The translations under genes and the position numbers were made by a program. Of a stretch of DNA of 32,000 bases, positions 1-32,000 are shown piece after piece. The notes below the pieces were generated by a model. The model did not search any database. It was not told the origin of the DNA and saw nothing but the letters and a program-made list of their open reading frames with translations. The stretch lies in assembly GCA_038823825.1 (NCBI GenBank), contig JAWBCC010000001.1, positions 300,001 through 332,000 on the forward strand. Reading direction: 5' to 3'. Numbering within the stretch: position 1 is the stretch's first letter; each line of letters opens with the position of its first letter. Source of the stretch: Candidatus Hadarchaeales archaeon (lineage in GTDB: Archaea; Hadarchaeota; Hadarchaeia; Hadarchaeales; Hadarchaeaceae).

Positions 1-68
1 TCAAAAACTTTTGGCAAGGTTATCTTTTTTGCGACCTTTCCATCAAGCGAATAAACATTTACTTCCAT
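1..68 (-). CDS. rpl4: 50S ribosomal protein uL4 (partial, 3' end beyond window edge)
   Basis: The minus-strand ATG at 68-66 opens a frame that runs to the window edge. The translation MEVNVYSLDGKVAKKITLPKVF resembles the conserved N-terminus of archaeal L4. It lies 7 nt downstream of the rpl3 stop, as in the archaeal L3-L4-L23-L2 operon. Confidence 0.75.
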   Translation of the reverse strand, partial: MEVNVYSLDGKVAKKITLPKVF

Positions 69-75
69 ACATTAC

Positions 76-1077
76 TCACCCCTGTTGAGACTTTAGACTT
101 ATGTAAGTGATAGTCGGTGTTCCGCTCGGGAACTTGGGTGGTCTAATCGCCTGTCGCAAAAGAAGCAGTCTCTTTGTTGTCCCTGGAACTGATCCACTAA
201 CCACTATGTAATCGGACCTTATTGGACCATACCTCAAAAAACCACCTTTCGGTGTTATTTCCTTCCCATTCGTTCCAATTTTTAGTATTCGTTTGTTTAA
301 CTCTGTTCTCTGGTGATATCCCATCTGTCCAGCCATTGGTACGGTCCACATGACCTTTGCTGGAGTCCAAGGACCGATTGATCCAACCTGTCTCCGCCCC
401 TTTCTGGTTTTTCTCGGAAGAATCTTTATGCCCCATCTCTTAACCGGTCCTTGGAATCCTTTTCCCTTTGTGATTCCTATAACATCAACAAACTCTCCCT
501 CATTAAAAATCTTTGAAACCTGAATTTCGGTGCCGAGAATCTTTTTGCAGTATTCCCACTTTTCTTCTAAAGATTTTCCACTAACTCCGGCTTCAACGAT
601 TTCCGGAGTTTTCTTAGGAACATTCCCCTTCCAAGGTTGTGTGCAGATAATGGCTCGAACATCAACAGCTTTTCCGCTTTTCACAAGCTCTTCGGCTTTA
701 TTAATCGCTTTTTCAAAGTCGTATTTCTTGATTTTAGGAATTTTTCGGAAAATTTGTTTTGGCAGGTCCTTGGCCCATACTTCATAAATCGCTTTCTTAC
801 CCCGTTCAGCCTTTGCATAGATGCGAACAGCACAAACGAAAACTGGCGGAGTCTCTAAAACAGTAACTGGCACAGATATCTCTTGCCCATATGTTAAGCT
901 TCCTTTTCTGTCATCAATTATGAAAACATGACTCATTCCTGCCTTGTACGCAGGAAACAACTGGAGCCTAACCTCTTCCGATATAGGATAAGTCTGTACT
1001 CTACCATAGGGTCTTTTAGCCCTGACTCGCGGCGAAAACGCCAAAGATCCTCTTCTTGGTCTACTCGTCTTTCCCAT
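76..1077 (-). CDS. rpl3: 50S ribosomal protein uL3
   Basis: 333-aa ORF. The motifs GKTSRPRRGSLAFSPRVRA, FQGPVKRWG and AGQMGYHQRTE are typical of archaeal/eukaryal L3. A GGAGGA SD lies 8 nt upstream of the ATG. Confidence 0.95.
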   Translation of the reverse strand: MGKTSRPRRGSLAFSPRVRAKRPYGRVQTYPISEEVRLQLFPAYKAGMSHVFIIDDRKGSLTYGQEISVPVTVLETPPVFVCAVRIYAKAERGKKAIYEVWAKDLPKQIFRKIPKIKKYDFEKAINKAEELVKSGKAVDVRAIICTQPWKGNVPKKTPEIVEAGVSGKSLEEKWEYCKKILGTEIQVSKIFNEGEFVDVIGITKGKGFQGPVKRWGIKILPRKTRKGRRQVGSIGPWTPAKVMWTVPMAGQMGYHQRTELNKRILKIGTNGKEITPKGGFLRYGPIRSDYIVVSGSVPGTTKRLLLLRQAIRPPKFPSGTPTITYISLKSQQG

Positions 1078-1126
1078 TTTTTTTGTCCTCCTTCTACTTC
1101 GCTACTTCATTCTTTAGTCAATCGTC

Positions 1127-1134
1127 AATATAAA
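1127..1134 (-). promoter_or_regulatory. Candidate TATA box of the rpl3 operon
   Basis: Minus-strand TTTATATT lies about 50 nt upstream of the rpl3 ATG. This would give a leader of about 23 nt containing the GGAGGA SD. Sequence-only prediction. Confidence 0.35.
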
Positions 1135-1144
1135 CTGTGGATAT

Positions 1145-2440
1145 TTAAAAAAGTAGAATCTCGGCAGAAATTACGGCCGATGTGGTAAATATGGCAAGAA
1201 GGCTGATGATGAACCCGTATTTGGTAAATTCTGAAAACGAGATCGGATATCCAGACTGGGTGAGTATTTCAGACCACATTATTCCAGCCAGCGAACCCGT
1301 GATCATGGTGCAAGGGCCAATGTCGCTGCCGGCTATTATGGCCAAAGCTACTCCCTTATTTTGAACGTTCAAACTTCTTGAGAAGAAAACAGCCATCGGA
1401 TGATTATTCATAAATCCAGACAACCAACTGGCTGCGAAGCACACTGCTACAATGGATATACTACTCATCCTAAAAATAGAAAAAATGGAGGAGAATCTTG
1501 CTGTCCAACCAGTGTATGCAAGGCCCTCCACAAGTACAAACAGTCCAATAAGATAGGGGGCAATTTTCCAAGGTACTCTAACTGCGATTTTTCTGAGGAG
1601 TTTCCTATAGCTAATGAAAAAGGCGAGCAAAATGGCGAAAATCAAAGAGATGCTCCAAGCCGGAAGTTTTGTTATGCTTTTCGGTAATCCAATTAGAGTT
1701 ATTGTCAGAAAAAGGCAAAGCAGACCGGCCCACATGGCTTTTCTATCTCTTATTATCTCGAGATTTTCTTCCATTTGAACTTCCAGACTCTCTGGTATCT
1801 GTTTTCTGAAGATTATCCAGAGGGCAATCGTACACACCAAAGTTGAAAGAAAGGAAGGAAGCAGCATAAATTTGGCAAATTCTACGAAATCTATACCAAC
1901 AAAATCTGCAACGATGATGTTTGTTGGGTTTCCGATATAAAGTGCCATTCCAGCGATGTTTGTACTAAAAAATTGAAGAAAGAGGAATGGTATTGGATTT
2001 ATTTTTGCATGTCGGCATATATGAAGTATCGTAAAAGTGAGAGTCAAAATGACGATGTCGTTATTTGTAGGCAAAGTAAGCAAAAAAGTTAGGATAAAGA
2101 TGTTTAGAAAGAGTTTTTTACCATTCCGCGCTGTTTTTAAAAATTTCAAAGCCACGTACTCAAAAAAACCGACGTATTCCAAGGTCAAACAAATGAAGGA
2201 GAGAGATAAAATTAGGATTATCACAGAAAACGGTCGGAGGTTATCTATCCCCATCATGCCTCGATGGAGGAGCATCCATCGTTCACCAGAAAAAATCAGC
2301 AAAATAAGAGCACATATCAAAGTTGCAATTCCGAAATCCAAATGAATTCTTTTCTTAGTGAACGGGATCCTCACATGCGGATGAGTTAGTGTCAGAATAA
2401 TTGCCAGAATGAAAAGAAAAAAAGCAAGAAAAGCAAGCAT
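1145..2440 (-). CDS. ArsB/NhaD (CitMHS-like) family anion/ion permease
   Basis: 431-aa polytopic membrane protein with about 10-12 hydrophobic helices. It has a YIGNPTNIIV motif and a central polar loop, as in the arsenical-pump / citrate-transporter-like permease superfamily. Confidence 0.7.
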   Translation of the reverse strand: MLAFLAFFLFILAIILTLTHPHVRIPFTKKRIHLDFGIATLICALILLIFSGERWMLLHRGMMGIDNLRPFSVIILILSLSFICLTLEYVGFFEYVALKFLKTARNGKKLFLNIFILTFLLTLPTNNDIVILTLTFTILHICRHAKINPIPFLFLQFFSTNIAGMALYIGNPTNIIVADFVGIDFVEFAKFMLLPSFLSTLVCTIALWIIFRKQIPESLEVQMEENLEIIRDRKAMWAGLLCLFLTITLIGLPKSITKLPAWSISLIFAILLAFFISYRKLLRKIAVRVPWKIAPYLIGLFVLVEGLAYTGWTARFSSIFSIFRMSSISIVAVCFAASWLSGFMNNHPMAVFFSRSLNVQNKGVALAIIAGSDIGPCTMITGSLAGIMWSEILTQSGYPISFSEFTKYGFIISLLAIFTTSAVISAEILLF

Positions 2441-2461
2441 AGAAAGATGGCACCTTTTTTG

Positions 2462-2851
2462 CTAATCAGCTCTTTTCACGAGGATCAAGGTACAAGGTAT
2501 GTGCTTGATGAGGTAGTCCGATATGCTTTCGGAGATTACTCCGAGAATACCTTTTTTCTGAATGGTTCCAGTCACTACTATGTCTGCCGAAACATTTTTC
2601 ACGAAAGAAACAATTGCGCTTTTCGCATCCGCCGACTCTACCAGTTCAAGTCTTGCTTTTATTCCTTCTTTCTCTAGAAGAGAAAGCACCCAAGCGAATT
2701 TCTCTTCTGCATCCTTTTTCTGAAGTTCTGTTAAAATTCTGACTACATGCAAAACTATTACTTCAGTTTCTTTCCCACAAAGTTTTGCTGCAACTTTAAT
2801 CACTTCTTCTGGTGTAGCTTCGGTTACACAGATTACCATCCGGCGGTACAT
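2462..2851 (-). CDS. Universal stress protein (UspA) family
   Basis: 129 aa. The N-terminal beta strand (RMVICVTE) and the C-terminal VVTGTIQKKGILGVISESISDYLIKHIPCTLILVK are typical of the Usp ATP-binding fold. Confidence 0.8.
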   Translation of the reverse strand: MYRRMVICVTEATPEEVIKVAAKLCGKETEVIVLHVVRILTELQKKDAEEKFAWVLSLLEKEGIKARLELVESADAKSAIVSFVKNVSADIVVTGTIQKKGILGVISESISDYLIKHIPCTLILVKRAD

Positions 2852-2933
2852 TCAACCTCTCTTAGACTTTTCCAGCAACGTTTAAAAATTCAAGTGTATA
2901 CAAAAGATTTTTATACTGATTTGATAATGCGAA

Positions 2934-4013
2934 ATGATTAAAATGAAGCTCTTCACTGTTGGACCAGTTGCTTGCAGACCAGAGGTCCTGAAAGAAATGA
3001 GTATTCAGATGTTCAGTCATCGCAGTGCCGAATATGTTGAGCTTCATAATGATACAGTCCATCGTTTGCAGAAATTCTTGGAAACAAAAAATCAGGTTTT
3101 CCTCCTTCCATCTTCCAGCACGGGAATGATGGAAGCTTCAGTAAGAAACTGCGTTAAGAAAAAGGTCCTCTGCTGCATCTGCGGAGAGTTTGGAAGAAGA
3201 TTCGCGCAGGTGGCAAAAGCCAATGGAAAAGAGGTAGTTGAATTAGAAGTACCACTCGGCGAAGCTGTGACCCCAGAACTTTTAGAAGAAGCACTGAGAA
3301 AAAATCCGGATGTCGAAGCAGTCACGATAATATACTCCGAAACCAGCACCGGTGTGCTTAATCCGCTTCCAGAGCTCACAAAGGTTGCGAAAGAACATGG
3401 AAAACTTACGCTCGTTGATGCTGTGAGCGCGATGGGTGGCGTGGAGCTCAAAATAGATGAGTGGGAGATCGACGTCTGTTTTGCGGGCTCGCAGAAATGT
3501 TTTGGAATCCCTCCTGGGCTCACCGTTGCCTCTGTGAGCCAATTGGCCTTAGAGATTTCTGAGAAAATGGAAAATAAGGGATGGTATTTTGATTTCAAGT
3601 TATACGAGAAATATCAGCAAAGGGGAAACACACCGACTACTCCGCCAATTCCCCAGATCGCTGCTCTCAGAAAGGAACTAGAAATAATAGAAAAGGAAGG
3701 CGGAAAGACTGCCCGTTTAGAACTCTATAGGAAAAGGTTCGAAAAAATAGTGAAGGGTGTCAAAGATCTGGGACTCTCTCTCTTTCCAAAACCTGGTTTT
3801 GAAAGTCCAACGGTAGTTTGCGTAAACGCTCCAGCCGGCATGACCGGGCACGATGTTTACAACAGAATGAGAGAGAGGGGTTTCGAGCTTGCGAAGGGAT
3901 ACCGTCAACTAGGCGAAAGGACATTTAGAATCGGAAACATGGGTTACATAACTTTTGATGACATAGAAGAAATGCTGAAAGCTTTAGCCGAAGTAATCGG
4001 TGCAAGGAGATAA
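2934..4013 (+). CDS. PLP-dependent class V aminotransferase (serine-pyruvate / phosphoserine / AGXT-like)
   Basis: 359 aa. The start FTVGP, then SETSTGV, LVDAVSAMGG and the PLP-lysine motif GSQKCFGIPPGL are typical of class V aminotransferases. Substrate cannot be determined from sequence. Confidence 0.85.
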   Translation: MIKMKLFTVGPVACRPEVLKEMSIQMFSHRSAEYVELHNDTVHRLQKFLETKNQVFLLPSSSTGMMEASVRNCVKKKVLCCICGEFGRRFAQVAKANGKEVVELEVPLGEAVTPELLEEALRKNPDVEAVTIIYSETSTGVLNPLPELTKVAKEHGKLTLVDAVSAMGGVELKIDEWEIDVCFAGSQKCFGIPPGLTVASVSQLALEISEKMENKGWYFDFKLYEKYQQRGNTPTTPPIPQIAALRKELEIIEKEGGKTARLELYRKRFEKIVKGVKDLGLSLFPKPGFESPTVVCVNAPAGMTGHDVYNRMRERGFELAKGYRQLGERTFRIGNMGYITFDDIEEMLKALAEVIGARR

Positions 4014-4054
4014 CGAAAGTTATTAAACATTTGTTTAGGAAATTTTTAGGTAGC

Positions 4055-4975
4055 ATGGGTCTCACTCCGACTAAGTACATTTGGATGGATGGAAAATTCG
4101 TTAAATGGAAAGATGCCAAGGTACATGTTCTCACTCACACTCTCCACTATGGTTTAGGGGTTTTCGAAGGAATAAGATGTTATAACACTCCTAAAGGTCC
4201 GGCGATTTTTAGACTTCGGGACCACATGAAAAGATTCCTGAAATCGGCAAAAACTGTTGAGATGAAAATTCCGTATAATCTAAATGAGCTCTGTGAAGCT
4301 GTTAGAGAAACCGTGAAGATGAACAAAATCAAGGAGTGTTACATCAGACCGATAGCTTTCTACGGATACGGAGTTATGGGTTTGAATCCAAGCGGTGCTC
4401 CGGTAAACGTGGCTGTTGCCGTCTGGCCATGGGGAACGTATCTTGGCGAGGAAGGTCTACAAAAAGGCGTGCGCGTCAAGATATCCAAATGGCGCAGGAT
4501 TTCTCCAATGATTCTCCCACCTCAGGCGAAAATAGTTGCAAATTATGCGAATTCGATACTGGCAAAGTTAGACGCGTTGAAGTCAGGATTTGATGAAGCA
4601 ATTCTTCTCAACATAGACGGATACATTGCCGAAGGGCCTGGAGAAAATGTTTTCATAGTGAAAGATGGGCGACTGTTCACACCACCTCTCGATGTAGGAG
4701 CTCTAGAAGGAATAACAAGGGATTCTGTGATAAAAATAGCGAGAGACGAGGGATTAGAAGTGATGGAGAAAAATCTCAGAATAGAGGACCTGTACTCTGC
4801 TGATGAAGCTTTCTTTACCGGAACTGCTGCGGAAGTTACACCAATTGCGGAGGTTGATGGTAGGAAGATAGGTTCCGGAACGAGGGGTCCGATAACAGAA
4901 AGGCTTCAGGATATTTATTTCAGGACAGTCCGGGGTCTGGTAAAACGCTACTTGAAATGGCTTGATTTTGTTTAG
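4055..4975 (+). CDS. ilvE: Branched-chain amino acid aminotransferase
   Basis: Motifs YIWMDGKFVKWKDAKVHVLTHTLHYGLGVFEGIRCY, EGPGENVF, LEGITRDS and FFTGTAAEVTPI match class IV aminotransferase. The ORF-track start at 4031 is TTG; the ATG at 4055 gives the canonical N-terminus. Confidence 0.92.
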   Translation: MGLTPTKYIWMDGKFVKWKDAKVHVLTHTLHYGLGVFEGIRCYNTPKGPAIFRLRDHMKRFLKSAKTVEMKIPYNLNELCEAVRETVKMNKIKECYIRPIAFYGYGVMGLNPSGAPVNVAVAVWPWGTYLGEEGLQKGVRVKISKWRRISPMILPPQAKIVANYANSILAKLDALKSGFDEAILLNIDGYIAEGPGENVFIVKDGRLFTPPLDVGALEGITRDSVIKIARDEGLEVMEKNLRIEDLYSADEAFFTGTAAEVTPIAEVDGRKIGSGTRGPITERLQDIYFRTVRGLVKRYLKWLDFV

Positions 4976-5715
4976 AAAGCCAGCAGGATCATTCTGATCC
5001 CAATCAAAATCATGACAGCAGCGAGTATTTTCTTCAAGATTTCTTGATGAATCCTTCCGGTCAGGCTAGACCCAATTATGGCTCCGATGGCACAACCTAT
5101 TCCTAGAGGTAGGGCAAAGTCTGTTCGAACGTTTCCTAAAATATGGTGTGGAACTACCGCGCCAATCGTGGTAAGCGACATGCCAAAAAGAGCCGTGCCA
5201 GCAGAAACCTTGATTGGCATGCCGAGTGCAAGAATCATAACAGCTTCGTCGATTATCCCACCACCAACCCCCACCATGCCAGAGACAAGACCGCTGATGA
5301 AGCTGCCGAATATACACACAACAACAATTTTTGCGGTTAAATTCAGACAATTGCTCTTATCGCTTTCTTTTCTCATGATTAATGCTGACATGATCAAAAC
5401 TATTGAACCGAAAAACAAAGCCAACAGATGTGACGGAAGAAAAAATGTGAGATATGCTCCAAGAGCAGCCCCCGGCACATCAAGGGTGTCTAGCAGTAAA
5501 CCAATTCGATAGTTTACTCGTTTATGTTTGGCATGGATTATTGTCGCTGAAATAGAGGCGATCATTATTCCAAATAAGCTAGTCCCTATAGCTTGCTTTA
5601 CCGGTAAGGAGAAAAGTAGAATTAGAGCTGGTGTGATAAACGCGCCTCCTCCAAGTCCGACCATTGAACAGACAGCAGAAACTGCCAAACCTAAAAGAAA
5701 GACGAAAAAGTTCAT
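4972..5715 (-). CDS. TauE/SafE (DUF81) family sulfite/anion exporter-like membrane protein
   Basis: 247 aa with about 7-8 TM helices. Duplicated glycine-rich helices (GLGGGAFITP and GVGGGIIDEA) are characteristic of TauE/DUF81. Its ATG overlaps the upstream gene's stop as TAATG. Confidence 0.8.
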   Translation of the reverse strand: MNFFVFLLGLAVSAVCSMVGLGGGAFITPALILLFSLPVKQAIGTSLFGIMIASISATIIHAKHKRVNYRIGLLLDTLDVPGAALGAYLTFFLPSHLLALFFGSIVLIMSALIMRKESDKSNCLNLTAKIVVVCIFGSFISGLVSGMVGVGGGIIDEAVMILALGMPIKVSAGTALFGMSLTTIGAVVPHHILGNVRTDFALPLGIGCAIGAIIGSSLTGRIHQEILKKILAAVMILIGIRMILLAF

Positions 5716-6353
5716 TACGATCCCAATTCTTCAACAGTTTGAATGATATCCCTAACAGCACATTCGATTATAACTTTTCCCAAGAGCAGGCTTGCCCGTA
5801 TCTCTTCCTCCTCAACTTCTCTTGCCATTTTTTCGACCCATGGATATTTTTTCCTAGCTTCCATTAATCCGACAAACCCCACCTCTGGAAATTTTCTAAA
5901 GTCAATGTGATCGCAAATTTTGCTCATGTCAGCAAATCCCAGCCAGAGGCCTGCACTGACTTCTCCGCTCCATGCATGAGGTCCTTCCAACTTCAGAAGA
6001 GAATCGCAAAATATTATGGTTAAATCAAGTTCTCTCTCCAGTTTTTGTAGTTCGGGTTTAAGCAAATTGTTTCCACCATGTCCGTTTACTATTATTACTG
6101 TGTCTACGTTGATTTCTTTGGCTTTACGTAAAACTTTCTTTAAGTCATTTAGAACAGTTTCTACTGATTGATGTTCCCCAGTTTCAATTTCAGGATACTC
6201 ACACGATGATGCAACAGAACCGATGAACATTGCCCCAACTCTTTTTGAGATTTCCCTAGCAACATGTGTGGCAAGTCTTAGGTCAGTATCCGGAGGCAAG
6301 ATTGCACCATGTTTTTCATTCACCGAGCCTAGCGCTAGAACGCCCAATTTCAT
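5715..6353 (-). CDS. arfB: Creatininase-family amidohydrolase, probably ArfB-type FAPy deformylase (riboflavin/F420 branch)
   Basis: 212 aa. Motifs LALGSVNEKHGAILPPDTD, IVNGHGGN and FPEVGFVGLMEAR fit the creatininase fold and, from memory, resemble archaeal ArfB. The fold assignment is firmer than the specific function. Confidence 0.6.
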   Translation of the reverse strand: MKLGVLALGSVNEKHGAILPPDTDLRLATHVAREISKRVGAMFIGSVASSCEYPEIETGEHQSVETVLNDLKKVLRKAKEINVDTVIIVNGHGGNNLLKPELQKLERELDLTIIFCDSLLKLEGPHAWSGEVSAGLWLGFADMSKICDHIDFRKFPEVGFVGLMEARKKYPWVEKMAREVEEEEIRASLLLGKVIIECAVRDIIQTVEELGS

Positions 6354-6405
6354 TCACTCTCACCCAGATAAGTTTAATGCACAACGGATATAGAATAATC
6401 TGATT

Positions 6406-7152
6406 ATGAAAATCCATATCGGGTGCTGTGGCTGGGCTGCAGGAAGGAAAAAATATTTCCAAACTTTCTCCACGGTAGAGCTTCAGTCCACATTCTATAA
6501 ACTTCCAAAGCCGGAAATGGCAGAGAAATTGGCCAATGAGGCTCCAAAAGACTTTATTTTCTGTTTGAAAGCTTGGCAGGCAATAACACACCCGATCACA
6601 AGTCCTACTTGGAAGCGTTCTGGAATTTCACCTGAGGAGCTCGAAAAGAGGGAATACGGTTTTCTCAGACCGACAAAAGATAACTTTGAAGCATGGAAGC
6701 TCACGATGGAGATATGCGAAAGACTTTCCGCAAGAATCTGTGTGATCCAGACTCCACCAAGTTTTGGTTTTTCAGAGGAGAACATGAAAAACATGAAGAG
6801 ATTTTTCGGTAAGGCCGAAAGAGGAAAAATCCTTCTGGCATGGGAACCACGCGGTACTTGGTCCGATCACCCCGATAAAATAAGAGAGATGTGCACGGAT
6901 CTAGATTTGATACATGTGGTGGATCCACTGCGCATGAAATCCTTACATTTCGGCTCCAAAAAGGTTGCATACTTCCGGCTTCATGGATTTGGAAAACCTT
7001 CAATCTATAATTACAAATACTCCGACGAAGAGCTTCGACGTATTCTAGAAGAAATAAAGAAAACCAACGCGAAAGAGGTTTTCTGCATGTTTAACAATGT
7101 CTACATGTTTGAAGACGCTAAGCGTTTAAAGGAAATGGTTGATAAAAAATGA
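6406..7152 (+). CDS. DUF72 (UPF0759, YecE-like) family protein
   Basis: 248 aa. The N-terminal IHIGCCGWAAGRKKYFQTFSTVELQSTFYKLP and the C-terminal AYFRLHG ... FCMFNN are the hallmark DUF72 motifs. Confidence 0.8.
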   Translation: MKIHIGCCGWAAGRKKYFQTFSTVELQSTFYKLPKPEMAEKLANEAPKDFIFCLKAWQAITHPITSPTWKRSGISPEELEKREYGFLRPTKDNFEAWKLTMEICERLSARICVIQTPPSFGFSEENMKNMKRFFGKAERGKILLAWEPRGTWSDHPDKIREMCTDLDLIHVVDPLRMKSLHFGSKKVAYFRLHGFGKPSIYNYKYSDEELRRILEEIKKTNAKEVFCMFNNVYMFEDAKRLKEMVDKK

Positions 7153-7823
7153 AACCTCGTGTTCTACAGATTCCAGGATCATTTTTCGGTTCAAATGTTT
7201 ACGTCATATTTGATGAAAAGACAGCGATAATTGACGCTGGGCTCCCGGAAGATTTTATGCGCATCTCGCGGACGATGGAGAAAAATGGTCTAAATCCGGC
7301 TGACTTGGATTTTATCATAAATACGCATTGTCATTTCGATCATACCGGCGGAGATTTCATGTTTGTTAGACTTTCCGGCTGTTTGGTTTTTGCTCACAAG
7401 AACGATAGCGATGTTATAGAAAGAGGAGACGATGTTATTTCCTGTGCAAAAATTTTCAGAAGCAAGCTTGTTCCAGTTCGCGTTGAAAAAAGACTTGTTG
7501 ACGGCGACGAAATTTGTTTGGGCAACTGGACGTTGAAGATTTTACACACTCCGGGACACACTGCCGGTAGTATATGCATTTTGTTACCAGAGGAAGGAAT
7601 TCTGTTCAGCGGAGATACAGTTTTTGCTGATGGATTTGGAAGAACGGATCTACCAACCGGAAATCCACATGATTTGGTAATGTCTCTTCGTCGCTTACTT
7701 TCAGAACCATTTAGTCTGATTTTTCCAGGCCACGGTGAAATATCCAAAGACGGAAAAGAGAGTATCAAACGGGCATTGGAGCTAGTGAGAAGATATGCAG
7801 AAACCGAGAGATATTTTGAATAA
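7149..7823 (+). CDS. MBL-fold metallo-hydrolase (glyoxalase II-like)
   Basis: 224 aa. It carries the HxHxDH motif (NTHCHFDHTGG), then HTPGHTAGS and a downstream D/H (GDTVFADGFGRTD, PGHG). Its start overlaps the DUF72 stop as ATGA. Confidence 0.88.
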   Translation: MKPRVLQIPGSFFGSNVYVIFDEKTAIIDAGLPEDFMRISRTMEKNGLNPADLDFIINTHCHFDHTGGDFMFVRLSGCLVFAHKNDSDVIERGDDVISCAKIFRSKLVPVRVEKRLVDGDEICLGNWTLKILHTPGHTAGSICILLPEEGILFSGDTVFADGFGRTDLPTGNPHDLVMSLRRLLSEPFSLIFPGHGEISKDGKESIKRALELVRRYAETERYFE

Positions 7824-8070
7824 GTTGAAGTGGCATGAAAGAAATCTGGAGAGGGCGAAAATAACTATTCTACACCGTGGAGCTGCAAATGATCAAAAGG
7901 TGATCTCCGGAGCTGAAATCATCTCTCTTTCTAGAGGCTACATGGTCGTGCAGAGCGCAGGAGGAGAATTAGAAATCCCATATCACAGAATTCTGCAGAT
8001 AGAAGTGGATGGAAAGATGATTTGGAGCAGAGAGTTTGTCAGAAAATCCAAGAAAAGTTCACGAATTTAA
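7795..8070 (+). CDS. DUF504 / UPF0248 (MJ1316-type domain) protein
   Basis: 91 aa. LNKLKWHE at the N-terminus and the IPYHRI motif near the C-terminus fit the small archaeal DUF504 family as I remember it. It overlaps the 3' end of the MBL gene by 29 nt. Confidence 0.6.
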   Translation: MQKPRDILNKLKWHERNLERAKITILHRGAANDQKVISGAEIISLSRGYMVVQSAGGELEIPYHRILQIEVDGKMIWSREFVRKSKKSSRI

Positions 8071-8129
8071 TTCATCTCAGTCCAGACTTCTTTGTGAGTA
8101 GACCTAACATTACGGATGTCATACGTGCG

Positions 8130-8393
8130 ATGTTTGCTTTAGGTTTCTCGCCAGAAGAAATATACGAGATTCTATCGATGGCCGGATTACCTTGGGAAGA
8201 CGCTCAACTTCTGATAGAGCGGCTAAAAAATGAGTCAGAGAAATTTGTCGGCCGGGAAGATAGACTGCTTAAGGCTGTTGAGGAAGTTGTAAGACAAAAC
8301 CATTCGGAGTTAATTGAGAAACTTTCGAGCATGGAGATGAAAATCGATTTTATTATCAGATCTCTGAGAAATAGAAAGGCTCGGGAGAAATGA
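8130..8393 (+). CDS. Hypothetical small alpha-helical protein
   Basis: 87 aa from the ATG at 8130; an in-frame GTG at 8094 is an alternative start. The composition looks helical or coiled-coil (EDRLLKAVEEVVRQNHSELIEKLSSMEMKIDFIIRSL). It is co-directional with the DUF72-MBL-DUF504 genes. I recognise no family. Confidence 0.5.
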   Translation: MFALGFSPEEIYEILSMAGLPWEDAQLLIERLKNESEKFVGREDRLLKAVEEVVRQNHSELIEKLSSMEMKIDFIIRSLRNRKAREK

Positions 8394-10083
8394 CTACCAC
8401 TCTAATTATGAAATTTTCCTCCTTAAATGACCAGCGGTAGCTTAGGCATGAGTGAATATAACCCAACAAGGTTTTCTGTAACAAGTTTTGATTTGGATAA
8501 TCAAAAATCTCCTCTACCCCGTCCCAGATTTTTATGACAACGCTCCACTGTCCCCACCAAATCACAACATCCAAGAATGGGAGATAAATCGGTGTTGCGG
8601 TTCGGTTGCCAATGACTCCAGATAAATCCTCACGAAAATACTCGACACTCTTTATTTTCAGATCGTGATAGACGGAAACAAACGGAGAACACTCCGATCT
8701 AGGTGGAAACGTCTTGTAAAGAGTTTCTCTGGACATCTCAGGAATATCCAATTGGGAAACGTGAAACTCAAATTCGGGCTCCGGTGAAGAGATTTTAGCA
8801 AGATCCGATAAAATTCCAGAAAGTAACTCCAAGACAGCCATGATGGAAGGCGGAGAGTTTTCATCGAAATAAATTTTAAAAATTCCTCGGATCTTCTCTC
8901 CAGCGATTTCGTGTTCGATGCGAATTTCTTTTGGTTTTACAGTTGAAAAGAGACTTCGAAGGATGTTTTCTGCTTCTTTAGTTTCACGCTGGTTTAACAT
9001 TCGTTGAGCGGTTTTTATTTCAGCGATTATTTTTGAAATTCCAATTTCCAGCTGTTCGGCTATTGATGGAGCATCGTTTTCTGGCCGCTTGCACATTCCT
9101 TGAATGATTCTGCTGCTTATCTTTCCAGGCTCTCTATGGCTTAAAACATTTTGCAGAAGTTTTATGGCATTCTCGAGATCTTTCTCTACAAGCTCCAGAA
9201 GGTTCAGCTCTCCATCGATCGTCTTTTCCACCTTCTGATGCGACGAATACAGAATCTCATAAATTTGCAGAAAAGCTGATTTTAACTCTCTTAAACTATT
9301 GATTTCGGAAGAGATAAGCTCTATTTTTTCGGTAAAAAAATCAAGTTCGGAAATATCTAGCCAATCGGCAGATCTAAATATCTCCTCTTCAGCTTTGCAC
9401 CATGCGTACCGGAAGAGCACCTCATCAGAACTTCGGTCCAAGTGTACGATTCCGTTTATCAACGCCTCGCTCCATGCTCTGAAATAAAGCATTTTTTCCA
9501 AAGTTTCAATGACTTTTGCTTGGTGTTCTCTGATAAAGTTGTCCATAAGATTCTCCAACAGGAAAAATCTCACTTTTATCGGAGTTTCAATTTTCCAGAT
9601 TTTTTTGCTGGCAATGATTGTGCCTTCTGGATTTTTTATCTCAACTAACAAACCAAGTGGAAAATATGCCCGCGCAATAATGAAATCTCCGGTACTTGAG
9701 AACCTCACAACTGGAGCAGAGATAAACAGGTTTATTTTCTCACCACTGTTTTGGAATGAGTCAATAACTGCTTGCAAATGTTGCGCGAAATATCCAGATG
9801 CGATAATCCCGGCTACTTCTTCAACGTTAGGATGGTATTGTTCAGCTCTTTGTGAAGCCTCGATCAAAGCTCGCTCAGCGGACCAGCGGAGTATATCCTT
9901 CATCGATGAGCAAAGAAAAGAAATTCTCCAGTCCAAATCATCGAATTCTTTTTGCATCATTGTTTGCATTTTTCTTTCATGATTTCTCCAGAGCAGATAT
10001 GCGGCAAGATTGGAGCTTAGAATCAAAAGAATTACACCAGTGGCAGTTAAGGGAAGAAACCCTCGAACGCTCACCTTTAGCAA
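8356..10083 (-). CDS. Large hypothetical protein with prepilin-like N-terminus (last gene of six-gene operon)
   Basis: 575 aa. The N-terminus MLKVSVRG/FLPLTATGVILLILSSNLAAYLL has a basic residue plus Gly followed by a hydrophobic helix. The rest is soluble, with a long helical, heptad-like middle (residues about 250-400) and an aromatic-rich C-terminal domain. It overlaps the upstream gene by 7 nt. No recognisable domain. Confidence 0.8.
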   Translation of the reverse strand: MLKVSVRGFLPLTATGVILLILSSNLAAYLLWRNHERKMQTMMQKEFDDLDWRISFLCSSMKDILRWSAERALIEASQRAEQYHPNVEEVAGIIASGYFAQHLQAVIDSFQNSGEKINLFISAPVVRFSSTGDFIIARAYFPLGLLVEIKNPEGTIIASKKIWKIETPIKVRFFLLENLMDNFIREHQAKVIETLEKMLYFRAWSEALINGIVHLDRSSDEVLFRYAWCKAEEEIFRSADWLDISELDFFTEKIELISSEINSLRELKSAFLQIYEILYSSHQKVEKTIDGELNLLELVEKDLENAIKLLQNVLSHREPGKISSRIIQGMCKRPENDAPSIAEQLEIGISKIIAEIKTAQRMLNQRETKEAENILRSLFSTVKPKEIRIEHEIAGEKIRGIFKIYFDENSPPSIMAVLELLSGILSDLAKISSPEPEFEFHVSQLDIPEMSRETLYKTFPPRSECSPFVSVYHDLKIKSVEYFREDLSGVIGNRTATPIYLPFLDVVIWWGQWSVVIKIWDGVEEIFDYPNQNLLQKTLLGYIHSCLSYRWSFKEENFIIRVVVISPEPFYFSEI

Positions 10084-10580
10084 ATTTTCACCTCAACCTT
10101 TAAGCTGATCTTTCCGTCCATGGGGCAAAAAAGTGTGGCAGATACAACAGTAGCAGGCCTGTCTATATTTTCTCCGGCATGAAGAGAAAAGCCAATTTCT
10201 GTGGATGTTATGTCCAAAGCAACGAGAAATCCTCGAGTATAGAGACTTGTGATTTTTCTGTCCAACGCCATTTGTAGGTTTTCTGCTAATTTTCTTCCTA
10301 TTTCCGGCTCATGGATATAAAGGAATGCGGATTCCGTAATGATTTCTGCCCAGCTTTTACCAGAGAGATTTTTACTATATCCTTCAATCTGATAGCCAAT
10401 CTCGTCTCCGGCCGTTGAAAAAAGTAAAGAATTGAGAATGCTATGCGCGAGATCATCTATATGTCTGTCCCTAGCGTCCATAGCGTTCGCAGAAATAAGC
10501 AATGTTATTCCCGTGGAGATGAGGACGTAGAAGACAAGTAGATCTATCAGAGTGGAGTTTCCTCTTACGCTCGTTATCAT
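10077..10580 (-). CDS. Hypothetical prepilin-like protein (gene 5 of operon)
   Basis: 167 aa from the internal ATG at 10580, which forms an ATGA overlap with the upstream stop. The N-terminus is MITSVRG/NSTLIDLLVFYVLISTGITLLISANAM. The longer 199-aa ORF-track version would overlap the upstream gene by about 100 nt. Confidence 0.7.
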   Translation of the reverse strand: MITSVRGNSTLIDLLVFYVLISTGITLLISANAMDARDRHIDDLAHSILNSLLFSTAGDEIGYQIEGYSKNLSGKSWAEIITESAFLYIHEPEIGRKLAENLQMALDRKITSLYTRGFLVALDITSTEIGFSLHAGENIDRPATVVSATLFCPMDGKISLKVEVKIC

Positions 10581-10960
10581 TTTCTCCACACATAGCAACT
10601 CAAGACGGAATCCTGCGGAAAATCCTGCTTTGGCCACGCACAAAATAGCACGATCTTTGAGTAATTTCTCGGACACCCTTCACCGAGAGAAAAAAGAATT
10701 TCGCCCCGCGAATCAACGATTTCCATTTTTATTTCCATTCCAGAATGTTCAAAAAACTCCTTCTGATTTTTCAACCACTCTATTGATTCTTCAGTACTAT
10801 ACATGCTTAGAGTAACAAAACCCCTGGATAAGTCCAACGCAACTTCTAATTCGCTCTTTCTTTCGGAAGCTTTCATAGCGTTCGAACAAACAAGCATGAA
10901 AATCGTAAAACCAGCCACGGCGAAACCGGCCGCAAGGAGATCAGTCGGAGTCGAAAGCAT
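10577..10960 (-). CDS. Hypothetical N-terminally anchored protein (gene 4 of operon), paralogue of gene 5
   Basis: 127 aa from the ATG at 10960. The N-terminus is MLSTPTDLLAAGFAVAGFTIFMLVCSNAM. It shares the DLL...SNAM/ANAM and C-terminal LFC motifs with the next gene. The 173-aa ORF-track version runs deep into the upstream gene. Confidence 0.65.
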   Translation of the reverse strand: MLSTPTDLLAAGFAVAGFTIFMLVCSNAMKASERKSELEVALDLSRGFVTLSMYSTEESIEWLKNQKEFFEHSGMEIKMEIVDSRGEILFSLGEGCPRNYSKIVLFCAWPKQDFPQDSVLSCYVWRK

Positions 10961-11375
10961 ACGCGGTCTCCAGCAAGATGCTATAATTTCTCTTTTCAAG
11001 AACAACAAAAGCAGGATTTTTTGCCACAATTTCAAAAAGTCCATTGTTAATGATGCATTGTATTTGAAGAAATCTCCTATATTCCGGATGCTCTGCATCC
11101 TCTACTACTAAGAGTTGTCCATAGGGAGAGCTCTCTCCATAGAACACAAAGGTGGCAGGTTGTCTGTCGAGGAATGATAGCCGAACCTTATAATCCCATG
11201 GCGAAACTGCTACTCTTTGCACGGTATTTGTTATCAATTCAGCGTTAAGCATCATCTGTTCGGATTTCGCTTTTTTGTCAATGCTCCCGATAAACAGAAT
11301 TGCTAAGCAAAACATCGCGGAAGAAAAAACTCCTAATGCAAGCTTGCTCGTAAAAAAGTCGACTAGTGTTTCCAT
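10941..11375 (-). CDS. Hypothetical N-terminally anchored protein (gene 3 of operon)
   Basis: 144 aa. The N-terminus METLVDFFTSKLALGVFSSAMFCLAILFIGS contains a hydrophobic helix, and the remainder looks beta-rich. It overlaps the upstream gene by 13 nt. Confidence 0.7.
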   Translation of the reverse strand: METLVDFFTSKLALGVFSSAMFCLAILFIGSIDKKAKSEQMMLNAELITNTVQRVAVSPWDYKVRLSFLDRQPATFVFYGESSPYGQLLVVEDAEHPEYRRFLQIQCIINNGLFEIVAKNPAFVVLEKRNYSILLETAYAFDSD

Positions 11376-11737
11376 TCTTTAACCTCCAGTCTTGAGTTAT
11401 CGTCTACAGACAAAAGATAGTCTCCGTATACGAGCGTGATACTGGAGGCGGTTACCGGCAACATGCTTGAGCGAACTATCTCTTCATCTAGCCAGGCCTC
11501 AATTAATCTGTCACGTAGAATGATTTTTCCGCTACTTCTTATTTGAACTACTCTTTCCCCTCCATTCGAGATTTCATGGATGGTTTCTCGGATTCTGTAA
11601 AAATCTTCAATCAATTTTTGTTTTTCCAGATTTCGCTGCAAGATTCTTAGTCCGGATATTCCGATTAACACAGTGCCACATGCAAGCACGACGGACAGAA
11701 GCAACACAACTGGCAAAGAAGAGAAACCCCTATTCAT
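11363..11737 (-). CDS. Hypothetical prepilin-like protein (gene 2 of operon)
   Basis: 124 aa from the ATG at 11737, which forms a TAATG overlap with the upstream stop. The N-terminus is MNRG/FSSLPVVLLLSVVLACGTVLIGISG. Confidence 0.7.
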   Translation of the reverse strand: MNRGFSSLPVVLLLSVVLACGTVLIGISGLRILQRNLEKQKLIEDFYRIRETIHEISNGGERVVQIRSSGKIILRDRLIEAWLDEEIVRSSMLPVTASSITLVYGDYLLSVDDNSRLEVKEWKH

Positions 11738-12114
11738 TATCTCACGGCGATCTGACCTTCCCAAGGTAGATAATTTGGTGCTGTGACTCTAACGGTGGCT
11801 ATAACCCCGCTTGGAACTATAAAACTAGCTGAATTTCCGCTTGGTGTTATCGCATCTCTCCCAGCTGGGTAACTGATCTCTATTGTTGGGCTGTTCAGAG
11901 GCACCCCGCTGGACGCATCGTATACTTCGACCAAAACCTTCTTTTTGCTAGAAGAATAGTCTTGTACTCTCAGGTTCACTCGCATGTCCGAGATAATGGA
12001 TCTTTGTGCAGTTCCGATAAATCGCGAAAGAACCCCTAGACAGAGCATGCCGACAACAAGTGCCATCACAAGTTTGATGGGAAGATCCATCATTTGACCA
12101 CGATTATTCATCAT
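11737..12114 (-). CDS. Hypothetical prepilin-like protein (gene 1 of operon)
   Basis: 125 aa. The N-terminus is MMNNRG/QMMDLPIKLVMALVVGMLCLGVL, followed by a beta-rich Ser/Val domain of about 90 aa. A TATA box lies about 27-30 nt upstream. Confidence 0.75.
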   Translation of the reverse strand: MMNNRGQMMDLPIKLVMALVVGMLCLGVLSRFIGTAQRSIISDMRVNLRVQDYSSSKKKVLVEVYDASSGVPLNSPTIEISYPAGRDAITPSGNSASFIVPSGVIATVRVTAPNYLPWEGQIAVR

Positions 12115-12137
12115 CGCCGATGCCTTGGGTGGAGGTG

Positions 12138-12148
12138 ATTTAAATATA
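12138..12148. promoter_or_regulatory. Shared palindromic TATA box (ATTTAAATATA) for divergent leaderless transcripts
   Basis: This is the only AT-rich element in the 56-nt spacer between the minus-strand ATG at 12114 and the plus-strand ATG at 12171. It is centred about 27-30 nt from both, and ATTTAAAT is its own reverse complement. Confidence 0.5.
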
Positions 12149-12170
12149 CGTTTACAGATGTGTGTTTTTG

Positions 12171-12734
12171 ATGGTCCGTCTCTTCATAGCGGTCAACTTG
12201 CCAGAAGATCTGCGCGAGAAGCTCGCTTCTATTCAGAAGGAGTTTCCAAAAGTCTCTCTGAAATTTGTTGAACCAGAGAATCTTCATCTAACGCTAAAAT
12301 TCTTAGGCGAAACCCCTACAGGAAAGATCGAAGACATAAAAAAAGCAATTTCTATCGCTGTTCAGCACAGTTATTCATTTGAACTGGAAGTCGCAGGTCT
12401 AGGCGCCTTCCCAGATTTGCGGAGGAGTAGAGTGATTTGGGCAGGAGTAAGAAAAGGAAACCAAGATGTCATCAATCTTCAACGGAGCATAGATAGGACA
12501 CTTGCTGAGCATGGTTTCCCGCTAGAGAAAGACTTTCATCCCCATGTAACTTTAGCTCGCGTAAAGTCAGCAGTAGATGCTCGTCAAATAGTTGAATTTA
12601 TACGCGAAGTCGGCTCTCGAGTGTTCGGTTCTTTCTGTGTGAAAGAAGTAGACCTCATGCAGAGTACGCTAACCCCTCGAGGACCCATCTATACGAAGAT
12701 TTTCTCGGCTCAACTTTTAGACCGAAAAGAATAA
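12171..12734 (+). CDS. thpR: RNA 2',3'-cyclic phosphodiesterase (2H phosphoesterase, ThpR/LigT)
   Basis: It has two HxTx motifs (HLTLKFLG and HVTLARV), begins MVRLFIAVNLP, and is about 187 aa. The ORF-track start at 12162 is GTG; the ATG at 12171 is preferred. Confidence 0.9.
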   Translation: MVRLFIAVNLPEDLREKLASIQKEFPKVSLKFVEPENLHLTLKFLGETPTGKIEDIKKAISIAVQHSYSFELEVAGLGAFPDLRRSRVIWAGVRKGNQDVINLQRSIDRTLAEHGFPLEKDFHPHVTLARVKSAVDARQIVEFIREVGSRVFGSFCVKEVDLMQSTLTPRGPIYTKIFSAQLLDRKE

Positions 12735-12756
12735 ACCCTCCAAGGCAGAGTAGGTA

Positions 12757-12825
12757 GTGCCCCGATGATGTTACGACATCGGCTGAGTGTCCGATGATTA
12801 GAATGACGGGCGAGCTGAGGGGCAC
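12757..12825 (+). ncRNA. C/D box sRNA (dual guide)
   Basis: The 69-nt element has a perfect 7-bp terminal stem, GTGCCCC (12757-12763) with GGGGCAC (12819-12825). Box positions:
- C box AUGAUGU, 12765-12771
- D' box CUGA, 12783-12786
- C' box AUGAUUA, 12794-12800
- D box CUGA, 12815-12818
The guide spacers are 11 and 14 nt, and there are 7 nt between D' and C'. An AAGAATAAA TATA-like element lies about 26 nt upstream. Confidence 0.8.
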
Positions 12826-12883
12826 CAATTGTTTGCGTAATCATTCCTAAAAAGGATGAGATTATCACTATTTTGTGAAGGAT

Positions 12884-13642
12884 ATGCTAGCAAAGCGCAT
12901 AATACCATGCTTAGATGTAAATAAAGGAAGGGTTGTCAAAGGCATTAAATTTCAAAATCTAAGAGAAGCTGGCGATCCTGCAGAGTTGGCAAAGTTTTAT
13001 GAAGAGCAAGGTGCAGACGAAATAGTTTTTCTAGATATAGGAGCCTCGCCAGAAGGAAGAGAAGCGATGTTCGATGTTGTAAGACGTACCGCAGAAACTT
13101 TGTTTGTTCCTTTAACAGTTGGTGGTGGGATGAGATCCATAAACGACATAGAGCGAATGCTGAAGAGCGGGGCCGATAAAGTAGCTATAAATACGGCCGC
13201 GGTCGAGAATCCCCAGCTCGTGAAGCTAGCATCAGAGAAATTCGGCAGCCAGTGTATTGTCATCGCGATTGATGCGAAGTCGGTGGGGAAGGATAAATGG
13301 GAGGTTTATACATACGGAGGAAGAAAGCCTACAGGTCTCGACGCGATTGAATGGGCAAGAAAGGTTGAAAAACTTGGAGCCGGAGAAATCCTCCTAACGA
13401 GTATGGATGCAGACGGCACTCAACAGGGATATGATATTCCCCTTACGAAAGCCGTGTGTGAAGCCGTGAATATTCCGGTTATTGCATCTGGTGGAGCTGG
13501 AACTCTCGAGCACATTTATGAAGTTTTTGTCAAGACTTCCGCGGATGCGGCTCTCGCAGCCAGCATTTTTCATTTTGGTAAGTATACAGTCGGAGATGTA
13601 AAACGCTATTTGATGGAAAGAGGAATACCAGTGAGGAGCTGA
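12884..13642 (+). CDS. hisF: Imidazole glycerol phosphate synthase, cyclase subunit
   Basis: Motifs [53 protein letters not shown] and ALAASIFHF match HisF. The ATG at 12884 is preferred over the GTG at 12875. Confidence 0.95.
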
Positions 13643-13644
13643 AG

Positions 13645-14241
13645 ATGGTTAAAATTTCCATCGTCGATTATGGAGTGGGAAATCTGCACAGTATAAGAAA
13701 AGCTATTGAATTCTCGGGAGCAAAAGTTTTGGTCACAAAAGATCCAAAAATTTTGAGAGGCTGCGATGCAATAGTTTTGCCCGGGGTGGGGGCTTTTAGT
13801 GGGGCAATGAGCGAAATGCCAAAAGAAATCGTCATTGAAGAAGCGCTCTCGGGGAAGCCGATTTTCGGAATTTGTCTTGGAATGCAACTTCTCTTTGAGT
13901 ATAACGAAGAGGGAAATGGAAATGGTCTCTGTCTTGTGAAGGGGAGAGTTGTGAGATTACCCAATACGGTGAAGATACCACACATAGGATGGAACATAGT
14001 TGAGATAGTGAAAAATCATCCGATCGTCAAAGAAATTCCGGCACAAGTTTACATGTATTTTGTGCATTCTTATTATGTTCAAGCGAAGGACAAGGAGATC
14101 TCGCTCGCGAATAGCAAATATGGTGTGGAGTTTCCTTCCATAATCGCATCAGAAAACATTTTCGGCACTCAGTTCCATCCAGAGAAAAGCGGCGTGCATG
14201 GTCTCAAAATCATAAAGAATTTCGTAAGTCTTTTAAAGTGA
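13645..14241 (+). CDS. hisH: Imidazole glycerol phosphate synthase, glutamine amidotransferase subunit
   Basis: It shows the class I GATase triad context (GICLGMQ, FVHSYY, FGTQFHPEKS). The start is 2 nt after the hisF stop, with a GAGGAG SD. Confidence 0.93.
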   Translation: MVKISIVDYGVGNLHSIRKAIEFSGAKVLVTKDPKILRGCDAIVLPGVGAFSGAMSEMPKEIVIEEALSGKPIFGICLGMQLLFEYNEEGNGNGLCLVKGRVVRLPNTVKIPHIGWNIVEIVKNHPIVKEIPAQVYMYFVHSYYVQAKDKEISLANSKYGVEFPSIIASENIFGTQFHPEKSGVHGLKIIKNFVSLLK

Positions 14242-14272
14242 TTTGTAGACTTCTTTTGACGGAGGTGAAAAA

Positions 14273-14611
14273 GTGGAAGTAAAAGTTATTGGCCCCATTG
14301 CTTGGTACATTGGCTTACTAATAGCAATAGCTGCAGCTTTCATCGAACCAAGCGGAATTCTTTACCTAGCTCTGGCTATTATCGGTGTGGTCGTAGGTTT
14401 GCTCAACATAACAGCGAAGGAAACAACACCATTTTTGCTTGCTTCGACCGCTTTCATAGTCGCCGCATATACAATGCGTATGCTGGTCGGTGCACAGATT
14501 TCTCTCAGCGAAAATATCATCAGGCTGGCTACAAACTTAGTCGTTCTGATTGGGTCTGGGGCAATGTTAATTGCCCTTAAAGCGATTTACGACATGGCTA
14601 AGGGCGAGTAA
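14273..14611 (+). CDS. Hypothetical small integral membrane protein (about 4 TM)
   Basis: 112 aa and strongly hydrophobic. A GTG start is preceded by a GGAGGTGA SD 5 nt upstream. It lies immediately downstream of hisH. I recognise no family. Confidence 0.6.
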   Translation: MEVKVIGPIAWYIGLLIAIAAAFIEPSGILYLALAIIGVVVGLLNITAKETTPFLLASTAFIVAAYTMRMLVGAQISLSENIIRLATNLVVLIGSGAMLIALKAIYDMAKGE

Positions 14612-14612
14612 G

Positions 14613-14636
14613 TTTTTTGCTTTCCTTTATTTTTTT
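14613..14636 (+). terminator. Oligo-T archaeal terminator candidate
   Basis: A T6 run (14613-14618) and a T7 run (14630-14636) directly follow the stop at 14611. The same T/A-rich stretch probably doubles as the deoC TATA region, about 27 nt upstream of 14664. Confidence 0.4.
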
Positions 14637-14663
14637 ATTCTTTTAAGGACGAAATTATGACGT

Positions 14664-15530
14664 ATGAAAATATCGATGAGGATGATACCACGCATTGAAA
14701 AGAAAGCGAGCAGATTGCATCTCAAGTTGGAAGAACTAGCTGGAATGATCGATCACACACTCCTTCAGCCATATGAGGGAAGAAAAGCAATTGAGAGGCT
14801 TTGCGAGGAGGCTTCTAAATACCGGTTTAGGTGCGTATGCGTTCATCCTTACTGGCTTAAACTCTCTCGCGTAAAATTGGCCGGAACTGGTGTAGGCCTG
14901 GCAACTGTAGTCGGTTTCCCGCACGGTTTGGAGGGGGTAGAAGCCAAGGTGGAAGAAACGAGACTTGCGATCAAAGCCGGTGCCGATGAAATCGACATGG
15001 TGATGAACATCGCTGCCTTTCTAGATGGAATGTATACGGAAGTAGAACGAGAAATCGAAGGAGTCGTTAAAGCAGCCGACGGAAAAGTAGTCAAGGTAAT
15101 ACTTGAAGCAGGTTTTCTCACATACGAGCAAGTAATAAAAGCCTGCAAAATCGTGAAGAGTGCTGGCGCGGATTTCGTTAAGACATCAACTGGTTTCGGT
15201 CCGATGGGAGCAACTGTACTTCACGTTTTCCTTATGCGAAAAGCCGTAGGCAGAGATTTTGGAGTAAAGGCTTCTGGAGGCATAAGGAACTTCAGAGATG
15301 CTTTAAGAATGATTGCGGCGGGGGCGAATAGAATAGGCACGAGTGCAGGGGTGGCGATTATCGAGGGATACAAAAAGGAAAAGAACTTGGCCTGGATACC
15401 GGAAATTCCCTGCAATCTCTGTCCAAGTGGAAAGTTGGATCCAAAAATACCACCCACACTTTACCAGTATTATTCAGAAAAATGTATAGATTGTCCATTC
15501 AGGAAATATAGATTAAAATCCAAAGGTTAG
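14664..15530 (+). CDS. deoC: Deoxyribose-phosphate aldolase with C-terminal 4-Cys extension
   Basis: Motifs MIDHTLLQP, VCVHPYW, VVGFPHG, DEIDMVMNI, KVILE and the Schiff-base lysine context DFVKTSTGF, plus KASGGIR, match DeoC. The start could be M1, M5 or M7. The last 50 aa carry CNLC...CIDC. Confidence 0.88.
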   Translation: MKISMRMIPRIEKKASRLHLKLEELAGMIDHTLLQPYEGRKAIERLCEEASKYRFRCVCVHPYWLKLSRVKLAGTGVGLATVVGFPHGLEGVEAKVEETRLAIKAGADEIDMVMNIAAFLDGMYTEVEREIEGVVKAADGKVVKVILEAGFLTYEQVIKACKIVKSAGADFVKTSTGFGPMGATVLHVFLMRKAVGRDFGVKASGGIRNFRDALRMIAAGANRIGTSAGVAIIEGYKKEKNLAWIPEIPCNLCPSGKLDPKIPPTLYQYYSEKCIDCPFRKYRLKSKG

Positions 15531-16681
15531 TGTTCTATGGGTTTTCCTCCCTTCATTATCGTCAAACCGTCGACCGTGACTTCTCCGTCACGCATATCCT
15601 TAATCATGTCGAGATGACAAGAAGCCTTGTTCTTTCCGTGATATGCTCCTCTATTGTTTCCTATCGCAATGTGTATTGTTCCGAAAATTTTTTCATCAAT
15701 GATAATGCTTCCACCAGTATATCTCGCCATCCTATTTGTACCAATCCCAAACTCCGCTATTCTGTCCTTTTCTCCAGTGTTCGCATCTAGAAATTTTTTA
15801 AATGCTTCTTCACCCATTTCCGCTTCGAACTTCTCGATTTTGCCATTTTCAAATGTTAATCGCAGTTGTTTAACTTTTCCAAAGCCAGGAATCGCAATCT
15901 CATCGAAAAAGATTTCTCCCTTTGCAGAGGTCTCTATTGGAGCAACAAAAACTTCACCAGCTGGAATGTTTACCCCAACATCTCCGCGCTTTAAATCCTC
16001 CTCAGATAGTATTCCGTCATCCACTAAAATAGGTCTCTTTTTTATGCTGAAGCAGAGATCGGTGCCGTCATCGGCCGTTATTCTGACTTCTTTTCTGTTT
16101 TCCAACGATTTCCTGTAGACTTCACAAGTTTCCAACAATCTCTCCCGGAAAGTTTCCCTTATGCAGTCAAAGAAAATCTCGCGGAACTTCTTGACAGGAA
16201 ATCCGTAGCCTTTTGCCGCGCCCGGTACTGGCCATCCAAAGTATGCCCACCTTACTTTTCTTTTGTCTAAGATCTCCCTTATTTTCTCCCGCACGGGTGC
16301 GGAAAGTCGGAGTTTGTGGGCCAACCCTCTAGCCCAATTTGGATCGTCTTCTTCTCCTATGTAAATCGTGACATCTACGCTCTTTGCCAAGGCTTCGCTT
16401 ATTTTACTCATTTCTGAAAGCGAGTCTTCTGGTTTAAGCTCGTAACACCTTCTGTCTCTTATTGAGGAATCTGGAATCATTAAGGTATGAGCTCCGACTT
16501 TCCAGCACTCCTCTTCAATTATTTCCGCGAATCTCACACACGAGGGATCGGTAATATTGTAAAGAATTCTCACATTTTCATATCTTTTGCCTTTTTTTCC
16601 AATCTTCATGTTTTTTGTTACAAACTTTTCTGCAATTTGGCGCATTTCCCTTTCGGACAATTCGTCGTGCACTTTAGTCAC
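15527..16681 (-). CDS. M29 family aminopeptidase (AmpS/PepS/aminopeptidase T-like)
   Basis: 384 aa. Motifs AGEVFVAPIE, EFGIGTN, GTIHIAIGNN and CHLDMI are typical of thermophilic metalloprotease M29. The GTG start overlaps the upstream stop as GTGA. Confidence 0.8.
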   Translation of the reverse strand: MTKVHDELSEREMRQIAEKFVTKNMKIGKKGKRYENVRILYNITDPSCVRFAEIIEEECWKVGAHTLMIPDSSIRDRRCYELKPEDSLSEMSKISEALAKSVDVTIYIGEEDDPNWARGLAHKLRLSAPVREKIREILDKRKVRWAYFGWPVPGAAKGYGFPVKKFREIFFDCIRETFRERLLETCEVYRKSLENRKEVRITADDGTDLCFSIKKRPILVDDGILSEEDLKRGDVGVNIPAGEVFVAPIETSAKGEIFFDEIAIPGFGKVKQLRLTFENGKIEKFEAEMGEEAFKKFLDANTGEKDRIAEFGIGTNRMARYTGGSIIIDEKIFGTIHIAIGNNRGAYHGKNKASCHLDMIKDMRDGEVTVDGLTIMKGGKPIEH

Positions 16682-17406
16682 CCAATGTATTCTACACCTT
16701 CTTCTTTCTTTTCCTCCGGCTGTTCAGGTATTCTCTCTCTGAAAACGCTAAGTTGTTCTAAAAGCTCCGATGAATCAATTTTAAATCCAAGAATAGATGC
16801 CATAGCTGCTATCACATTGTTGGATGCCACTGGGTCGATCAATCCACCCGCTGTTACTCCAAGCAGGCAGAAGCCCTCTATACCCCGAAGAGCTGCTAAG
16901 GCAGGCAGAAGACCATTCATCCCAACGATCACACCACCCGTAAGGATTTCAATTCCTTTTTCTTTCAATAAGTTAATCATCTTTTTGCTGGTCGCAGTTC
17001 CAACTACTTGAGACCTAACACTTTCTCCAGAACCCTTTACATATGCTGCCATTGTTCCCAAAGTCTCTACGGATTCCTTCTCGAGAAGATCCAATATTTC
17101 TCCGCTCAGCACGTATTGTCCGACCGGAGAGGTGGCTTGTGCATCTGAGGTAATCAAAATAAGATGGAAGTCCGAGTTCCTTGGCATGCAATAGTAAAAA
17201 TCAATATTAACAGTTCTTATGTCTCCTTCATCCGGCAAGCCCCATTCTGGAAGATGTTCGGAGACTATCTCTGCGAATTTTTTTGCTTTGAATTTGTGAA
17301 TCATAAAGTCTGCAGCGAGCTTCCCCACGTTTGCAATACCGGGCAAGCCAGCTACAGCTTTGGGCTTTTTCAGCCTTGGCTTTTCCAGATATATGATTTT
17401 TCCCAT
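16678..17406 (-). CDS. PAC2 / proteasome assembly chaperone family protein (DUF75, PbaA/B-like)
   Basis: 242 aa. The N-terminal KKPKAVAGLPGIANVGKLAADFMI and the GLLPALAALRGIEGFCLLG region resemble archaeal PAC2-family proteins. The tail is acidic. Confidence 0.7.
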   Translation of the reverse strand: MGKIIYLEKPRLKKPKAVAGLPGIANVGKLAADFMIHKFKAKKFAEIVSEHLPEWGLPDEGDIRTVNIDFYYCMPRNSDFHLILITSDAQATSPVGQYVLSGEILDLLEKESVETLGTMAAYVKGSGESVRSQVVGTATSKKMINLLKEKGIEILTGGVIVGMNGLLPALAALRGIEGFCLLGVTAGGLIDPVASNNVIAAMASILGFKIDSSELLEQLSVFRERIPEQPEEKKEEGVEYIG

Positions 17407-17431
17407 CTGCTAAATCTAAACCACTCAGCGG

Positions 17432-17438
17432 TTTATAA
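17432..17438. promoter_or_regulatory. Shared TATA box (TTTATAA) for divergent PAC2 and MBL genes
   Basis: This is the only TATA-like element in the 50-nt spacer. It is centred 29 nt from the minus-strand ATG at 17406, and 22 and 28 nt from the plus-strand ATGs at 17457 and 17463. The core TTATAA is palindromic. Confidence 0.45.
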
Positions 17439-17456
17439 CTTAAACGGTTCAGTAAA

Positions 17457-18440
17457 ATGAGGATGAAGAGTTTTGTCATTGGGGAAGGGAAAATCTCCGT
17501 TCAACCGCTTGCATTTGAAAGCCTCGGTGTGCGGGGAATGAGTACCCTTGTAAAAACCGATGATGTAACTGTTTTGATCGATCCTGGTTCTGCATTGGGT
17601 CCAAGGTTTAATCTAAGTCCGCATCGGCTAGAATATATTGCCTTAGCAGCATCAAAGAAAAACATAATCCGGGCGGCTAGAAAAGCCGATGTTATTGTGA
17701 TTACTCACTATCATCACGATCATTACACACCTTTTTTTCATGAATGGACCTGGCTTTGGAGTTCGCCCGAGATGGCTGAGAAAATCTACAGCGGTAAGCT
17801 GATTCTGGCCAAAGACATTTCCGAAAACATAAATCCCGCGCAAAGAAGACGTGGCTACCTCCTCTGGAAAAAAATATCAGAAATTGCCGAAGTAAAGCCA
17901 GCCGATGGAAAAACTTTCGATTTTGGAAGCACTGTTCTTAAATTTTCAAAACCAGTTCCTCATGGTTTTACAAAGAATGGTCAAGGCAATGTTTTAATGC
18001 TTTCGTTGAAAAGCGACAACGAGTGCGCTCTTCATGCTTCTGATGTCCAGGGACCGATTGACGAAAAAGTTACCAAAATGGTTCTTCGGGAAAAACCAAA
18101 ACTCGCAATAATCGGTGGGCCCCCCTTGTATCTCCTTGGATTTAAAATAGGAGAGAAAGAAATGGAATTAGCTGAGCGCAATTTACGTTCGATATCGCGA
18201 AAAACCGAAGTGGTTGTTGTAGATCATCACCTTCTACGATCGGCCGATTATGCGGAGTTTCTGAATCCAATTGTCATGGAAGCCAAACGAATGGGACATA
18301 GGGTTTGCACAGCTTCAGAGTTAGTGGGACTAGAGACACGTTTGTTGGAAGCGAGAAGAAGAGAGCTTCATCAAAGCGAACCTATGCATAGAGAATGGTA
18401 TAAGAAGCTGAAAGAGATGGTTGCTTGGGATGAACTATAG
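17457..18440 (+). CDS. MBL-fold metal-dependent hydrolase (archaeal UPF0282-like)
   Basis: 327 aa. It has the motif ITHYHHDH (HxHxDH) preceded by VLIDPGSALG, plus a later HASDVQGP and VVDHHLLR. The ATG at 17463 is an alternative start. Confidence 0.75.
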   Translation: MRMKSFVIGEGKISVQPLAFESLGVRGMSTLVKTDDVTVLIDPGSALGPRFNLSPHRLEYIALAASKKNIIRAARKADVIVITHYHHDHYTPFFHEWTWLWSSPEMAEKIYSGKLILAKDISENINPAQRRRGYLLWKKISEIAEVKPADGKTFDFGSTVLKFSKPVPHGFTKNGQGNVLMLSLKSDNECALHASDVQGPIDEKVTKMVLREKPKLAIIGGPPLYLLGFKIGEKEMELAERNLRSISRKTEVVVVDHHLLRSADYAEFLNPIVMEAKRMGHRVCTASELVGLETRLLEARRRELHQSEPMHREWYKKLKEMVAWDEL

Positions 18441-18461
18441 TATGCTCCGAAATCAATTTCT

Positions 18462-20303
18462 TTACATTTTCTCCGGAGCGGGAATTCCCATGAGATCTAA
18501 GGAATTACGTAGGACGATTCTAACGCAATCAACCAGTGCGAGTCTAGACTCCCTGAGTTCTGATGGAGTGGCCGTAAGAACAGGGGATGTTTCGTAGAAT
18601 CTGTTGAATTCCTGTGCAAGTTCGGAAGTGTAAACAGCTAACAAATGTGGTTGGAGATTCTCTCCAGCTATTTTCAGGATTGTCGGAAACTTTGCCAGTA
18701 GAATTATCAGCTTTTTCTCGCTTGGGGTAACAAGAAGCTCACCACGGATCCTGAGTTTTCTCAATTTACCAGCCTTTCGGAGTATGCTGCAGGCTCTGGC
18801 ATGTGAATATTGTATAGCCGGACCACTATTCTTGTTGAGGTCGAGAGCTTCTTCCCATTTGAAAACTATCTTTTTCTCGGGTGATGTGGCGAGCAACGAA
18901 TATCTGATGGCTCCGATTCCAACGAGTTTTGCCACTCGGCGCCAGAATCTCTCTTTTTCATTCGGTGCATGCTCTTTAACGACTTGATATGCTCTTTCTA
19001 TAGCTTCGTCCAAAACCTCGTCTACCGAGTATCCAACCCATGTTCCCTTTCTCCCCGAGAATTTTTCCGTAGGTAGCCACACGTGTTCATATGCTAAATG
19101 GTACGAATTTTGATACTCTTCTTCGTATCCGAGTAGCTTTAAGGCAGCGAAAACCACCTGCTGCGGGTAACGTTGCTCGGCGCCTATGATGTTTATGACT
19201 TTTGTGATGTTTTTCCGAATTTTGACAATTTTTCCATCCGGAGCGGTCGTATATGTCTTTTTTCCGCCAGGACGTATGGAGTGAAGCTTGATTTTGGGGT
19301 TACGGGAGATTTTTCCAAACTTCCAGAGCTGGTAAGCGATGTCTCTCGCTGTGTACACGGTGGTGCCATCTGACCTGAGCAAAATTTTGTCTTCTAAGCC
19401 AAGCGGAGAAAGCCTCAAAAGAAAAGCACCCTCCTTTTCACCAGTCCCCACGTACATATGTGGTTTAAGCATATCTAGGGCTTCCTGTACGATCCCTTCT
19501 CTGACGAGATCGCTCTCCCATACAAGCATGTTGTAGGAAATCCCAAGTTTGTCTGTGGTTTTTAAATTCTCTTTTACGCATCGCTCAGCCAACTTTCTTG
19601 CTCTTTTTGCCACTTTTCCTTCGCCTTTTTCCAGTTCAGCCAGGACGATTTCTATCTCTTTTTCCAGTTCCTTATTTTCTTCAAGCATTTTGTGAAATGA
19701 AGCATATAGAAGACCGAGCATGTGGTCGAACTTTGTTTTCGGTTTTTCTTTGATCTTCTCGTAAGCTACAAGTGTTTCGGCCATCTGCCGCCCCATGTCA
19801 TCGATGTAATTATGGACTTCTACCTCGTAACCGAGTGCGTCCATTATTCTAGCAACCGTGTCGCCCAAGATAGCATTTCTACCGTGTCCTATGTGGAGTG
19901 GTTTGGTCGGATTTATGCTGGTATGTTCTACTACAACCTTGAGGTTTTTCTTTTCCGATCGTCCATATTTTTCGTTCAACTTTCTGATGGTTTTCAGGAC
20001 GATCTCTGCAAGTAGAGGGGTCTTGGCGAAAAAGTTTAGGTAACCGCTCACAGGTTCGACTTTTTCTACGAGTTCAGGAAGCACAATATTGTTGACGATT
20101 TTCACGGCAAGGTCTGCTGGAGGAATTTTTTCAGTTCTCGCAAGCTCGAAGCAGATAGTTGAAGCGAGATCTCCCAGTTTTGGGTCGGGAGGTTCTTCAA
20201 GCGTTTCCTCTACGGTTCTCAGTGGTTTTAGTCCTAGTTTTTCTACAGCATCGGACACAGCCTTGGAAACTTGGTCTTTGAATACTTCCCAAGGAGCGTT
20301 CAT
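18462..20303 (-). CDS. argS: Arginine--tRNA ligase
   Basis: It carries the class I HIGH motif (PTKPLHIGHGRNAILGD), DDMGRQ, the anticodon-binding DALR region and the characteristic C-terminal ...PEKM. The ORF-track start at 20330 is TTG; the ATG at 20303 (MNAPWEVF...) is preferred. Confidence 0.93.
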   Translation of the reverse strand: MNAPWEVFKDQVSKAVSDAVEKLGLKPLRTVEETLEEPPDPKLGDLASTICFELARTEKIPPADLAVKIVNNIVLPELVEKVEPVSGYLNFFAKTPLLAEIVLKTIRKLNEKYGRSEKKNLKVVVEHTSINPTKPLHIGHGRNAILGDTVARIMDALGYEVEVHNYIDDMGRQMAETLVAYEKIKEKPKTKFDHMLGLLYASFHKMLEENKELEKEIEIVLAELEKGEGKVAKRARKLAERCVKENLKTTDKLGISYNMLVWESDLVREGIVQEALDMLKPHMYVGTGEKEGAFLLRLSPLGLEDKILLRSDGTTVYTARDIAYQLWKFGKISRNPKIKLHSIRPGGKKTYTTAPDGKIVKIRKNITKVINIIGAEQRYPQQVVFAALKLLGYEEEYQNSYHLAYEHVWLPTEKFSGRKGTWVGYSVDEVLDEAIERAYQVVKEHAPNEKERFWRRVAKLVGIGAIRYSLLATSPEKKIVFKWEEALDLNKNSGPAIQYSHARACSILRKAGKLRKLRIRGELLVTPSEKKLIILLAKFPTILKIAGENLQPHLLAVYTSELAQEFNRFYETSPVLTATPSELRESRLALVDCVRIVLRNSLDLMGIPAPEKM

Positions 20304-20376
20304 CACGCACTCATTTCGAAATTTCACCAATAAAGTTTTTTGAGTGCAGGAACATGCTCATGATTCTTTTTCAACA

Positions 20377-20387
20377 ATATTTAAATA
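20377..20387 (+). promoter_or_regulatory. TATA box candidate (ATATTTAAATA) for the membrane-protein/DUF4430 pair
   Basis: It is centred about 30 nt upstream of the ATG at 20412. It has the same ATTTAAATA core as the element at 12138. A second copy at 20402-20410 abuts the start codon. Confidence 0.4.
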
Positions 20388-20411
20388 GGATGATATCGCC
20401 AATTTAAATAG

Positions 20412-20987
20412 ATGAAAAATCAGATTTATCAAAGGATAACTGCTCTGCTAACAGTTGCATTGATATTGGTGATTTTCAATAAGATAGTGCTTAGCAGGTG
20501 GGGTCTTCCAAATGTCGAGTTGATAATTCCCGTGCTCGTAATTTTCGGTTGCTATTCAAATTGTTGGAAACTCTCCATGTTGACAATTCTATTGGTGGCC
20601 GTCTTGGACATCCTACTTTGGGGATTTCATCCGATTTATCTTTTCACGTGGTCCGGATTTGCATTTTGTTGGTATTTCTGGGGGAGAAATGCATTTGACC
20701 CATTTTCGAGCACGCGCAGAATTCTGAAAAGAGCGTCCATCTCAGTTCTCGCTTCCATACTTTTCTTTGATCTCTACACGGCGATAGGGTGCTGGCTCTT
20801 GTGGTACCCAAAAACGTTATCAGGGCTTGTGGCAACATATGTCGCTCAGGTCCCGTTTACTCTATATCATCTGCTCTCGCTTGGGTTTGTTTCACCTTTA
20901 GTCCTGTTGGGTAAGAAAATCTCAAGAGTGCCCATAACAGTTCCAGTTGCTGTTAGAGTGGGAACATGCAGGAGAGTGAGCAGATGA
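20412..20987 (+). CDS. Hypothetical polytopic membrane protein, possibly a vitamin/ECF S-component-like transporter
   Basis: 191 aa, about 5-6 TM helices, Trp/Phe-rich. It is ATGA-coupled to a DUF4430 gene. The function is guessed from that partnership only. Confidence 0.55.
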   Translation: MKNQIYQRITALLTVALILVIFNKIVLSRWGLPNVELIIPVLVIFGCYSNCWKLSMLTILLVAVLDILLWGFHPIYLFTWSGFAFCWYFWGRNAFDPFSSTRRILKRASISVLASILFFDLYTAIGCWLLWYPKTLSGLVATYVAQVPFTLYHLLSLGFVSPLVLLGKKISRVPITVPVAVRVGTCRRVSR

Positions 20988-21400
20988 AATCAATAAAAAC
21001 AACCGTTCTGGTAGTTCTGGTAGCAGTTTTTTCTGTTTCTCTTTTGGAATATTTCTTGTTCTACGGTCAACCATCTTCGGTGAGAGAAAATCAAGCAATA
21101 CAAGTTCACATCTCCATAGTTGAAGTTGGAGAAGAAAACTTCATCCTTAAGGACAACATTCTTCTGCTCTCCTCTGGTTCCACAGCCTTAGATGCTCTTT
21201 TAAGAATCGCCGAAGTTCAATACACAAGTTATCCGGGAATGGGTGTTTTTGTCAATTCTATCGATGGGAAAGCTAACACGGCAACAAAATGGTGGCTTTA
21301 CAAGGTCAATAACGTTTACGTTAATGTTTCCGCTAGCCGCTGTATTTTAGAAAACGGAGACAACGTTGTCTGGGAATATACTTCATTCTTTCCGTTCTAA
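20984..21400 (+). CDS. DUF4430 (transcobalamin-like) domain protein with N-terminal signal/anchor
   Basis: The C-terminal ALDALLRIAEV...GMGVFVNSIDGKANTATKWWLYKVNNVYVNVSASRCILENGDNVVWEY fits the DUF4430 pattern. The ATG at 20984 overlaps the upstream stop (ATGA) and gives the N-terminus MKSIKTTVLVVLVAVFSV. An alternative ATG lies at 20966. Confidence 0.7.
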   Translation: MKSIKTTVLVVLVAVFSVSLLEYFLFYGQPSSVRENQAIQVHISIVEVGEENFILKDNILLLSSGSTALDALLRIAEVQYTSYPGMGVFVNSIDGKANTATKWWLYKVNNVYVNVSASRCILENGDNVVWEYTSFFPF

Positions 21401-21586
21401 CACTATCGGAATCTTCTCTTTTTCTCTCTCAAAAATCCAATATCCACAAATGGCTCCGAGAAAGAATATGATAAAGAACATGAAAACCGCGGCGAGCGTA
21501 TTCCAAGAATTGATATAATATGCCACGAGAACCGCAGCACAAACGATCATGATGAACCAAGTTATCTCAGCCATTTCTTTCCACAT
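21383..21586 (-). CDS. Hypothetical small membrane protein (2 TM)
   Basis: 67 aa with two clear hydrophobic helices and a charged tail (EREKEKIPIVLERKE). It has its own TATA-like element (minus strand GTTATATAC) about 30 nt upstream. It overlaps the convergent DUF4430 3' end by 18 nt. Confidence 0.5.
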   Translation of the reverse strand: MWKEMAEITWFIMIVCAAVLVAYYINSWNTLAAVFMFFIIFFLGAICGYWIFEREKEKIPIVLERKE

Positions 21587-21634
21587 GTTCTCATAATTGT
21601 TGAAGATGTTGACGTATATAACTTGTTTTCTTTT

Positions 21635-22084
21635 TCATGGTTCCACAAAGGAGGTCTCCTTTTCAGTTTTCAGGACCACGAATGTTTTACTGCCGCTTAT
21701 CCCTGGCAGCTTGTCGATTTCGTGTAGAAAGACATTCAGCTGTTCGGTGTCGCTCACGATGACCTTTAAGAGTAAATCATGTTCACCAGCCATTTCATGA
21801 ATCTCAAGGATCTCCGGTCTTTCACGAAGTTTTCCGATAACCTCCGGACACGCACCTGGCTCGGTAGAAACGCCAACGAACGCTTTCAGTCCCTTACCTA
21901 GCATTTTAGGATCGACAATTGCGCAGATTCTCTTTATTACGCCTCTTCTCTTGAGCTCCTTCAGTCTTTTGTGGACGGCCGCCTTGCTTATCCCCAATTT
22001 GGCGGAAATCTGTGAATAAGGTGTTTCGGCATTTTCTTGCAGGATTTTCAATATTCTTCTATCGAGCTCGTCGAGTTCTCGCAT
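21635..22084 (-). CDS. Lrp/AsnC family transcriptional regulator
   Basis: 149 aa. An N-terminal wHTH (LDRRILKILQENAETPYSQISAKLGISKAAVHKRLKELKRRGVI) is followed by a C-terminal RAM/ACT-like domain (EILEIHEMAGEHDLLLKV). Confidence 0.92.
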   Translation of the reverse strand: MRELDELDRRILKILQENAETPYSQISAKLGISKAAVHKRLKELKRRGVIKRICAIVDPKMLGKGLKAFVGVSTEPGACPEVIGKLRERPEILEIHEMAGEHDLLLKVIVSDTEQLNVFLHEIDKLPGISGSKTFVVLKTEKETSFVEP

Positions 22085-22107
22085 CCAGAACTATATACCA
22101 AAAATCG

Positions 22108-22115
22108 TTTTTAAA
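22108..22115 (-). promoter_or_regulatory. TATA box candidate for the lrp-family gene
   Basis: Minus-strand TTTAAAAA is centred about 27 nt upstream of the ATG at 22084, implying a leaderless transcript. Confidence 0.4.
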
Positions 22116-22128
22116 CTTTTTTATTTTG

Positions 22129-22164
22129 GTAAACAAAATTTACTAAACATCTCATTTTAGTAAA
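22129..22164. promoter_or_regulatory. Nested palindromes, candidate Lrp-family operator
   Basis: Two palindromes share a half-site. The first is GTAAA-caaaa-TTTAC (22129-22143). The second is TTTACTAAA-N8-TTTAGTAAA (22139-22164). They lie between the lrp TATA and the TTTATATAT element of the his operon. Confidence 0.45.
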
Positions 22165-22165
22165 C

Positions 22166-22174
22166 TTTATATAT
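22166..22174 (+). promoter_or_regulatory. TATA box candidate (TTTATATAT) for the twin-GGGGD gene / his operon
   Basis: It is centred about 34 nt upstream of the ATG at 22204, and a GGAGGTGA SD sits at 22193-22200. The spacing between TATA, SD and ATG is slightly tight, so the TSS is uncertain. Confidence 0.4.
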
Positions 22175-22203
22175 CGAGGAAAAGATATCGTCGGAGGTGA
22201 AAA

Positions 22204-23124
22204 ATGGTGCCGAAAGGGGTGTCTGCTGCTCTAGTAGTCGGGATAGGCGGAGGAGGAGACATAGTGAGCGCGATACCTGTCCGTAATTACCTGAAAAGAC
22301 TCGGCATCAGAGTTTTACTCGGAGGATTAACTTGGGAAAGATATGTTGTTGATCCACAACCCGGGCCACGCAAGCTTTCAGAGATTCAGAATATCGAGCC
22401 ACTTTCTGAAACTTCTGCATTGGCATCGTCTGCCACCGTTTCTACTAAGGGCATCCGTTTCACGGCCTCGAAAGTTTCAGAGTTTCTTGGAGAAAAGGTA
22501 CTGCTTTTGGATCCAAATCTTGGTGTCCGTGGTTTGATTCGTGGAATTTCTGCAGCCATTAAAAAATTTAATCTCGATATGGTTGTTGGAGTGGACGGAG
22601 GCGGAGATGTGCTGATTTCAGGAGAAGAGAAAAACATACGCAGTCCTCTTCTTGACAGCATGATGCTTGCCACGCTAGCTTCACTTGATTCTGCCACTCT
22701 TCTAGCGGTGATTGGCTGTTGTACCGATGGAGAACTCACGTTAGAGGAGTTTATGCGCCAGTTGGCTAGAATAGCGAGATTCGGCGGGCTTATAGGAGCA
22801 TTTGGTTTGGTTAAGGAGGACGCAGAAATGATGGAAAGAATAGTACCAAATACTTCTTCAGAGGTGAGTAGACTAATTCTGGCAGCTTGGAGAGGAGAGT
22901 TTGGATGTTTCAAAATTCGTGGTGGAACGAGAGAAGCTGAGGTGACACCGTTTGCAACTATCACTTTTCTGATAGACCCCATTGTGGTCTTTCGTGAGGT
23001 GAACCCTGTTGCAAAACAACTGGTCGAAACGGAATCTCTGGAGGAAGCAAACGAAGTATTGCGGAAAGCAGGTCTATTCACCGAGCTAGATTTTGAAAGG
23101 TCATTAAAAGGTGGTGATCTATGA
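22204..23124 (+). CDS. Conserved hypothetical protein with twin GGGGD loops (possibly DUF1152 family)
   Basis: 306 aa. It has two glycine-rich motifs, VVGIGGGGDIVSA and VVGVDGGGDVLISG. The start has a strong SD, and the stop overlaps the hisC ATG as ATGA. The family name is from memory and unverified. Confidence 0.8.
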   Translation: MVPKGVSAALVVGIGGGGDIVSAIPVRNYLKRLGIRVLLGGLTWERYVVDPQPGPRKLSEIQNIEPLSETSALASSATVSTKGIRFTASKVSEFLGEKVLLLDPNLGVRGLIRGISAAIKKFNLDMVVGVDGGGDVLISGEEKNIRSPLLDSMMLATLASLDSATLLAVIGCCTDGELTLEEFMRQLARIARFGGLIGAFGLVKEDAEMMERIVPNTSSEVSRLILAAWRGEFGCFKIRGGTREAEVTPFATITFLIDPIVVFREVNPVAKQLVETESLEEANEVLRKAGLFTELDFERSLKGGDL

Positions 23125-24203
23125 TATCTCCGACGAAAAAAGTAAAAAAATTTTTCAAGTCTGGAGCAACATACCCATATTCTTCGGCTTATGGTGAAAA
23201 AGCTGAGGAGTACATAAATCTATCCTCGAACGAGAGTCCTTATGGTCCCTCTCCGAGCATAAAAAGGTTGATTAAAAAAGAAATCACCAAACTCTCGCTC
23301 TATCCCGATCCGGCTTGCACAGAACTCAAACGAGAAATTTCAAAATTTTTGGAAGTTTCTCCAGACTGTTTAGTCATAGGAAATGGCTCCGATGAAATAA
23401 TGGACCTTGTCTGCAAGGCTTTTCTAGAAGAGGGAGAGAAAGTCTTCATTCCTTTGCCATCATTTGCTATTTATGAAATGGTCAGCCGGCTTTACGGTGG
23501 ATGTTTGAGATTCTACAAATTGCCAAAGTTTGAATGGAGAAATGACATAGCTTCGAAAGCCCGAGGATGCAAGTTAGCATTTGTTGGCAGACCAAACAAT
23601 CCGACCGGTAATCTTCCACCAAAATCTTTGGTAGAAAAGATCTCCAAAATGGTCGGAATTCTCGTCATAGACGAAGCATACATCGAATTTTCGGACGAGG
23701 AGTCTCTCGCGAAATGGGCTTCTGAGCAATCAAACGTGCTAGTATTAAGAACTTTTTCGAAGGCCTTCGGCTTGGCTGGTTTGAGAATAGGTTACGGGGT
23801 TGGAAATCCCAAGCTAGTTCAGCTTCTGGATGCAATAAGGTTGCCGTTCAACATAAACAGAATCGCGCAAGCAGCCGCAATAGCAGCTCTGCGGGATAAA
23901 AAATACTTTGAGAGAGTAGTTCGAATAATAAAAAGCGAACGGGAAAAAATGGCAAAAGAATTGAAATCTTTGGGTCTGAGGCCGTTACCTTCTCAAGCTA
24001 ACTTTTTAATGGTCGATGTAAAACCTTGGAATGTGAACGCGGAAGATTTCTGTAAAATGCTCATGAGGAAAAAAATTCTCGTTCGCAGTCTTGTAAACTT
24101 TAGAGGAGCGGGAGAGAACTTCGTGAGGATAACGATAGGAAGCCCGGAGCAAAACAGAGAGCTGATCGCAGCTCTTAAGGAACTTAGGAGGAATTTGTCA
24201 TGA
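23121..24203 (+). CDS. hisC: Histidinol-phosphate aminotransferase
   Basis: Motifs LSSNESPYGPSP, YPDP, NPTGN, DEAYIEF and the PLP-lysine context RTFSKAFGLAGLRIGY match HisC. Confidence 0.93.
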   Translation: MISPTKKVKKFFKSGATYPYSSAYGEKAEEYINLSSNESPYGPSPSIKRLIKKEITKLSLYPDPACTELKREISKFLEVSPDCLVIGNGSDEIMDLVCKAFLEEGEKVFIPLPSFAIYEMVSRLYGGCLRFYKLPKFEWRNDIASKARGCKLAFVGRPNNPTGNLPPKSLVEKISKMVGILVIDEAYIEFSDEESLAKWASEQSNVLVLRTFSKAFGLAGLRIGYGVGNPKLVQLLDAIRLPFNINRIAQAAAIAALRDKKYFERVVRIIKSEREKMAKELKSLGLRPLPSQANFLMVDVKPWNVNAEDFCKMLMRKKILVRSLVNFRGAGENFVRITIGSPEQNRELIAALKELRRNLS

Positions 24204-25066
24204 CAGAAATTCTGCTGGCGATACCTAACAAAGGCAGGCTCTATGAACCAACCATGAGATTGCTCGAAGATGCCGGATTTGGCTCAATAGACAGAGGGGA
24301 AAGGCAGCTTTTTGCAAAAACAAGAGATCCTTCGGTTATGCTGGTTTTTGCCAGAGCCCAAGACATACCGAAACTCGTAGAAAGAGGAGCAATGGATTTG
24401 GGAATCACAGGTTTGGATCTGGTGATCGAGAGTGGATCGAAGCTGGTTGAACTTCTCGATTTGGAATACGGAAAGGCAAAATTAGTTGTCGCAGTGAGCG
24501 AATCTTCAGGCATAAAAAAGATATCAGATATCCCAGCAGGTAGCCGGGTAGCAACCGAGTTTCCAAAAATAGCTTCAGAGTTTTTCAAGAAAAAGAAAAT
24601 CAGAGTTGAAATTTCAGAGATCTCAGGATCAGCAGAAATAACACCCCTGATAGGAATGGCAGACTTGGTGGTGGATCTCGTCAGTACCGGTACCACAATG
24701 AAGATGCACGGTTTGACGATTATCGAGGAAATTTTAGACACGTCAGCCAGGTTATTTGCGAATCCAACCAGCCTGAAAAATAAACGTCAGAAAATCGAGC
24801 AAATAAAAACGGCGATCGAGAGTGTCGTGAGAGCTAGAGGAAAAAAGCTGATCCTTATGAACATTCCGGCCGAAAAGCTTGATGAGATTAAGAAAATCGT
24901 TCCAGGAATGTCAGGTCCAACGGTTTCGAAGGTTGAGGCCGAAGTCCCCATGCTCGCGATTCAGGCGGTGGTGGAAGCCCAAAGAGTGGACGAAGTAGTT
25001 CGGCGAGCAAAACAGGTTGGAGCGAGAGATATTCTAGTAGTCCCTATCGAGCGCGTTCTTCCGTAG
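24200..25066 (+). CDS. hisG: ATP phosphoribosyltransferase (long form)
   Basis: Motifs LLAIPNKGRL, DLGITGLD and DLVSTGTTM, plus a C-terminal regulatory domain of about 80 aa. It overlaps hisC as ATGA. Confidence 0.93.
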   Translation: MTEILLAIPNKGRLYEPTMRLLEDAGFGSIDRGERQLFAKTRDPSVMLVFARAQDIPKLVERGAMDLGITGLDLVIESGSKLVELLDLEYGKAKLVVAVSESSGIKKISDIPAGSRVATEFPKIASEFFKKKKIRVEISEISGSAEITPLIGMADLVVDLVSTGTTMKMHGLTIIEEILDTSARLFANPTSLKNKRQKIEQIKTAIESVVRARGKKLILMNIPAEKLDEIKKIVPGMSGPTVSKVEAEVPMLAIQAVVEAQRVDEVVRRAKQVGARDILVVPIERVLP

Positions 25067-25074
25067 GTGACGGC

Positions 25075-25788
25075 ATGCTTATCATCCCGGCAGTAGACAT
25101 AAGCCAAGGAAGGTGCGTACAGCTGGTGGAGGGAAAGATAGAAACCGCGAAGATCTACGGAGACCCTGTTGAGTGGGCGAAGAATTGGCAAAGAGAAGGG
25201 GCAAAATGCTTGCACGTGGTGGATCTCGATGCAGCACTCGGCTTAGGGGACAATCTGGGAAAGATTTTGGAGATTCTTAGCGAAATCAAAATTCCAGTCC
25301 AAGTAGGTGGAGGGATAAGAACTCTCGAAAGAGCAAAATCGCTGATAATGGCCGGAGCCAAGCGTTTAGCAGTTGGAACAATCGCAATTAGGAATCCGGA
25401 GCTCTTGGACGCGCTTATCAGCGAATTTGGAGGGAAAAAATTGGTTATAGCAATTGACTCTAGACGTGGAAAGATAGCTGTGGAGGGGTGGCAGAAAACG
25501 GTAGATCTAAGTCCTCAGGAAACTGTGAAAAATTTTGAGAAGAAAGGCGTTTGGGGTTTCCTTTTCACTTGCGTAGACGTGGAGGGGAAAATGTCTGGAG
25601 TAGATATAGAAGAAACGAGAAAGCTGGTTTCTTTGACAAATCTGCCTGTTATAGCGTCTGGGGGCGTCGGAAATCTCGATGATATACGAAAACTGAAATC
25701 GACTGGAGTCTATGGAGTGATCATCGGAAAGACGTTATATGATGGGAGATTTAGTTTGCAAGAGGCGATGGAGGTAGCGTCAACATGA
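25075..25788 (+). CDS. hisA: ProFAR isomerase
   Basis: Motifs MLIIPAVDISQGRCVQLVEG, VQVGGGIR, IASGGVG and VIIGKTLYDG match HisA. Confidence 0.93.
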   Translation: MLIIPAVDISQGRCVQLVEGKIETAKIYGDPVEWAKNWQREGAKCLHVVDLDAALGLGDNLGKILEILSEIKIPVQVGGGIRTLERAKSLIMAGAKRLAVGTIAIRNPELLDALISEFGGKKLVIAIDSRRGKIAVEGWQKTVDLSPQETVKNFEKKGVWGFLFTCVDVEGKMSGVDIEETRKLVSLTNLPVIASGGVGNLDDIRKLKSTGVYGVIIGKTLYDGRFSLQEAMEVAST

Positions 25789-26354
25789 GAGATTGCACAG
25801 TTCACCGCAAAACGAAGGAAACGGACATAAAGGTAAAAATCAACTTAGACGGTTCAGGGAAATCTTCTATTGAAACCGGAATCGAATTTTTAAATCACAT
25901 GTTGGCGTCCATGGCAAAGCACGGACGATTTGACCTAGAGGTGACTGCTACTGGTGATTTGAAGCACCACATTGTGGAAGATGTTGCCATATGTCTTGGT
26001 CTGGCTGTGGACAAAGCGCTTGGAGAAAAGAAAGACATAGCGAGGATAGGAACTGCGGTAGTTCCAATGGATGACGCCTTGGTTCTCGTTGCTGTCGATC
26101 TGAGCGGTAGGGCCTATTCAGACATATCTCTTAAGGCCAAGGCTAGGAAAATCGAGGACATAAGTGCAGATCTTTTGGAACATTTCCTAGATACTTTTGC
26201 GAAAAATGGGAGATTTAATCTTCACGTTATTGTTTTAAAGGGCAAGAATGATCACCACAAGATTGAGGCGGCTTTCAAGGCTTTGGGGGCAGCGCTTCGA
26301 GAAGCAGTAAAACAAATCGGAGGAGGTATCCCGAGCACAAAGGGTGTACTCTAG
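25785..26354 (+). CDS. hisB: Imidazoleglycerol-phosphate dehydratase (monofunctional)
   Basis: Motifs RKTKETDIKV, FLNHML, HHIVEDVAI, DDAL and NDHHKIEAAFKA match IGPD. At 189 aa there is no fused phosphatase domain. Confidence 0.93.
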   Translation: MRDCTVHRKTKETDIKVKINLDGSGKSSIETGIEFLNHMLASMAKHGRFDLEVTATGDLKHHIVEDVAICLGLAVDKALGEKKDIARIGTAVVPMDDALVLVAVDLSGRAYSDISLKAKARKIEDISADLLEHFLDTFAKNGRFNLHVIVLKGKNDHHKIEAAFKALGAALREAVKQIGGGIPSTKGVL

Positions 26355-27653
26355 ATGATGAGAGTGGTAGAGCTTTCAAAATGCTCTCCAAAAGAACGGA
26401 AAGAGCTTTTGAAGAGATCTGAGATTCGCATAGAATCTGTTCTCCGCGACGTCGCAAAGATAGTTGATGATGTGAGAAGAAGGGGTGACAGAGCATTGCT
26501 GGAGTATACAAAGAAATTCGATAAAGTAACGATTTTCCAAAAGAGGCTTAGGGTATCTGAAGATGAAATAGAGCAGGCGGTTAGGGCTTGTGATGAAGAG
26601 ACAATCAAAGCCTTGGAAAATCTGGCTCGTGCAATTCGTAAATTTCACCTGAAACAACTTCCAAGGGAATGGTTTGCCGAAATCTCGAAAGGAGTAACTT
26701 TAGGTCAAGTCTTAAGGCCGTTAGACAGAGTGGGGGTCTATGTTCCTGGAGGACAAGCTAGATATCCATCTACTCTTCTGATGGGAACGGTTCCGGCAAA
26801 GGTGGCCGGTGTGAAGGAAGTAATAGTTTGCACGCCGCCAATGCGCGACGGAAGTGTCAATTCTGTAATTCTGGCTGCGGCAAAGATAGCGAAAGTGGAT
26901 GCAGTTTTCCGAGTAGGTGGAGCTCAAGCAATCGCGGCAATGGCATACGGCACCGAAAGTATTCCAAAAGTTGATAAAATTGTTGGTCCCGGCAATATCT
27001 ACGTCTCCGCTGCCAAAAGGTTGGTCTCATCCGTTGTCGATGTGGATTTTGAAGCCGGGCCAACTGAATTGCTCATCGTCGCTGATGAGAGCGCCAGTCC
27101 AGTTTTTCTTGCTGCAGACATCATCGCTCAAGCGGAACACGACGTGGAAGCCGCCTGCGTGCTCGTTACCACGAGTCGCGATCTAGCAAGAGAAACGCAA
27201 AAATGGATTATGAAACTTTTGGTCGAAATCCCTCGAAAAAATATAGTTATAGAGTCTCTCAATAGACGCGGATTGATAGTTTTAGTAAAAAATCTTCAGG
27301 AAGCAATAGATTTTGCGAACGATTACGCTCCGGAACATTTGGAGCTTGTTGTGAAGAATTCCAAGAAATATCTCAAAAAAGTCAGAAACGCTGGAGCGAT
27401 ATTCTTAGGTAGCTTTTCTCCGGTAGCTGTTGGAGACTTGGCTTCCGGACCGAACCACATTCTCCCCACTGGAGGTAAAGCGAGATTTCGTTCAGGGCTT
27501 TCGGTTTTAGATTTTCTGAAGATTTTGAGTGTTCAAGAGCTCACTAGAAAGGGCTTAAAACGATTGGCTCCGATCGTTAATGCGATCGCTAAGGTTGAGG
27601 ATCTTGAGGCGCATTCTTTAAGCGTAAAGGTGAGACTTCAAAGGGAGGATTAA
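26355..27653 (+). CDS. hisD: Histidinol dehydrogenase
   Basis: 432 aa. Motifs YVPGGQARYPSTLLM, GGAQAIAAMAYGT, GPGNIYV, AQAEHD, APEHLEL and GPNHILPT match HisD. Confidence 0.95.
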   Translation: MMRVVELSKCSPKERKELLKRSEIRIESVLRDVAKIVDDVRRRGDRALLEYTKKFDKVTIFQKRLRVSEDEIEQAVRACDEETIKALENLARAIRKFHLKQLPREWFAEISKGVTLGQVLRPLDRVGVYVPGGQARYPSTLLMGTVPAKVAGVKEVIVCTPPMRDGSVNSVILAAAKIAKVDAVFRVGGAQAIAAMAYGTESIPKVDKIVGPGNIYVSAAKRLVSSVVDVDFEAGPTELLIVADESASPVFLAADIIAQAEHDVEAACVLVTTSRDLARETQKWIMKLLVEIPRKNIVIESLNRRGLIVLVKNLQEAIDFANDYAPEHLELVVKNSKKYLKKVRNAGAIFLGSFSPVAVGDLASGPNHILPTGGKARFRSGLSVLDFLKILSVQELTRKGLKRLAPIVNAIAKVEDLEAHSLSVKVRLQRED

Positions 27654-27655
27654 GG

Positions 27656-27934
27656 ATGGGAACCGAGATTTTGGATGAAATATTCGAGGTAATACTCGAT
27701 CGAAAAAGAAATCCGAAACCCGACTCCTATGTTTCTAAACTTCTTTCTACTGGAGAAGCCAGCGACAAGGTTCTAGAAGAGGCAAGTGAACTAGTTGAGG
27801 CAGCAAGAGAAAAGGAGAAGAAGGAAATAATACACGAAGCAGCGGATTTAATTTTCCACACATTGGTTTTGATGGCCGAGAAAGATGTTCACATAGCTGA
27901 AGTAATGGATGAACTTAAAAAAAGGCGCAGGTAA
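27656..27934 (+). CDS. hisE: Phosphoribosyl-ATP pyrophosphatase
   Basis: 92 aa. SYVSKLL, KVLEEASELVEAA and EAADLIFHTLVLM are typical of the MazG-like HisE. Confidence 0.9.
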   Translation: MGTEILDEIFEVILDRKRNPKPDSYVSKLLSTGEASDKVLEEASELVEAAREKEKKEIIHEAADLIFHTLVLMAEKDVHIAEVMDELKKRRR

Positions 27935-27958
27935 TCAAAAGCCGGGGCGTGGAGTGTG

Positions 27959-28360
27959 ATGAAACTTTCGGAGAAACGGGCGAACGATGTTATCAAAAGG
28001 CTCAAATTCAGAAACGGATTAGTTTTAGCTGTTGTCTGCGATTCAAAGACAAAGGAAATTTTGATGGTTGGGTATCAAAATCGCGAAGCGGTTAAGCGTT
28101 CTTTTACAGAAGGTAGAATGTACTTCTGGAGCAGAGAGAGAAGAAAACTTTGGCTGAAAGGTGAGACATCAGGACATTTCCAATACATAGAGCGAATAAG
28201 AATTGACTGTGATGGAGATGCAATTTTATATTACGTGAAACAAGTGGGGGGAGCTTGCCACGAAGGTTACAAGAGCTGCTTTTATCGTGAATTAACACGA
28301 GAAGGCATCAAAGTAGTGGAGAAAAAGATCTTCGATCCAGAAAAAGTTTACAGGTCCTAG
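27959..28360 (+). CDS. hisI: Phosphoribosyl-AMP cyclohydrolase
   Basis: Motifs WSRERRKLWLKGETSGHFQ, IDCDGDAILY and GGACHEGYKSCFYR match HisI. The ATG at 27959 follows an in-frame GTG at 27956. Confidence 0.92.
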   Translation: MKLSEKRANDVIKRLKFRNGLVLAVVCDSKTKEILMVGYQNREAVKRSFTEGRMYFWSRERRKLWLKGETSGHFQYIERIRIDCDGDAILYYVKQVGGACHEGYKSCFYRELTREGIKVVEKKIFDPEKVYRS

Positions 28361-29424
28361 GATTTTTTGAAACCAATTCCTTCAACCGAAATTCGAGCAA
28401 ATTCTCCCATCTCGCCCTTTATATCAAACCTAACACCGACAATTTTCTCCATGAGTATTATGTTAGTCATCGTATGGAGAGTTAGCTTAGCGCAGCTTAT
28501 TTCAGATCTCCCGTTAGCTATTGCCATATATGGAATAAGCTGGTCAGCCAAATGTTCATCGACACCCGCACCACTAGAAAGTTGTGCTGCAAGTTTGTTG
28601 GCAGCTTCCTCTCCAACTCTCTCGGCAGGTTTGCCTGGCTTTCCCAAAGCACTGGCTCCTAGAATGCATCCATTTTCGGTTTCGGCCCAGAGGGTTATCC
28701 CGGCTCCGGGAGCAAGGTGTGGATCCTCTTCAGGTTTGTATGTTTCTTTCTTAATTTCGATATTTGAGTATCCTGCTCTCAAAAGCTTTTTGGTCGCGGC
28801 ATGTGCCATTCTTTGTGCAACGTTTGGTGGCAGTTTGACCGAATGTGCAATTCCAAGAATTCTCTCGACCTTGCCGGGCTCTGTGAGAACAATTGATTTG
28901 AGGATCTCAATCGGTTCGATCTCGGCCTTGATTAAACCTCCGCCCACGGGATAATGTCCTCGTCTTAAGCATTCTATTTTAGCCCGGTATCCCATTTTTT
29001 CCAGAATTCTGAGAGTCACATTTTTCCAAAAATCAATCGGTGGAGCCATGGGATTGTCCGTTCCCCCCGAAATTTCTACTGTGATTGAGCCATCGGCGAA
29101 GGCGGCTGGAGGCATAATGGTTTGAAGAATCAGAGTGGTGCTTCCAGCAGTTCCTATGTCTATCCTGTAATTTCCACTTAAAATCTTACCCGGGTAAAAG
29201 TGTATCTCCGTACTCCCGATTTGCGCACCCTTGACTTCTCCACTAGTTATTTCCGCAAGAGCTTTTATCGCTTTCAAATGTTGAGGCTGCAAACCAGGTT
29301 TTGGTCTTTTTGCACGGATGTTGAAGATTCTGACAGGTTTTCCAAGCAAGGCACAAATAGCAGTAGATATCCTGACCACGGAGCCTCCGCCTTCTCCAAT
29401 AGATCCATCTATCTCGAGCATCAC
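28357..29424 (-). CDS. rtcA: RNA 3'-terminal phosphate cyclase
   Basis: 355 aa. Motifs IDGSIGEGGGSVVRISTAICALLGKPVRIFNIRAKRPKPGLQPQHL, GTAGSTTLILQT and the DEHLADQL...HT region match RtcA. Confidence 0.92.
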   Translation of the reverse strand: MMLEIDGSIGEGGGSVVRISTAICALLGKPVRIFNIRAKRPKPGLQPQHLKAIKALAEITSGEVKGAQIGSTEIHFYPGKILSGNYRIDIGTAGSTTLILQTIMPPAAFADGSITVEISGGTDNPMAPPIDFWKNVTLRILEKMGYRAKIECLRRGHYPVGGGLIKAEIEPIEILKSIVLTEPGKVERILGIAHSVKLPPNVAQRMAHAATKKLLRAGYSNIEIKKETYKPEEDPHLAPGAGITLWAETENGCILGASALGKPGKPAERVGEEAANKLAAQLSSGAGVDEHLADQLIPYMAIANGRSEISCAKLTLHTMTNIILMEKIVGVRFDIKGEMGEFARISVEGIGFKKS

Positions 29425-29458
29425 TCAAATAAGAGATTTCAACCAAAAAAGAATATGT

Positions 29459-31083
<1,625 letters not shown>

Positions 31084-31091
<8 letters not shown>

Positions 31092-32000
31092 CGAGAAGAA
31101 TGTTCACAATTTCTTCCGGCTTGAATTCGATAATGTCATCGTAGCTTTGTCCAGTACCCAGAAAGATGATCGGCTTTCCAGTGACATATGCGACGGAAAG
31201 AGCAGCCCCTCCTCTCGCATCTGCATCCATCTTACAAAGTATCGATCCGCTTATGCCCACTGCTTCATTGAAAGATTTCGCCTGCTCTACTGCATCATTG
31301 CCGGCCAATGCGTCACCAACGAAAATTACAGCATCGGGTTTGCTAATTCTGACTATCTTCTTCATTTCGTCCATCAGATTTACATCAGTTTGCATTCTCC
31401 CCGCCGTGTCTACGAGAACGACGTCGTATCCATTTGCTTTTGCATGCTGTATTGCATCGTAGGCTACTGCCGCAGCATCAGCTCCTCTGCGTTGTTTTAC
31501 TACCGGGATTTGCAGTCTTTGAGCATGAATCTCAATCTGTTCAATCCCTGCGGCTCTAAACGTGTCTGCGGCAGCTAGCACTACCTTAAATCCTCTATCT
31601 TTCAAGAATTTTCCGAGCTTGGCAATCGTAGTGGTTTTTCCGGTGCCGTTTATTCCAACGAAAACTATGACGGCCGGATTTCCAGTTTTCCTCTTTTCCT
31701 TGATCAATTCGAGTAGATCTAGCTTTTCCTTAGGAGTCAACACTTCCAACAAAATTTTTCTAAGAATTTCTGTCACGACTTTTTTTGGATCTTCGTCGGC
31801 CTTGATCTTCTTTTCGGCAAGTTCACTTTTTAATTTCTCGGTAACGTAAGCTACTACCGGGAGAGCGACATCGCTCTCGAGCAGAGAAACCTCAAGGTCC
31901 CATATTATGTCTTCCAGATCTTCTGGTGAGAGTTTGCGAAAGATTATTTTCTTGATTGCTCTTCTTACCGTTCTTTTTGGCTTTTCCGGCGGAGGCGGAA
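31084..32000 (-). CDS. ftsY: Signal recognition particle receptor FtsY (5' end beyond window edge)
   Basis: The NG domain shows GINGTGKTTTIAKL, DTAGR and KMD. The frame stays open upstream of the ORF-track GTG at 31776 to position 32000 (...LSPEDLEDIIWDLEVSLLESDVALPVVAYVTEKLK...), so the N-terminus is truncated by the window. Confidence 0.92.

Follow-up and report, generated by a model that had tools for sequence, protein, structure and literature searches.

Archaea often encode their pilin sets in trans to the genes for the ATPase and TadC (Makarova, Koonin & Albers 2016, PMC4858521). In Archaeoglobus fulgidus, six overlapping predicted pilin genes, AF0751-AF0756, lie between the genes for TFE-alpha and Rpl7Ae with no adjacent ATPase (Makarova et al. 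2016, PMC4858521, Table S4). All six of their arCOG families are FlaFind-positive, and in A. profundus the same pilin set adjoins TadC and an ATPase (PMC4858521).

Here we analyse a six-gene cluster of Hadarchaeota that an initial annotation had described as a coupled operon of prepilin-like anchored proteins, with the motor encoded elsewhere or absent. This description held in every test that we ran. The same annotation had called the block the least explainable of its surroundings; the arrangement has a precedent in A. fulgidus AF0751-AF0756. [quoted passage not shown]

Results

The window, a 32,000-nucleotide stretch of a Candidatus Hadarchaeales MAG, carries the cluster at 8356-12114 on the minus strand, with the following features:

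12138-12148, minus strand: putative TATA-box-like promoter element TATATTTAAAT, read from the sequence, about 30 nt ahead of the start codon (ATG) of g1
11737-12114, minus strand: g1, 125 aa, candidate major pilin
11363-11737, minus strand: g2, 124 aa, putative minor-pilin-like protein
10941-11375, minus strand: g3, 144 aa, putative minor-pilin-like protein
10577-10960, minus strand: g4, 127 aa, apparently N-terminally anchored protein
10077-10580, minus strand: g5, 167 aa, putative minor-pilin-like protein
8356-10083, minus strand: g6, 575 aa, TTG start, large pilin-like protein
8094-8393, plus strand: g7, about 99 aa, small soluble helical protein (the ORF may begin at 8022)

The genes of the cluster are chained by start/stop overlaps, and all five junctions are as initially annotated: g1 and g2 share a TAATG at 11735-11739 (1-nt overlap), g4 and g5 an ATGA at 10577-10580, and the overlaps of g2/g3, g3/g4 and g5/g6 measure 13 nt (11363-11375), 20 nt (10941-10960) and 7 nt (10077-10083), respectively. 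Shine-Dalgarno-like motifs (GGAG, GGAGGT or GAGGTGA) precede the starts of g2-g6, with only a 4-nt partial match, GTGA, at g2 and a strong GGAGGT at g3; g1 is the sole gene of the six without one. The TATA-like TATATTTAAAT is located inside a 47-nt divergent intergenic region common to g1 and a LigT-like gene, and 12 further Hadarchaeota loci carry a cTTTATAAA-type element equally far upstream of g1. Because the genes overlap, g2-g6 carry Shine-Dalgarno motifs and a TATA box is kept ahead of g1 in relatives, the six genes most likely constitute one transcription unit, expressed from a promoter upstream of g1 and translated as a coupled chain. Independent gene callers returned essentially the same six genes, with other starts for g2 and/or g5 in two of three records.

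Each of the six products contains exactly one hydrophobic segment (Kyte-Doolittle mean >1.6 over 19 residues), which begins at residue 2-9 after a leader of 3-8 residues, in agreement with the short N-terminal segment and hydrophobic helix noted initially. Six such proteins in a row are far beyond chance, since only one of the 34 other genes of the window shows the same layout. The four Arg-Gly N-termini first reported (g1, g2, g5 and g6) are correct, and g3 and g4 of the window have no Arg-Gly. Across the phylum, a Gly/Ala immediately before the helix is near-invariant in five of the six families (g1, g2, g3, g5 and g6), including G7 of g5 and G8 of g6, the latter present in >90% of 35 sequences. 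This conservation at -1 is consistent with the proposed class III (prepilin) signal peptide layout and, as a plain signal anchor needs no such residue, it counts for peptidase recognition. Acidic residues are conserved at +2 to +6 in g2, g3, g4 and g5, and in our N-terminal survey position -2 was often E, D, N or Q instead of K/R. Neither g4 nor the window's own g3 has a Gly-ended leader. The six proteins of the window hold just 0-2 N-glycosylation sequons each, which we count against a pilin function.

Searches of Pfam and NCBIfam gave no match for any of the six window proteins, and no member was matched at E <0.1 by the Pilin_N, Class_III_signal or archaeal flagellin N-terminus models. The initial statement that the proteins have no recognisable domains is borne out, and no characterised family takes in all six. 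Likewise, no paralogy among the six families was detectable outside the transmembrane segment.

Of the six products, that of g1 varies least, with 45-58% identity across the phylum. Its leader, MMNNRG, is followed by QMMDLPIKLVMALVVG... and then by an Ig-like beta-sandwich. The AF2 model (pLDDT 81) comprises a helix at residues 11-36 and a 7-strand sandwich, and its Foldseek matches include the archaellins 9eq7 and 5z1l, FlaG 5tuh and FlaF/G 6pbk (E 2e-3 to 3e-2). When aligned by hhalign with Haloferax volcanii PilA5, g1 reached a probability of 50% and an E of 1.7e-4 over 76 columns, extending past the transmembrane helix, against E values of 0.04-0.9 for the controls g2-g6, five equally hydrophobic proteins. 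Moreover, the g1 profile gave weak collinear matches to two archaeal pilins of solved structure, 8fj5 and 6w8x; CarboxypepD_reg was matched by seven g1 relatives. The profile and fold searches that the initial annotation had suggested thus yielded, for g1, a predicted fold that resembles those of archaeal pilins and archaellins together with a specific PilA profile similarity. As the most conserved product and the first gene, g1 is likely to be a PilA-like main subunit.

Judged by their sequences, g2, g3 and g5 look like minor pilins. The g2 protein, which has no Pfam or PDB relative, begins MNRG/FSSLPVVLLL (family consensus RG/VESLPVV). The g3 family has the consensus ND(R/Q)G/LLADF; the window copy begins METLVDFF, without the leader Gly, and its ORF is not extendable because a stop codon lies directly upstream. 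In g5, which starts with MITSVRG/NSTLIDLLVF, the -1 Gly and a +6 Asp are near-invariant in the family; the orthologue in locus L007 matches DUF7284 with 32 bits, above the Pfam gathering score of 27, and three further orthologues match this family below threshold. The g4 family (consensus SVG/EDLF, no basic residue at -2) appears to be N-terminally anchored and the least prepilin-like of the six. Its orthologue in locus L012 matches DUF7285 with E 0.0015 and 19.6 bits, below the cut-off of 27, over the globular part (positions 25-112 of 112). The window's own g4 and g5 have no Pfam match, DUF7284 and DUF7285 included.

The g6 protein begins MLKVSVRG/FLPLTATG, and its AF2 model (pLDDT 87.7, pTM 0.75) consists of a 67-residue N-terminal helix, a 4-strand sheet, a variable helical-bundle insert and, at residues 445-575, a C-terminal beta domain that is highly conserved. 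Among 1.84 billion representative proteins its family forms 60 clusters at 50% identity, and all named members belong to Hadarchaeota. The family has no Pfam model, the predicted structure gave no significant match in PDB or BFVD, and a profile search of PDB returned generic coiled-coil matches only. We regard g6 as a large pilin-like protein. Convergent to it, g7 overlaps its 3' end by 38 nt. A g7 orthologue with the motif IRSM.R.GFS.EE.YD.LTG.G.P....QLLI.R adjoins g6 in the window and in loci L013-L017, L019, L022 and L026; g7 has no Pfam match and its membership in the system is uncertain.

The same six genes occur in the same order in about 14 divergent Hadarchaeota lineages, and this order is maintained down to about 23% g6 identity. 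Synteny in relatives, the loss of which the initial annotation had held to speak against it, is therefore conserved, and the operon is a core cluster of the whole phylum, inherited vertically and situated among housekeeping genes. The word orphan, used at first, applies to the missing motor genes and not to the cluster itself. Pilin sets are normally patchy in distribution, so that such strict vertical conservation is unusual for them and counts against assigning the cluster to pilins.

In 28 loci, which together span 357 kb, we found no T2SSE-type Walker A motif (G..GSGKTT) at a distance of up to 10 kb from the cluster. The search for TadC and peptidase covered the Pfam-annotated loci, that is, the window, L001-L003 and L013-L017, in whose annotations we found no ATPase, TadC or peptidase; archaellum genes FlaH/I/J were likewise absent from the window and these loci. 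Pfam scans of 30 other genes of the window, together with the precomputed Pfam matches of the L001 counterparts of further genes (7149-7823, 12162-12734, 12875-13642, 13645-14241 and 14664-15530), concur with the initial annotation in showing no archaellin, prepilin peptidase, platform protein or type IV pilus ATPase. For most known pilin sets a link to motor genes exists in at least some genomes, so that its absence here counts against a pilin set.

Discussion

In the model that we favour, the N-terminal helix would insert each product into the membrane, where a prepilin peptidase encoded elsewhere would cut the 3-8 residue leader after the conserved Gly/Ala. The freed hydrophobic helices could then pack into a surface filament or a short pseudopilus. 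Here g1 would be the main subunit, g2-g5 may serve, as minor subunits of low abundance, to prime assembly or to cap it, and g6, if analogous to GspK or PilY1-type components, could form the tip or the cap or act as an adhesive subunit. An ATPase and a TadC-like platform would be supplied in trans by another locus. The data show the gene structure, the signal-peptide-like layout with its conservation, the modelled g1 fold and the synteny throughout the phylum, from which we infer that the proteins are cleaved and assemble into a filament, what role each subunit has and that a motor exists.

Alternatively, the six proteins may build a non-filamentous, membrane-anchored envelope complex whose pilin-like helices are anchors only and which needs no dedicated ATPase; it could, in the way of FlaF/FlaG, be a stator or a scaffold or serve to anchor the S-layer, or it could be a fixed stub of a pseudopilus. 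A vertically inherited phylum core set among housekeeping genes would suit such a complex, as would the lack of an ATPase motif up to 10 kb from the cluster in about 14 lineages, and that of TadC and peptidase in the Pfam-annotated loci; however, genuine pilin sets without adjacent motor genes are already known (PMC4858521). The g1 fold also matches monotopic FlaG/FlaF beta-sandwich proteins, although these are themselves part of a type IV pilus-type machine, and the likeness of g1 to the filament subunit PilA is more specific than that of any control. Furthermore, the tight coupling suggests a fixed stoichiometry, the neighbouring g7 is conserved and would encode a cytoplasmic partner, and g4 and the window's g3 have no cleavage motif, whereas the near-invariant pre-helix Gly/Ala of the other families argues for peptidase recognition. 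We consider an envelope complex unlikely, yet a serious contender.

It is quite improbable that the six products are ordinary Sec substrates, secreted or signal-anchored by means of class I signal peptides or uncleaved type II anchors, which share an operon without any pilin-like assembly. The failure of all pilin HMMs to match any member, the lack of detectable paralogy beyond the transmembrane segment and a -2 position that is not always basic would fit this explanation. Against it stand leaders of only 3-8 residues with the hydrophobic stretch directly after the conserved Gly, no recognisable c-region behind that stretch, a helix that runs on into the folded domain in the g1 and g6 models, the conserved acidic residues at +2 to +6 in g2-g5 and the similarity of g1 to PilA. 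As for the idea that unrelated small membrane ORFs or miscalled genes happen to lie in a row, to which we attach practically no probability, nothing beyond the missing database annotation speaks for it, and the conservation data already refute it: all six are conserved families in the same order phylum-wide, two of them (g1 and g6) have confident AF2 models, and the N-terminal layout has a background frequency of just 1 in 34.

The filament or pseudopilus set that we favour can be compared with several known systems. Bacterial GspH-I-J-K and FimU-PilVWX-PilY1 tip sets are operons of four to five small pilin-like proteins and one large protein, and GspK combines a pilin-like N-terminal helix and a sheet with a big inserted domain. 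By analogy, the small pilin-like proteins and the large g6, with its predicted helix, sheet and insert, may recall this composition. However, these sets belong to another domain of life and have another leader type, they show no sequence or fold match to the Hadarchaeota set (E only about 0.1), and their conserved +5 Glu is absent from it. Orthologues of the adjacent genes g5 and g4 match the consecutively numbered Pfam families of unknown function DUF7284 and DUF7285, although the g5 orthologue match spans the first 126 of 278 positions of DUF7284 only. With archaellum FlaF/FlaG and archaellins, which are among its best fold matches, g1 shares a monotopic N-terminal helix and a beta-sandwich, but these E values are marginal and the Ig-like fold is ubiquitous.

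Haloarchaeal PilA (Pilin_N, arCOG02416; H. volcanii PilA5 is HVO_A0632) is similar to g1 in size, and both have an N-terminal helix, in which they share the stretch VIGT..LG...GTA, and after it a beta domain of Ig-like type. On the other hand, g1 is not matched by Pfam Pilin_N, its leader has 4-5 residues instead of about 11, its hydrophobic helix is about 6 residues shorter and it carries an invariant Lys/Arg at +8; moreover, PilA genes usually stand alone, whereas g1 heads a six-gene operon.

Like the operon described here, the euryarchaeal 'clade 2' (PilB4-type) pilin sets consist of six genes in a row, which overlap by 4-37 nt; their products are all of the class III signal-peptide type and comprise several small proteins and one or two large ones, and the A. 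fulgidus set shares the housekeeping flanks and the lack of an adjoining ATPase or TadC. The likeness is one of layout, and there are differences: the Hadarchaeota set is strictly conserved phylum-wide and motor-adjacent in no sampled lineage, and its g6 is predicted to be alpha/beta with a helical-bundle insert, in contrast to the all-beta Ig-like arCOG02911 type. Altogether, the Hadarchaeota operon is most likely a lineage-specific example of an already known sort of archaeal surface-filament gene set.

Organisation of the operon

The translationally coupled six-gene layout proposed in the initial annotation held up at the same coordinates, with successive genes overlapping by 1, 13, 20, 4 and 7 nt. 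We call these genes g1 (first in the operon) to g6 (last), and the small gene converging on g6 is g7.

Features of the operon and its surroundings (window positions)
12138-12148: TATA-like element, about 30 nt upstream of g1
11737-12114, minus strand: g1, 125 aa
11363-11737, minus strand: g2, 124 aa
10941-11375, minus strand: g3, 144 aa
10577-10960, minus strand: g4, 127 aa
10077-10580, minus strand: g5, 167 aa
8356-10083, minus strand: g6, 575 aa, TTG start
8094-8393 (ORF from 8022), plus strand: g7, small soluble helical protein, overlapping the 3' end of g6 by 38 nt

Shine-Dalgarno-like motifs are found ahead of g2 to g6, that of g2 being only a partial GTGA, and g1 has none. Three independent gene-calling records call essentially the same six genes, two of the three differing in the start of g2 and/or g5. 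Each product carries a single strongly hydrophobic segment that begins between residues 2 and 9. Searches of the six window proteins against Pfam and NCBIfam returned no match, in agreement with the earlier view that they contain no recognisable domains.

The remaining genes of the window are of housekeeping type (ribosomal protein L3, histidine biosynthesis enzymes, ArgRS, DeoC, RtcA, FtsY and transporters). Between hisH and deoC, the plus strand also encodes a 112-aa protein (14273-14611) that is predicted to have three membrane helices and has no Pfam match.

Conservation across Hadarchaeota

When 1.84 billion representative proteins were scanned exhaustively with HMMER, the relatives of g6 fell into 60 clusters at 50% identity. 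The full-length ones are mostly 550-760 aa long, and their C-terminal 125 residues are best conserved. Those relatives that carry names, as well as all eight matches in species-representative genomes, belong to Hadesarchaea/Hadarchaeota, and the window g6 shares 99% identity with a protein labelled "hypothetical" in the Candidatus Hadarchaeales MAG GCA_038843305.1. A g1 identical to that of the window occurs on a 463-kb contig. A word-indexed search recovered homologues for g6 and g1 alone, all of them near-identical, and a 35-sequence profile added none.

The initial annotation had looked to gene order in related archaea, and we found it conserved when comparing the window with other loci carrying relatives of the cluster (L001-L028). 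In every locus that was long enough, the same five small genes precede g6 in the same order (L005-L009, L012-L015, L017, L019, L022, L026 and L027, with g6 identity down to about 23%; the L019 contig is GC-rich, and g1 and g5 were not resolved there). All of these loci also have a TATA box of the cTTTATAAA type some 30-40 nt ahead of g1. The flanks of the operon vary by lineage, yet consist of housekeeping genes throughout, and the downstream neighbourhood is partly conserved, with an MJ1316-domain gene and an MBL-fold gene among its members. Given this conservation of gene order, promoter and neighbours across the phylum, we conclude that the cluster belongs to the core of Hadarchaeota and is inherited vertically, being neither a mobile nor a sporadic island. 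A viral or mobile origin was considered and rejected in view of the housekeeping context, the uniform GC content and the lack of any viral fold match.

Some loci depart from the common arrangement. The g6 orthologue occupies two ORFs in L017 (10001-12032; 419 and 268 aa) and in L027 (9983-11794; 232 and 351 aa), which may mean that the gene is truly split, has become a pseudogene or was misassembled. On a Hadesarchaea contig (L010, 7343-8460), g3 to g6 are present and odd, low-complexity-looking ORFs stand where g1 and g2 are expected; this segment may have been inserted, may replace the two genes or may stem from a chimeric assembly.

Genes at the g6 end

Orthologues of g7 adjoin g6 in all lineages examined and share the motif IRSM.R.GFS.EE.YD.LTG.G.P....QLLI.R, with no match in Pfam. 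In L014 (12250-12666, minus strand) and L015 (12244-12684, minus strand), an extra small gene with the motif WPPGG.F.SP..TLEENR.D.SGDW sits between g6 and the g7 orthologue, and it is probably the source of two weak DUF7210 matches. In the window, the MJ1316-domain gene (RNA cyclic-end recognition) and the MBL-fold hydrolase gene lie at 7149-8070 on the plus strand. Both are also found close to the operon, on its 3' side, in the distant Hadarchaeota loci L013, L014, L015 and L016. Since the window additionally encodes LigT (12162-12734) and RtcA (28357-29424), genes for RNA-end processing are dispersed around the cluster.

N-terminal signals

In archaeal class III signals, about 20 hydrophobic residues directly follow a short leader whose last residue is Gly, Ala or Ser, as a rule with Lys or Arg before it. 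The phylum-wide alignments gave the following consensus for each family.

Consensus at the putative cleavage site (arrow)
g1: M..(R/K)(G/A)↓(Q/E)L.G.PIKLVMAL
g2: ..(R/K)G↓VESLPVV
g3: ND(R/Q)G↓LLADF
g4: SVG↓EDLF
g5: E(R/Q)G↓FGYI.DMLVF
g6: (R/E/K).G↓F.P.S..G

In five families the hydrophobic helix is immediately preceded by Gly (rarely Ala), with hardly any exceptions in g5 and g6. At -2, Arg or Lys is the usual residue, but Glu, Asp, Asn or Gln also occur. Acidic residues are conserved at +2 to +6 in the g2 to g5 families, and position +8 of the g1 family is always Lys or Arg. The proposal that these proteins carry class III leaders thus stands for g1, g2, g5 and g6 in the window and for the g1, g2, g3, g5 and g6 families phylum-wide. 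It does not extend to g4, which has no basic residue before the putative site (SVG↓EDLF), nor to the window g3, whose ORF cannot be extended upstream. Judged by sequence, the N-terminal layout of g1 to g6 is that of archaeal class III (prepilin) signal peptides, with g4 and the window g3 deviating. We rejected assignment to the EppA substrates of the DUF361/Class_III_signal family (PF04021), as the QxSxExxxL motif from +1 is absent and no PF04021 match was found. From +1, g1 reads Q-L-M-G-V-P-I-K-L, with Gln/Glu at +1 and neither Ser at +3 nor Glu at +5.

Similarity of g1 to archaeal pilins

AlphaFold2 (AF2) models were made for g1 and g6, and in both a helix is joined to a beta-rich domain, as in archaeal type IV pilins. 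The g1 model (pLDDT 81), built on a shallow alignment of 6 sequences, consists of a helix (residues 11-36) and a seven-strand Ig-like sandwich with pLDDT above 90. Foldseek searches against the PDB gave matches with marginal E-values, the top ones including Halobacterium and Methanococcus archaellins over the helix plus sandwich; FlaG and FlaF/FlaG (E 0.011-0.028) and generic FN3/Ig domains were matched as well. Seven g1 orthologues also match the CarboxypepD_reg Ig-like domain.

At the profile level, the phylum-wide g1 alignment gave a collinear match to the haloarchaeal pilin structure 8fj5 (E 0.24) that begins in the helix and reaches the first strands, and it matched the PDB pilin 6w8x at E 6.3. 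Against the Haloferax volcanii pilin PilA5 (HVO_A0632), hhalign gave a probability of 50% and an E-value of 1.7e-4 over 76 columns. The equally hydrophobic g2 to g6 profiles, used as controls, scored E 0.04-0.9, so the similarity between g1 and PilA5 is not a mere effect of helix composition. None of the g1 to g6 families matched the pilin models of Pfam or NCBIfam.

Structure and homology of g2 to g6

The g6 model (pLDDT 87.7, pTM 0.75; 35-sequence alignment) comprises a 67-residue N-terminal helix (12-78), a second helix, a four-strand sheet and further domains, and ends in the conserved C-terminal beta domain. A variable helical-bundle region in the middle lies behind the family's length range of about 550-760 aa. 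Judging from the model, the N-terminal helix and sheet may be pilin-like. Foldseek searches of the g6 model against the PDB and BFVD returned generic helical bundles only, with no significant match, and the family has no Pfam model.

Among the g5 orthologues, DUF7284 is matched once above the gathering score (L007, 32 bits against a cut-off of 27) and three more times below it; orthologues other than that of L007 score 16-20 bits, and the window g5 has no match. The g4 of L012 scores 19.6 bits against DUF7285 (cut-off 27), over its globular part. These two consecutively numbered families are of unknown function; no literature on them was found, and a tblastn search of g5 against plasmids gave no match. 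No relatives of g2 and g3 were detectable outside the phylum, nor did the g2 to g5 profiles find a meaningful match in the PDB. All-against-all comparison by BLAST, phmmer and hhalign revealed no paralogy beyond the transmembrane helix, and on these sequence comparisons we conclude that g1 to g6 are not duplicates of one pilin.

Motor, peptidase and archaellum genes

Pfam analysis of the window (direct scans, with precomputed Pfam results for the remaining five genes) found no type IV pilus ATPase, platform protein, peptidase or archaellin, confirming that no motor is encoded there. Within 10 kb of the cluster, none of 28 loci (357 kb) has a Walker A motif of the T2SSE type. Genes for an ATPase, a platform protein (TadC/FlaJ/PilC) and a prepilin peptidase (FlaK/PibD/EppA) were likewise absent from the Pfam-annotated neighbourhoods of the window, L001-L003 and L013-L017, the screen for TadC and the peptidase being confined to these loci. 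We also rejected an archaellum accessory set, as no fla genes are present in the window or the Pfam-annotated loci.

In L005, two adjacent P-loop ORFs of the MinD/ParA type (GKGGTGKST and GKGGVGKTT; about 8700-10700, plus strand) lie some 4-5 kb downstream of the operon. FleN/MinD ATPases are linked to archaeal type IV pili by Makarova et al. (PMC4858521). The L005 ORFs look like generic members of the MinD superfamily, and the pairing was seen at no other locus.

The literature on pilus machinery in Hadarchaeota was uninformative, apart from a culture paper stating that a type IV pilin (PilA) is not encoded by its Hadarchaeota (PMC11297162). This statement probably reflects annotation-based searching, by which the g1 to g6 proteins would be missed. 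All members of the operon families are labelled "hypothetical protein"; Pfam has no family-level model for g1, g2, g3 or g6, and relatives of g4 and g5 reach only DUF7285 and DUF7284.

Interpretation and significance

The N-terminal signals and the g1-PilA5 similarity are consistent with a lineage-specific set of type IV pilin-like proteins, the reading that we favour and regard as reasonably probable. In such a set, g1 would be the PilA-like main subunit, g2 to g5 would be minor subunits and g6 a large tip or cap subunit, while their processing and assembly would depend on machinery encoded elsewhere. The lack of a motor near the cluster would also fit a non-filamentous envelope complex of the same proteins, operating without a dedicated motor; with g1 resembling a filament subunit, we hold this to be possible but unlikely. 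Less likely still is that there is no canonical pilus ATPase or platform for the set, and that g1 to g6, perhaps together with g7, build a phylum-specific envelope structure combining prepilin-like helices, a different assembly route and a g6 fold absent from solved structures.

Two further explanations have even less to commend them. That the six proteins are ordinary Sec substrates seems very improbable. The N-terminal hydrophobic layout of g1 to g6 was found in only one of the 34 other window genes, so that six in a row are far beyond chance, and a fortuitous run of genes can practically be discounted.

Hadarchaeota are widespread archaea of the subsurface and of hot springs. To our knowledge, only alkane-degrading members such as Ca. 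Melinoarchaeum and Ca. Cerberiarchaeum are in enrichment culture, and the cell surface of the phylum is uncharacterised. The operon is a phylum-wide, so far unannotated candidate for the main surface filament or envelope complex of Hadarchaeota. If it encodes a pilus, it adds six pilin-like families to those known, offers a PilA-like subunit as a target for cryo-EM/ET, and bears on attachment and syntrophic contact; if these genomes encode no motor, it would point to a new way of using prepilin-like proteins. The practical benefit is modest, as many lineage-specific pilin sets of diverse kinds have already been described in archaea. The operon is useful for annotating and studying the cell surface of an uncultivated phylum.

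Comparison with known pilin sets

In their catalogue of archaeal type IV pilus loci, Makarova, Koonin and Albers (2016; PMC4858521) describe pilin sets and ATPase/TadC modules as evolving as separable modules, often encoded apart. Archaeoglobus fulgidus AF0751-AF0756 are six consecutive predicted pilin genes with overlaps of 4-37 nt (PMC4858521, Table S4). All belong to FlaFind-positive arCOG families and lie between TFE-alpha and Rpl7Ae, with no motor alongside, and the orthologous set of A. profundus abuts TadC and an ATPase (PMC4858521). Compared by operon architecture alone, this euryarchaeal clade-2 pilin set (arCOG06117/04652/07777/03926/02911) and the Hadarchaeota operon are alike. The "orphan" arrangement of the initial annotation is therefore not new in kind. 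The FlaF/FlaG stator proteins of the archaellum are monotopic beta-sandwich proteins encoded in a fla/arl operon; the fold similarity of g1 to them is only marginal, and the window and the Pfam-annotated loci contain no archaellum genes. What is new is the absence of motor linkage in every sampled lineage, the families themselves, including an alpha/beta g6 without a fold match, the conserved convergent partner gene and the strict conservation of the set throughout the phylum.

Follow-up and report, generated by a model that had tools for sequence, protein, structure and literature searches.

Archaeal double-guide sRNAs and the closest described guides

About half of the archaeal box C/D sRNAs are double guides with both targets at most 100 nt apart (PMC4644070), and helices 90-93 in domain V of the 23S rRNA are a known methylation hotspot (Dennis et al. 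2015, PMC4644070; review PMC7994747). Like the archaeal double guides (PMC4644070; PMC7994747), the sRNA described here has boxes C, D', C' and D together with a terminal stem and falls in the length range of about 60-70 nt, and its spacers are near the usual 12 nt or so. Both its guides fit sites in domain V of the 23S that are separated by less than 100 nt, with the D target 3' of the D' target. Unlike the catalogued double guides it comes from an uncultivated phylum, its box C ends in U and its spacers are 11 and 13-14 nt.

For each of the three nucleotides considered here, C2558 and U2504 in the 23S rRNA and C1402 in the 16S rRNA, a guide has already been predicted in other archaea. The D guide of Methanopyrus kandleri sR64 (AUAGUGGGCGAG) has the predicted target alignment position C2832, which corresponds to E. 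coli C2558 (PMC4644070). It shares GGGCGAG with the D guide of our sRNA, in the same register by box D and with the same predicted nucleotide, but its D' target is alignment C2807, its box D is CGGA and it belongs to another phylum, and the likeness noted is one between guides. In Ignicoccus hospitalis sR204 it is the D' guide (CGCCGACAUCGG; predicted target alignment U2778, E. coli U2504; PMC4644070) that shares a 9-nt core, CGACAUCGG, with the D' guide here, and the two are in register, whereas its D target is alignment G2744, its D' box is a degenerate AGGA and the host is a crenarchaeon.

For the third nucleotide, C1402 in the 16S rRNA, guides to the same segment are predicted in Pyrobaculum calidifontis sR25 and in a second crenarchaeal sRNA, sR35 (PMC4644070, 16S C1389*). 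In these the target nucleotide itself is mismatched, and the other target, C1349, is close by in the 16S, while the 16S duplex of our sRNA is perfect and its partner guide is directed to the 23S. SNORD43/U43, yeast snR70, Arabidopsis AtU43 and RsmI (PMC11542601) all serve a 2'-O-methyl at the C1402 equivalent, the nucleotide that the D guide here sets at N+5 (the fifth guide nucleotide upstream of the box) in a duplex of 9-10 bp. RsmI differs in being a stand-alone protein enzyme. The comparison with the three snoRNAs concerns the target site, and the 16S is probably not the selected target in our case.

A box C/D sRNA in the thpR-hisF spacer

The sRNA locus lies between genes for a LigT/ThpR-like protein and HisF, on the forward strand of the window (the whole 32,000-nt stretch of Candidatus Hadarchaeales DNA that was analysed), and it carries all sequence features of an archaeal box C/D sRNA (Table 1). 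A preliminary description of the window had proposed a dual-guide C/D sRNA at this position. All boxes, both spacers and the 7-bp terminal stem were recovered where it had placed them, and the identification proved genuine, as judged by the architecture, the phylum-wide covariance-model matches and the covariation of the stem.

Table 1. Positions of the sRNA and its elements in the window.
Feature	Position	Strand	Remarks
Putative BRE/TATA promoter element, AAAAG-AATAAACC	12725..12737	+	A/T conservation; promoter function inferred
Box C/D sRNA	12757..12825	+	69 nt including terminal stem; covariance model CM R1, 79.6 bits
Terminal stem, 5' strand, GUGCCCC (DNA GTGCCCC)	12757..12763	+	Pairs with 12819-12825, 7 bp
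Box C, AUGAUGU	12765..12771	+	Consensus RUGAUGA, 6/7 positions agree; U replaces last A
D' guide, UACGACAUCGG	12772..12782	+	11-nt spacer; N+5 is A12778, opposite 23S U2504 (own LSU 2620)
Box D', CUGA	12783..12786	+	Kept in 42/48 distinct homologues
Box C', AUGAUUA	12794..12800	+	Conservation limited to AUGA core, invariant in 27-sequence alignment
D guide, GAAUGACGGGCGAG	12801..12814	+	14-nt spacer; N+5 is G12810, opposite 23S C2558 (own LSU 2674) and also 16S C1402 (own SSU 1365)
Box D, CUGA	12815..12818	+	Invariant in alignment
Terminal stem, 3' strand, GGGGCAC	12819..12825	+	Partner of 12757-12763

Both spacers come close to the norm of about 12 nt without matching it, and those of the relatives range over 10-12 nt (D') and 13-14 nt (D); the D'-C' loop is 7 nt long (k-loop). 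Boxes C and D are both invariant in the alignment of 27 sequences. The unusual box C ending in U is itself invariant in the families f1 (which includes this genome), f2 and f4, and family f5 has the canonical AUGAUGA. The centre of the putative promoter element is found about 24-27 nt 5' of the sRNA stem, and the element overlaps the thpR stop codon. Among 35 distinct homologous loci, in unrelated gene contexts, the A/T content at positions -38 to -31 from box C is 77-100%.

The sRNA is conserved across Hadarchaeota

With the covariance model CM R1, homologues were detected in 60 of the 66 Hadarchaeota genomes and in 25 of the 26 high-quality ones, counts in which related genomes are non-independent samples. 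The terminal stem showed clear compensatory changes. In 27 sequences six of its seven pairs have changes on both sides, and 81.5% of the stem cells are paired compared with 56.7% in shuffles, none of which (0/500) reached the observed covariation. Pair 5-67 occurs as AU (n = 10), CG (n = 9) and GC (n = 8) and is unpaired in no sequence. In the alignment, variation is free in the D'-C' loop and the flanks, and absent from the boxes and guide cores. The synteny with thpR and hisF is confined to the genus, so nothing about the function of the sRNA can be read from its neighbouring genes. When the D-guide pattern TGATG..TGAYGGGCGRNCTGA was scanned for beyond the phylum, none of the at least 120 loci had the full C/D architecture, the hits being chance bacterial matches.

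The genome also encodes the proteins of a C/D RNP. Genes were found for fibrillarin (287 bits, G000:C1:78450-79112), for Nop5 in the adjacent position (245 bits, C1:79202-79879) and for an L7Ae-family protein (108 bits, C2:200989-201261). A strict C/D pattern scan of the genome returned this sRNA as its sole hit, and a looser scan gave mostly noise and one more good candidate. A search of the genome with RF00095 found another sRNA and missed this one. This genome thus seems to hold very few C/D sRNAs, with one other turning up in crude scans.

Comparison with Rfam, one of the checks proposed in the preliminary description, gave no match at gathering score for this sRNA. The sub-threshold matches, although weak, were almost all to C/D families, the best being snoR77Y (21.4 bits, threshold 52), sR20 (18.8, threshold 44) and snoPyro_CD (15.9, threshold 45). 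The sRNA is a member of no curated Rfam family (sR2, sR20, snoPyro_CD and others), and no catalogue of Hadarchaeota sRNAs turned up in the literature searched. On the comparative sequence evidence, the element at 12757-12825 is a real archaeal box C/D guide RNA, present in almost every Hadarchaeota genome searched.

The D guide co-varies with the A-loop helix of 23S rRNA

On the genome's own LSU the D guide pairs with nucleotides 2670-2680 (E. coli 2554-2564) by 11 bp, two of them G-U, with N+5 on C2558. This nucleotide belongs to the stem of helix 92 and the A loop, and the site is the 3' strand of helix 92 just past the A loop. The pairing is absent from the preliminary description.

The comparison of D guides covered 48 distinct homologues, and the genome's own 23S was known for 23 genomes. 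In all 23, D-guide positions 2-11 pair with the LSU of the same genome without gaps. Among the 48 sequences, positions 3-7, 9 and 11 are invariant, positions 2 and 10 are always a purine and position 8 always a pyrimidine, and positions 1 and 12 vary freely. Seven invariant and three restricted positions thus make up a constrained block of 10 nt (positions 2-11), a length that agrees with the limit of 10 nt for the substrates of archaeal C/D RNPs (PMC7229835).

Compensatory changes between guide and 23S were observed at 23S 2561 and 2563. The guide has C at position 8 exclusively where the 23S has G2561. At position 10, its G is a Watson-Crick partner of C2563 in families f2 and f5, and an A stands there in one genome (G033), whose 23S has U2563. 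The D guides of family f5 form 10-11 Watson-Crick bp with the 23S, while in families f1 and f4 the G's at positions 2 and 10 of the majority guide merely wobble to it. When nine genomes with a 16S in the fetched stretch were examined, the 23S A-loop site and 16S C1402 were the top two rRNA sites for the D guide in seven, or in eight if a tie in G045 is counted.

Taken together, we consider the following reading the best supported, at a probability of roughly 75%: an independently transcribed, phylum-wide C/D sRNA would act as a double guide, with the D guide directed to 23S C2558 and the D' guide to U2504. Co-variation between guide and 23S can separate the selected target from a look-alike, where a prediction from a single genome would report both or choose wrongly.

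The D' guide probably points to U2504 in the peptidyl-transferase ring

The preliminary description had paired the D' guide with 23S U2500-G2508 and set U2504 at N+5. The assignment to U2504 is backed by the relatives, whereas a continuous duplex does not form on the organism's own 23S. This reads U2500-C-G-C2503-U-G-U-C-G-U2509, i.e. with C at 2503 and U at 2509, and the D' guide pairs with it at positions 1-3 and 5-10 (9/10), leaving U and C2503 mismatched at position 4, beside the target nucleotide. A congener (G002) has a clean D'/23S match of 10 bp. In family f4 the D' guides (CACCGACAUCGU) have a spacer of 12 nt and pair with 2501-2510 by 9-10 Watson-Crick bp (-17.2 kcal/mol). Duplexes of at least 9 bp with a Watson-Crick pair at N+5 were found for the D' guides of G002, G051, G057 and family f4, and in this genome for the D guide on both the 23S (11 bp) and the 16S (9 bp). 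Elsewhere the D' guide is replaced in family f2 and decayed in family f5, and no consistent rRNA site was found for the f2 replacements (CACGGUAAGC). Another D' target, at the genome's own LSU 1014 (7 Watson-Crick bp, -11.7 kcal/mol), was dropped, as it was not among the matches listed in the nine relatives scanned.

U2504 and C2558 are 54 nt apart on the same rRNA, which gives the ordinary layout of a double guide; a combination of U2504 with a target in the 16S does not fit that layout. As the D' target, U2504 is supported by the relatives, namely by family f4 and by the precedent of sR204. Methylation of U2504 in this particular genome is doubtful, because the D' duplex is weakened by the natural A2503C change in the 23S. 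This change beside the D' target offers a natural experiment on the mismatch tolerance of C/D RNPs.

Possibly, the D' spacer of family f1, this genome included, is no longer a working guide. Its conserved 3' part, ACAUCGN, would then be kept for pairing with box C (AUGAUGU) or box C' (CGAUG), in a hairpin with an influence on the folding of the RNA or the assembly of the RNP, and the D guide alone would direct methylation. AUGAUGU, a 4-nt loop and ACAUCGU can form a hairpin of 7 bp in the majority sequence and of 5 bp in the minimum free energy structure of this genome, and the odd terminal U of box C lengthens it. The variation of the f1 D' guide falls nearly all within the would-be loop (positions 8-11), with positions 1-7 almost invariant, and it reduces the pairing to the 23S to just 6-8 bp in many f1 genomes; the mismatch to C2503 here is of the same tendency. 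However, the hairpin has little stability (-3.9 kcal/mol at 37 C, z = -2.0), a likeness to the complement of box C is unavoidable in any guide against CGAUGU, and family f2 retains the U of box C without a hairpin partner. The complete D' guide with its 12-nt spacer in family f4 likewise argues for a guide function, as does U2509 of the 23S, which pairs with the invariant A10 of the D' guide in genus g1, G010, G023, G024, G051 and G057. In addition, a shorter second duplex is considered acceptable in double guides (PMC4644070). We therefore regard a mere hairpin role of the D' spacer as rather unlikely, and keep to the double guide with U2504 as the second target.

The 16S decoding-centre site is probably a look-alike

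The complementarity of the D guide to 16S C1400-A1408, first noted against the E. coli sequence, holds on the organism's own rRNA. The guide nucleotides UGACGGGCG are the exact complement of SSU 1363-1371 (CGCCCGTCA, E. coli 1400-1408), forming 9 Watson-Crick pairs, and the N+5 nucleotide falls on C1402, as had been predicted. The 16S segment 1399-1409 (CCGCCCGUCAA) is a near copy of 23S 2555-2565 (UCGCCC[A/G]U[C/U]AA), and owing to this resemblance the D guide is able to pair there too. The calculated duplex energies are -19.2 (16S) vs. -18.4 kcal/mol (23S) for this genome and -20.3 vs. -16.4 kcal/mol for the majority guide. The 16S duplex being equal or better, thermodynamics alone gives no preference for the 23S.

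Given this stability, one could take 16S C1402 as the selected target of the D guide and the match to the A loop as coincidental, so that the sRNA, with 23S U2504 as its other target, would bridge the centres of both subunits. The nine contiguous Watson-Crick pairs with C1402 at N+5 agree with this, none of the 11 relatives checked differs in 16S 1398-1408, and G2 and G10 of the majority guide are Watson-Crick partners of C1399 and C1407. A Cm at the C1402 equivalent is moreover conserved in Bacteria (by RsmI) and in Eukarya (18S Cm1639, Cm1703 and Cm1645, snoRNA-guided) (PMC11542601), and sRNAs complementary to alignment C1389 (E. coli C1402) are described in two crenarchaea (Dennis et al., PMC4644070). 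The variation of the guide follows the 23S instead. In 46 of the 48 sequences position 8 carries a U, which forms a wobble pair with the invariant G1405 of the 16S, and this position changes to C solely along with G2561. Position 2 is an A, mismatched to C1399, in 14 of the 48 from at least five genera, and position 10 is an A, mismatched to C1407, in two. Pairing of the whole block 2-11 to the 16S is kept in only 32 of the 48 homologues, compared with 23 of 23 genomes for the 23S, and the guides of family f5 are fully Watson-Crick to the 23S and not to the 16S. No D' partner site near C1402 was found in the genome's own rRNA or in the relatives scanned, and the published C1389 predictions contain a mismatch at the target site, asterisked in the source (PMC4644070). 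From these comparisons the 16S is probably not the selected target, and we consider such a bridging sRNA improbable. The earlier view of one sRNA aimed at the centres of both subunits thus gives way to 23S C2558 as the target of the D guide that the comparative data favour.

Methylation of 16S C1402 as a second target is possible. 23S 2555-2564 and 16S 1399-1408 differ in three places, and at each of these the majority guide (U8, G2 and G10) has the sole base that can pair with both sites, be it as a Watson-Crick or a wobble partner. The guide would thus be wobble-tuned for two subunits. That such a guide methylates both C2558, by the A loop, and C1402, in the P-site/decoding centre, is a tentative proposal to which we give somewhat less than even odds. 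If C1402 is also methylated, one guide would cover the functional centres of the two subunits, and all three domains would share Cm1402, each having its own route to it. Dual targeting, if true, would give Hadarchaeota, where C/D sRNAs are very few, an archaeal equivalent of RsmI in Bacteria and U43 in Eukarya.

A model for guide action during 50S assembly

We infer from the TATA-like box upstream of the stem that the sRNA is transcribed independently. By the known mechanism of the family, boxes C and D would fold as a k-turn and boxes C' and D' as a k-loop, both of which would bind L7Ae, followed by Nop5 and fibrillarin. Fibrillarin would then 2'-O-methylate the rRNA nucleotide opposite the fifth guide nucleotide upstream of box D or D'. 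In this model, selection keeps D-guide positions 2-11 paired to 23S 2555-2564, which would place a methyl group on C2558, and the D' guide has its site 54 nt upstream, in the segment 2501-2510 of the peptidyl-transferase ring, where U2504 would be the target. The double guide may in this way clamp two close segments of domain V during assembly of the 50S subunit. The near copy at 16S 1399-1408 would let the D guide also form its 9-bp duplex there, with C1402 at N+5.

The sRNA adds a well-supported, phylum-wide C/D family for Hadarchaeota, which are uncultivated, have small genomes and apparently possess very few methylation guides. As for what is kept in a minimal guide set, the predicted targets lie in the peptidyl-transferase ring and in the A-loop helix.

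Chance matches and additional guide sites

Two 9-nt matches to the rRNAs had been taken as unlikely to arise by chance. Among shuffled or random 12-mers, 15-17% score at least 9 somewhere in the rRNAs, 3.4% score at least 10 and 1.1% have two sites at 9 or more, and for 8.9% of shuffled D' guides a site with 9/10 pairs lies no more than 100 nt from the D target. The statistics of a single genome therefore exclude chance only moderately, and it is the comparative support that is decisive. An element that is no functional RNA, i.e. a chance cluster of short motifs between two genes, or a feature conserved at the DNA level or as coding sequence, would agree with these moderate statistics, with the absence of an Rfam gathering-score match and with the small, spurious minus-strand ORFs that overlap the region, but it is effectively refuted by the compensatory stem changes and the occurrence in 60/66 genomes of the phylum in unrelated gene contexts, and it also conflicts with the invariant boxes and guide cores beside a freely varying D'-C' loop and flanks, the element's own conserved A/T box and the presence of fibrillarin, Nop5 and L7Ae genes.

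Neither guide matched a tRNA by 8 bp or more among 50 ARAGORN entries. An extra D-guide site, ACCGCCCAUCC, which is missing from the 23S of this genome, was observed in a variable region of the 23S about 320 nt upstream of the peptidyl-transferase centre site in G002, G029, G039 and G045.

An RNA gene conserved across Hadarchaeota

The boxes, 7-bp terminal stem and spacers of 11 and 14 nt set out in the preliminary description of the sRNA all match the sequence as read. The thpR/hisF neighbourhood in which it lies is common to the window's own genus only, and the two short minus-strand ORFs that overlap it are mechanical calls only. In 35 distinct loci an A/T-rich box (77–100% A/T) spans −38 to −31 relative to box C; it lies some 26 nt 5' of the terminal stem, where archaeal TATA boxes are placed. 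A search of Rfam, as had been proposed, gave no match for the sRNA at gathering score; in E-value mode 11 of 12 weak matches were C/D families, all far under threshold (scores included snoR77Y, 21.4 bits; sR20, 18.8 bits; sR2, 17.5 bits; snoPyro_CD, 15.9 bits). The assembly in which the window is G000:C1:300001-332000 (1.05 Mb, 9 contigs, 95.8% complete) has adjacent fibrillarin and Nop5 genes and also encodes an L7Ae-family protein.

Features of the sRNA locus, the second C/D sRNA and the rRNA genes of the same genome (G000; C, contig)
Feature	Position	Strand	Remarks
LigT/ThpR-type phosphoesterase gene	window 12162-12734		one flank of the sRNA
A/T-rich box	window 12725-12737		AAAAG-AATAAACC
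Box C/D sRNA	window 12757-12825	+	GUGCCCC-G-AUGAUGU-UACGACAUCGG-CUGA-GUGUCCG-AUGAUUA-GAAUGACGGGCGAG-CUGA-GGGGCAC
hisF	window 12875-13642		other flank; then glutamine amidotransferase gene
Second C/D sRNA	G000:C2:220898-220954	-	outside the window; GCGC stem; 36 bits vs. RF00095
SSU rRNA gene	G000:C6:29022-30514	-	
LSU rRNA gene	G000:C6:25772-28809	-	

Scanned for the exact pattern, 185,579 species genomes gave 26 Hadarchaeota loci of like architecture and one chance bacterial match. The terminal stem shows strong covariation in an alignment of 27 sequences, with both-sided changes in 6 of its 7 pairs; pair 5-67, for example, is AU in 10 sequences, CG in 9 and GC in 8, and is unpaired in none. 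This covariation was reached by 0 of 500 shuffles, and slid controls collapse. With a covariance model built from the alignment, the sRNA was found in 60 of 66 Hadarchaeota genomes, among them 25 of the 26 of high quality, with matches in families f1 (that of the window's genome), f2, f4 and f5. The comparative sequence evidence argues that the sRNA is a real RNA gene, a genuine member of the archaeal box C/D class that had not been catalogued before and is near-universal in Hadarchaeota.

In one genome (G009, locus L189) the sRNA is in tandem duplicate (C96:4417-4488 and 4611-4682) with differing D' guides, UAAUUAAUAUCGU vs. CACAACAUCGU, and in G006 (L190, C44:36279-36347) the intact copy is followed, ~55 nt downstream, by a degenerate second one. 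Two sRNA-carrying contigs, L087 of G006 and L071, bear the record titles 'Candidatus Hodarchaeaceae' and 'Methanobacteriota archaeon'. G006 was placed in f1 by genome search, and the titles are probably naming differences rather than signs of the sRNA outside the phylum.

The D guide and its two candidate rRNA sites

The match to 16S C1402 claimed in the preliminary description holds on the genome's own rRNA, SSU 1363-1371 (CGCCCGUCA) being exactly complementary to UGACGGGCG. This segment equals E. coli 1400-1408, and guide G12810, the N+5 nucleotide that marks the predicted 2'-O-methylation site, is opposite C1402 (the numbering, compared with an E. coli 16S gene copy that is 1 nt short, was anchored on the landmarks G1405 and A1408). 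The D guide also forms 11 bp, two of them G-U, with LSU 2670-2680 (UUCGCCCGUUA), which aligns to U2554-A2564 of the E. coli 23S gene and sets N+5 on C2558. U2554-A2564 is the 3' strand of helix 92, directly past the A loop. Its 23S sequence and the 16S segment are near-copies (16S CCGCCCGUCAA vs. 23S UCGCCC[A/G]U[C/U]AA), and among 9 genomes with 16S in the fetched stretch, 7 had these two as the top-ranked rRNA sites of the D guide; in G045 a third rRNA site ties for top rank. Thermodynamic predictions do not separate the 23S from the 16S site, with duplex energies of −18.4 vs. −19.2 kcal/mol in the window's genome, −16.4 vs. −20.3 for the majority guide and −19.1 vs. −17.6 for the f5 guide.

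To see on which site selection acts, variation in the D guide was counted over 48 distinct homologues; kin genomes are not independent, hence counts are given instead of probabilities. Positions 3-7, 9 and 11 do not vary, positions 2 (34 G, 14 A) and 10 (46 G, 2 A) are purine only and position 8 (46 U, 2 C) is pyrimidine only. Position 1 can be any of the four bases and the guide is variable from position 12 on, so the constrained block is exactly positions 2-11. This equals the 10 nt over which archaeal C/D RNPs pair with substrate at most, as Yang, Lin and Ye (2016) are quoted in PMC7229835.

Positions 2-11 pair unbroken with 23S 2555-2564 in all 23 distinct sRNAs whose own 23S is assembled, and are paired to 16S in just 32 of the 48 guides; 16S 1398-1408 is identical in the 11 relatives checked. 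An A at position 2, found in at least five genera, mismatches C1399, and an A at position 10 mismatches C1407. The C at position 8 occurs only in the window's genome and in G003, both with G at 23S 2561; elsewhere the guide U faces A2561 (17 sequences) or G2561 (4 sequences). Residue 2563 is C in f2 and f5, giving a Watson-Crick pair with the guide G, and U in f1 and f4, giving a wobble that the guide A of G033 turns into a Watson-Crick pair. The f5 guide (UUGAUGGGCGAC in G034) forms 11 Watson-Crick pairs with its own 23S, and on 16S it has one mismatch and one wobble. With 16S alone as the target it is hard to explain why 46 of the 48 guides retain U opposite the invariant G1405. On these sequence comparisons we conclude that 23S C2558 is the probable selected target of the D guide. 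C1402 is a look-alike site that the RNP may methylate too. The data can be explained without a cross-subunit reading, with targets in both 16S and 23S, to which we give somewhat less than even odds.

The D' guide and 23S U2504

The 9-bp duplex with one G-U pair that had been proposed at U2504 is absent from the genome's own rRNA as assembled. LSU 2614-2628 (CCUCGCUGUCGUCUC) begins at the equivalent of C2498 and carries C2503 and U2509; the D' guide pairs as G-U2500 (wobble), G-C2501 and C-G2502, is mismatched (U opposite C2503), and resumes from A-U2504 (N+5) to A-U2509. Thus 9 of 10 positions are paired and the mismatch adjoins the target, with a duplex energy of −9.9 kcal/mol vs. −14.6 on an A2503 template. 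C2503 is probably real, because the independent assembly G003 has it too.

A2503 is a position of the peptidyl-transferase centre (PTC) and exit-tunnel wall. A C at its equivalent (G000:C6:26191, LSU 2619, locus L002, outside the window) is found likewise in G003, G028 and G034, and in at least ~30 23S genes among the matches listed, the identified ones being mostly DPANN (Woese-, Pace-, Nano- and Micrarchaeota). In vitro, at least one substitution at E. coli A2503 keeps activity at 75% of the wild type or above (PMC7049736).

In the congener G002 (A2503, U2509) the D' guide forms 10 bp, and the PTC site is its top-ranked rRNA match in G002, G051 and G057. The clearest evidence for U2504 as the ancestral D' target comes from f4, in which the 12-nt spacer CACCGACAUCGU forms 9-10 Watson-Crick pairs with 2501-2510 (G2509; −17.2 kcal/mol). 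The f1 spacer, CACGACAUCGU, has lost one C and varies at positions 8-11, leaving 6-8 bp in many genomes, the f2 spacer differs (CACGGUAAGC) with no consistent rRNA site found, and f5 has lost box D' entirely. The D' guide is therefore evolutionarily labile, whereas the D guide is nearly fixed. Methylation of U2504 was probably the ancestral second function of the sRNA, and is doubtful in the window's genome.

As a rival, the D' half may be kept in f1 as an internal hairpin rather than as a guide. The conserved ACAUCGN complements box C (AUGAUGU) and the CGAUG of box C', and the hairpin appears in the MFE fold. Such complementarity arises with any guide against CGAUGU, yet the f1 variation pattern is also what an internal hairpin would yield.

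Residue 2509 is U, not the usual G, in some f1 lineages (genus g1, G010, G023, G024, G051 and G057), which lets the invariant position-10 A of the shortened guide pair again. The change sits in the rRNA, not in the guide, and the match may be a coincidence. Many Hadarchaeota 23S genes have an insertion of ~220-880 nt after U2500/C2501, within the D' target site (G050, also G004, G020, G025, G029, G039, G043, G044, G051, G054 and G061); the window's own 23S gene has none there. The 234-nt insertion of G050 (L101:1270-1503) matches the group I intron family RF00028 end to end with E = 2.7e-8, its 37.2 bits falling short of the gathering score, 50.

Target layout, chance expectation and precedents

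The suggestion that two 9-mers are unlikely to match by chance is weaker than it sounds. A score of at least 9 somewhere in the 4.5 kb of rRNA is reached by 15-17% of shuffled or random 12-mers, at least 10 by 3.4%, and two sites of at least 9 by 1.1%; among shuffled D' guides, 8.9% pair at 9 of 10 positions with a site no more than 100 nt from the D target. With such modest single-genome odds, the case rests on phylum-wide conservation and co-variation.

In 23S domain V the D target C2558 lies 54 nt 3' of U2504, and a scan of the genome's own rRNAs and those of relatives found no D' partner site near 16S C1402. Of the 489 archaeal sRNAs studied by Dennis et al. (PMC4644070), about half are "double guides" whose two targets lie no more than 100 nt from each other; the authors applied the 9-bp rule less strictly to the second guide, found helices 90-93 to be a methylation hotspot, and suggested that, beside methylation, double guides act as chaperones of local folding. 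In E. coli numbering (offsets of 274 for 23S and 13 for 16S, from the paper's own equivalences), the D guide of M. kandleri sR64 (AUAGUGGGCGAG) is predicted on alignment C2832 = C2558, like the D guide here, and the D' guide of I. hospitalis sR204 (CGCCGACAUCGG) on U2778 = U2504, like the D' guide here. Pca sR25 and another sRNA, sR35, were assigned to 16S C1389* = C1402, the asterisk marking a mismatch at the target. Each of the three sites thus has earlier predictions, made for different sRNAs outside Hadarchaeota. At the C1402 equivalent, bacteria form Cm with RsmI and eukaryotes with fibrillarin guided by snoRNAs (PMC11542601). A literature search found no paper on Hadarchaeota sRNAs.

The most likely function of the sRNA is 2'-O-methylation of 23S C2558, and methylation of C2558 and of U2504 could both be tied to the way the PTC/A-loop region folds.

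A second C/D sRNA

Besides the window's sRNA, scans of the genome gave one C/D sRNA only, and Hadarchaeota seem to keep very few C/D guides. It reads AUGAGGA-ACUUGGCUUGU-CUGA-UCCAG-AUGAUGA-AGAUCUUGAGUU-CUGA, and its predicted targets are tRNAs: the D guide forms a 12-bp duplex with tRNA-Leu(CAA) that sets N+5 on C34, the first base of the anticodon, and in the type II tRNAs Leu and Ser the D' guide pairs with the D-arm region over 9-10 bp.

Follow-up and report, generated by a model that had tools for sequence, protein, structure and literature searches.

Which enzyme dephosphorylates L-histidinol phosphate in an archaeon whose histidine operon is headed by an uncharacterised protein, and could that protein be the enzyme? 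Histidinol-phosphate phosphatase (HolPase), defined functionally by the hydrolysis of L-histidinol phosphate (EC 3.1.3.15) and needed for histidine prototrophy, is the one step of the histidine pathway that has been invented repeatedly. The locus lies in a 32,000-nucleotide stretch of DNA from a Candidatus Hadarchaeales archaeon (the window, meaning here that whole stretch), for which an original prediction, made from the sequence and its open reading frames, had put forward a 306-residue protein as a candidate for a missing HolPase. It had also called this phosphatase a known gap in archaea, and the literature agrees: HolPase annotation is missing in about two-thirds of histidine-producing archaea and is an open problem (PMC10804674).

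A DUF1152 protein heads the histidine operon

The locus comprises the following features:
21635-22084, minus strand: Lrp/AsnC-family transcription regulator (lrp), divergent from the his operon (NCBIfam LysM/LrpA-type matches)
22158-22174, plus strand: conserved, TATA-like putative promoter element TAGTAAACTTTATATAT, about 30 nt upstream of the ATG
22193-22199, plus strand: Shine-Dalgarno sequence GGAGGTG, read directly from the sequence; the ATG starts 4 nt further on
22204-23124, plus strand: DUF1152 (PF06626) protein, first cistron, 306 aa (Pfam match, invariant residues, AF2 model)
23121-24203, plus strand: hisC, histidinol-phosphate aminotransferase (TIGR01141, 348 bits against a cut-off of 277)
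24200-25066, plus strand: hisG, long form (HisG and HisG_C; profile match)
25075-25788, plus strand: hisA (profile match)
25785-26354, plus strand: hisB, monofunctional imidazoleglycerol-phosphate dehydratase, 189 aa (PF00475 only)
26355-27653, plus strand: hisD (profile match)
27656-27934, plus strand: hisE (profile match)
27956-28360, plus strand: hisI (profile match)
12875-14241, plus strand: hisF and hisH, apart from the main operon in this genus

The architecture is as first described: the DUF1152 gene is the first cistron, its stop overlaps the hisC start in an ATGA at 23121-23124, and it heads hisC-G-A-B-D-E-I, in which successive genes overlap or lie no more than 21 nt apart. The Shine-Dalgarno sequence, the separate location of hisF-hisH and the monofunctional HisB had likewise been read correctly, and this HisB, lacking a phosphatase domain, corresponds in alignment to positions 167-355 in NF003937, the bifunctional model. 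In many relatives hisF lies between hisB and hisD. An lrp orthologue occupies the same place in 28 related operons, with or without DUF1152, and related operons repeatedly carry the motif TAGTAAAATTTATATAC ahead of their first cistron, which is DUF1152 where present and hisC in genomes G011 and G022. Because the only recognisable operon promoter is common to DUF1152 and the his genes, and because DUF1152 is translationally coupled to hisC, the protein would accompany the histidine enzymes whenever these are produced, presumably by co-transcription.

The tentative assignment to DUF1152, a family without a function, proved right. The open reading frame matches Pfam PF06626 at an E value of 2.7e-90 and 303 bits (cut-off 27), over profile positions 1-294 of 295, and is an intact, full-length and probably functional DUF1152 protein. 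Neither NCBIfam nor Pfam gave it any other match, even at E<=5, and no second family emerged when 23 members of the family were scanned against Pfam at relaxed thresholds. DUF1152/PF06626 has neither an assigned function nor a solved structure, and the literature searched contained no paper on it. Both glycine loops that end in Asp, GIGGGGD (residues 13-19) and DGGGD (131-135), are invariant in 23 diverse homologues, and the window protein has all 28 of the columns that are invariant in this alignment of archaeal and bacterial sequences (GxGGGGD, W-E-R, DxGGD, S-x-L-x-D, DGEL, E220, I-R-x-G and E294). Beyond the loops, D151, D175-G-E177, E220, R46 and R239 are invariant and R56 is shared by at least 90% of the sequences, a pattern that appears enzyme-like. 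The family is widespread, with a single-domain architecture and with members among archaea, in many phyla of bacteria and in giant viruses; one Aldolase_II+DUF1152 fusion was found, and PADLOC detected no link to defence systems.

Structure prediction, one of the checks proposed for this protein, gave a confident AF2 model (pLDDT 94.8, pTM 0.93) and yet no relative in the PDB. In the model a Rossmann-like alpha/beta sheet precedes a C-terminal domain that is small and likewise alpha/beta, and two Klosneuvirinae giant-virus homologues fit it with TM-scores of 0.76 and 0.64. Neither the single sequence nor a profile matched any PDB sequence, and the best TM-score in a Foldseek search of the PDB was 0.35 (MshB/LmbE, universal stress protein (USP), MTAN, SurE), similarities that are generic to Rossmann-like folds and were given no functional weight. 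To judge from the order of secondary-structure elements, the invariant residues would lie at the C-terminal ends of strands, and from this placement and the motifs we infer a single putative pocket for a phosphate-bearing or nucleotide ligand and a divalent metal.

The phosphatase is the only gap in the pathway

Is the gap real beyond the window? We searched the whole genome (1.05 Mb, 95.8% complete) for every known HolPase type. It contains no IMPase-family gene; none of its three PHP proteins reaches the cut-off for HisJ or for NF004981; its HAD proteins reach only 20-24 bits against TIGR01656, where the cut-off is 84; and tblastn with nmHisN-type proteins from L102, L103 and L105 found no HAD of that type, none being present anywhere in the phylum. 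When the nmHisN fingerprint was matched by offset onto the genome's two TIGR02253-like HADs, at C2:17214-17906 and C2:48087-48779, neither had the Y-D pair at what would be the homologous position. Three further genomes of the genus likewise lack IMPase and NF004981. This genome and its genus lack every known type of HolPase, the phosphatase is the sole pathway gap, and the absence noted within the window holds genome-wide for recognisable HAD, PHP, IMPase and nmHisN-type enzymes.

The DUF1152 protein itself belongs to none of these types. It has no match, even at E<=5, to the HAD-type models (HisB-N; TIGR01656/TIGR01261, DxDxT motif), and none to the PHP-type models (HisJ/K; TIGR01856 and PF02811, with their His/Asp trinuclear metal motifs) or the IMPase-type models (HisN; TIGR02067 and PF00459, DPxDGT/WDxAAG motifs). 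It is also unrelated to the nmHisN/toHisN HAD type, which has a helical cap and the fingerprint Y24 D25 K/R56 D/E64. No PHP structure appeared among the Foldseek matches, and across Foldseek against the PDB, relaxed Pfam scans and the PDB sequence and profile searches DUF1152 resembles no known phosphatase fold.

Linkage to his genes is confined to Hadarchaeota

The co-occurrence analysis suggested with the original prediction gave a divided answer: linkage to his genes recurs, but in one phylum. The order of divergent lrp, DUF1152 and hisC is kept in at least 18 Hadarchaeota genomes from about 10 genera, at a protein identity of roughly 50%, and in 13 of 17 Hadarchaeota loci; among about 63 loci from elsewhere, DUF1152 never lies inside a his operon. 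The nearest approaches there are three related Binatia loci, in which hisG/hisI lie on the opposite strand at a distance of 1.2 kb, and one Tectomicrobia locus with a hisC-like gene about 5.5 kb upstream. Neighbourhoods outside Hadarchaeota are heterogeneous, and include genes for an MFS transporter, alpha/beta-hydrolase, isochorismatase, VOC protein, hydantoinase and penicillin amidase as well as Nog1 GTPase, proteasome beta, CCA-adding enzyme, THUMP methyltransferase, GGR and IlvC.

Within the phylum the operon head takes four states: DUF1152, DUF1152 with a PHP gene, the PHP gene alone, or neither. In five genomes (G010, G041, G050, G053 and G054) an NF004981 PHP gene (281-300 bits) sits between DUF1152 and hisC, and in other phyla, in DUF1152-bearing Nitrososphaeria and Baldrarchaeum (Asgard), an nmHisN-type HAD gene lies between hisC and hisB.

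A HisN-like IMPase is found in no genome of the phylum in which DUF1152 heads the his operon, and is present in four lineages that lack DUF1152. Over 66 genomes, 2 have both genes, 33 DUF1152 only, 12 IMPase only and 19 neither; of the two with both, G001 has an IMPase of a different type and G038 a DUF1152 that is not his-linked. The hadarchaeal IMPases score best against TIGR02067 HisN, at 177-192 bits and so under the 275-bit cut-off, and are not his-linked themselves. On the His-protein tree the two genes swap in genus g6, in genus g14 (one to two times) and in family f5. Within Hadarchaeota, genomes with a HisN-like IMPase thus tend to lack DUF1152, a tendency that is not significant by independent contrasts (2-3 informative pairs, sign test p>=0.25). 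A general complementarity was rejected: of 41 genomes outside the phylum that carry DUF1152, 39 encode an IMPase as well.

The operon without DUF1152, and DUF1152 without the operon

If DUF1152 were needed for histidine synthesis, would the operon outlive it? In six genomes (G025, G022, G023, G005, G008 and G011) the divergent lrp-hisC arrangement and the other his genes are all intact and DUF1152 is missing. Relics record the loss: the spacer of G005 encodes 46 residues at 52% identity to DUF1152 (E 1e-8) in which GIGGGGD has become GIDGEGE, that of G008 holds a weaker relic, and the genomes of g6a, the DUF1152-lacking sub-clade of genus g6, retain the start of the gene, with a C-terminal fragment also in G023 and more weakly in G025. 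In G011 the gene has been cleanly deleted behind the same promoter. The his operon persists without DUF1152 in genus g2 (6 genomes, at most 95% complete), where DUF1152, IMPase and NF004981 are all missing and neither HisJ nor HisB-N reached its cut-off. In all, three lineages (genus g2, sub-clade g6a and G011) deleted or pseudogenised DUF1152 and kept the operon, at least one of them with no recognisable substitute.

The converse also occurs: Hadarchaeum genomes that lack his genes have an indistinguishable orthologue. DUF1152 is retained in G040 (95% complete), G036 and G001, which lack hisB, hisG and hisD, and in the genomes of L010 (Hadarchaeum yellowstonense YNP_45) and L012, which lack hisD. 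Have the his-linked copies changed their function? Mean DUF1152 identity in Hadarchaeota is 63.9% within the his-linked set and 65.1% between linked and unlinked copies, and we rejected neofunctionalisation because no alignment position separates the two groups.

Passenger or phosphatase?

Because DUF1152 has been lost or has decayed while the operon survived, and because the same orthologue is kept without his genes, the comparison with relatives makes a dispensable passenger the likelier reading, ahead of the missing HolPase. We favour, with middling confidence, a general metal- and phosphate-binding enzyme that was captured in an Lrp-controlled his operon; its place at the operon head would then be a Hadarchaeota-specific capture of a housekeeping enzyme and not a dedicated pathway step. 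Several observations pull the other way: the one step missing is a phosphatase, with all known types absent from genome and genus; about 10 diverging genera have retained the gene at the operon head; and the HisN-like IMPase avoids genomes with DUF1152 in that position. These are what one would expect were DUF1152 a new, non-homologous class of phosphomonoesterase, with a fold unlike HAD, PHP or IMPase and possibly promiscuous, that acts as HolPase in those Hadarchaeota lacking both the operon PHP (NF004981) and the HisN-like IMPase. Made in stoichiometry with HisC, it would dephosphorylate the HisC product, and in his-less relatives it would act on other substrates. The invariant acidic residues and glycine-rich loops suit such an activity, the Aldolase_II fusion hints at a substrate of the sugar-phosphate type, and nmHisN, itself found through gene context, is a precedent (PMC10804674). 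We nevertheless consider an independently evolved or promiscuous HolPase unlikely. The near-complementarity with IMPase comes down to two or three independent pairs and vanishes outside the phylum, the gene has gone from genus g2 and G011, where no substitute could be recognised, the protein shares an operon with a PHP gene in some genomes and in other phyla co-exists with an nmHisN-type HAD encoded in the his cluster, it is unchanged in his-less genomes and occurs even in giant viruses, and it resembles no known phosphatase fold. What stands of the proposed candidacy is the phosphatase gap, the linkage within the phylum and a complementarity with IMPase that falls short of significance; the present analysis lowers the probability that DUF1152 is the HolPase.

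A role in histidine metabolism other than the phosphatase, as a partner of HisC or of the operon PHP or as an enzyme acting on a side product, would account for the shared putative promoter and for the order lrp-DUF1152-PHP-hisC, which is likely ancestral and occurs in G010, G041, G050, G053 and G054 on deep branches of the His tree. We give it little credence: dispensability and retention in his-less genomes count equally against it, DUF1152 and the PHP gene were lost independently (of 5 independent pairs, at most 1-2 show a difference in both traits, in no consistent direction), and besides the phosphatase every known pathway step and cofactor need is accounted for. Still less probable, to the point of being hardly credible, is a divergent nucleotide-binding protein of the FtsZ/tubulin or PP-loop ATP-pyrophosphatase type. 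The loop that follows strand 1, GxGGGGD, is similar to the T1 loop of FtsZ and to the PP-loop motif SGGxDS, and Foldseek matched USP domains with probability 0.98 over a 137-aa domain; but hhalign aligned the protein with the genome's own FtsZ over only 26 columns around the loop (probability 12%) and gave less than 1% for eight PP-loop proteins of the same genome, and FtsZ/tubulin was absent from the PDB matches. Membership in either family is thus largely refuted.

If DUF1152 is probably a passenger, the HolPase of this genome is more probably to be sought among its unassigned PHP or HAD hydrolases, for example the PRK08392-like (L002-type) PHP protein encoded at C3:12598-13284, a type found in 53 of the 66 genomes of the phylum, genus g2 included. 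That protein and, in relatives, the NF004981 PHP (as at L016:3710-4366) and the HisN-like IMPase (as at L107:6750-7523) are the alternatives we nominate; the PHP and HAD proteins are candidates only, which weighs against the passenger reading. Were DUF1152 the HolPase after all, the step would gain a new fold and a family of about 1,000 clusters a function, and the long-standing gap would close in most Hadarchaeota and perhaps in further archaea, for instance Sulfolobales. The passenger reading carries its own lesson, that translational coupling in very compact genomes should not be taken as functional coupling. With four operon-head states, gene relics and a HisN-like IMPase that comes and goes, Hadarchaeota offer a natural laboratory for the HolPase step.

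Comparison with known systems

A close parallel to this locus is nmHisN (Nmar_1556) with toHisN, likewise encoded by an uncharacterised gene beside hisC in an archaeal his cluster with no annotated HolPase (PMC10804674). Those are HAD proteins, however, to which DUF1152 is related neither in sequence nor in fold, and their type co-exists with DUF1152 in Nitrososphaeria and Baldrarchaeum. HisN (TIGR02067; PMC5516325) invites comparison through the near-complementary distribution of HisN-like IMPases within Hadarchaeota, but its fold is unrelated, DUF1152 has no PF00459 match, and the complementarity fails outside the phylum. The short PHP protein NF004981/PRK06361, named as a 'histidinol phosphate phosphatase domain-containing protein', resembles DUF1152 in lying directly upstream of hisC in relatives; it belongs to another superfamily, is not encoded in this genome, and often accompanies DUF1152 rather than replacing it. 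Within PF06626 itself, with its many representative clusters, the window protein has the same length and architecture as the other members and does not differ from them at the protein level; what is special to Hadarchaeota is its position in the his operon.

The DUF1152 gene and its operon

The ORF heading the histidine operon, which the original prediction put forward as a candidate for the missing histidinol-phosphate phosphatase (HolPase) or for another his-linked role, is confirmed as a real and intact gene. Its sequence and the Pfam and NCBIfam models agree with what had been described, including the Shine-Dalgarno (SD) sequence, the ATGA overlap with hisC, the chain of his genes and the separate hisF-hisH pair. 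The tentative family assignment also holds, as the protein matches DUF1152 end to end (Pfam PF06626; E 2.7e-90, 303 bits); it has no NCBIfam model and no sequence relatives in the PDB.

Features of the operon head and associated genes
12875-14241: hisF and hisH
21635-22084: Lrp/AsnC regulator gene (lrp), divergent from DUF1152 and the his genes
22158-22174: conserved promoter-like motif
22193-22199, +: GGAGGTG, SD of the DUF1152 gene, 4 nt 5' of the ATG
22204-23124, +: DUF1152 gene, 306 aa
23121-23124, +: ATGA, overlap of the DUF1152 stop and hisC start

Downstream of DUF1152 lie hisC, hisG (long form), hisA, hisB, hisD, hisE and hisI, with overlaps or short gaps throughout; HisB (189 aa) is dehydratase-only, as predicted. 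In the window's genus hisF and hisH lie together outside the main operon, ~9 kb upstream, and in many Hadarchaeota hisF is found between hisB and hisD, and hisH between hisD/hisE and hisI. A promoter-like motif, TAGTAAAATTTATATAC, is conserved 5' of whichever gene heads the Hadarchaeota his operon. Its fuller form, TAGTAAA(A/C)TTTATATA(C/T), ~30 nt 5' of the first cistron, occurs at the equivalent place in ~20 related loci, is highly conserved across Hadarchaeota genera, and is probably the TATA/BRE element of an Lrp-controlled promoter. DUF1152 is almost certainly expressed together with the his genes. Does co-expression imply a shared pathway? As a sign of shared function, ATGA coupling carries little weight in a genome of 1 Mb where many neighbours overlap.

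Operon heads and repeated loss of DUF1152

Of 66 Hadarchaeota genomes surveyed, 35 carry DUF1152, 54 carry hisD, 19 carry the short PHP family NF004981 (above cut-off) and 14 carry an IMPase. The his operon was fetched from 49 of these genomes, and its head takes four states.

Head states of the his operon (<->, divergent)
lrp<->DUF1152->hisC: 13 genomes, including G000, which holds the window
lrp<->DUF1152->PHP->hisC: G010, G041, G050, G053, G054
PHP->hisC: family f5, G049, G052
lrp<->hisC: G025, G022, G023, G005, G008, G011

The operon PHP gene (NF004981/PRK06361, 281-300 bits, 218-233 aa) stands between DUF1152 and hisC or, in family f5, directly upstream of hisC; it has no orthologue in G000 and is a strong candidate for the HolPase of the lineages carrying it. 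The copy in G049 contains an in-frame TGA.

Operon PHP genes in related Hadarchaeota loci
L016: 3710-4366
L021: 10478-11179
L022: 3295-3960
L048: 3089-3763

The lrp-hisC spacers of lrp<->hisC operons contain DUF1152 relics (loci L093, L092, L089 and L094). The relic of G005 (genus g2; locus L093, ~7634-7955) is a 46-aa stretch, 52% identical to the DUF1152 N-terminus, in which GIGGGGD has become GIDGEGE (E 1e-8); G008 has a weaker one. In a DUF1152-lacking sub-clade of genus g6 (G022, G023, G025) the gene start is kept, along with a C-terminal fragment in G023 and, more weakly, in G025, and G011 has a clean deletion. These relics show repeated secondary loss: DUF1152 was ancestral at the operon head and disappeared at least three times, with the other nine genes intact.

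DUF1152 is also present in genomes without his genes: hisB, hisG and hisD were not found in G040 (95% complete), G036 or G001, nor hisD in the genomes carrying loci L010 (Hadarchaeum yellowstonense YNP_45) and L012, all with DUF1152. No alignment position separates his-linked from unlinked Hadarchaeota proteins, and mean identity is the same within the linked set (63.9%) as between linked and unlinked sequences (65.1%), giving no sign of a his-specific subfamily.

Family distribution, neighbourhoods and predicted structure

DUF1152 comprises ~1,034 clusters (50% identity, E<=1e-10), nearly all single-domain proteins of 300-350 aa, in archaea (Hadarchaeota, Asgard lineages, Nitrososphaeria, Archaeoglobi, Sulfolobales/Desulfurococcales, Halobacteriales) and bacteria (Binatia, Thermodesulfobacteriota, Dadabacteria, Solirubrobacterales and further groups). 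The sole domain fusion among the top 150 representatives, P0120 (506 aa, metagenomic), joins a class II aldolase/adducin domain (Aldolase_II, PF00596, 156 bits) to DUF1152, and could be a gene-calling artefact.

We fetched 80 named DUF1152 loci with 10-kb flanks. The his linkage recurs within Hadarchaeota, where 13 of 17 loci have lrp<->DUF1152->hisC, but DUF1152 lies inside a his operon in none of the ~63 loci elsewhere. Closest to an exception come three related Binatia loci, where hisG/hisI lie 1.2 kb off on the other strand, and one Tectomicrobia locus, whose hisC-like gene is ~5.5 kb upstream. Neighbours outside Hadarchaeota are heterogeneous: in bacteria alpha/beta-hydrolase, isochorismatase, VOC, hydantoinase A/B, penicillin amidase and metallo-beta-lactamase genes, and in archaea those for Nog1 GTPase, proteasome beta, CCA-adding enzyme, THUMP methyltransferase, geranylgeranyl reductase and IlvC. 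The most conserved is an MFS transporter gene (MFS_1), ~69 nt downstream on the same strand in 15 Binatia/deltaproteobacterial loci (L029, L031, L037, L041, L043 and L050 among them).

Across a 23-sequence alignment 28 positions are invariant, including both glycine-rich loops with their closing Asp (G15-G18/D19 and G133-G134/D135).

Invariant residues of DUF1152
G13, G15-G18, D19, W44, R46, G54
D131, G133, G134, D135, G140, E142, S147, L149, D151
D175, G176, E177, L178, E220, G231, I238, R239, G241, E294

A confident AlphaFold2 model (pLDDT 94.8, pTM 0.93) places a Rossmann-like beta-alpha-beta core ahead of a C-terminal domain that is small and of alpha/beta type. By secondary-structure order, the invariant acidic and glycine-rich segments come after strands 1, 2, 4 and 5, which would put them at the usual active-site place in such folds. 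Foldseek found no real relative in the PDB (best TM-score 0.35), and matched the model to Klosneuvirinae giant-virus DUF1152 proteins (TM 0.76 and 0.64; BFVD entries A0A3G5AD54, Hyperionvirus; A0A1V0SJT1, Klosneuvirus; A0A3G4ZPD9, Terrestrivirus). A relationship to FtsZ or to PP-loop enzymes was rejected on hhalign comparisons.

The missing phosphatase and the role of DUF1152

The predicted lack of a PHP (HisJ/K), HAD or IMPase (HisN) HolPase extends from the window to the whole of G000 (1.05 Mb, 9 contigs, 95.8% complete). A genome-wide search found no IMPase/FBPase-family (PF00459) gene, present in 14/14 control genomes; all three PHP proteins, the best being PRK08392-like (229 aa), fall below the HisJ and NF004981 cut-offs; and HAD proteins reach only 20-24 bits against TIGR01656. 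Two paralogous TIGR02253-like HADs (C2:17214-17906 and C2:48087-48779; 160 and 142 bits, cut-off 170) are further candidates. IMPase and NF004981 are also absent from the three other genomes of the window's genus, which together with the G000 searches makes the gap real at the genome level, and, as had been stated, the step is a general unsolved problem among archaea (PMC10804674).

Does DUF1152 fill this gap? The sole observation favouring such a role is that HisN-like IMPases (TIGR02067 is the best model at 177-192 bits, ahead of FBPase/IMPase though short of the 275-bit cut-off) occur in Hadarchaeota almost only where DUF1152 is lacking. The IMPase is found in G016, G022 and G025 of genus g6 but not in six DUF1152-bearing genomes, in G048, G049 and G052 of genus g14 but not in G050, G051, G053 or G054, and in all members of family f5. 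Both exceptions are special cases: the IMPase of G001 is of the NAD-kinase-adjacent FBPase/IMPase type, and DUF1152 of G038 is not his-linked. Such near-complementarity, which the original prediction had proposed to look for, is what non-orthologous replacement would produce, but of only five usable phylogenetically independent pairs on a concatenated HisD+G+B+A tree, two to three are opposite and none changes in the same direction (p>=0.25). Outside Hadarchaeota, 39/41 DUF1152-bearing genomes have both. The Hadarchaeota IMPase genes are not his-linked; in G025 and G022 they adjoin panB, in a region syntenic with G000 C4:26-42 kb.

Operon-head position and the genome-level gap keep DUF1152 a candidate, yet an unlikely one in our judgement, because the gene was lost from operons in at least three lineages with his genes intact, is kept in genomes without them, co-occurs with other HolPase candidates, has no his linkage outside Hadarchaeota and has homologues in giant viruses. 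In the six genomes of genus g2, of up to 95% completeness, DUF1152, IMPase and NF004981 are absent and no HisJ/HisB-N scores above cut-off, so some unrecognised enzyme must perform the step there; one candidate is the PRK08392-like PHP protein, present in 53/66 Hadarchaeota genomes. The same observations lead us to favour, at about even chances, a general enzyme captured at the operon head in a lineage-specific event: a predicted metal- and phosphate-/nucleotide-binding hydrolase or transferase that would act on a common small metabolite, co-regulated with histidine biosynthesis and dispensable for it.

G000 contains nothing homologous to the archaeal HAD HolPases of nmHisN type. DUF1152-bearing Nitrososphaeria (two genomes) and Baldrarchaeum (one) carry a gene of this type between hisC and hisB, and the recovered gene matches the description of Nmar_1556 (PMC10804674).
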